A stretch of DNA of 27,631 bases from Candidatus Helarchaeota ASGARD archaeon Hel_GB_B (GTDB lineage: Archaea > Asgardarchaeota > Lokiarchaeia > Helarchaeales > HEL-GB-B): NCBI GenBank assembly GCA_005191425.1, contig SUPR01000045.1:1-27631 (forward strand), given 5' to 3'. Positions 1 through 27,631 of this stretch are shown piece after piece. Under the pieces are notes generated by a model that was given only the letters and a program-made list of their open reading frames with translations, did no database searches and was not told the DNA's origin. How positions within the stretch are numbered: the stretch's first letter is position 1; each line of letters opens with the position of its first letter. Made by a program: the position numbers and the translations under genes.

Positions 1-18
1 TAGCTGAGCCACGCCGGC
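1..18 (-). tRNA. 5' end of a tRNA gene, truncated by the window edge; isotype not determinable
   Basis: The reverse complement reads GCCGGCG-TG-GCTCAG-CTA, a typical archaeal acceptor-stem 5' strand, U8, and D-stem/A14-G15 start. It is a GC-rich island in very AT-rich DNA. The anticodon lies outside the window. Confidence 0.7.
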
Positions 19-568
19 TTATTATTTTATTTGCGTTTTTAAAAAAACGATTTTATAATATATAATTTTTTATGAAATAAATTAATAGATCATTTAAAAA
101 ATTTTTTCTTTATTTCTTTAGTAAATAAAGGTTAAGTGAAAATAAAAAGGATAATTAATGAGCATTATCATCTAGAAATCAAAATAAAAAATTGTAAAAT
201 TGACTTGAGGAAATACTATTAATTTAATAATCTTCAATAGGATTATTAAATATTTTTGAATTAAATATAGTGAGTTGGTTAACTGAATTTAAAAGAATAT
301 TCTTTAGGTCATGTAAAAATTAACGATATTATTATTAATAAGAATTAAGTAATCAATTATCTATTACATTGGGTAAAATAAAACTTTTGTTTACAGATTT
401 ATTTCAAAAATATAAATACTCTTTAATCAGTATATTAATTAGATTTTTAAGTAACAGTTTAAATAAGAATAAAGTAGAATTAGAAGTAGGTGTAGAGATA
501 AAATAAATTTTAATCGGCACAAAAATGAATAAATTAGTTTAATTTAAATCTGAGGTCTAACTTTAGAA

Positions 569-2209
569 ATGAAGGATGAAATATATGTTTTCGGGCATAA
601 AAATCCTGATACTGATTCAATTTGTTCTGCAATAGCATATGCTTATTTGCTCAAAAAGATTGGTTATAAAAATGTTATTCCTACTAGATTAGGTGAATTA
701 AATTCTGAGACCAAATATATATTGAAATATTTTAACATCGAACCGCCCATTTTATTAGAGAATGTTGAACCGACTGTTGAAGACTTACAATTAATTATAA
801 AAATACCAAAAATTACACCAGACGACCCAATCATTAAAGCCCTTCAAATCATGATGGATTTGGACATTGGGATGATCCCAATTGTTGACCAAAATGGGAA
901 ATATATTTCTGAATTAACGCTCTCTGATATTTTAAAGGATTATATGGAAAACCTCACAAAATCATTTGAAAAACACGAGACCTATTATAGAGATATTATT
1001 GATGTATTAAATGGTCAAGTAGTTTCAGGGAAATGTAAAGAAAATAAATTACAAATTAAAGGTCGAATTATTTTCGATAGTGGTCTCAGGTTAAACGAAC
1101 AGTGCAATAAGGGCGACATTGTAATAACAGGTACCAATGAATTTTTGCAGTTGAATGCATTTAAATCTAAAGCAGGTTTCATTATAATGACTCAAAATTG
1201 CAAATTGACACCTGAAATGAAAAACTTAGCCGAAAAGAACCAAAGTATTGTTGTAAAAGTATCACAAGATTGTTTTGAAACTATTAAATTACTCAATTTG
1301 ATAATCCCAATTAAAAATCTAATGTCAATTAAATCATTTTATATTTTTCATTCCACGGACAATTTAAAAAACGTCCATGAAAGTATCGAGAACCTTGACT
1401 TAAAGTTCCAGCATTTTCCCGTTGTAGACCACAATAACAAATTATTTGGATTAATTACAAGAGACCTTAATTTTTATCCTAAAAAAGTTATATTAGTAGA
1501 CCACAACGAAATTTTACAAAGCGTAAAAGGGATTAAAAAAGCAAAAATAATTCAAATTATCGATCATCATAAACTTTCAGATATCCAGTCAAATGAACCG
1601 ATTTTTGTCTATTGTAAACCTATTGGTTGTACTGCAACACTAATATGGGAACGATATAAACAAGAAAATATTTCCATAAATAAAAACATAGCTGGAATTA
1701 TGTTATCCGCAATATTATCTGATACACTTCTCTTTACATCACCGACCTGTACAGAAATTGACAAAAAAGCTGCTTATTACCTTGCAGATATTGCAGGTAT
1801 TGATATAGACGATTTTGGCCCAAAAATGATAGAAGCAAGTACTGATACCAAAACAATGTCAATAGACCAGATATTCACCCAAGATCTTAAAATATTTACT
1901 TTTAAAGACAGGAAATTCTGTATTTCTCAGATAACAACAACAAATTATAAGGACATATTAGATCGATTTGATTTTTCTACCTATTTAGACAAAATATGTA
2001 AGACTAAAGGCTATGAATTCGCAATTGTGATGGTAACTGATGTTGTCTTAAATGGCTCTGAAATTATTTTTGAAGGTGAAAGAAAAAATGTCGTTAGAAA
2101 TACTTTTAATATATCAAAAAATAAGACTTCCGAATTTCTAAAAGGTATTGTTTCAAGAAAAAAACAAGTGTTGCCCCCATTATTAGCAAACTTATCAAGA
2201 TACGATTAA
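569..2209 (+). CDS. ppaC: Family II (Mn-dependent, DHH) inorganic pyrophosphatase with CBS-DRTGG-CBS regulatory insert
   Basis: N-terminal GHKNPDTDS, VILVDHNE, IIDHH (DHH motif), SDTLLFTSPT and C-terminal SRKKQV. A central insert carries CBS-like (PIVDQNGK, PVVDHNNKLFGLIT) and DRTGG-like segments. Confidence 0.93.
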   Translation: MKDEIYVFGHKNPDTDSICSAIAYAYLLKKIGYKNVIPTRLGELNSETKYILKYFNIEPPILLENVEPTVEDLQLIIKIPKITPDDPIIKALQIMMDLDIGMIPIVDQNGKYISELTLSDILKDYMENLTKSFEKHETYYRDIIDVLNGQVVSGKCKENKLQIKGRIIFDSGLRLNEQCNKGDIVITGTNEFLQLNAFKSKAGFIIMTQNCKLTPEMKNLAEKNQSIVVKVSQDCFETIKLLNLIIPIKNLMSIKSFYIFHSTDNLKNVHESIENLDLKFQHFPVVDHNNKLFGLITRDLNFYPKKVILVDHNEILQSVKGIKKAKIIQIIDHHKLSDIQSNEPIFVYCKPIGCTATLIWERYKQENISINKNIAGIMLSAILSDTLLFTSPTCTEIDKKAAYYLADIAGIDIDDFGPKMIEASTDTKTMSIDQIFTQDLKIFTFKDRKFCISQITTTNYKDILDRFDFSTYLDKICKTKGYEFAIVMVTDVVLNGSEIIFEGERKNVVRNTFNISKNKTSEFLKGIVSRKKQVLPPLLANLSRYD

Positions 2210-2210
2210 A

Positions 2211-2227
2211 TTTTTTTTAAAAGAAAA
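2211..2227. terminator. Putative bidirectional oligo-T terminator between convergent ppaC and tRNA-Leu
   Basis: T8 run on the + strand (2211-2218) right after the ppaC stop, and TTTTCTTTT on the - strand (2219-2227) just after the tRNA 3' end. Confidence 0.4.
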
Positions 2228-2236
2228 TTATTTGAG

Positions 2237-2358
2237 TGCGGGGAGTGGGTGTTTCGGAAATTAATCATTCGAACCCACGCAGGCTTTCGCTGGTATAAAA
2301 ACCATCTACGCCACTGGGTCCTAAGCCCAGCTCCTTTGACCAACTCGGACATCCCCGC
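2237..2358 (-). tRNA. tRNA-Leu(UAG) with two non-canonical introns (variable arm 2285-2305; T-loop 2251-2267); CCA not encoded
   Basis: Acceptor stem GCGGGGA/TCCCCGC plus discriminator A, D-arm TCCGAGTTGGTCAAAGGA, anticodon arm CTGGG-CTTAGGA-CCCAG, T-stem GTGGG/CCCAC. Removing 21 nt and 17 nt restores an 84-nt archaeal tRNA-Leu with variable arm GGC-GTAG-GCC. Confidence 0.93.
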
Positions 2359-2563
2359 ATAGTTGTTCTATACCACTTTTATTCACCATTATTGAAGAAC
2401 TCATTGCGTTTAAATTAATTACATTAATATCTTTTAATTTTTTCCATTTTATTATCTAAATTTACTTCTGAGTAAAATTCAAATAAATCGTTTAAATTGT
2501 ATCAGAAAAATTTTAAAATTTTCAATCAGTAAATTGGAATTTCCCAGTTTGATGGTGATATGA

Positions 2564-4045
2564 ATGAATGATATATTATTTAATCCACAAAATGTTGCTA
2601 TAATTGGTGCAACTACAAAATATTTTTCTGGTGGATTTTCATTCTTGCAATCCTTGTTAGCTGCAAAATTTCCCAAGGAACGAATTTTTCCTATAAACCC
2701 CAAATATTCTCAAGTTTATGGAATTAAAACATATCCTAATATTTTAGATGTGCCTTATCAAATTGATTATTGTATTATTGCAGTCCCAAAAGAAAAATCA
2801 TTCCAAGCTTTACAGGATTGCGTTAAAAAAGGAGTCAAATTAGTGTGCTGTTTTACTTCTGGATTTTCAGAAATTGGAAATGACGACGATGAGAAAAAGT
2901 TATTGAAAATACTACGAAAAGGTGAAACGCGATTGCTGGGGCCGAATTGTATTGGGTTATGCGTCCCTAAAAAAAGAATAATCTTTAATCAAGGGATTAA
3001 ATCCGGCGAAAATTGGGCTGGTAATATCTCTATTATTTCTCAATCTGGAGGAAATGCTGATGCATTAATGATATATGGTTCTGGGATTGGGATAAAATTT
3101 TGTAAAGCAATTTCATATGGGAATGGTATTGATATTAATGCTGATGAAATTTTAGAATATTTGAAAAATGACCCTGAAACTGAAATTATTATTGAATATC
3201 TTGAAGGGTTTAAAACTGTTCAACAAGGACGAAAATTTTTACAAATTTTAAGGGAAACAACGCCAAAAAAGCCCGTGATAATCTGGCAAGGTGGTACTAC
3301 ACCCGTTGGTAAACGCTCAATATTAAGTCATACTGGTTCGGTCTCAGGTGATAATCGCATTATTAGGGCTGCATTTGAGCAGTCAGGTGCCATTATGATT
3401 AAAAATGGTGGTATGGAACTTCTTTATACTGCGCATTTAATTTCGAGTCTTAAAAAAACTAATAAATTATTAAGTATTGGCTTAAATTTGGGTACTGTTC
3501 TTGGAGGGGGTGGAAATAATGTTTATTTTTCAGATGTTTGTTCCTCTTTTGGTCTAAATTTTCCTGAATTAGACGTGGATACAATTGAACGATTAAAAGG
3601 AATTGTGGGCGAAATTGGGACTTTATTAAGAAATCCAATTGATTTAAACGTAAAAATGTTTGATACATCTTATGTAATTCAAGTAATTAAAGTGCTCAGC
3701 AAATTAAACTATATTGACGTAATAACATTTGAACCTGGACTTGATTGGGGCATAATGAATACATTATTAATGAAAAAATTAGACCCATCAAATAAAATGG
3801 ATTATTATGATATATTATATTCAAATATTAAATCATTAGTTCGGAATATCAAAAAAATTAAAAAGCCATTAATTATAATTTCAGCTCAGACTTTCCATAA
3901 CCCTGAAATAATATCTAAACGAAATGAATTTGAGGATTTCTTTCGTAAGGCTAATATTCCAGTATTTCATGATATTATAACAATGGCAAATGCTATTAAA
4001 TATACTTGGAAATATAAAAACTTCCTATTAAAGGATATGAAATAA
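2564..4045 (+). CDS. acdA: ADP-forming acetate/acyl-CoA ligase alpha subunit-like (CoA-binding) protein
   Basis: CoA-binding N-terminus (PQNVAIIGAT, IFPINPK, RLLGPNCIG), ISQSGG, phospho-His motif SHTGS and RNPIDL. GGTGA ribosome-binding site at 2554-2558. Confidence 0.85.
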   Translation: MNDILFNPQNVAIIGATTKYFSGGFSFLQSLLAAKFPKERIFPINPKYSQVYGIKTYPNILDVPYQIDYCIIAVPKEKSFQALQDCVKKGVKLVCCFTSGFSEIGNDDDEKKLLKILRKGETRLLGPNCIGLCVPKKRIIFNQGIKSGENWAGNISIISQSGGNADALMIYGSGIGIKFCKAISYGNGIDINADEILEYLKNDPETEIIIEYLEGFKTVQQGRKFLQILRETTPKKPVIIWQGGTTPVGKRSILSHTGSVSGDNRIIRAAFEQSGAIMIKNGGMELLYTAHLISSLKKTNKLLSIGLNLGTVLGGGGNNVYFSDVCSSFGLNFPELDVDTIERLKGIVGEIGTLLRNPIDLNVKMFDTSYVIQVIKVLSKLNYIDVITFEPGLDWGIMNTLLMKKLDPSNKMDYYDILYSNIKSLVRNIKKIKKPLIIISAQTFHNPEIISKRNEFEDFFRKANIPVFHDIITMANAIKYTWKYKNFLLKDMK

Positions 4046-4076
4046 CTTTTATTTATGGAATTCTCTCATACATAAC

Positions 4077-5741
4077 GTGATTAAATTGACTAAATTTCGC
4101 TTTAAAATAATCGTTCTCGGCGATGCTAATTCTGGAAAAACCAGCTTTCTAAATAAGTATATTTATGGAAACATGGGGCAGACCCGTCCCAATATTTTTA
4201 TTGGAACTGAATTTTATTCTAAAGATTTAAATATTGATAATTTTAATGTGTCACTTATTTTCTTTGATCCTGGTGGGCAGAGTATTTCCATTTTAAGAAA
4301 TTTGTATTATAAGGACGCTTCTGGGGTTATTTTAACCTTTGATCTTACAAATAGAAAAACATTTGAGAAACTTCCAGAGATTTTTGATCATGTACGGTTA
4401 AATGTTGGCCAAATACCATTTCTCTTGATTGGGACTAAAGCTGATTTAATAGATAAAAGAGAAATTGATTTTGCTGAAGCAAATAAATTTGCCACAGAAA
4501 ACGGAATTATTTATTTTGAAACATCTGCATTCACTGGAATGGGTATAAACGAATCAATTGGATATTTAATAAGGTTAATGATTGGATATTCGACTAAACA
4601 ATTTGAAAAAGGTTCTATCTATCTAGACTTTGAAGGTGGAAAAGCGATTTTATCAATTTCCAGTATAGAAAACTCAAAAATCGAAGTACGTTTATCTACT
4701 CCCCATGGACTTAGTGATTTAAAATCAATTAGAGAGATAGAACCTAATAAATTAAAAGAAATCAACGATAAAATTACTGAATTTACTAATTTATTTAATG
4801 CTTATGTGCGTGCTAAACGATCTGGTTCTGACCAAATTGAAATGCAAAATCATGAAAAAAAGCCCATGACCGAATTAATAAAACTCGGTAAATCAATTCA
4901 TGATTTTGTAATTCCCAATGAAATTAAAAATCAAGTTGATAGTATAAGAATTCCAATAGAATTATTAATTGATGAGAAATTTCTCGGTATATATTGGGAA
5001 TTAATGAATGATGGTAAGGAATTTTATTGTCTTAAATCAATTGGTCGAAAAATTGATTCTAAAAAATTCTTTTTACCAGATATGGATATTTCTACTAAAA
5101 AGTCTATCAATTTTCTAGTAATAGGCAATCCCAGGGATAAAGACCCCGATTATTCTTTACCAGCGGCATCTAAAGAAGTGGAAAAAATAGTAAAATTGCT
5201 AAAACAATTTAAGAATGTTAAGGTCACTCTTTTACATGGAAAAAGTGCGACCAAATCAAATGTTCTAAAAGAATTACGAAAAGGAATTTATAATTTTATA
5301 CATTTTGCTGGTCATGCATCATTTAATATTGAAACCATTGAAGAGAGTAGTCTCTTACTTGCTGACGACCTTTTATATGCGAAGGAAATTATGGAAATAC
5401 TTAGAGATTCGCCACCCATATTAGCATTTATTAATGCATGTGAATCATCAAAAACTATAATACCTGATGGCGAAATTTCATTTGAATCAAACATTTATGG
5501 TCTAGCGTCCGCTTTTTTTAGTGTTGGGACTTTTTATATTGGTGCGCTCTGGCCTATACATGATGATAGTGCCATTGAGATTGCCAGAGAATTCTATAAA
5601 CGACTTTTAAACGGACAATCTATTGGATCTGCGCTTCAAAGTGCCAAATTATATGTTAGAGAAAAATATGGCTATACAGAAATTTCTTGGTTAACTTATA
5701 TTTTATACGGCGACCCGACTTTAACATTAAAAACTTTCTAA
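4077..5741 (+). CDS. Rab-like small GTPase fused to a C-terminal CHAT (caspase/separase-clan) protease domain
   Basis: G1 GDANSGKTS, switch I IGTEF, G3 DPGGQ, YYKDA, LTFDLT, G4 TKAD, G5 ETSA in aa ~1-170. CHAT motifs IYWELM, IHFAGH (His413), FINACES (Cys455), IGALWPIHD and YILYGDP. The true start may be TTG at 4086. Confidence 0.88.
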   Translation: MIKLTKFRFKIIVLGDANSGKTSFLNKYIYGNMGQTRPNIFIGTEFYSKDLNIDNFNVSLIFFDPGGQSISILRNLYYKDASGVILTFDLTNRKTFEKLPEIFDHVRLNVGQIPFLLIGTKADLIDKREIDFAEANKFATENGIIYFETSAFTGMGINESIGYLIRLMIGYSTKQFEKGSIYLDFEGGKAILSISSIENSKIEVRLSTPHGLSDLKSIREIEPNKLKEINDKITEFTNLFNAYVRAKRSGSDQIEMQNHEKKPMTELIKLGKSIHDFVIPNEIKNQVDSIRIPIELLIDEKFLGIYWELMNDGKEFYCLKSIGRKIDSKKFFLPDMDISTKKSINFLVIGNPRDKDPDYSLPAASKEVEKIVKLLKQFKNVKVTLLHGKSATKSNVLKELRKGIYNFIHFAGHASFNIETIEESSLLLADDLLYAKEIMEILRDSPPILAFINACESSKTIIPDGEISFESNIYGLASAFFSVGTFYIGALWPIHDDSAIEIAREFYKRLLNGQSIGSALQSAKLYVREKYGYTEISWLTYILYGDPTLTLKTF

Positions 5742-5842
5742 TTCTGTTTTTCAAACTTATTTTTCCTTTTTCTATAATATTTTTTAAGATATTATCTAAA
5801 TATTATTGAACTTTATTAAATTCCTTCTTATTTTATTATCTG

Positions 5843-6319
5843 ATGATTAAAATGACAACAGCAAAAAAGATTAGTCTAGTAGGCACTGCTGGAGTTGGAA
5901 AAACAACATTAATGAAAATGTTATCCGACAAAAATATACCTAATAACCACCAACCAACAATTGCTGTCGACTTTACAAATATTGATATTAATGGGTACAA
6001 CATCTCTATGTGGGAATTGGGTGGTCAGCAACAGTTCCAATTTATGTGGGATGATTTTATCAAAGGATCAAACTTTATTTGTATAGTTTCTGATAGTACA
6101 AAACAAAATATTGAAGAATCAAAACGAATAATTGAACATTTTAAACATCTTAAAAAAAATATGATGATTATTGCTAATAAACAAGATATGTCCAATGCAC
6201 TTTCTCCGACTAAAATTCAAGAACTATTAGGAATCGAAACTTTTGGAATGGTAGCTATTGATAAAACTAAAAAACAAATGCTATTAAAAATATTGGAAGA
6301 GAAAATGAACCTTTTATAA
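5843..6319 (+). CDS. Stand-alone small GTPase (Arf/Rab-like, Asgard type)
   Basis: G1 GTAGVGKTT, G2 PTIAVDF, G3 variant WELGGQ, G4 ANKQD; G5 region degenerate; 158 aa. Confidence 0.88.
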   Translation: MIKMTTAKKISLVGTAGVGKTTLMKMLSDKNIPNNHQPTIAVDFTNIDINGYNISMWELGGQQQFQFMWDDFIKGSNFICIVSDSTKQNIEESKRIIEHFKHLKKNMMIIANKQDMSNALSPTKIQELLGIETFGMVAIDKTKKQMLLKILEEKMNLL

Positions 6320-6411
6320 TTTTTATTTTTTATGCTAAATTCTATCTATCTATTTATATTCTATTTAATTGTAATGAAATCCACTAAATCTTAAAAGTTA
6401 ACCCGCAAAAA

Positions 6412-6419
6412 TATAAATA
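6412..6419 (+). promoter_or_regulatory. Putative TATA box (TATAAATA) with upstream A-rich BRE-like element for the RPA14-PCNA cluster
   Basis: TATAAATA ends 23 nt before the ATG at 6443 and no SD motif is present, which fits a leaderless transcript. Confidence 0.45.
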
Positions 6420-6442
6420 GTACCTTCATATTATTTTACACC

Positions 6443-6802
6443 ATGGAAAAAAGCTTTTTTCGAGAACCAGCATTAAAGAAAAGGATTAATGATATTACGA
6501 AGGATGACTCTAGAGTCCAAGTCATCGGGACAATTGTTAAATATATCCCAGGTCTTGTTCATGACAGCAATACATTAAGTGAAATCATATTAAGTGATGA
6601 AACCGGAATTATTACCATATTAGTGGACGAATATTTAGATGGTAATTATAAAAAAGGGGACAAAATTAGAGTTTTTGGTCATATAGAGTCAAATGATGAT
6701 GACAAATTAAATCTTAATGCTGAAGTAATTCAAGATATGAACAGTTTAAATATTGAACTTTATAAAAAAATTAGAGAGTTAAGGACTAGAATTAAAGGTT
6801 AG
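6443..6802 (+). CDS. Single OB-fold protein, replication protein A small subunit (RPA14/Rpa3-like)
   Basis: Pattern KKRINDI..DDSRVQVIG, LSDETG, GDKIRVFGHI, LNAEVIQDM..L.IELYKKIREL matches the Thermococcales RPA14 type as I recall it. It sits directly upstream of PCNA. Confidence 0.7.
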   Translation: MEKSFFREPALKKRINDITKDDSRVQVIGTIVKYIPGLVHDSNTLSEIILSDETGIITILVDEYLDGNYKKGDKIRVFGHIESNDDDKLNLNAEVIQDMNSLNIELYKKIRELRTRIKG

Positions 6803-6891
6803 ATTTAACTTTTTTCTGATTAAATAATTTTAAAAAATTATCAAATATATAATATATGAATAATAGATTGATATAATGAGGATATATAAAA

Positions 6892-7713
6892 ATGTTTGAA
6901 TGTAAATTCCGTTCGGGTCAAACGTTTAAAGAATTAATCAATACAATTTCCTCTTTTGTTGAGGACGGTGAATTAGTAGCCACGCCCAATGGACTAGAAT
7001 TGCGTGCGATTGATGAATCAAGGATAGCTATGATTGACCTATTTGTTTCTAAAGATATTTGCGAGACTTATACTTGCGATGAAGATGTAAAGTTAAAAAT
7101 TAATTTCAATGATTTAGATAAAGTAGTTTCAAGGACAAGTGGAAACGAAGAGGTTAATCTTAGATTTTTAGCAGATACTAATAAATTACAAATAAAGTTT
7201 AAAGGTAAATCAACAAGAACTTTTAGCATACCATTAGTGGAGGAAGTGAAATGCGAGTCTATTCAAGGTGCAAGTCTTAGTTCTGATGTTGAAATTAAAA
7301 TCAATGCTTCCACATTATCACAAGCAATAAAAGATGCAAAACTAATAGATGACCTAGCTGACTTCATAGTTCAAAGTAATGGCGAATTTTCTCTCTCTGT
7401 TAATAGTGATAAAGGTGATTTAAGAATTGATTTTGAAGAAAATGCTCAAAGAAACGATGCAAATACCAATGTAATTTCAAAATACTCCTTAGATTACCTG
7501 ACTAAAATTCTAAAGGCTAGTGTCTTATCCGATGAAGTAACTATTGAATTTTCAAAGGAGAACCCTATTGTACTCAAATTCCCTATTTTAAATGACGAAT
7601 CTAATGGTCGAATAATCTATTTCCTAGCACCTCAAGTAGAGGAAGAAGAAATAGATGAAGAATCTGAAGATGAAGAAGTCCCTGAAATTTATGATGAAGA
7701 TACAGAGGAATAA
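6892..7713 (+). CDS. pcn: DNA polymerase sliding clamp PCNA with acidic C-terminal extension
   Basis: GLELRAIDESRIAMIDL, SKYSLDYLTKILKA, VTIEFSKENPIVLKF, IIYFLAP; GAGG ribosome-binding site upstream. Confidence 0.95.
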   Translation: MFECKFRSGQTFKELINTISSFVEDGELVATPNGLELRAIDESRIAMIDLFVSKDICETYTCDEDVKLKINFNDLDKVVSRTSGNEEVNLRFLADTNKLQIKFKGKSTRTFSIPLVEEVKCESIQGASLSSDVEIKINASTLSQAIKDAKLIDDLADFIVQSNGEFSLSVNSDKGDLRIDFEENAQRNDANTNVISKYSLDYLTKILKASVLSDEVTIEFSKENPIVLKFPILNDESNGRIIYFLAPQVEEEEIDEESEDEEVPEIYDEDTEE

Positions 7714-7860
7714 TAACCACTTTTTAACATTAATCGGTAAAATATTTTTAACTTTAATTTTTAAAATAACCCATCATTTTTTACAAAATAATAAATCTCC
7801 TAGTTAAACTATATATATAAAAGGTAATTTTTACTAAAAAAAGAATTTAAGGAAGATTTC

Positions 7861-9060
7861 ATGGAAAGCTTTTTCATTAAAAGACCACCTATTTCTTTTA
7901 TAAATAAATTTCCATTTACAAAAGAAGCAAAGGATTATGTCCGAATAATGGAGATTACTCCAGATAATTTATTAAGGGACAAATATTTAATAAATGAATG
8001 CCTCTCTTTTATTAAAAAATTAGCCAGTGATGGACATAGTTCTGTGATAAATTTTGAATTTCATAATATAGATAATTGGAAATGTTATGCTTTAATTAAT
8101 TATTTTTTATATTGTATTGGAGAACCAATTTTATGGTCTAGATTTGCTGAAATAATGCGGCAGAACATAGAAAAAGAATTGGGGGATAAAGATTTAGGAA
8201 ATATTATTAGAATTGCTAAAAATACTTTTCAATGGGAAATTGAAAAAATCAAACCTCTTATCATCCGGAAATTATCATTTGATTGGAGGTTGAAATGGTA
8301 TAATTATATTAATGTAGCTTCTACAATTATGGACGAAAGTTGGAAATTAGTCAACAACTATATTGACAACGGGTGGGTATTCTTAAGTACTCCTAAAATT
8401 CGGCGGTTAATAGCTCAAAAAGTTCGGAATGATGTTTTTAATAAGAGTAAAGAAATCCCTAAGAGCATACCTGCTGATGTAGCATCGATGATAAGCGAAA
8501 TTAAAAGTATTGTTAAAGAAGTTAAAGATAAATATGAGAAATCAAATATTTTTATTACATCTGAAAGAAGAAAAGAAGCATATCCCCCATGCATCAATCA
8601 TTTGTTAAATAAAATAAAAAGTGGGATGAACCTTGCACATTATGAACGGTTAATATTGGTCTTCTTTCTGCTTAATATTGGTTTTACTGTTGATGAGGTC
8701 TTAAAAATATTTAAATTACAGCCTGATTTTAATGAAGAGAAAACCAAATATTATATTAAACACGCTGCAGGCAATATAGGTGGACGTACCAGATATAAGC
8801 CCTACAACTGTATAAAAATTCAATCATTTGAAGGAATTTGCAAGAAAAATGATGACCCCAAAAAGTGGTGTACATCTCTAGATCCAAAAAAACAAATTAA
8901 AAATCCTATTGTTTATTATAGTAGAATGGTATGGCTAATTTCTAAATTTATTCAATGTCCAAAATGTGGTTATCGACTTTCAAAAGACAAAATTTCTAAT
9001 GCTAAAAATATTATTTGTCCAAATTGTAATGAAGATTTGACTGATTTAATTCAAAAATAA
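7861..9060 (+). CDS. priL: DNA primase large subunit with an extra C-terminal zinc ribbon
   Basis: LVNNYIDNGWVFL, Fe-S domain motifs YPPCI, NLAHYERLILVFFL, YYIKHAAG, YKPYNC; terminal CPKC...CPNC. Confidence 0.92.
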   Translation: MESFFIKRPPISFINKFPFTKEAKDYVRIMEITPDNLLRDKYLINECLSFIKKLASDGHSSVINFEFHNIDNWKCYALINYFLYCIGEPILWSRFAEIMRQNIEKELGDKDLGNIIRIAKNTFQWEIEKIKPLIIRKLSFDWRLKWYNYINVASTIMDESWKLVNNYIDNGWVFLSTPKIRRLIAQKVRNDVFNKSKEIPKSIPADVASMISEIKSIVKEVKDKYEKSNIFITSERRKEAYPPCINHLLNKIKSGMNLAHYERLILVFFLLNIGFTVDEVLKIFKLQPDFNEEKTKYYIKHAAGNIGGRTRYKPYNCIKIQSFEGICKKNDDPKKWCTSLDPKKQIKNPIVYYSRMVWLISKFIQCPKCGYRLSKDKISNAKNIICPNCNEDLTDLIQK

Positions 9061-9079
9061 AACTTAAAAGGGTGAAATT

Positions 9080-10306
9080 ATCAAAACTATACAATTTCTA
9101 TCACGGGTTTTTAAAGAATATTATGTTAAAAAAATAAATAACAACGAAATTAAACCTCCTAAAGATATTAAAAACCGTGAATTTGCATTTTCGACTTGGA
9201 CCGAAAAAGGTATGTTTAGACATATAAAATTAGAGTCTATTGATGACTTAAAAGGATATTTAAAAAATCATATTTTTCGACATGTTTATGTTTCTGGTGC
9301 TTATTATCAATATCCTGATGGACAGACAATGACGCAAAAAAATTGGCTCGGAATGGACTATTTAATTGACATTGATTGTGATCATTTTGAAACTTCATGT
9401 AAATCTAAACATGATAGTTGGCAATGCTTAAACTGTGGCAAAAATGGAAAAGGAAGACCACCCAAATCTTGTAGTTGTGGTTCTAGTCGCTTTAGTGAAT
9501 TTAATTGGATTTGTGATATCTGTTTAGAACAATCAAAAAAAGAGGTATTAAAATTTATTGACATTTTTCTTCCCTCCTTTGATATTCCCCGTGATGAAAT
9601 TACTGTCCATTTTAGCGGGAATCGTGGGTATCATATTATTATCCAATCAGAAAAAATACGACATTTTAACCAGATGGAACGTCGGGAATTTGTTGACTAT
9701 TTAACTGGAGCTGGTCTAAACCTAAAATTCCATGGAAGAATAGAAAGAAAAAAATACATTCCTCCAGACCCCAAAGAAAGATTTGGCTGGGGCGAATATA
9801 TTTATAACGGACTAATAAAACTTATTAATGATTGTGATAATGGGTCTCTTGATGAAGTGAATATTAGTACTCGTATGAAAAACATAATAATTAATAAAAA
9901 ACAAACAATTTTAGATGAATTAAAATCTGTTTATCATTCAGTCCGCAGCATCTCGACAGAAACATGGTCAAAATTGGTCGAATATGTAAAAAAAGATATC
10001 GCAATGAAATTAGATTCACCTGTTTCTATAGATTTACATAGATTAATAAGGTTCCCAAATTCACTCCATGGAAAAACAGGTTTTATTGTAAAGGAAATTG
10101 ATATAGATAAATTAGAAGAATTTGACCCTTTTTCTGATGCTATAGCATTTCTAGAAAATGCCCATATTAAAGTTGAAATGATGGGTTGTCCAGAATTCCG
10201 TATTAAAGATCAAATCTATGGCCCATATGATAAAAATCAAAAAATTGAGTTTCCTTTACCTGCAGCAATTTTTGTATTAGCAAAAGAAGTAGGTAAATTT
10301 ATTTAA
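9080..10306 (+). CDS. priS: DNA primase small (catalytic) subunit; N-terminus extended upstream of the ORF-track ATG (9212) to a probable non-canonical start at 9077/9080
   Basis: Catalytic DIDCD, SGNRGYH and DLHRLIRFPNSLHGKTG motifs. The conserved N-terminal FKEYY and NREFAF motifs lie in frame upstream of 9212. Confidence 0.92.
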   Translation: MKTIQFLSRVFKEYYVKKINNNEIKPPKDIKNREFAFSTWTEKGMFRHIKLESIDDLKGYLKNHIFRHVYVSGAYYQYPDGQTMTQKNWLGMDYLIDIDCDHFETSCKSKHDSWQCLNCGKNGKGRPPKSCSCGSSRFSEFNWICDICLEQSKKEVLKFIDIFLPSFDIPRDEITVHFSGNRGYHIIIQSEKIRHFNQMERREFVDYLTGAGLNLKFHGRIERKKYIPPDPKERFGWGEYIYNGLIKLINDCDNGSLDEVNISTRMKNIIINKKQTILDELKSVYHSVRSISTETWSKLVEYVKKDIAMKLDSPVSIDLHRLIRFPNSLHGKTGFIVKEIDIDKLEEFDPFSDAIAFLENAHIKVEMMGCPEFRIKDQIYGPYDKNQKIEFPLPAAIFVLAKEVGKFI

Positions 10307-10317
10307 TAAAAGGTCAA

Positions 10318-10893
10318 GTGATTATTTTGAAATATGAGAAAATATTTGAAACTTGGGAAAAGGAAATCAACGAACAAAATTTGAGTAATATAGATAATGA
10401 TTTTTATGAAAAATGCGGTGAAATACTTAAACAAGCTTATATTGAAATTGAAAAATATGATAGCAATTCTTTACATCGAAAATTACTTGAAAATGAAATT
10501 AACAATTTTAAATATATGATAAAGACTATTTATGACTCCAGATTTAGAAAAATATTGGGCCGAATTTTATCTCTATCGGAAATTGATACTACTTTACTAG
10601 ACAAAAATGAATATAATCTATTTAAAAAAATAAAAGACCCAATTCAGAAATATATTAGGAATGTTAATTTATTATTAGAAGGTCATTCAATTCAATCTTT
10701 TAAATATGATCTTAATCAAAAATATTTAGTTGTTCAAATGCTTGAAAACTTACCCGAAATCGTTGGAAATGATAAAAAAATATATGGCCCATTCCAAAAA
10801 GAGGATATAATATCTTTACCAAGAAAAGTTGCGGAATCACTATTTGAGAGAGGTGCAGCTGTCATAATTCCTGTTAATATGTCATCTAAATAA
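10318..10893 (+). CDS. gins15: GINS complex subunit Gins15/Gins51 type
   Basis: Helical A-domain followed by B-domain (LPEIVGNDKKIYGPFQKEDIISLPRKVAESLFERG); canonical position after priS. The true start may be TTG at 10327. Confidence 0.85.
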   Translation: MIILKYEKIFETWEKEINEQNLSNIDNDFYEKCGEILKQAYIEIEKYDSNSLHRKLLENEINNFKYMIKTIYDSRFRKILGRILSLSEIDTTLLDKNEYNLFKKIKDPIQKYIRNVNLLLEGHSIQSFKYDLNQKYLVVQMLENLPEIVGNDKKIYGPFQKEDIISLPRKVAESLFERGAAVIIPVNMSSK

Positions 10894-11087
10894 TAATTTT
10901 AAATTTCTCCTTTTTAATATCTATATACTGGCTTTTAATAATTGAAATTTTTAAAAAGAAATATAGCATAAAATTTTAAAGGATTATTCCATTATGAAAA
11001 TTAGCTTTCAAATTTCATATAAATTAGAAATCTACTCATTTATGAATAAATAAAAAACACTATTAATAAAGATTTTAAGTGATTATA

Positions 11088-11363
11088 GTGAAAATGGTAA
11101 GAGAATTAAATAAGTACTGTCCGAGATGTAATGCATATACAAAACATTCAGTGACTTTGTATAAAAAGAATAAGCAAAGAGAATTAGCTCAAGGAGCGCG
11201 CCGGTACAAACGAAAAAAGAAGGGTTATGGCTCCCAACCGAAGCCAATCCAGCACAACCAAGTGAAAACTACTAAAAAGCAAACTTTTAAGATCAGATGC
11301 TCAAAATGTAATTATCAGCGATATATGCGTTCAATAAGACTTCGTAGAGTAGATTTTATTTAA
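11088..11363 (+). CDS. rpl44e: Large ribosomal subunit protein L44e (eL42)
   Basis: YCPRC...HSV, GARRYKRKKKGYGSQPKP, KTTKK, RCSKC. Start chosen at GTG 11088; the ORF track gives 11079. Confidence 0.95.
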   Translation: MKMVRELNKYCPRCNAYTKHSVTLYKKNKQRELAQGARRYKRKKKGYGSQPKPIQHNQVKTTKKQTFKIRCSKCNYQRYMRSIRLRRVDFI

Positions 11364-11375
11364 AGGTGATGTATA

Positions 11376-11570
11376 ATGGGTAGAAGAATGGAAATAATTG
11401 AACCAAGAAGTAGATTTTTAAGAGTTAAATGTCTAGATTGTGAAAGCGACCAAGTTATATTTGGGTGTGCTAGCACTGTAGTTAAATGTAACGTTTGTGG
11501 TAGAGTACTGGCTGAACCCAGAGGTGGAAAAGCACAAATTAAAACTCGAATTGTCACCGTTCTTGGTTAA
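11376..11570 (+). CDS. rps27e: Small ribosomal subunit protein S27e
   Basis: [31 protein letters not shown]; GGTGA RBS at 11365-11369. Confidence 0.96.
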
Positions 11571-11653
11571 ATTAGAGTCGCTAAGATATTTTTTAATAAT
11601 ACGCCCTTTATCTTCTATAGTATTAATATTTCCTATAATTTAATGTGATTATT

Positions 11654-12454
11654 ATGGTTTTAAAACAAAAAGAATGGCCAAATCCAGGTGAACTAGTAAT
11701 CGGTAAAGTTGTAAGTATTGAAAAACATGGCGCCTACGTGACTCTGGAAGAATATAATAATAAGGAGGGTCTTATCCATATTAGCGAAATTGCGAGCAGT
11801 TGGGTGCGAAATATAAGGAATTTTGTTAAGGAAAAACAAAGAGTCGTTTTAAAAGTAATAAATGTTGACCCTAGAAAAGGTCATATTAATCTCTCTCTTA
11901 GAAGAGTCAATCAAAACCAAAAAAAGGAAAAAAGAAAAGAATGGAAACGAGCTCAAAAAGCAGACGGGCTACTGAATTTAGCTGTAAAAATGGTCAATCA
12001 AGGTAAAACAATCGAGGATGCCTATAAAGAAGTTGGTTGGATACTAGAAGATAAATATGGCGATATTTATACTGGTTTTGAAACAATCAAAAAGAAAAAA
12101 ATGCAAGACCTGACCAAAATTGGTATTCCCAAAATATGGGCTGGTCCAATCTTGGAAATTATTAATCAATATATTGAAATACCTTCTGTTTCTATTTCAG
12201 GCGAATTTATCTTAAGATCGTTTGCTCCAAATGGAATTGAAATAATAAAAAGTGCGTTGGAAAAGGCTGAAAACTTTAATGATGAAAAAAAGATGATTTC
12301 AGTTAAAATTATATCTGTAGGTGCTCCAAAATATAAAATTGACCTTGAAGCTCCTAATTATAAGATAGCAGAAACTATATTAAGCGATATTTCTAAAACT
12401 GTTATTGATGAAATAGTAAATAATAATGGTATTGCCCAATTTTCAAGAGAATAG
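11654..12454 (+). CDS. eif2a: Translation initiation factor aIF2 alpha subunit
   Basis: EWPNPGELVIG, S1 domain GLIHISEIASSWVRNIR, VDPRKGHINLSLRRV, GAPKYKI. ATG at 11654 preferred over the GTG at 11645. Confidence 0.96.
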   Translation: MVLKQKEWPNPGELVIGKVVSIEKHGAYVTLEEYNNKEGLIHISEIASSWVRNIRNFVKEKQRVVLKVINVDPRKGHINLSLRRVNQNQKKEKRKEWKRAQKADGLLNLAVKMVNQGKTIEDAYKEVGWILEDKYGDIYTGFETIKKKKMQDLTKIGIPKIWAGPILEIINQYIEIPSVSISGEFILRSFAPNGIEIIKSALEKAENFNDEKKMISVKIISVGAPKYKIDLEAPNYKIAETILSDISKTVIDEIVNNNGIAQFSRE

Positions 12455-12660
12455 ACATAATTTTAGGATAGACAATAAAAATTTACAATTTTTTGTATAA
12501 TTCATTTGCTAAAATTAATTAGTACCTTCATATATTATTTTTGAATTACTTCCAAAACCTTTATAAAGGAAGTGTGCGTGAAATACTCAAAATTAAAAAA
12601 TTATAATTTATTAAATAACACAATAAAAAATAAATTAAAACATTTAAAATAGTGGTAACC

Positions 12661-13005
12661 TTGGAATTCTGTGATGAATGTGGGTCATTAATGTATCCAT
12701 CTAAAGATAAAAATGGAAAAACAATATTTATATGCAGATCTTGTGGCAAAAAAAAGGAAGTAGATGAAAAAGAAGATAAAAATTCAGAGAGCTATCGAAT
12801 TGGCTCTAAAATAGAGCATAGTGAAACCGATTTTACACCTATAATTGAAGAAGATATAAATGTGCTTGGTGTTATAAATGTTATCTGCGAAAAATGTGGA
12901 AATAACGAGGCTCAATATTGGCACATTCAAACCAGAAGTGGCGATGAAGCAATGACTACTTTTTATAGATGTACTAAATGTAAACATACTTGGCGCGAAT
13001 ATTAA
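12661..13005 (+). CDS. tfs: Transcription factor S (TFS / RpoM-like)
   Basis: Two zinc ribbons (FCDECG..CRSC; CEKC..RCTKC) and acidic hairpin QTRSGDE. TTG at 12661 gives the typical MEFC start; the ORF track gives 12652. Confidence 0.93.
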   Translation: MEFCDECGSLMYPSKDKNGKTIFICRSCGKKKEVDEKEDKNSESYRIGSKIEHSETDFTPIIEEDINVLGVINVICEKCGNNEAQYWHIQTRSGDEAMTTFYRCTKCKHTWREY

Positions 13006-13053
13006 AACATCAATTTAACCAGATATTTCGGACAAATTTTTTTAGTTGTTTTT

Positions 13054-13488
13054 ATGTACAAAGAGAATTTAAAAAAAGTTTTTTCTAAAATAAAAATAAA
13101 TTCTTATAAATCAATCTTTTTAAACAAAAATTTAGCGAAGATGGGCGATAATTTTGTCAATTTTATATATTCAATAGCTAGAGCAATTGCAGTAAAAAAT
13201 ATATCAGGTCAAAAAGTACCCGGAAAAGTATTAATGCAAGCATTTAGATATTCAGAACTAAATGGTTACATGCCAAGCCGGTCCTCCTCCCATGATATTG
13301 CAGATGCAGTTGAATCTATAATTTTTTATGTTTGGTTAACTGAAAAAATGGGTATCAATAAAATTGTCGATATTTTAGTCGAAGAATTAAAAATGGGTGA
13401 TTTCTCTTCAAGAAAAAATGAATTTGATACGGCTGTTTTAGCATTTACAAAAATATTGAATGAAATTGAAAAATTAAAACTATTTTGA
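13054..13488 (+). CDS. Archaeal ribonuclease III-family (mini-III-like) protein
   Basis: LAKMGDNFVNFIYS resembles the RNase III signature and ADAVES carries the second acidic pair. No dsRBD. Converges on rpoL with a 9-nt overlap. Confidence 0.7.
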   Translation: MYKENLKKVFSKIKINSYKSIFLNKNLAKMGDNFVNFIYSIARAIAVKNISGQKVPGKVLMQAFRYSELNGYMPSRSSSHDIADAVESIIFYVWLTEKMGINKIVDILVEELKMGDFSSRKNEFDTAVLAFTKILNEIEKLKLF

Positions 13489-13773
13489 CCCAAATTCTGA
13501 AATCGCTTCATCAAATTTCTCTTTAAATTTATCAGTCCTTTCAATTAAAACTTTACAAGCATCCATTAAAGCTTGTTTCGGCGTTTTTGTGCCATTAGTT
13601 TTAACATAAACTCTTGGTTCTGCCATTAAAGGATGCTTTATCATATATCCAGCAAATACTGTTGATGAATCATCAAATAAAATTTGCTTTAAATTTGTAC
13701 ATAAAGTATGTCCTTCACCCAGAATTTGAATTTCAAGTGAATTTTCATCTTTATTTATTACTTTTATTTCCAT
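13480..13773 (-). CDS. rpoL: RNA polymerase subunit Rpo11 (L)
   Basis: GEGHTLCTNL, AGYMIKHPL; GGAGTGA RBS upstream. Confidence 0.95.
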   Translation of the reverse strand: MEIKVINKDENSLEIQILGEGHTLCTNLKQILFDDSSTVFAGYMIKHPLMAEPRVYVKTNGTKTPKQALMDACKVLIERTDKFKEKFDEAISEFGSK

Positions 13774-13790
13774 TTTTTAATTTCACTCCT

Positions 13791-14360
13791 TCAAGCATTC
13801 ATTTTACCATAATCAATACTATATTTTCTAAATTCTTGATTTCCACATTGTCTACAAACTAGTTTTCCCCCTTTTAATTCCAAAGTATTTCCACAAATTC
13901 TACAAAATGCCAAGATTACACCCATCTTTTTCCCTATTGTTGTTAATTGATAGGGAATTCTGTCAGTCTGTAATACCTTGGCTTTAATTATATCTCCTTC
14001 ATTAAAAGCATCATTCATTATTTCAATATATTTTTTTGATGTTTGAGAAATATGTACCATTCCTTCGAAGGACGACGTATAAAAAATTCCATCCATATTA
14101 GTCATTATAACTATTGCAGAATTTCTCCTTATTTGTTCTACTTTAGCAAACACAACTTGACCTGGAGATGGTATAGGAAAATCTTTTTTCTTTCTTTTTA
14201 CACTTACAATTCTTTTTTTCATATTTATTTCTAAGTGGCCTAATATATTACTATAAATTATCCCATTTTCTTCATATGTTCCATCTCCAGGCATAAACAT
14301 CTCAATAACTCCAATTTTATCACCTGGAAGTACTAACGAACCTGTTTTAGGAATTGCCAT
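13791..14360 (-). CDS. csl4: Exosome cap subunit Csl4
   Basis: VLPGDKIGVIE..PGDGTYE, S1 domain, C-terminal zinc ribbon CRICG...CRQCG..EFRK; canonical neighbour of rpoL. Confidence 0.93.
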   Translation of the reverse strand: MAIPKTGSLVLPGDKIGVIEMFMPGDGTYEENGIIYSNILGHLEINMKKRIVSVKRKKKDFPIPSPGQVVFAKVEQIRRNSAIVIMTNMDGIFYTSSFEGMVHISQTSKKYIEIMNDAFNEGDIIKAKVLQTDRIPYQLTTIGKKMGVILAFCRICGNTLELKGGKLVCRQCGNQEFRKYSIDYGKMNA

Positions 14361-14369
14361 TCTAACACC

Positions 14370-15008
14370 TTAATTTTTAATAATTCTATATAAATCAACA
14401 TCTATTTCTACTTTTTCCTTGACATGAAAATTATATAGTTTTGGGACTTTAATTTTCAATGGTATTATATTTGAAATTGTCGCATTTAAATTATTTATAT
14501 ATTTGGTCAAGAACATTCTATTTTTTTCACCTTTTTTATGAATTGAGTAACATATTTTTCCTAATGAAATAGCCCTTTTTAAGAAAATAATGTCCATATG
14601 CTTTTTGCTCCTAATACCAAATGGAGGATTTTGGACTACTGTATCTCCTTTTTTATTAAAATCTTCGATATTTGATACAAACCATTTTATTTTCTTATTA
14701 AGCCCAAGTTTTTTTGCGTTATTTTTTCCTATTAGAATAGCATTTCTATCAAGATCAACTGCATAAACTTTTTTGGCGCCCAGTAAAGCTGCACCTATAG
14801 ACAAAATACCCGTTCCACATCCTAAATCTATCAAAATTTTATCTTGAATATCTCCAAATGACATATCTGCAATAAATAAAACATCAGCTGCACAATTACT
14901 ATCAATTGGATATTGTTCTAATTTAAAATTCGGATTTTTATAAATATCTAATTCTTCTAGGATTATTTTCAAATGCTTTTTTGAACTTATTTTCTGTCTA
15001 ATTTTCAT
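14370..15008 (-). CDS. METTL5-family (COG2263-type) N6-adenine RNA methyltransferase
   Basis: LEQYP, SAM-binding DLGCGTG, catalytic QNPPFG, YSIHK. Confidence 0.88.
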
Positions 15009-15011
15009 TTA

Positions 15012-15146
15012 TTATTCTCTATCTTTTATATCACAATTACATACTAAAATTTCTTTAATAATTTTATTATTATGCTTAAAAACTATTCTTGTTATTGGTT
15101 CTCCGCAATTTGGACATATTTCTTGTTCTGGATCCATTTCAACCAT
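15012..15146 (-). CDS. 44-aa zinc-finger micro-protein, not in the ORF track: MVEMDPEQEICPNCGEPITRIVFKHNNKIIKEILVCNCDIKDRE
   Basis: Hand-translated. ATG at 15146 (alternative 15137), stop TAA at 15014-15012, 3 nt before the METTL5-like start. Contains CPNC and CNC motifs. Confidence 0.7.
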   Translation of the reverse strand: MVEMDPEQEICPNCGEPITRIVFKHNNKIIKEILVCNCDIKDRE

Positions 15147-15200
15147 ATCTCTAAGAATTATAGACTATTTTTTCAGAACTTCACTTGCAATTAAAGTCTA

Positions 15201-16499
15201 TTATTTAAAATTCTTTCCACTATATATTGAATTTTGAATCTTTTCTTCAATTCTTAATATTCTATTATATTTGGCAGTCCTTTCACTCCTTGCGGGTGCA
15301 CCTGCTTTTATCAACCCTCTATTAAATGACAAACCTACTGCCAAGTCTGAAATAAATGTATTTTCAGTTTCACCCGATCGATGACTGACTATTACATTAA
15401 AATTGTTCTTTTGACACAATTTTGCAGAATTTAATGCTTCGGTTAAAGTACCTACTTGATTTACTTTTAATAATAATGCATTCGCACTTTTTTCTTCTAT
15501 TCCTCGCTTAATTCTATCGACTTGAGTGACAAAAAGGTCGTCCCCTACTATTTGAATGTTTATTTTACTCATTAATTTAGAATGAGCTTGAAAGTCATTC
15601 TCATCAAAAGGGTCTTCAATCGAAATAATTGGATATGTTTTTACCAAATCAATATAATAATCAATTAGTTCCTCAATACTTAGTCTTTTTTCATCAATGA
15701 GATATTTAGACCCATTATAAAATTCACTTGCAGCTGCATCAATCGCAATTGAGATTTCTTTTCCCTTATTATAACCTGATTCTTCTATTGCATCTATTAA
15801 TAAATTAAGAGCATCTTTTGTAAAACTTAAATTTGGTGCAAAACCTCCTTCATCCCCTAAATTAATTGCACTTTTTCCAAATTTTTCTTTAATTCTATTT
15901 CTTAAGTAATGATAAACTTCGCTAATCATAATAATAGCTTCTTTAAATGAAGATGCACCAAATGGGACTATCATAAACTCTTGGACTGATAAATTGTTTC
16001 CAGCATGCTTTCCGCCGTTTAATACATTTGACATTGGAACAGGTAATACATATTTAATAGATGGAACATCATTTTCTCTATAAATTTTATATAAATATTC
16101 AAATAACTCAATATTTAATTCTTTAGCTGCCGCATCGGCCACCGCTAAGGAAACTGAAAGTATGGCGTTTCCTCCCAAATTAGATTTATTTTTAGTCCCA
16201 TCTAACTCTATCATAGATTGGTCTAATGAACTCTGGTCTAAGACATTCTGATTTAATAATAATTTAGCAATTTTCAAATTTACATTTTCTATCGCTTTAT
16301 TTACACCCCGTCCCATAAATCTATTATTTCTATCCCTTAATTCTAATACTTCATGTTCCCCGGTCGAAGCTCCAGATGGAACAGCTGCACGTCCAACAAC
16401 ACCATCTTCAGTAATTACATCTGTTTCTATCGTTGGAAATCCCCTTGAATCAAGAATCCAACGTGCTCTTATTTTTTTAATTAAATATCTATCTGTCAT
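15201..16499 (-). CDS. eno: Enolase (phosphopyruvate hydratase)
   Basis: DSRGFPT, VPSGASTG, GDEGG, LLKVNQVG, SHRSGETE; GGTGA RBS upstream. Confidence 0.97.
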   Translation of the reverse strand: MTDRYLIKKIRARWILDSRGFPTIETDVITEDGVVGRAAVPSGASTGEHEVLELRDRNNRFMGRGVNKAIENVNLKIAKLLLNQNVLDQSSLDQSMIELDGTKNKSNLGGNAILSVSLAVADAAAKELNIELFEYLYKIYRENDVPSIKYVLPVPMSNVLNGGKHAGNNLSVQEFMIVPFGASSFKEAIIMISEVYHYLRNRIKEKFGKSAINLGDEGGFAPNLSFTKDALNLLIDAIEESGYNKGKEISIAIDAAASEFYNGSKYLIDEKRLSIEELIDYYIDLVKTYPIISIEDPFDENDFQAHSKLMSKINIQIVGDDLFVTQVDRIKRGIEEKSANALLLKVNQVGTLTEALNSAKLCQKNNFNVIVSHRSGETENTFISDLAVGLSFNRGLIKAGAPARSERTAKYNRILRIEEKIQNSIYSGKNFK

Positions 16500-16698
16500 A
16501 TTATAATCACCAATATTTCTATTTTTCCAAAATTTTGTGGATAGTTTTTTAACATTATCACAAATATATTTGCTTAATTTAATTTTAAATTAAAACTAAT
16601 GACAAATTTTTAACAAAATTCATATTCCAATTTTTAATAAATATAATTATCTCAAAAAATTTTAATATTTAATGTTTATTTATTTTAAAGTGATTATA

Positions 16699-17772
16699 AT
16701 GAAAAATAAAAGCAATATAGCTACGATAAAGAGCACTGAAACTAAAATGGAATTGGTTGAACTTAAACCAATAGTAATATCTCCTTCTAATTCTTATAAA
16801 TGGCGTGCTGGAAAAGGTTATAGCTATAAAGAAATTAGAGCTGCGGATATTCCAATTGACGATTTAAAAAAAGTCGGTGTCCCTATTGATAAAAGACGGA
16901 AATCATTACACCAAAAAAATGTGGACGAATTAGCAACATTTTATCGCCAATTAGTTGCAAATAAAACATTAACAACATATGAAAAAGAAACTGAAACAAT
17001 TAAAAGAGAACAGACTATTAAACACCTTACAAAATTACCTGAAATCAGTAAAAAAGATGCCGAAATATTAATTGAAGGTGGAATATTAACTATTTCTCAC
17101 TTAGCAGAAGAAGACCCTGAACTATTAGCTAATGATCTTGATATCGACTTGAATATTGTTAAAAAGTGGGTTGAGTCTGCTAAATCAATCAAGTTGATCA
17201 TTGACGCCAAATCTGCTTATAAAAAGTTCTCGAAAATTAACGGGATCAAAAAGAAATATATTAAAAGTCTTTTAGAACTGGGCATCGCAGATATTGACAA
17301 TTTATTAGATGCAAATCCAGAAAAGATCGCAGAAAAACTCGACCTAAATATTGATGAAGTACTCTTCTGGATTGATCAGGCTAAAAATATCAAGAATAAA
17401 GGGGATGTAGGAACAGAAAAAATAGAATCTGAGCAGAAAAAGATTATACCTAAAAAGAAAAAAGGTGATATTGAAATAAGTGAAACAGTGGAATCAGAAT
17501 TGGCTGTAGATAAACTTGTAGAATTGGAAACGGGACCTTCCGAAATTGAAACCGAAATACAGATCCCCCAAGAAGAAATTAAATTGAAAGCTGAAGAAGA
17601 ATTACTTAAATGTAAAGGAATTGGTAAAAAAGCGGCTGAAAAATTGATTGAATCTGGTATATTTTCATTAGAAGAATTAGTTAAAGCTGATATCACTGAA
17701 TTAGAAAAATTATCTGGCATCTCTAAATCAAAACTAGAAAAATATCAAAAATCTGCCAAAGAACTGCTTTAA
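16699..17772 (+). CDS. rpl13e: Ribosomal protein L13e (eL13) domain fused to three helix-hairpin-helix modules
   Basis: N-terminal WRAGKGYS..EIRAA..GVPIDKRRKSLH..NV is the archaeal L13e core. Three repeats follow: LPEISKKDAE.L.E.GI, INGIKKKY...L.ELGI, CKGIGKKAAEKL.ESGI. ATG at 16699 preferred; the ORF track gives 16672. Confidence 0.82.
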   Translation: MKNKSNIATIKSTETKMELVELKPIVISPSNSYKWRAGKGYSYKEIRAADIPIDDLKKVGVPIDKRRKSLHQKNVDELATFYRQLVANKTLTTYEKETETIKREQTIKHLTKLPEISKKDAEILIEGGILTISHLAEEDPELLANDLDIDLNIVKKWVESAKSIKLIIDAKSAYKKFSKINGIKKKYIKSLLELGIADIDNLLDANPEKIAEKLDLNIDEVLFWIDQAKNIKNKGDVGTEKIESEQKKIIPKKKKGDIEISETVESELAVDKLVELETGPSEIETEIQIPQEEIKLKAEEELLKCKGIGKKAAEKLIESGIFSLEELVKADITELEKLSGISKSKLEKYQKSAKELL

Positions 17773-17963
17773 TTTTTGATAAAAAATTTATATTTAACCA
17801 ACTTTTTGTTGGGTTCCATCCATAAATTTTTATTTAATAACTCATAACATAAGATATTTATGGATACATAATTTTATAGAAATCTTGAATAGAATTTTAT
17901 ATGAAGAGTAATTAAGTATTATTTGATACGTAGTGTTTTTTACCTCAGAATGTCGGTGGTATA

Positions 17964-19475
17964 ATGATATTCAATGATGATAATAAAAGAATTATTGAAT
18001 TAGCTAAAGTCATGTCTCTTAAATTAGCTGAATCTTGTTCTCCTCGTTTTATAAAAACTAATTTTAAAAAAATTATTAGTGACCAAACGACCTATGTTTA
18101 TGAAATTGAAGAATTAAAAAATAAACTCTGGGATTATGAAAAACAAATCCAGTTCATCCCAGAAATTGAAGAACTAAAATCCAAAGTTCAAGACCAAGCA
18201 AATAAAATAAAAAATCTTGAAAATTTAATTAGTTCTTTAAACGAAGGCAAAATTACGGCAGATTTACAGAATTTATTGATAGAAAATGAAGAATTAAAAT
18301 CACAATTTAATGAAATTCAAAATGAAAATAAGACTTTAATGGATAAAATTAAAAATTTAGAACAATCTAATTATAATTATAGAAACTTAATAGATTCCCT
18401 TGAAACTAGAATCTCTGAAATTAATAACAAAATGTATGAAGAGATGATCGAAAATCAGAAATTGCGAAAATTACTATATAATGAGAGAAATAAAGTTAAG
18501 CAACTTGAAGAAGAAAAGAAGGAATTGATATCTGTTAAACGAAGGCTTGAAAATAGACTATTAATGGGTGGAAATTTATTTGGGCTCTCAATAACTACCC
18601 AACCTTTATCTGAAATATCTAAGGAAGAAAATTCAATTCAATTCCAAGCAGAAATTAAAAGAATTAATCTTGAGCTAAATAAGAAGGTTGAACGAATAAA
18701 AACTCTCGAATTTGAAATTAACGAACTTAAAGAAAAAATTGCTCACTCTAACACCGCCGATCTCACTTATGAAAATGAAAAACTTAAAGAAGAAATTGAA
18801 AAGAAAAACGCTATCATTCTTGATTTCAATACCTTTCGAAAAAAATTAGCAGTCCAAACAAAAAATCTCCAAAACAGGATCACTGACTTACAAAACCAAT
18901 TAAGAATAAAAACTACTGAATTAGAAGAAAATAAAAAGATAATTAATGAACTTGAAACTGCAGTAAAAACTGGTATTAAAGACTCTACTGCACGAGAACT
19001 CATTGCAAAATTACAAAATGAAAACCATAACTTGCGTTCTGAAATTAAATCAATGGACTCTGCTATTCGTGCTCAAGATAAATCCAGTATGGGACTCCGA
19101 AATCAAGTAAGGTCTTTAAAAATACAATTAAATAAATTGTATAACCAAAGCAAATGGCAATTAAGTCAATTATACCGCTTGAATGACATTCTTGAACGAG
19201 CTGGTATTGACCCCTCTCAGTACGGTATTGACCCCACAAAGTTTACGGCAGATTTTAAAAAAGTTGTTCAGTCCGATGATGAAACTATAAGTGATTTCTC
19301 AGAAAAAGAGAAAAAGATACGTCAACTTGAGAAATATGTTTCTGAATTGGAAAATGAAATTAATGAAATAAATTTTAGAATTATGAGTCGTGATGTAAAA
19401 ATTAACGAATTAGAAGGTATAATTAACGATATTAAAAAACAAGTTGCCAGTAAAGGTATAAAAATTAAGAGTTAG
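17964..19475 (+). CDS. Long coiled-coil protein of unknown function
   Basis: 503 aa rich in E/K/L/N/Q heptads over almost the whole length; no ATPase motifs seen; GGTGG upstream. Confidence 0.8.
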   Translation: MIFNDDNKRIIELAKVMSLKLAESCSPRFIKTNFKKIISDQTTYVYEIEELKNKLWDYEKQIQFIPEIEELKSKVQDQANKIKNLENLISSLNEGKITADLQNLLIENEELKSQFNEIQNENKTLMDKIKNLEQSNYNYRNLIDSLETRISEINNKMYEEMIENQKLRKLLYNERNKVKQLEEEKKELISVKRRLENRLLMGGNLFGLSITTQPLSEISKEENSIQFQAEIKRINLELNKKVERIKTLEFEINELKEKIAHSNTADLTYENEKLKEEIEKKNAIILDFNTFRKKLAVQTKNLQNRITDLQNQLRIKTTELEENKKIINELETAVKTGIKDSTARELIAKLQNENHNLRSEIKSMDSAIRAQDKSSMGLRNQVRSLKIQLNKLYNQSKWQLSQLYRLNDILERAGIDPSQYGIDPTKFTADFKKVVQSDDETISDFSEKEKKIRQLEKYVSELENEINEINFRIMSRDVKINELEGIINDIKKQVASKGIKIKS

Positions 19476-19485
19476 AGGACTTTTT

Positions 19486-22400
19486 ATGCATCCAAAAAAA
19501 AATACTCAAACCCATTATTTAATATTCATAATTCTCTTTTTGTTAATGATAAGCTTTTTAATACCTTTCCTATTTTCTAAAAAAAATATTTCTATTTCAA
19601 ATTCTTCCTATAATCCAGATATTTCTCCAACTGAAACAGTCTATCCTTCAGGAACTGGACCTAAGTTACAAGTTATTGAACATGCAAAAGGTATTAGAAA
19701 TGATCATAATATACAGAATGACACATCAATTTATTGGACAATTCCTTCTAAATGGACTGGAGAAAATGCTACTCTGACGGTATCTAATTTAACAGCAAAA
19801 AATAATAAAGACTTGAAAAGTGTGGCTGATGGTGGCCATTTATCAGATAATTGGTGTAATTCTAGTGGAAATTATTTAGATACCCGCGAGCTCGATGGGA
19901 CTTCATGGGACTTACGATGGGGCCAATTTAATCTATTAGATGCGGATTTATATTTTAATACATCTGCCTACCAAGATAGCATTACCAATTTGCATGTTCA
20001 TTTAGAAGTTTCTACCTCTAATCTTGGAGGGAGTGATTATCTGGATATACAGCTTCAAAAAGAAAGTTCTGGTTATGATTTAATTCAAAAAATCACAAGT
20101 AATGGTAATTTTATAATTGATAAGGACTTTTCTTCTAATCCTGCTGATTATGTTAATCCCGATGGGCGTATGTGTATTAACTTTTATGCACCGTCCGGAT
20201 CTTCTCTTTTAGCAAAACACGTTTCAATCGATTATGTTTATATAAATGTTACTGCAGGTCGAAAAATGGTCAGTCCCTTTCAAGTCAACCTAAATGTTAA
20301 TGGTACTTCTTTTATAGGCACATGGAATGATTCTTTTGCAATTCTTCATGGGCCCTGGAATTCTGGTCAAATTTCATTTTTCTTTGATTGTAATAATTTA
20401 TATTCTGTTTCATTTAATGTTCGGACTAATCTATGGATTAATAAAACAAATTATGCCAATTCTACTTATATCAGAGGGTCTGGTGATGTCCCCATAGACC
20501 ATTATTGGAGAATTAATTTTAATGCAATAGGTGCGTCAGTTTCTTTCCAATATCAAAATTTTATGGTTTTACATCCTAAAATTTGGACATATATAAATGC
20601 AACATCCCCTTCGGGCCCCGCATCTCCGATTTCTGGGTCGTATCTGGAAAATTCTACGATATATGTCTATTTTTCAATTTATGAAAGTGGAGCATGGGAA
20701 TTCTATTGTAATTCTCCTAATATAATTTCTGCAATTCATGTTATAAATAATTCACAAGAGGTATATACTGCAAATATTTCTGAAACATTGAATATAAGTT
20801 GTGACCTGATACAATCTGGAATTTCTGGAAATTTCAATTTAACAATTTATAACGGGACTACTATTGTCCACCAAGAATTTGTCTCTTCATCAGGGACTTC
20901 TGTAATCTTCACACCATGGACTATATATAATGACTCGCTTAATAATGGGATATATAAAATAATCATAAGTTGGAAAAATTCTACTGCTATTGGATATGCA
21001 AAAAGATCTATCACTGTTATTTATCCCACTGAATTAATCAATTATACAATTTCAAATTCTTATTTTATAGGTAAAGAGTTAAACATAATCGTATTTTATA
21101 ATAATACTTTTCATCTTAATGGCTTTTTAGAAAATGGTATTATCGGAGCTAATTTAAATTATGTTATTAAAAATTCTACTGTTCCAAACCTTGATAGTGG
21201 TGCTTTAACCGATCTAAATAACGGAAATTACTCTAAAACAATTACACTTGATTATTCAATAGGAAATTATACTTTAATAATCAATGCCTCTAAAAAATGG
21301 TATCAAAATATTTCAAGGCATTTTCATTTTGAAATTTTTGCATATAATACATCAGCAAATATTTCGCTCCCTACAATTAACGGGATTGGGAAAGTTTATT
21401 GTAATTATACAGAAACTGTAACTTTTCGATTGAGTTATTATAATACATCAAGAGGAAATTACTCTTTTATTTCAGGAGCAAATATTTCCATATACAAAAA
21501 TTCTAACCTTGTAAATCATATTTATTGGCGTGAATCAATAACAAATAAGACTTACTATATATTTTTAAATAGTACTAGCACTGATTTCGTTTCAAGCTGG
21601 GATGATATTAATAGCAATATTACAATCTCTATCCATATTTCTAAATATTCATTTATTTCCAGAACAATTACTATTAATTGGGATGTTAGAAATACTACTG
21701 CGTTATTAATTGGAAATCTTACTGAAAATAGAATGAGTGGAGAATTCGGTATTAAATTAAATTACACAAATACTCTTTTAAAAAGTCCAATTTCTGATTA
21801 TTATTCGCCAATATTTCATTTTATTTATAATGGCTCCATTTATTCGACTCTTAAGATACAATATTTAACGTCTGGACTATGGAACTTAAGTTGCATTTTT
21901 AATGAAACTTTAAATGTTTCTTATAATGTAAACGTTAAGGTCTCAAGTATTGGTTTTGTCGATACTTACTGGAATTTCAAATTGAAAATATTCGTTGTAA
22001 AAACGGTCAATTATACATTCAATATTACTGAAAACATTTATTATTATCAAAACTTAAATTTCTCAATAATTTATAATAGAACTCATCCAATTTTAGAGGG
22101 TTTAGATTCAGCAGAGATATCCTCTTCACAATTTGGGCTATCTGTTAATAATCTTGGTTCTGGTATTTATCAAGTAGAAGTATTTACCGCCCACTTGCTG
22201 AATGTATCTCATTATAAATTATATTTTCTAATTAAACAAATCAACTATCAACAAATCAATTTTTCTATTCAATTCAACGTTATAAATGTAACAACCAACT
22301 CTCATATCATAAATTCAACTGATCCTCTTTTTGATGGAATTCATTCTCAAGTCTTCGTAAACCAATCTATAATATTTTGTCTAACATATAATGATACATT

Positions 22401-25053
22401 TAGAGACGAATTTGTAGCAAATTCAAAAATTTCTGCACAAATTGTAAATTTGCAAGGGCATTTAATCAGTTCTCAATTTGATTTATCTTCATTTTCAAAT
22501 TATTATTTAATAAAAATAGATACTTTAAGAGTCCACGCTAGTAATTATTTATTGAAAATTATATCTAAAAAACAAAATTATCAAGAATCTATCATAATCT
22601 TAAATTTTACGATTAAGCCATACAATTCTTCATTAATAATATTTAGAGACCATCCACAACAAGGAATTGTGCAGTTATCTTCTTATGTAGAATGGGATCA
22701 TTTTCAAATTCTATTTATGACCAATTTTACTGGAACTTTTTATTATAAATTCATTAATTACACAGACAGAATTAATTGGGGTATTGCTCGATATGTAATT
22801 TGTAAAAAAGGAGAAGATCTACAAAATCGTTCAAATTGGCTTAGAAATGGTACTTTTTATTATGATGCTGGTAAAAAAATGTTCTATACTAACGCTATTT
22901 TATTAAAATATAATAATGAATCATATCTCCCTATAGGAAATTATACTGTATATGTTTCAAATTTCGCGAGGGATTGTATTAATCAAACTGTTAATTTTTC
23001 ACTTGAAATCATTCCGCGCTTAAGCGGTAGAATTGAATTGTATCCTATAATTTCAATTACGGCGGGTCAACCATTTTTGGTTAAGGCAAAATTATATGTT
23101 GATGATTCACCATATTCTGGGATTTTAAAACTATATGTTACTTACAAGGATAAAGATGGAAACGTGATTGATAATGAAACAATAATTTTAATTACCGACT
23201 CAAATGGGATCAGTAGAAAATATGTTTACGTTAAAGATTCATGTAGTAAAATTATAATTAACATTAAATTTGATGGAACTTTTCAATATTATCCGAAAAT
23301 ATCTATTGAACCGTTTAGCCTTGACCACCCAATCATATTAACAGTTGAAAAACCAATAAATATATTTCCACTAATTATTGTAATTATAATCGCTAGTATT
23401 GGCAGTTTAAGTGCCGTAATTTTTGTAAAAACTAAATTAATAGACCCTAAAAAAGCTAAAAAATATGAATTATCTATTGAGAAATTTAATCATTTCAAGG
23501 ATCTAGCAAGTATTATCTGTATTATCCTGATAAATAAGCTGAAGAATCAAATTGAATATAGAAAAATTCTAATAGATAAAGGATTTGACGAAAAATATTG
23601 GAATGCTATTGATAAAAAATTAACAGAATTTTCAGGTGTTGGTAAAAAAAATAATGCTGCCCTTGACATTATTCATTATGATTCAATAAAAATTTTAGTA
23701 GATGACGGGGAATATATTAGACTTGCATTGCTGTTAGAAGAGTATCCATCTGAAATTATTCTACGGTCTGCTGTTGGATTTATACAATATTTCGAGCTAA
23801 CTCATTATAATTTATTAAAAAAATCTGAGTATAATAAAATAACTGATTTAGAGAATTTTCTTGAAAAAAAGTTTGGGTTATCTTATATTGTCCCTTATAC
23901 AATCTCTATTCCAAAATTAAAAAGCGTAAAAATTTCCGTATTTCAAGATACATTAATAAATATGGCGCGAGAAATTTCAGAAGAGGGGTATTTCTATATT
24001 TCTGATTTGTACAAAAAGGTTATTGATGAATCGCTTATTGAAGGAATGATCATTTTCCAGACGATTCAAGAGTTAATAACTAAAAGTGTATTTGTTCCTT
24101 ATGAAGTGTCATTAAAAAGCCATAAAAAATTAGTCAAAAGTCCGGAAAAATATACCACTTCTAAAAGTGAAATTGATAGTTATCGATTAAAAATTGTAAG
24201 TTATACAAATAAGGCATTAAATGCTATCAGAAAAAACGACTTAAATCTAGCTCTAGAATCTTATGAAAAAGCTGCTGCTCTCGCAAAACAATTTAATTTT
24301 AGGGAAGAATGGAAACATTTTCTAGTTAAAATTGAAGATATTAAAGCTAAAATAGAGCGATCTCCATCTATTTCTCCACCTATCTCCACGCCAAAACCTG
24401 AAATTAAATCAAAATATTCTGTAAAGATTCAATCCATTTCGACTGTAAAATATAGAAAAGAAAAAAATAAAGAAGAAGTTGAAAAAAGCGAAACAAAGGA
24501 AGAATTAATTCAACAAAAACAAACAAAACCGCCAATATCGCCAAAACCATCTGATATCGAAGAAATTAAAACAATTTTAACTCCAAAACCTGCTCCAAAA
24601 CAGGAAAAATACCCAAAAATCAAAATAGATGTCACAACAATTGATGATGAAATTCAGAACATAGAACAGGAAATTCAATCAATAGATAGGAAAATCTCTA
24701 AAATGAAAACTGAAAGGGAAGAAGACACCCTAACTCCACTTGAAAAAGCTTTAAAATTTGGAATTGATGTTAAAGATGAAGACATTTTCGAAATTTCAAA
24801 AGAAGATGAAAAAGAACAAGATACTGATACACCTCAAATAAAAATAATAAATAAAAAAATTATTAAAATCGCTCAAGAACCTGAAACTCTGCCTAGTGAA
24901 CGACCATTAACACTTGAAGATTTAAATTCTCTATGTCCAAAATGTGGTGCAAAAATTTCTGAAAAATATCTAAAACTCATAATTAAAGGTTATGAACCAG
25001 AATGTGAACGATGTGGTTTTGTTTTGAAATTAGATAACCTAAAAAAATATTGA
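19486..25053 (+). CDS. Large membrane-anchored surface protein with N-terminal signal/TM, beta-rich N-glycosylation-rich ectodomain, a TM near aa 1293-1314 and a ~540-aa cytoplasmic tail
   Basis: Hydrophobic N-terminus HYLIFIILFLLMISFLIPFLF, very frequent NxS/T sequons, TM IFPLIIVIIIASIGSLSAVIFV followed by KTK, C-terminal CPKC-x19-CERC. Confidence 0.85.
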   Translation: MHPKKNTQTHYLIFIILFLLMISFLIPFLFSKKNISISNSSYNPDISPTETVYPSGTGPKLQVIEHAKGIRNDHNIQNDTSIYWTIPSKWTGENATLTVSNLTAKNNKDLKSVADGGHLSDNWCNSSGNYLDTRELDGTSWDLRWGQFNLLDADLYFNTSAYQDSITNLHVHLEVSTSNLGGSDYLDIQLQKESSGYDLIQKITSNGNFIIDKDFSSNPADYVNPDGRMCINFYAPSGSSLLAKHVSIDYVYINVTAGRKMVSPFQVNLNVNGTSFIGTWNDSFAILHGPWNSGQISFFFDCNNLYSVSFNVRTNLWINKTNYANSTYIRGSGDVPIDHYWRINFNAIGASVSFQYQNFMVLHPKIWTYINATSPSGPASPISGSYLENSTIYVYFSIYESGAWEFYCNSPNIISAIHVINNSQEVYTANISETLNISCDLIQSGISGNFNLTIYNGTTIVHQEFVSSSGTSVIFTPWTIYNDSLNNGIYKIIISWKNSTAIGYAKRSITVIYPTELINYTISNSYFIGKELNIIVFYNNTFHLNGFLENGIIGANLNYVIKNSTVPNLDSGALTDLNNGNYSKTITLDYSIGNYTLIINASKKWYQNISRHFHFEIFAYNTSANISLPTINGIGKVYCNYTETVTFRLSYYNTSRGNYSFISGANISIYKNSNLVNHIYWRESITNKTYYIFLNSTSTDFVSSWDDINSNITISIHISKYSFISRTITINWDVRNTTALLIGNLTENRMSGEFGIKLNYTNTLLKSPISDYYSPIFHFIYNGSIYSTLKIQYLTSGLWNLSCIFNETLNVSYNVNVKVSSIGFVDTYWNFKLKIFVVKTVNYTFNITENIYYYQNLNFSIIYNRTHPILEGLDSAEISSSQFGLSVNNLGSGIYQVEVFTAHLLNVSHYKLYFLIKQINYQQINFSIQFNVINVTTNSHIINSTDPLFDGIHSQVFVNQSIIFCLTYNDTFRDEFVANSKISAQIVNLQGHLISSQFDLSSFSNYYLIKIDTLRVHASNYLLKIISKKQNYQESIIILNFTIKPYNSSLIIFRDHPQQGIVQLSSYVEWDHFQILFMTNFTGTFYYKFINYTDRINWGIARYVICKKGEDLQNRSNWLRNGTFYYDAGKKMFYTNAILLKYNNESYLPIGNYTVYVSNFARDCINQTVNFSLEIIPRLSGRIELYPIISITAGQPFLVKAKLYVDDSPYSGILKLYVTYKDKDGNVIDNETIILITDSNGISRKYVYVKDSCSKIIINIKFDGTFQYYPKISIEPFSLDHPIILTVEKPINIFPLIIVIIIASIGSLSAVIFVKTKLIDPKKAKKYELSIEKFNHFKDLASIICIILINKLKNQIEYRKILIDKGFDEKYWNAIDKKLTEFSGVGKKNNAALDIIHYDSIKILVDDGEYIRLALLLEEYPSEIILRSAVGFIQYFELTHYNLLKKSEYNKITDLENFLEKKFGLSYIVPYTISIPKLKSVKISVFQDTLINMAREISEEGYFYISDLYKKVIDESLIEGMIIFQTIQELITKSVFVPYEVSLKSHKKLVKSPEKYTTSKSEIDSYRLKIVSYTNKALNAIRKNDLNLALESYEKAAALAKQFNFREEWKHFLVKIEDIKAKIERSPSISPPISTPKPEIKSKYSVKIQSISTVKYRKEKNKEEVEKSETKEELIQQKQTKPPISPKPSDIEEIKTILTPKPAPKQEKYPKIKIDVTTIDDEIQNIEQEIQSIDRKISKMKTEREEDTLTPLEKALKFGIDVKDEDIFEISKEDEKEQDTDTPQIKIINKKIIKIAQEPETLPSERPLTLEDLNSLCPKCGAKISEKYLKLIIKGYEPECERCGFVLKLDNLKKY

Positions 25054-25157
25054 AAATAAAAAAATATCATATGACCTTTTTTTAAATAAAATTAAACAGC
25101 GCTAAATTCGTTTCTGCAGAAGTACATTTTGAAAATTTAAAATAGGCTATATTAAGT

Positions 25158-25946
25158 TTATATCAAACCAATTTCTCTAGTAAAATGTCGAACCGCATTA
25201 AGTGCTGGCGAATTTTCACTGATTGAAAGAAGCGATTCACCTTTAAAGTTTAGCTCTGCAATCTCATTATCATAAGGAACAACTGTCCAACCATCTACTT
25301 TTATATCTTTTGCGTATTCCTCTAATTTACTTATCATATCATCATTAAACTTATTTCCAACTAAATATATCTTTTTAAATTCAATAGCTACTTCTTTAGC
25401 TAATTCTCGTATTCTACGGGCGGTTTCTAACCCCATCCTACTCGGATCGGTCACAATAAACATAATATCAACATTACTAGAGGACCTTCTACTTAAATGT
25501 TCAAGTCCTGCTTCAAGATCCATTAGTATCAAATCATAACCTTTAATTAAATTGTCCAGAATTCCAGTTAAAATTGAATTAATAAAACAATAACAGCCTT
25601 CACCTTCATGGCGCCCCATTGTCAAAAGGTCATATGAATAGTCATCAGCTTCTATAATTTTCTCAAAAATTTGTCCCTCAAGAATTTTCTGTTTATCTAC
25701 CATGGGTGGTAAAGAACCATTGGATATTTTTTTCTTTAATATATCTGCAACTCCACCGATTGTATCAGCTCTTGGGATATTATAGCCCAAAACATCTGGT
25801 AAATTTGTATCTGGGTCTGCATCTATTACTAATATTCCATTTTCTTGATATTTATCTGATTTTTTCAATACTTTTAACAATAAAGCGGCAAATGTTGTCT
25901 TACCAGTGCCACCTTTTCCACTGGTTCCTAAAACTAATTTATTCAT
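25158..25946 (-). CDS. cooC: CooC/AcsF-family nickel-insertion ATPase (CODH/ACS maturation)
   Basis: Deviant Walker A GKGGTGKTT, DADP, Ni-binding GCYC, DLEAGLEHLSR. Confidence 0.92.
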   Translation of the reverse strand: MNKLVLGTSGKGGTGKTTFAALLLKVLKKSDKYQENGILVIDADPDTNLPDVLGYNIPRADTIGGVADILKKKISNGSLPPMVDKQKILEGQIFEKIIEADDYSYDLLTMGRHEGEGCYCFINSILTGILDNLIKGYDLILMDLEAGLEHLSRRSSSNVDIMFIVTDPSRMGLETARRIRELAKEVAIEFKKIYLVGNKFNDDMISKLEEYAKDIKVDGWTVVPYDNEIAELNFKGESLLSISENSPALNAVRHFTREIGLI

Positions 25947-26012
25947 AATTATAAAAATAAAAAATTTTAAAAAAATTTTTCGGAATTATATTCCTACAAT
26001 TTAATTTGCTAA

Positions 26013-26474
26013 TTATTCATGTTTCATCCTTTTAAAAAGCTCTTTTAATTCAGATTGTAATTGAGCACGAGAACTTAAATGATTTGTAGAATTAGAAACA
26101 AGACTTTCCTTTTTAATAGCATTATCTTGGCTTTTTTGGTTATGTTCATATTTCTTAGATTCAAAATTATTATTCGATTTGAATGTCGTATTTAAAATAC
26201 CTTCTTTTTCTCCAGCTTCAAATGCAGCTTTTACTCTTTTTTCTAAATCAGACAATTTTTCGTTAAATTCGTTTTTTAATTCTTTTTCTATCGTATCAAC
26301 TTTTACGGACAGCTTATCTAATTCATTTTGAACTTTTTGCATTTGTTCATCTATAATATCTGTTGTGTTTGTAAATATCTCAACAACTCCTGAAATCACT
26401 TTAATTAATTTCTCGATTTTCTGTTCTAAATTGGCCGAAGATTTATTAAATAAATGCTGCATTTCGAAACTCAT
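26013..26474 (-). CDS. Hypothetical protein: N-terminal coiled coil, polar linker, short C-terminal amphipathic helix
   Basis: 153-aa ORF co-oriented with and upstream of cooC. Confidence 0.7.
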   Translation of the reverse strand: MSFEMQHLFNKSSANLEQKIEKLIKVISGVVEIFTNTTDIIDEQMQKVQNELDKLSVKVDTIEKELKNEFNEKLSDLEKRVKAAFEAGEKEGILNTTFKSNNNFESKKYEHNQKSQDNAIKKESLVSNSTNHLSSRAQLQSELKELFKRMKHE

Positions 26475-26600
26475 TTGTATCGAGATAAATAGGAGATGAA
26501 TTTACTTAATTTAATTTTGTATAAATTTTATTAAATTGATTATAGTTTTATTAAAATTTGTTTCAAAATTTCCTTTTTTTAAAAAGAAACTTATTAAATA

Positions 26601-27140
26601 TTGGTTATATTAAATAGACTCATTATGCTTTTTGAATTAAAGAAAGTTTATTTAGATTTAAATATTGAAAAAATTAAGACTTTGCTTTTAAATCCCAAAT
26701 TTTGGGAAGCTATGGTAGAAAATACAAAAAGAATTTCTATAACTAAAATTAATTCCACGACATTACACCAAGAAATGCTACTTGAAGTTGAAATTGATTC
26801 TCTTGGGGTAATTAAAAGAGATGTTGAAACCATTCAAGATGTTATTTTCACTCAAGAAGGACCTATCGTTTATGAAAAAAAGAATTTGAAAATTCAAAAC
26901 ATTCATGTCCATGTGGAAAATAGTAATCAATTAAGCCATTTTGACGGACTTATAAAAATTGAAGAAAAACCTGGAAAAATCAGACTCACTTTTACTCTAA
27001 ATAATATTGGATTAAAAAATTCACTTGTTGAACTTTTAGGTTATACTTTAACGAATCGCAGACTTAAAAGAGAACTCAGAAAAATTATGGAAAAAGTATT
27101 TGAATATTCTAAAACTAATAAATTAAATATATTTTTTTAA
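26601..27140 (+). CDS. Hypothetical protein, possibly SRPBCC/START-like fold
   Basis: KIKTLLLNPKFWEAMV helix, a beta-rich middle and a long C-terminal helix resemble the SRPBCC topology (weak). Alternative start ATG 26625. Confidence 0.5.
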   Translation: MVILNRLIMLFELKKVYLDLNIEKIKTLLLNPKFWEAMVENTKRISITKINSTTLHQEMLLEVEIDSLGVIKRDVETIQDVIFTQEGPIVYEKKNLKIQNIHVHVENSNQLSHFDGLIKIEEKPGKIRLTFTLNNIGLKNSLVELLGYTLTNRRLKRELRKIMEKVFEYSKTNKLNIFF

Positions 27141-27254
27141 AAATGTTAAAAATGTTAAAATAAATACTAAAATTATAAATATTTTAAACTTATATTTTAT
27201 TGTAACTATTCACATGCTAATTATAGGCGAAATTTTAGAAAAGAAGGAAGACAA

Positions 27255-27631
27255 ATGTTTACTAGGCATGGAAGAACAGTATTAATGACTGGTATAATCT
27301 GCCTTTTATTAGGGTTAGGTTTCTATATATATTTTCTGACTATTTTAGGTAGTATACTAATATTTTCAGCTGTTATTGGTTATCCATTTTATTATTATTC
27401 ATTAAATTTAAAAGATGTTCAAATTATTCGCGAAATTGATAAGACAAAATCGTTTGTTGATGATTATATTATGGTCAAGCTTACTGTAAAAAACAATGGA
27501 AATAAAAGCATTGACTTCTTAGAGGTAGAGGACAAAATTCCTCCATTGGCATTTAAAATCGTTTTAGGCGAAAATAAAATTAGTACAAGATTAGACGGAA
27601 AATCTGAAATCAAATTTTCATATGTTTTATA
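27255..27631 (+). CDS. DUF58-family membrane protein, 5' part; runs off the window and is not in the ORF track
   Basis: Hand-translated MFTRHGRTVLMTGIICLLLGLG... with two N-terminal TM segments, then VKLTVKNNG..DFLEVEDKIP..F..VLGEN, typical of MoxR-associated DUF58 proteins. No stop before the window end. Confidence 0.72.
   Translation, partial: MFTRHGRTVLMTGIICLLLGLGFYIYFLTILGSILIFSAVIGYPFYYYSLNLKDVQIIREIDKTKSFVDDYIMVKLTVKNNGNKSIDFLEVEDKIPPLAFKIVLGENKISTRLDGKSEIKFSYVL

Follow-up and report, generated by a model that had tools for sequence, protein, structure and literature searches.

A tRNA-Leu(UAG) gene of a Helarchaeales archaeon with probable introns in the variable loop and the T-loop

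RESULTS

A tRNA-Leu(UAG) gene interrupted at two positions

The minus strand of positions 2237 to 2358 of the window (the whole 27,631-nt stretch of contig SUPR01000045.1 that we analyzed) very probably contains the only functional tRNA-Leu(UAG) gene of this Asgard archaeon (order Helarchaeales), with a precursor of about 122 nt and two introns that would be spliced by proteins at bulge-helix-bulge (BHB) motifs. We assigned this reading a probability of roughly 0.88. The gene and its boundaries were located in the sequence, both intron positions were conserved in related genomes together with co-varying helices, and genes for the splicing enzymes were present in the genome.

The locus runs from position 2358 to position 2237 (122 nt) and is G+C-rich. 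Exon 1 (53 nt; positions 2306 to 2358, minus strand) contains the 5' strand of the acceptor stem, the D arm, the whole anticodon arm (loop CTTAGGA, anticodon TAG), and the 5' strand and loop of the variable arm through GTAG. It is followed by intron 1 (ATGGTTTTTATACCAGCGAAA, 21 nt; positions 2285 to 2305, minus strand), which lies in the variable loop and has a relaxed, HBh'-like BHB motif. Exon 2 (17 nt; positions 2268 to 2284, minus strand) contributes the 3' strand of the variable arm, the 5' strand of the T stem, and nucleotides 54 to 59 of the T-loop (TTCGAA). Intron 2 (TGATTAATTTCCGAAAC, 17 nt; positions 2251 to 2267, minus strand) interrupts the T-loop at 59/60 and has a strict BHB motif. 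Exon 3 (14 nt; positions 2237 to 2250, minus strand) supplies nucleotide 60 of the T-loop, the 3' strands of the T stem and acceptor stem, and the discriminator A73; CCA is not encoded. Ten nucleotides 3' of the discriminator is a T-rich tract (TTTTCTTTT; positions 2219 to 2227, minus strand) that is likely to be an archaeal oligo-T terminator, and T-runs were also found downstream of all of the Leu orthologs.

Removal of the 21-nt and 17-nt inserts left an 84-nt sequence with a G+C content of 64%, compared to 28% for the genome. ARAGORN identified this spliced form as tRNA-Leu(tag), a canonical class II tRNA in which the acceptor stem has 7 bp, the variable arm reads GGC/GTAG/GCC, and the T-loop is TTCGAAA. 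When either insert was removed by itself, ARAGORN found no valid tRNA. All four stems of the spliced form were intact, U33 was present, and the T-loop was conserved; moreover, the 14-nt variable region (3-bp stem and GTAG loop), A73, and the TAG anticodon were those of a class II tRNA-Leu. The anticodon loop was unbroken, meaning that there was no 37/38 intron. A first-pass annotation of this DNA, which was made from the sequence without database searches, had described a tRNA-Leu(UAG) gene with inserts at 2285 to 2305 and 2251 to 2267 and none at 37/38, and its coordinates and sequences proved to be correct.

We also searched metagenomic data for the locus. A 504-nt contig (X4) from a separate marine-sediment metagenome run, which had its own sample and study, covered positions 2100 to 2462 with two differences, neither of which was listed inside the gene. 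Because this separate contig carried the same interrupted gene, the inserts did not arise through misassembly of a single sample. The remaining metagenome pieces that matched the locus were paralogous Leu genes. No RNA run that includes the locus was found for positions 1800 to 2800.

Two protein-coding genes in the window are described here as observations on the surroundings of the tRNA gene. The plus strand of positions 569 to 2209 encodes a DHH-DHHA2 protein with inserted CBS and DRTGG domains, an architecture that looks like that of a CBS-regulated family II pyrophosphatase; this gene ends 28 nt from the 3' end of the tRNA gene on the opposite strand. The plus strand of positions 4077 to 5741 encodes a 554-aa protein in which a Ras/Roc/Arf-like small GTPase domain (residues 10 to 167) is fused to a CHAT protease-like domain (residues 270 to 546). 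Small GTPases of the Ras/Roc/Arf-like type are typical of Asgard archaea.

Standard tRNA finders miss the gene

The first-pass annotation had warned that standard finders might miss or mislabel the gene, and this was the case for both of the finders that we ran. ARAGORN found no tRNA in the unspliced window, and a search of the window with the Rfam tRNA model at the gathering score (29 bits) returned nothing. In E-value mode, the Rfam model gave a sub-threshold match of 23.5 bits that covered only positions 2288 to 2358 and aligned part of intron 1 as the 3' strand of the acceptor stem.

BHB motifs at the exon-intron junctions

In the BHB geometry that we used, each 3-nt bulge is cut between its second and third nucleotides. 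With this geometry, the T-loop intron had a central helix of TTCG:CGAA in which all four positions were paired, bulges of AA^T and AC^A, an outer helix that corresponded to the 5-bp T stem, and an inner helix of 2 bp (GA:TC). The variable-loop intron had a central helix of GCGT:GCGA with three of four positions paired and a G.A mismatch, bulges of AG^A and AA^G, a 4-bp inner helix of TGGT:ACCA, and an outer helix of 1 bp. The motifs computed here agreed with the first-pass description, in which the T-loop intron was strict, the variable-arm intron was relaxed, and cleavage of the latter restored the canonical GGC-GTAG-GCC arm.

We used two types of simulation to estimate how often such motifs arise by chance. 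When the introns were shuffled in place (20,000 trials), the helices were matched in 0.6% of the trials for the variable loop and 0.16% of the trials for the T-loop. When inserts were placed at random on the contig, the corresponding motif class was reached in 0.003% of placements for the T-loop and 0.34% of placements for the variable loop. A chance origin of the inserts was excluded based on these shuffles, the difference in G+C content between the spliced form and the genome, and the presence of introns at both sites in orthologs (see below).

When this gene is taken alone, the variable-loop motif is weak. Our intron-aware parser found two other placements of the variable-loop intron, 16 nt and 20 nt in length, that tied with the 21-nt placement in total score, and the 16-nt placement had four of four central pairs and a 3-bp outer helix. 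In addition, neither BHB motif appeared in its canonical register in the minimum free energy (MFE) fold of the precursor. In the variable arm, the MFE fold kept the mature GGC:GCC stem and stacked the intron hairpin on top of it; in the T arm, the register was off by one nucleotide. The 21-nt boundaries were chosen over the tied placements because they were the ones selected by the comparison with relatives described next.

Both intron positions are conserved in related leucine tRNA genes

The 11 genes for Leu(UAG) or Leu(CAG) that we recovered in a DNA search of 60 related genomes are distributed over six genomes from the order of the window's genome (families f1 to f3). The T-loop intron was present at 59/60 in all 11 genes. 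It ranged from 16 to 30 nt, its outer helix was the 5-bp T stem in each case, and its central helix had 3 to 4 pairs. The inner helices of these T-loop introns were 2 to 9 bp long and differed in sequence, yet they remained paired (GA:TC, GAGT:ACTC, GGAT:GTCC, and CAAAATGA:TCATTTTG versus CAAGATGA:TCATCTTG).

An intron was found at the same site in the variable loop in 10 of the 11 genes. These introns were 21 to 30 nt in length and their 5' bulge, AG^A, was invariant. The central helix had four of four pairs in eight of the 10 genes and three of four pairs in the other two, and stronger (4/4) motifs than that of the window's gene occurred at this site in the G001 ortholog, the Leu(CAG) gene of the window's genome (G000), and the f2 genomes. 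According to our scoring script, the inner helix was 4 to 8 bp long in eight of the 10 genes, and its sequence was different in each of them. The remaining two genes, L008 and L029, received a script score of 1 bp for the inner helix; offset helices of 6 to 7 bp were visible by eye in these two introns but were not computed.

The one gene that lacked the variable-loop intron, the Leu(UAG) gene of genome G005, was particularly informative. It reads GGCGTAG|GCCTGC with no insert at exactly the predicted junction, and it retains a 19-nt T-loop intron. Excision of the 21-nt insert from the window's gene reproduces, letter for letter, the uninterrupted variable region of the G005 ortholog (TGGCGTAGGCCTGC), and exon 1 is 96% identical to that ortholog over its 53 nt. 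We read the G005 gene as a probable case of intron loss. The ortholog in G001, a genome of the same genus as the window's genome, has both introns with different sequences (26 nt and 19 nt) and a downstream flank that resembles that of the window. In the class-level relatives of family f4, which is represented by at least 12 genomes, the Leu genes are compact (84 nt) and both introns are missing.

Overall, the exons were 92 to 96% identical to those of the orthologs and the introns had diverged. The combination of conserved exons, drifting introns, and preserved helix geometry is characteristic of introns that are spliced and structurally constrained. Three families had both sites occupied in their UAG and CAG isoacceptors alike, and we lean slightly toward the view that the leucine tRNAs of Helarchaeales have had these two non-canonical introns for a long time and passed them on by vertical inheritance. 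If so, these genes would form a dated natural series on the tolerance of the class II variable arm for a relaxed BHB motif with an exon-mimicking intron 3' end, at an intron site that is not illustrated in published Asgard censuses.

A difference in gene arrangement was also observed. In families f2 and f3 (L005/L032 in G005, L006 in G004, L007 in G002, and L029 in G006), another tRNA gene (...GGGTTCAAATCCCGG...GGCCC) ends about 15 to 20 nt before the start of the Leu(UAG) gene, which suggests a tandem tRNA pair. This upstream tRNA neighbor is absent in the window's genome.

Alternative interpretations of the inserts

We considered two other interpretations of the 21-nt insert. It could be that only the T-loop insert is an intron, and that the 21-nt insert stays in place as an extended variable arm of a 105-nt tRNA-Leu. 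Such a molecule would be in keeping with the MFE fold, in which the insert hairpin sits on the GGC:GCC stem, and with a variable-loop BHB motif that is relaxed, with three of four central pairs and one outer pair; the absence of a proper Leu tRNA in the ARAGORN search after removal of intron 2 is equally expected of an overlong arm. An extended arm is nevertheless difficult to reconcile with the relatives, as the insert is missing from G005 at precisely this junction and the class-level relatives have a standard 14-nt variable region. Moreover, the sequence and the length of the insert (21 to 30 nt) drift among the 10 genes, but the AG^A bulge, the 4-bp central helix, and the inner helix are kept in most of them. 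A bulge and helices that are kept while the insert drifts point to constraint on an EndA substrate and not to an identity-bearing arm. Variable-region introns are also known from other Asgard genomes (bioRxiv 10.64898/2026.10.13.758758), and we consider the extended arm to be very unlikely. Even less likely, in our judgment, is a genuine variable-loop intron that is cut elsewhere, at the 16-nt or 20-nt BHB-like placement, which would produce a different mature variable region. These placements tie with the 21-nt placement in total score, and the 16-nt one has the better central and outer helices noted above, but the 15-nt or 19-nt variable regions that they would leave match no relative. In contrast, the 21-nt excision yields the G005 variable region and falls at the same site as the 4/4 motifs of G001, the G000 Leu(CAG) gene, and the f2 genomes.

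It was also conceivable that the locus is a decaying pseudogene and that a different tRNA, either undetected or missing from the assembly, reads CUA codons, as the assembly is 94% complete and our tRNA census (see below) is incomplete. The intact stems, A73, U33, and conserved T-loop do not fit with decay, and neither does the high identity of the exons alongside diverging introns. The need for the gene could be examined as well. A BLAST search with the spliced sequence identified three Leu-like loci in the assembly, namely, this gene (C124, UAG), a gene with three introns (C166, CAG), and an uninterrupted gene (C98, GAG), and a pattern scan of the 94%-complete assembly for other UAG anticodon arms in a tRNA-like context found none but this locus. 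Thus, an intronless second Leu(UAG) gene, which the first-pass annotation had named as evidence that would count against its reading, was not found by BLAST and pattern scan in this assembly. CTA is a common codon in the genome; it accounts for 10.6% of Leu codons and occurs about 10 times per 1,000 codons in 1,006 long open reading frames. Under standard decoding rules, reading of CUA requires a UAG anticodon. Because this is the sole Leu(UAG) gene that was found and about one codon in 100 is CUA, the gene is very probably functional, and of the alternatives considered here, a pseudogene is the least likely. Finding the gene also has value for annotation: without it, the genome seems to have no CUA decoder.

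The genome encodes splicing enzymes that are probably suited to relaxed motifs

The first-pass annotation had inferred a splicing endonuclease of broad specificity and had proposed EndA subunit architecture as a check. We found two EndA paralogs in the genome, in the regions of C36 positions 44408 to 44659 and C98 positions 28593 to 28853, both of which match PF01974 and PF02778. The first paralog, EndA alpha (L001, 192 aa; ...VYEHGPGIDHAPF...VRKKF), aligned end to end with the Aeropyrum pernix protein 3P1Z_B (E value of 2.5e-42). It retains the Tyr/His/Lys triad, and the His residue in GPGIDHAPF is conserved. Its loop GIRKPKSTDFDRP aligned without gaps to the Crenarchaea-specific loop of 3P1Z_B, DVEKPRGADFEGP, with K44 of the latter aligned to K and R46 aligned to K, and the segment IRKPKSTDF aligned to VEKPRGADF. 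The match to the Methanocaldococcus jannaschii alpha4 enzyme (1A79) starts only past the loop, from residue 58. The nearest named relatives of the EndA alpha gene were those of Asgard metagenome-assembled genomes.

The second paralog, EndA beta (L002, 198 aa), has Ala at the position of the catalytic His125 of the M. jannaschii enzyme, as expected of a structural subunit. It was closest to proteins of Methanopyrus kandleri and M. jannaschii and not to crenarchaeal beta subunits. The architecture is that of a putatively catalytic alpha subunit with the Crenarchaea-specific loop and a putatively non-catalytic beta subunit that lacks the catalytic His residue, and it is consistent with the broad specificity that had been inferred. 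The ability to cleave motifs that are non-canonical or relaxed is conferred by the Crenarchaea-specific loop, and by K44 above all (Hirata et al. 2011; PMC3241643). Asgard EndA has been reported to contain the same loop (L1; Kaneta et al. 2018; PMC5829648). The genome also encodes RtcB, which was identified by a match at 9e-171.

Proposed splicing route

Based on these features, we propose a route in which transcription, cleavage at the bonds described above, ligation, and the order of intron removal are all predictions from sequence. In the T arm, T-loop nucleotides 54 to 57 would pair with the CGAA at the 3' end of intron 2, and this helix would be stacked on the T stem to form the strict BHB motif; the splicing endonuclease would then make one cut in each 3-nt bulge. 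In the variable arm, the 5' strand of the variable stem and two loop nucleotides (GCGT) would pair with the GCGA at the 3' end of intron 1, which would mimic the exon strand GCC. The inner helix of intron 1 would be an intron-internal hairpin, and the outer helix would be nearly absent from the resulting relaxed motif. Motifs of this type require an EndA with the Crenarchaea-specific loop. The alpha/beta EndA pair would cut the precursor, RtcB would join the three exons, and CCA would be added afterwards. The predicted product is an 84-nt class II tRNA that would read CUA (and CUG).

Introns are widespread in the tRNA genes of the genome

The assembly consists of 182 contigs that total 3.54 Mb, is 94% complete, and has a G+C content of 28%; a search of the assembly with the Rfam SSU models found no 16S rRNA. 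Its placement in the Helarchaeales is based on the Ras-CHAT fusion protein, the relatives of EndA alpha, and a genome of the same order (G003) that matches Candidatus Helarchaeota archaeon Meg19_1012_Bin_504 with 100% identity over 534 nt. Rfam identified 16 tRNA genes in the genome and ARAGORN identified eight, all of which were uninterrupted. We performed an intron-aware census in which G+C islands were searched for acceptor pairs, BHB candidates were placed between them, and the spliced candidates were checked for a cloverleaf. Spliced products were required to have a G+C content of at least 53% and a long variable arm was allowed only for Leu and Ser; these filters removed low-G+C false parses with four introns.

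The census contained 27 high-confidence tRNA genes with 26 anticodons. At least 21 of the 27 genes were interrupted, and six had two or three introns. After in silico splicing, ARAGORN agreed with 26 of the 27 genes. The commonest non-canonical site was 59/60, which was interrupted in at least eight of the 27 high-confidence genes (Ala-GGC, Ala-TGC, Glu-CTC, Gly-GCC, Arg-TCT, Thr-GGT, Leu-CAG, and Leu-TAG). Variable-region introns were further found in Leu-CAG and Ser-CGA. The census is incomplete, as about 20 anticodons, such as those for Phe, Lys, Asn, Pro, Trp, and Tyr, are missing; the missing genes probably have acceptor-stem introns or weaker motifs, or lie in unassembled sequence. The genome has a heavily interrupted tRNA gene set of the Asgard type, in which most genes are interrupted and many are interrupted at non-canonical sites.

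The Leu(CAG) gene of the same genome (L027; C166, positions 6544 to 6699, minus strand) has three introns: a 34-nt intron at 37/38, a 23-nt intron in the variable loop, and a 16-nt intron in the T-loop at 59/60. The exons of the Leu(UAG) and Leu(CAG) genes differ at four of 83 positions, and the introns are alike only in their helix-forming ends. Four interrupted tRNA genes (Gly-TCC, Gly-GCC, Val-GAC, and Ala-GGC) are clustered on the minus strand of contig C165 (positions 693 to 2661), with introns in the variable region, in the D arm, and at 59/60. The T-loop intron of the Ala-GGC gene in this cluster is 55 nt in length.

DISCUSSION

With the two introns that we propose for the Leu(UAG) gene, the Helarchaeales join the Asgard lineages in which tRNA genes are heavily interrupted. 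These introns also provide a clean comparative series, in which a gene has the intron, lacks it, or has one at the same position with co-varying helices, for examining how an Asgard alpha/beta endonuclease acts on a relaxed motif in the variable arm.

Our EndA proteins can be compared to the (alpha-beta)2 EndA of A. pernix (3P1Z). The two systems are alike in the Crenarchaea-specific loop, with Lys residues at the positions of K44 and R46 in the Helarchaeales protein, the catalytic His residue, and a second paralog that lacks this His residue; a heterotetramer is predicted for the Helarchaeales enzyme. They differ in that the Helarchaeales beta subunit is not closest to crenarchaeal beta subunits.

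Multi-intron tRNA genes of Thermoproteales were reportedly described by Marck and Grosjean in 2003 and by Sugahara and colleagues in 2008. The genes described here resemble those of Thermoproteales in having two to three BHB introns per gene, in the T-loop being among the non-canonical sites, in the mixture of strict and relaxed motifs, and in the EndA with the Crenarchaea-specific loop. In contrast to Thermoproteales, our genome belongs to another phylum, is AT-rich, and has shorter introns. It also showed no sign of recent intron copying between genes, because the Leu(UAG) and Leu(CAG) introns share only their helix-forming ends. The first-pass annotation had stated that multi-intron, non-canonical tRNAs were best known from Thermoproteales and some DPANN; this background is established as far as it goes but is out of date, as Asgard cases are now documented.

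In Asgard archaea, 92 to 95% of tRNA genes were found to be interrupted, and more than half had several introns (Valentin-Alvarado et al. 2024; PMC11291895). A recent preprint on 90 genomes reported strong canonical motifs for T-arm introns and weaker motifs for variable-region introns, median intron lengths of 22 to 23 nt, two EndA paralogs in most genomes, consistent with (alpha-beta)2, and about 30% of introns missed by standard software; class II variable-arm insertions were omitted from its position figure (Goswami et al. 2026; bioRxiv 10.64898/2026.10.13.758758). Helarchaeales are not mentioned in the main text of either of these reports (PMC11291895 and bioRxiv 10.64898/2026.10.13.758758).

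The tRNA genes analyzed here are like these published Asgard sets in having multiple short introns, non-canonical sites among which the T arm is prominent, genes that are missed by finders, and two EndA paralogs. They differ from the published sets in that the order is Helarchaeales and in that the class II variable-loop site is not illustrated there. As such, the Leu(UAG) gene is a typical case of a pattern that is already in the Asgard literature, and it changes no concept. Two points are mildly new: the order-wide keeping of both intron sites in UAG as well as CAG isoacceptors, except for one gene that lacks the variable-loop intron, and a clear case of exon-strand mimicry by the 3' end of a variable-loop intron.

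Follow-up and report, generated by a model that had tools for sequence, protein, structure and literature searches.

Among known prokaryotes, Asgard archaea are the most closely related to eukaryotes, and their ribosomes carry supersized rRNA expansion segments. ES9, for example, is supersized in Lokiarchaeota (PMC7594248). In the human ribosome, the protein eL13 reaches two expansion segments: its mid-region, after the core, touches ES7L, and its C-terminal helix binds ES9L (PMC10665555). Archaeal L13e proteins that have no arm are mostly 60–140 aa long, in keeping with the premise of the original prediction that archaeal L13e is normally short. The literature that we consulted on helix-hairpin-helix (HhH) fusions of L13e/eL13 in Asgard archaea and on the cryo-EM of Asgard ribosomes does not describe such a fusion, although the wider literature may differ. 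Here we analyze a window of 27,631 nucleotides, a contig (SUPR01000045.1) of the Helarchaeota archaeon Hel_GB_B, which encodes what is almost certainly an eL13 core followed by an arm of three (HhH)2 modules (Table 1).

Table 1. Features of the eL13 locus in the window; module bounds are those of a custom HMM built on these modules.
Feature	Position	Strand	Residues	Remarks
eL13-(HhH)2x3 gene	16699..17772	+	357 aa plus stop	ORF list and translation
eL13 core	16756..17025	+	20-109	Pfam PF01294
HhH module 1	17014..17196	+	106-166	internal; custom HMM and HHH_5 stretch
HhH module 2	17215..17400	+	173-234	internal; custom HMM
Flexible linker	17401..17589	+	235-297 (63 residues)	short KKKK patch, then Glu-rich tract
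HhH module 3	17590..17769	+	298-357	terminal; best HHH_5 stretch 300-348
Coiled-coil protein	17964..19475	+	503 aa	no known family; conserved downstream neighbour within the order
Membrane protein	19486..25053	+	1855 aa	cytoplasmic tail and C-terminal zinc ribbon

An ATG at 16672 in the same frame would extend the product to 366 aa, and M17 would provide a further alternative. The start given in Table 1 is favoured because an orthologue sharing 58% identity (P0003) also begins with MKNKS at the matching place. On these sequence grounds it is more likely to be the true start, and the resulting length is the one originally predicted.

The core was recognized by both sequence and predicted structure. 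It matches the Pfam Ribosomal_L13e family (cut-off 24.9) with a score of 42.9 bits, and of 45.5 bits in a six-frame search of the source genome, so that the expected match of the N-terminus to the L13e HMM was indeed found. The original prediction had assigned the first ~90 residues to the core; its presence is borne out, but its end lies nearer to residue 105. In an alignment of 42 Asgard eL13 sequences, G40, E45, D64, R67 and N74 are invariant. The core profile matches the eL13 of Pyrobaculum calidifontis (9E6Q chain AH; E 3e-17) as well as about 60 eukaryotic eL13 sequences, and it aligns to residues ~4–76 of the Pyrobaculum chain and ~54–129 of the eukaryotic chains, including the human one. 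In the AF2 model, the core is predicted with a pLDDT of at least 90 and consists of two short strands followed by helices 43–48, 53–59, 72–87 and 90–110. A Foldseek search with the whole model returned many eL13 chains, eukaryotic ones among them, with a probability of 1.00. The E-values of these matches are modest (4e-3 to 2e-2, with target-normalised TM scores of at most 0.61), because the core is a small part of the 357-aa query. The NCBIfam equivalog model of archaeal L13e, NF008914 (PRK12277), covered residues 28–88 with a score of 50.1 bits, which does not reach the cut-off of 96. The protein is homologous to this archaeal family, yet it is no equivalog by the NCBI threshold.

This sub-threshold score speaks against a ribosomal eL13 identity, and raises the possibility that an extraribosomal protein has reused an L13e-like fold, the true ribosomal eL13 being elsewhere or absent. 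The source genome is 93.7% complete, in 182 contigs, and a short eL13 gene could therefore be missing from it; moreover, several archaeal lineages can dispense with eL13 (PMC9932298). However, the gene is the sole PF01294 match in this genome, as the original prediction had asked to be checked, and among the genomes of the phylum with an eL13 match, nearly all have a single one. A second match occurs in four genomes (G022, G092, G147 and G222); that of G022, the one inspected, is broken by stop codons. Furthermore, the rRNA-binding residues of the core are invariant, and the arm-bearing protein is the only form of eL13 in most Asgard classes, so that it must fill the ribosomal role in any lineage that uses eL13. 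We consider the extraribosomal alternative very improbable. That this gene is the single detected eL13 of the organism is strongly supported, with a small doubt left by the incompleteness of the genome.

A protein of this architecture, in a metagenome-assembled genome of many contigs, could in principle have arisen by an assembly or gene-calling error in which a short L13e gene and a distinct HhH gene were joined. The reading frame is open across the core–arm junction, with no stop codon. Contigs from other metagenome runs cross this junction with 0–3 differences (X3, 16494–17311; X4, 16885–17072; X2, 16932–18100), and the fusion is not an assembly artefact because contigs of three other runs bridge it. 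No RNA run is among those listed as containing this stretch. In addition, the same fused frame recurs in at least six other genomes of the order and in dozens across the phylum, and orthologues of 351–368 aa with an identical layout are present in other assemblies. The artefact explanation is already refuted, and we give it next to no weight.

The arm consists of modules with a five-helix, two-hairpin fold. Pfam HHH_5 (PF14520), whose cut-off is 27, matches the protein in three stretches with a score of 82.7 bits; modules 1 and 3 each exceed the cut-off alone in the genome search, and the custom HMM recovers all three. Pairwise alignments of the modules, scored against shuffled sequences, gave z = 14.4 for modules 1 and 2, and 8.7 and 5.6 for the remaining pairs. 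In the AF2 model (mean pLDDT 83.8), the modules exceed a pLDDT of 90, reaching 93–98 in module 2, and the DSSP helices of module 1 (90–110, 118–126, 132–137, 140–147 and 151–177) have equivalent sets in modules 2 and 3. The predicted layout of two tandem repeats and a third at the C-terminus is thus correct, but the size of a repeat is about 60 aa rather than ~55 aa. The modules differ in their hairpins. Module 3 has canonical ones, KGIGKK and SGIS, and retains the hairpin glycines (KGIG, SGIS), and its net charge is 0. The hairpins of module 1, LPEIS and DLDID, are degenerate (net charge −4), and those of module 2 are NGIK and KLDLN (net charge +2); the canonical glycines are lacking in both modules (PEIS/DLDID and NGIK/LDLN, respectively). 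Residues 299–356, in module 3, match positions 4–61 of the NCBIfam model of the RadA N-terminal domain (NF003301) with an E-value of 3e-13, and module 3 also shows a weak match to NusA AR2 (E 0.002). The region of module 1 is additionally matched by Cdd1 and DUF4332, and the best Foldseek match of the model is NusA (8y5l chain NA; 144 aligned columns). The likeness of the arm to RadA-N, NusA-AR and DUF4332 modules, noted in the original prediction, therefore holds, with Cdd1 joining them among the nearest sequence and fold matches.

The linker that separates modules 2 and 3 was described beforehand as acidic and of low complexity; the string quoted for it is present, and its net charge is −7. 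Residues 237–287 have a pLDDT below 50 and are predicted to be disordered. The linker sits where the sister families carry the third of four modules, as judged by the custom HMM and the module tree. We considered a decayed fourth module as its origin and rejected this, since it bears no residual likeness to any module (z about −1.5 to 1).

The fusion itself is not a peculiarity of this protein, as the original prediction had implied. HHH_5 is found on 37 of the 42 eL13 genes sampled across the phylum, usually as one module, so that an eL13 with at least one HhH is the norm. What is specific to this lineage is the number of modules: the count per Asgard eL13 ranges from 0 to 4, with three in this genus and four in the sister families of the same order, whose proteins are 392–489 aa long. 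In the module tree, modules group by position and not by protein. Module 1 pairs with module 1 of the four-module proteins (support 83/96), module 3 clusters with their terminal modules (96/91), and the module-2 clade of this genus is fully supported (100/100). The glycines at columns 12 and 43 are present in 54% and 85% of the terminal modules, as against 11% and 21% of the internal ones. This sequence comparison strongly supports the view that the terminal module is ancestral and phylum-wide, and that the internal modules were added in this order and have largely lost their hairpin glycines. Outside Asgard, a Bathyarchaeota-labelled L13e of 130 aa gave an HhH signal that was sub-threshold. 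Within the source genome, the 13 HHH_5 matches comprise three RadA/Rad51, Hef, Hel308, a membrane HhH protein, a DUF7121-HhH protein and unknowns, and no other ribosomal protein is among them. Genes for arm-bearing eL13 are sometimes mislabelled as 'flap endonuclease-like nuclease' or 'hypothetical'.

As in Pyrobaculum and in eukaryotes, the core would insert into the large ribosomal subunit at its solvent-side equator. The arm would leave the core where the segment leading to ES7L and ES9L begins in human eL13, and would therefore project from the solvent face near those sites. By this analogy, the arm is quite probably a solvent-exposed tether. An insertion of ~85 nt at the ES9-site hairpin is present in both of the LSU rRNAs that were recovered from this order. 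The hairpin was located, in a set of 11 Asgard LSU rRNAs, by its position (~nt 720–750) and by agreement with published ES9 sizes; no LSU rRNA is assembled in the source genome (G000), nor in G001, G002 and G004. The number of eL13 modules and the ES9-site length gave a Spearman rho of 0.42 (p 0.20, n=11, the genomes not being phylogenetically independent). Two-module eL13 proteins occur alongside a minimal hairpin in G075 and G038, and the one-module G032 has a hairpin of 89 nt. A simple rule by which more modules accompany a longer ES9 is not supported by these data.

The best overall explanation, to which we give an even chance, is a ribosomal eL13 with a solvent-side HhH arm whose terminal module catches a ligand. 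The appendage comprises the C-terminal 250 residues. Modules 1 and 2, modelled with high confidence, come directly after the last helix of the core, and are followed by the disordered, net acidic linker of ~60 residues. The internal modules may act as a spacer or as a secondary docking surface, while the tethered terminal module would capture the ligand via backbone contacts. This ligand is slightly more probably a nucleic acid than not. An rRNA expansion segment of the ribosome itself, such as ES9, is a tentative choice, and DNA or mRNA is an unlikely one; a protein partner is possible though doubtful, and a ligand of another kind is rather improbable. Some observations weigh against this explanation. 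Extensions that bind rRNA are typically basic, but here the modules are near neutral and the linker is acidic, so that their charge is closer to that of protein-binding HhH domains such as NusA AR; furthermore, the number of modules does not track the length of the ES9 site. More speculatively, the arm might be a ribosomal tether of 0–4 modules, tunable by lineage, which either grips the supersized ES9 or a neighbouring expansion segment, or else fastens ribosomes to DNA or to some membrane or cytoskeletal partner. In the former case, HhH domains would play the part that the C-terminal helix plays for ES9L in eukaryotic eL13. In the latter, the candidate partners include the coiled-coil and giant membrane proteins encoded downstream.

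Orthologues of this coiled-coil protein lie directly downstream of eL13 in G002, G004, G006 and G005 (E 1e-37 to 1e-70). The gene for the membrane protein begins 10 nt past the coiled-coil gene, and is syntenic in G002, G005 and G006. Pfam searches gave nothing significant for the coiled-coil protein and no family for the membrane protein. A complex prediction for the coiled-coil protein and the HhH arm returned a score of 0.00 and no answer, which is evidence neither way. The conserved neighbourhood, seen in four of the five other readable genomes of the order, counts in favour of another possible but unlikely reading, namely that the arm of a ribosomal eL13 is a platform that docks a protein factor on the solvent face of the large subunit. 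The docked factor might be a chaperone, a targeting or hibernation factor, RNA polymerase, or a membrane or cytoskeletal tether. A model for this is provided by NusA, in which the AR1–AR2 repeats dock the α-CTD of RNA polymerase. The structural and sequence matches to NusA described above fit such a role, as do the neutral to acidic modules and the acidic linker. The internal modules lack the hairpin glycines that serve backbone contacts, and within the order each of the module positions shows its own conservation, suggesting position-specific partners. Nevertheless, the terminal, phylum-wide module keeps canonical hairpins of the nucleic-acid type and is closest to the RadA N-terminal domain. 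By itself, the synteny is a weak argument, and a gap of ~190–250 nt separates the eL13 and coiled-coil genes.

The canonical hairpins of the terminal module raise the further alternative that the arm binds double-stranded DNA and holds ribosomes at the nucleoid, as a built-in aid to transcription–translation coupling. HHH_5-type (HhH)2 domains are classic non-sequence-specific dsDNA binders, as in RadA-N, RuvA, Hef and Hel308, each of them carrying HHH_5 in the source genome. The match of the terminal module to the RadA N-terminus points in the same direction, as does P0159, a protein of the source genome in which a membrane domain carries a paralogous pair of tandem HhH domains, a layout that we take to be ComEA-like. 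On the other hand, the modules carry little net positive charge, homology would place the arm at the solvent side of the large subunit, a long way from the path of the mRNA, and tethering all ribosomes to DNA seems costly. We therefore regard DNA binding by the arm as improbable.

The ligand-catching arm, our preferred reading, would have consequences that depend on the ligand. A conserved arm of variable length is found on eL13, the very protein whose eukaryotic C-terminus binds ES9L, and it is a concrete feature for structural biologists to seek in maps of Asgard ribosomes. It also divides into simple constructs: the terminal module, the internal pair and the whole arm. Binding to an expansion segment would show that expansions of protein and rRNA evolved jointly prior to the origin of eukaryotes; binding to DNA or to a partner would suggest a spatial organisation of translation in Asgard cells. 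Should the tether reading be true, it would represent a new prokaryotic way to organise expanded ribosomes or to localise translation. Even as a passive decoration, the arm would be a useful annotation point.

Among the known systems close to this protein are the eL13 proteins with one or two modules, which are the common form in Lokiarchaeia and in Thor-, Odin- and Jord-/Freya-type lineages. They have the same core, the same terminal module and the same core–linker–HhH layout, but are shorter (135–300 aa) and have a basic, Lys-rich linker, whereas the proteins of this genus have three modules and an acidic linker. In databases they are labelled 'ribosomal protein L13e' or 'L13E/predicted flap endonuclease-1-like 5' DNA nuclease'. 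Among the eL13 proteins of known structure, the Pyrobaculum chain (157 aa) and those of yeast and human (~200–211 aa) have the same core motif, G-x-G-F/Y-S ... D-x-R-R ... N; the predicted fold of the present protein matches eL13 chains, and its gene is single-copy. The difference lies in the extension. Eukaryotic eL13 is extended by a disordered loop and by a basic, ES9L-binding helix (PMC10665555) rather than by HhH domains, while here the extension is formed by three (HhH)2 modules and an acidic linker.

Haloarchaeal L32e likewise combines a large-subunit ribosomal protein of the archaeal/eukaryotic type with HhH. As originally proposed, the corresponding model (NF009401, PRK12766) contains an HhH, and module 3 matches it at profile positions 8–53. 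However, L32e is a different ribosomal protein, and it has a single HhH, located at the N-terminus. NusA, too, has a flexible tail with five-helix HhH modules in tandem (AR1–AR2), and there are weak sequence matches to AR2 (E 0.002–0.003). Nonetheless, the present protein has no NusA core and its modules are not markedly acidic; the likeness is at the level of the fold, and we do not claim membership in this family. Finally, the N-terminal (HhH)2 domain of RadA/Rad51 is the best NCBIfam match of module 3, and the canonical G-I-G hairpin is common to both, but the eL13 protein has no ATPase core, and the source genome encodes its three RadA/Rad51 proteins, with HhH domains of their own, in separate genes.

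The 357-residue protein P0001, read from position 16699, is the real eL13 of this genome; its identity, single copy, architecture and conservation are all shown. When all six frames of the assembly (3.54 Mb, 182 contigs, 93.7% complete) were searched, PF01294 had exactly one match, in the gene of P0001. A profile of the core alone matches the solved Pyrobaculum calidifontis eL13 (9E6Q chain AH, E 3e-17) as well as residues ~54–129 of eukaryotic eL13. In 42 Asgard sequences, five residues of the core do not vary. The gene is one forward-strand open frame that begins at 16672 or 16699 and ends with the stop codon 17770–17772. The proposed start at 16699 is reasonable, because MKNKS is found at the equivalent position in an orthologue of 58% identity from another assembly; possible alternatives are Met17 and ATG 16672, the latter giving the 366 residues of the database entry P0002. 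An artefact of assembly or gene calling can be excluded. Several metagenome runs, made on vents and sediments in different studies, contain the same DNA, and the junction between the core and the arm, the part C-terminal to it, is bridged with 0–3 differences by contigs of the runs X3 (16494–17311), X4 (16885–17072) and X2 (16932–18100). Proteins of 351–368 aa that share this layout are also present in other assemblies.

The reported combination of an L13e core with HhH modules was confirmed in all essentials by Pfam, NCBIfam, our own HMM, AlphaFold2 and Foldseek. In the Pfam search, HHH_5 reached 82.7 bits over three stretches, and the arm was also matched, overlapping, by Cdd1, DUF4332, HHH and the DNA polymerase lambda fingers. 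Among the NCBIfam models, archaeal L13e covers residues 28–88, where its 50.1 bits fall short of the equivalog cut-off of 96; the RadA N-terminus covers residues 299–356 (E 3e-13), and the haloarchaeal L32e model matches with its HhH part. Pairwise alignments of the modules against shuffled controls gave z values of 14.4, 8.7 and 5.6, and the linker, residues 235–297, aligned with none of the three modules against shuffles. The AlphaFold2 model, built from a 42-row alignment (mean pLDDT 83.8), predicts five helices in every module, with the core and the three modules above 90 and residues 237–287 below 50. Foldseek ranks a NusA chain first (144 columns), and dozens of eukaryotic eL13 chains come next. 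Modules 1, 2 and 3 have net charges of -4, +2 and 0, the linker has -7, and the canonical KGIG and SGIS hairpins occur in module 3 only, among the protein's three modules.

Features of the eL13 protein and of its surroundings in the window
Feature	Position	Strand	Evidence or remark
Ribosomal_L13e	residues 20–109		Pfam, 42.9 bits (cut-off 24.9)
HhH module 1	residues 106–166		HMM built from the modules
HhH module 2	residues 173–234		HMM built from the modules
HhH module 3	residues 298–357		HMM built from the modules
Enolase, methyltransferase, exosome subunit Csl4	upstream of eL13	opposite to eL13	
eIF2-alpha, TFS/RpoM-type zinc-ribbon protein, RNase III-like protein (PF11469)	further upstream	+	
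Upstream information-processing gene cluster	11645–14360		eIF2-alpha, the TFS/RpoM-type and RNase III-like proteins, and Csl4 with an added Zn-ribbon
Coiled-coil protein, 503 aa	downstream	+	no Pfam match
Membrane protein, 1855 aa	10 nt after the coiled-coil gene	+	no Pfam match
Coiled-coil and membrane gene pair	17964–25053	+	

The main correction concerns the treatment of the fusion as a peculiarity of one protein. PF01294 was run first against 41 relatives and afterwards against 301 genomes of the phylum. Archaeal L13e is expected at 70–90 aa, and the open frames at the phylum matches are mostly 145–260 aa and rarely 70–90 aa. Of these frames 42 were extracted; all 42 carry L13e, and 37 carry HHH_5. 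By the module HMM, three of these eL13 have no module and most have one; two modules were found in family f15 and in a small number of others. The window's genus has three (the window's own genome and G001), and the order's other families have four (G002, G004 and G006; also G003 and G005), in proteins of 392–489 aa. A profile search of 1.84 billion representatives returned 2022 eL13-like proteins; among the matches listed, 114 have no module, 30 have one, 3 two, 5 three and 2 four, the module-less proteins there being mostly 60–141 aa, with a few long repeat proteins as false positives. Named members with a clear module are all labelled Asgard (Lokiarchaeota, Odinarchaeia, Jord-/Freyarchaeia, 'Asgardarchaeia', Promethearchaeia). 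It follows that Asgard eL13 normally bears HhH, with the longest versions in the window's order.

The L13e P0164/P0147 (130–133 aa) includes a member, of 130 aa, that carries the label Candidatus Bathyarchaeota. This L13e matches the module HMM and has an IMS_HHH match that is only sub-threshold; the fusion may therefore not be strictly confined to Asgard archaea. Eukaryotes possess eL13, and PF01294 was present in only 1/28, 0/11 and 0/21 genomes of families f8, f17 and f25 in the phylum survey; the missing matches could reflect divergence instead of loss. These counts agree with the reported absence of eL13 from Heimdall-type lineages (PMC9932298). In G219, a single-contig genome of 4.4 Mb from the sister family f5, the core of eL13 (L089:1453-2181:+) is shortened; it is joined by a basic linker of ~110 residues, rich in Lys, Pro and Thr, to a helical domain of ~60 aa at the C-terminus. 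This domain matches neither the module HMM nor Pfam HHH_5; it seems either to have taken the place of the usual terminal domain or to be a version of it too diverged to be recognised. The eL13 of family f4 in the sister order (L007-L012, L064-L071; ~200 aa) has a Lys-rich stretch between core and HhH, KKKKPYVFKEKKRTPFKP..., which the window's protein lacks. It resembles the mid-region of eukaryotic eL13, since it lengthens the Pfam L13e match to model positions ~166–171 of 180.

In a tree of 54 modules, two modules of the window's protein cluster with modules of the four-module proteins: module 1 with their module 1 (support 83/96), and module 3 with their module 4 (96/91). The module-2 sets are separate clades, all of them well supported. 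The modules are thus ancient, keep their positions, and do not stem from a recent tandem expansion. The disordered linker of the window's protein occupies the place of the third module in the sister families. The hairpin glycine at HMM column 12 is found in 54% of terminal versus 11% of internal modules, and that at column 43 in 85% versus 21%. Both the orthology of the modules and the differentiation of terminal from internal ones are demonstrated.

The order and orientation of the eL13, coiled-coil and membrane genes are kept in G002, G004, G005 and G006, and not in G003; in the sister order, eL13 is convergent with a gene 3–4 kb away that encodes a weaker homologue of the giant protein. In the 1855-aa protein, a signal/TM segment at the N-terminus and a second TM segment near residue 1300 go with a large outer part rich in Asn, a cytoplasmic tail of ~540 aa and a terminal CxxC...CxxC zinc ribbon. 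An HHH_5 search of the window's genome found no other HhH-bearing ribosomal protein; its matches elsewhere are three RadA/Rad51 paralogues, Hef, Hel308, a DUF7121 protein, unknowns and P0159. The last (322 aa; L050:712-1677:-, contig C21) has two N-terminal HhH modules, 30–37% identical to modules 1–2 of the eL13 arm, followed by a multi-pass membrane region, and in this layout of membrane anchor and HhH it is like ComEA.

In human eL13, the core aligns with the N-terminal part, which binds rRNA; the mid-region that comes next weakly touches ES7L, and the C-terminal helix binds ES9L (PMC10665555). Yeast eL13 belongs to a protein belt round the solvent-side equator (PMC5961077). By inference, the Asgard arm would exit the core on the solvent face, near the ES7/ES9 sites. 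Lokiarchaeota have a supersized ES9 of 29–103 nt (PMC7594248). No LSU rRNA is assembled in the window's genome. In its order, the LSU rRNAs of G003 (L058) and G005 (L057), genomes with four-module eL13, have a ~85-nt insertion in the tip of a hairpin; this hairpin lies at ~nt 720–750 and is judged by position to be the ES9 site. The hairpin measures 117–119 nt in these two, 154 nt in G077 (two modules), 89 nt in G032 (one), and 28–38 nt in G075 and G038 (two), G046 and G149 (one) and G041, G051 and G219 (none). Across these 11 genomes, module count and hairpin length are not significantly correlated (Spearman rho 0.42, p 0.20). All four genomes with an expanded hairpin have at least one module; modules also occur without expansion, and therefore no simple coupling is shown. 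The G003 rRNA has extra insertions of 251 nt and 96 nt further 3', possibly introns or further expansions, and the G077 match (L092) spans 4804 nt.

We propose that the core would insert the protein into the 50S subunit and that the arm would be solvent-exposed, with modules 1–2 as a spacer and the canonical terminal module, on its flexible leash, doing the binding. We lean slightly towards a nucleic acid as the ligand, the ribosome's own rRNA expansion segment being a tentative candidate and DNA or mRNA an unlikely one; a protein partner is doubtful, and any other ligand very unlikely.

The domain combination is visible in automatic annotation (for instance JGI 'ribosomal protein L13E/predicted flap endonuclease-1-like 5' DNA nuclease'), and our searches of the available literature found no description of it. 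New here are the series of 0–4 modules with its maximum in the window's order, the positional orthology of the modules and their glycine difference, the negative outcome of the ES9 correlation test, and the conserved downstream synteny. The haloarchaeal L32e is a known ribosomal protein with an HhH appendage, and the eL13–HhH protein is of like kind.
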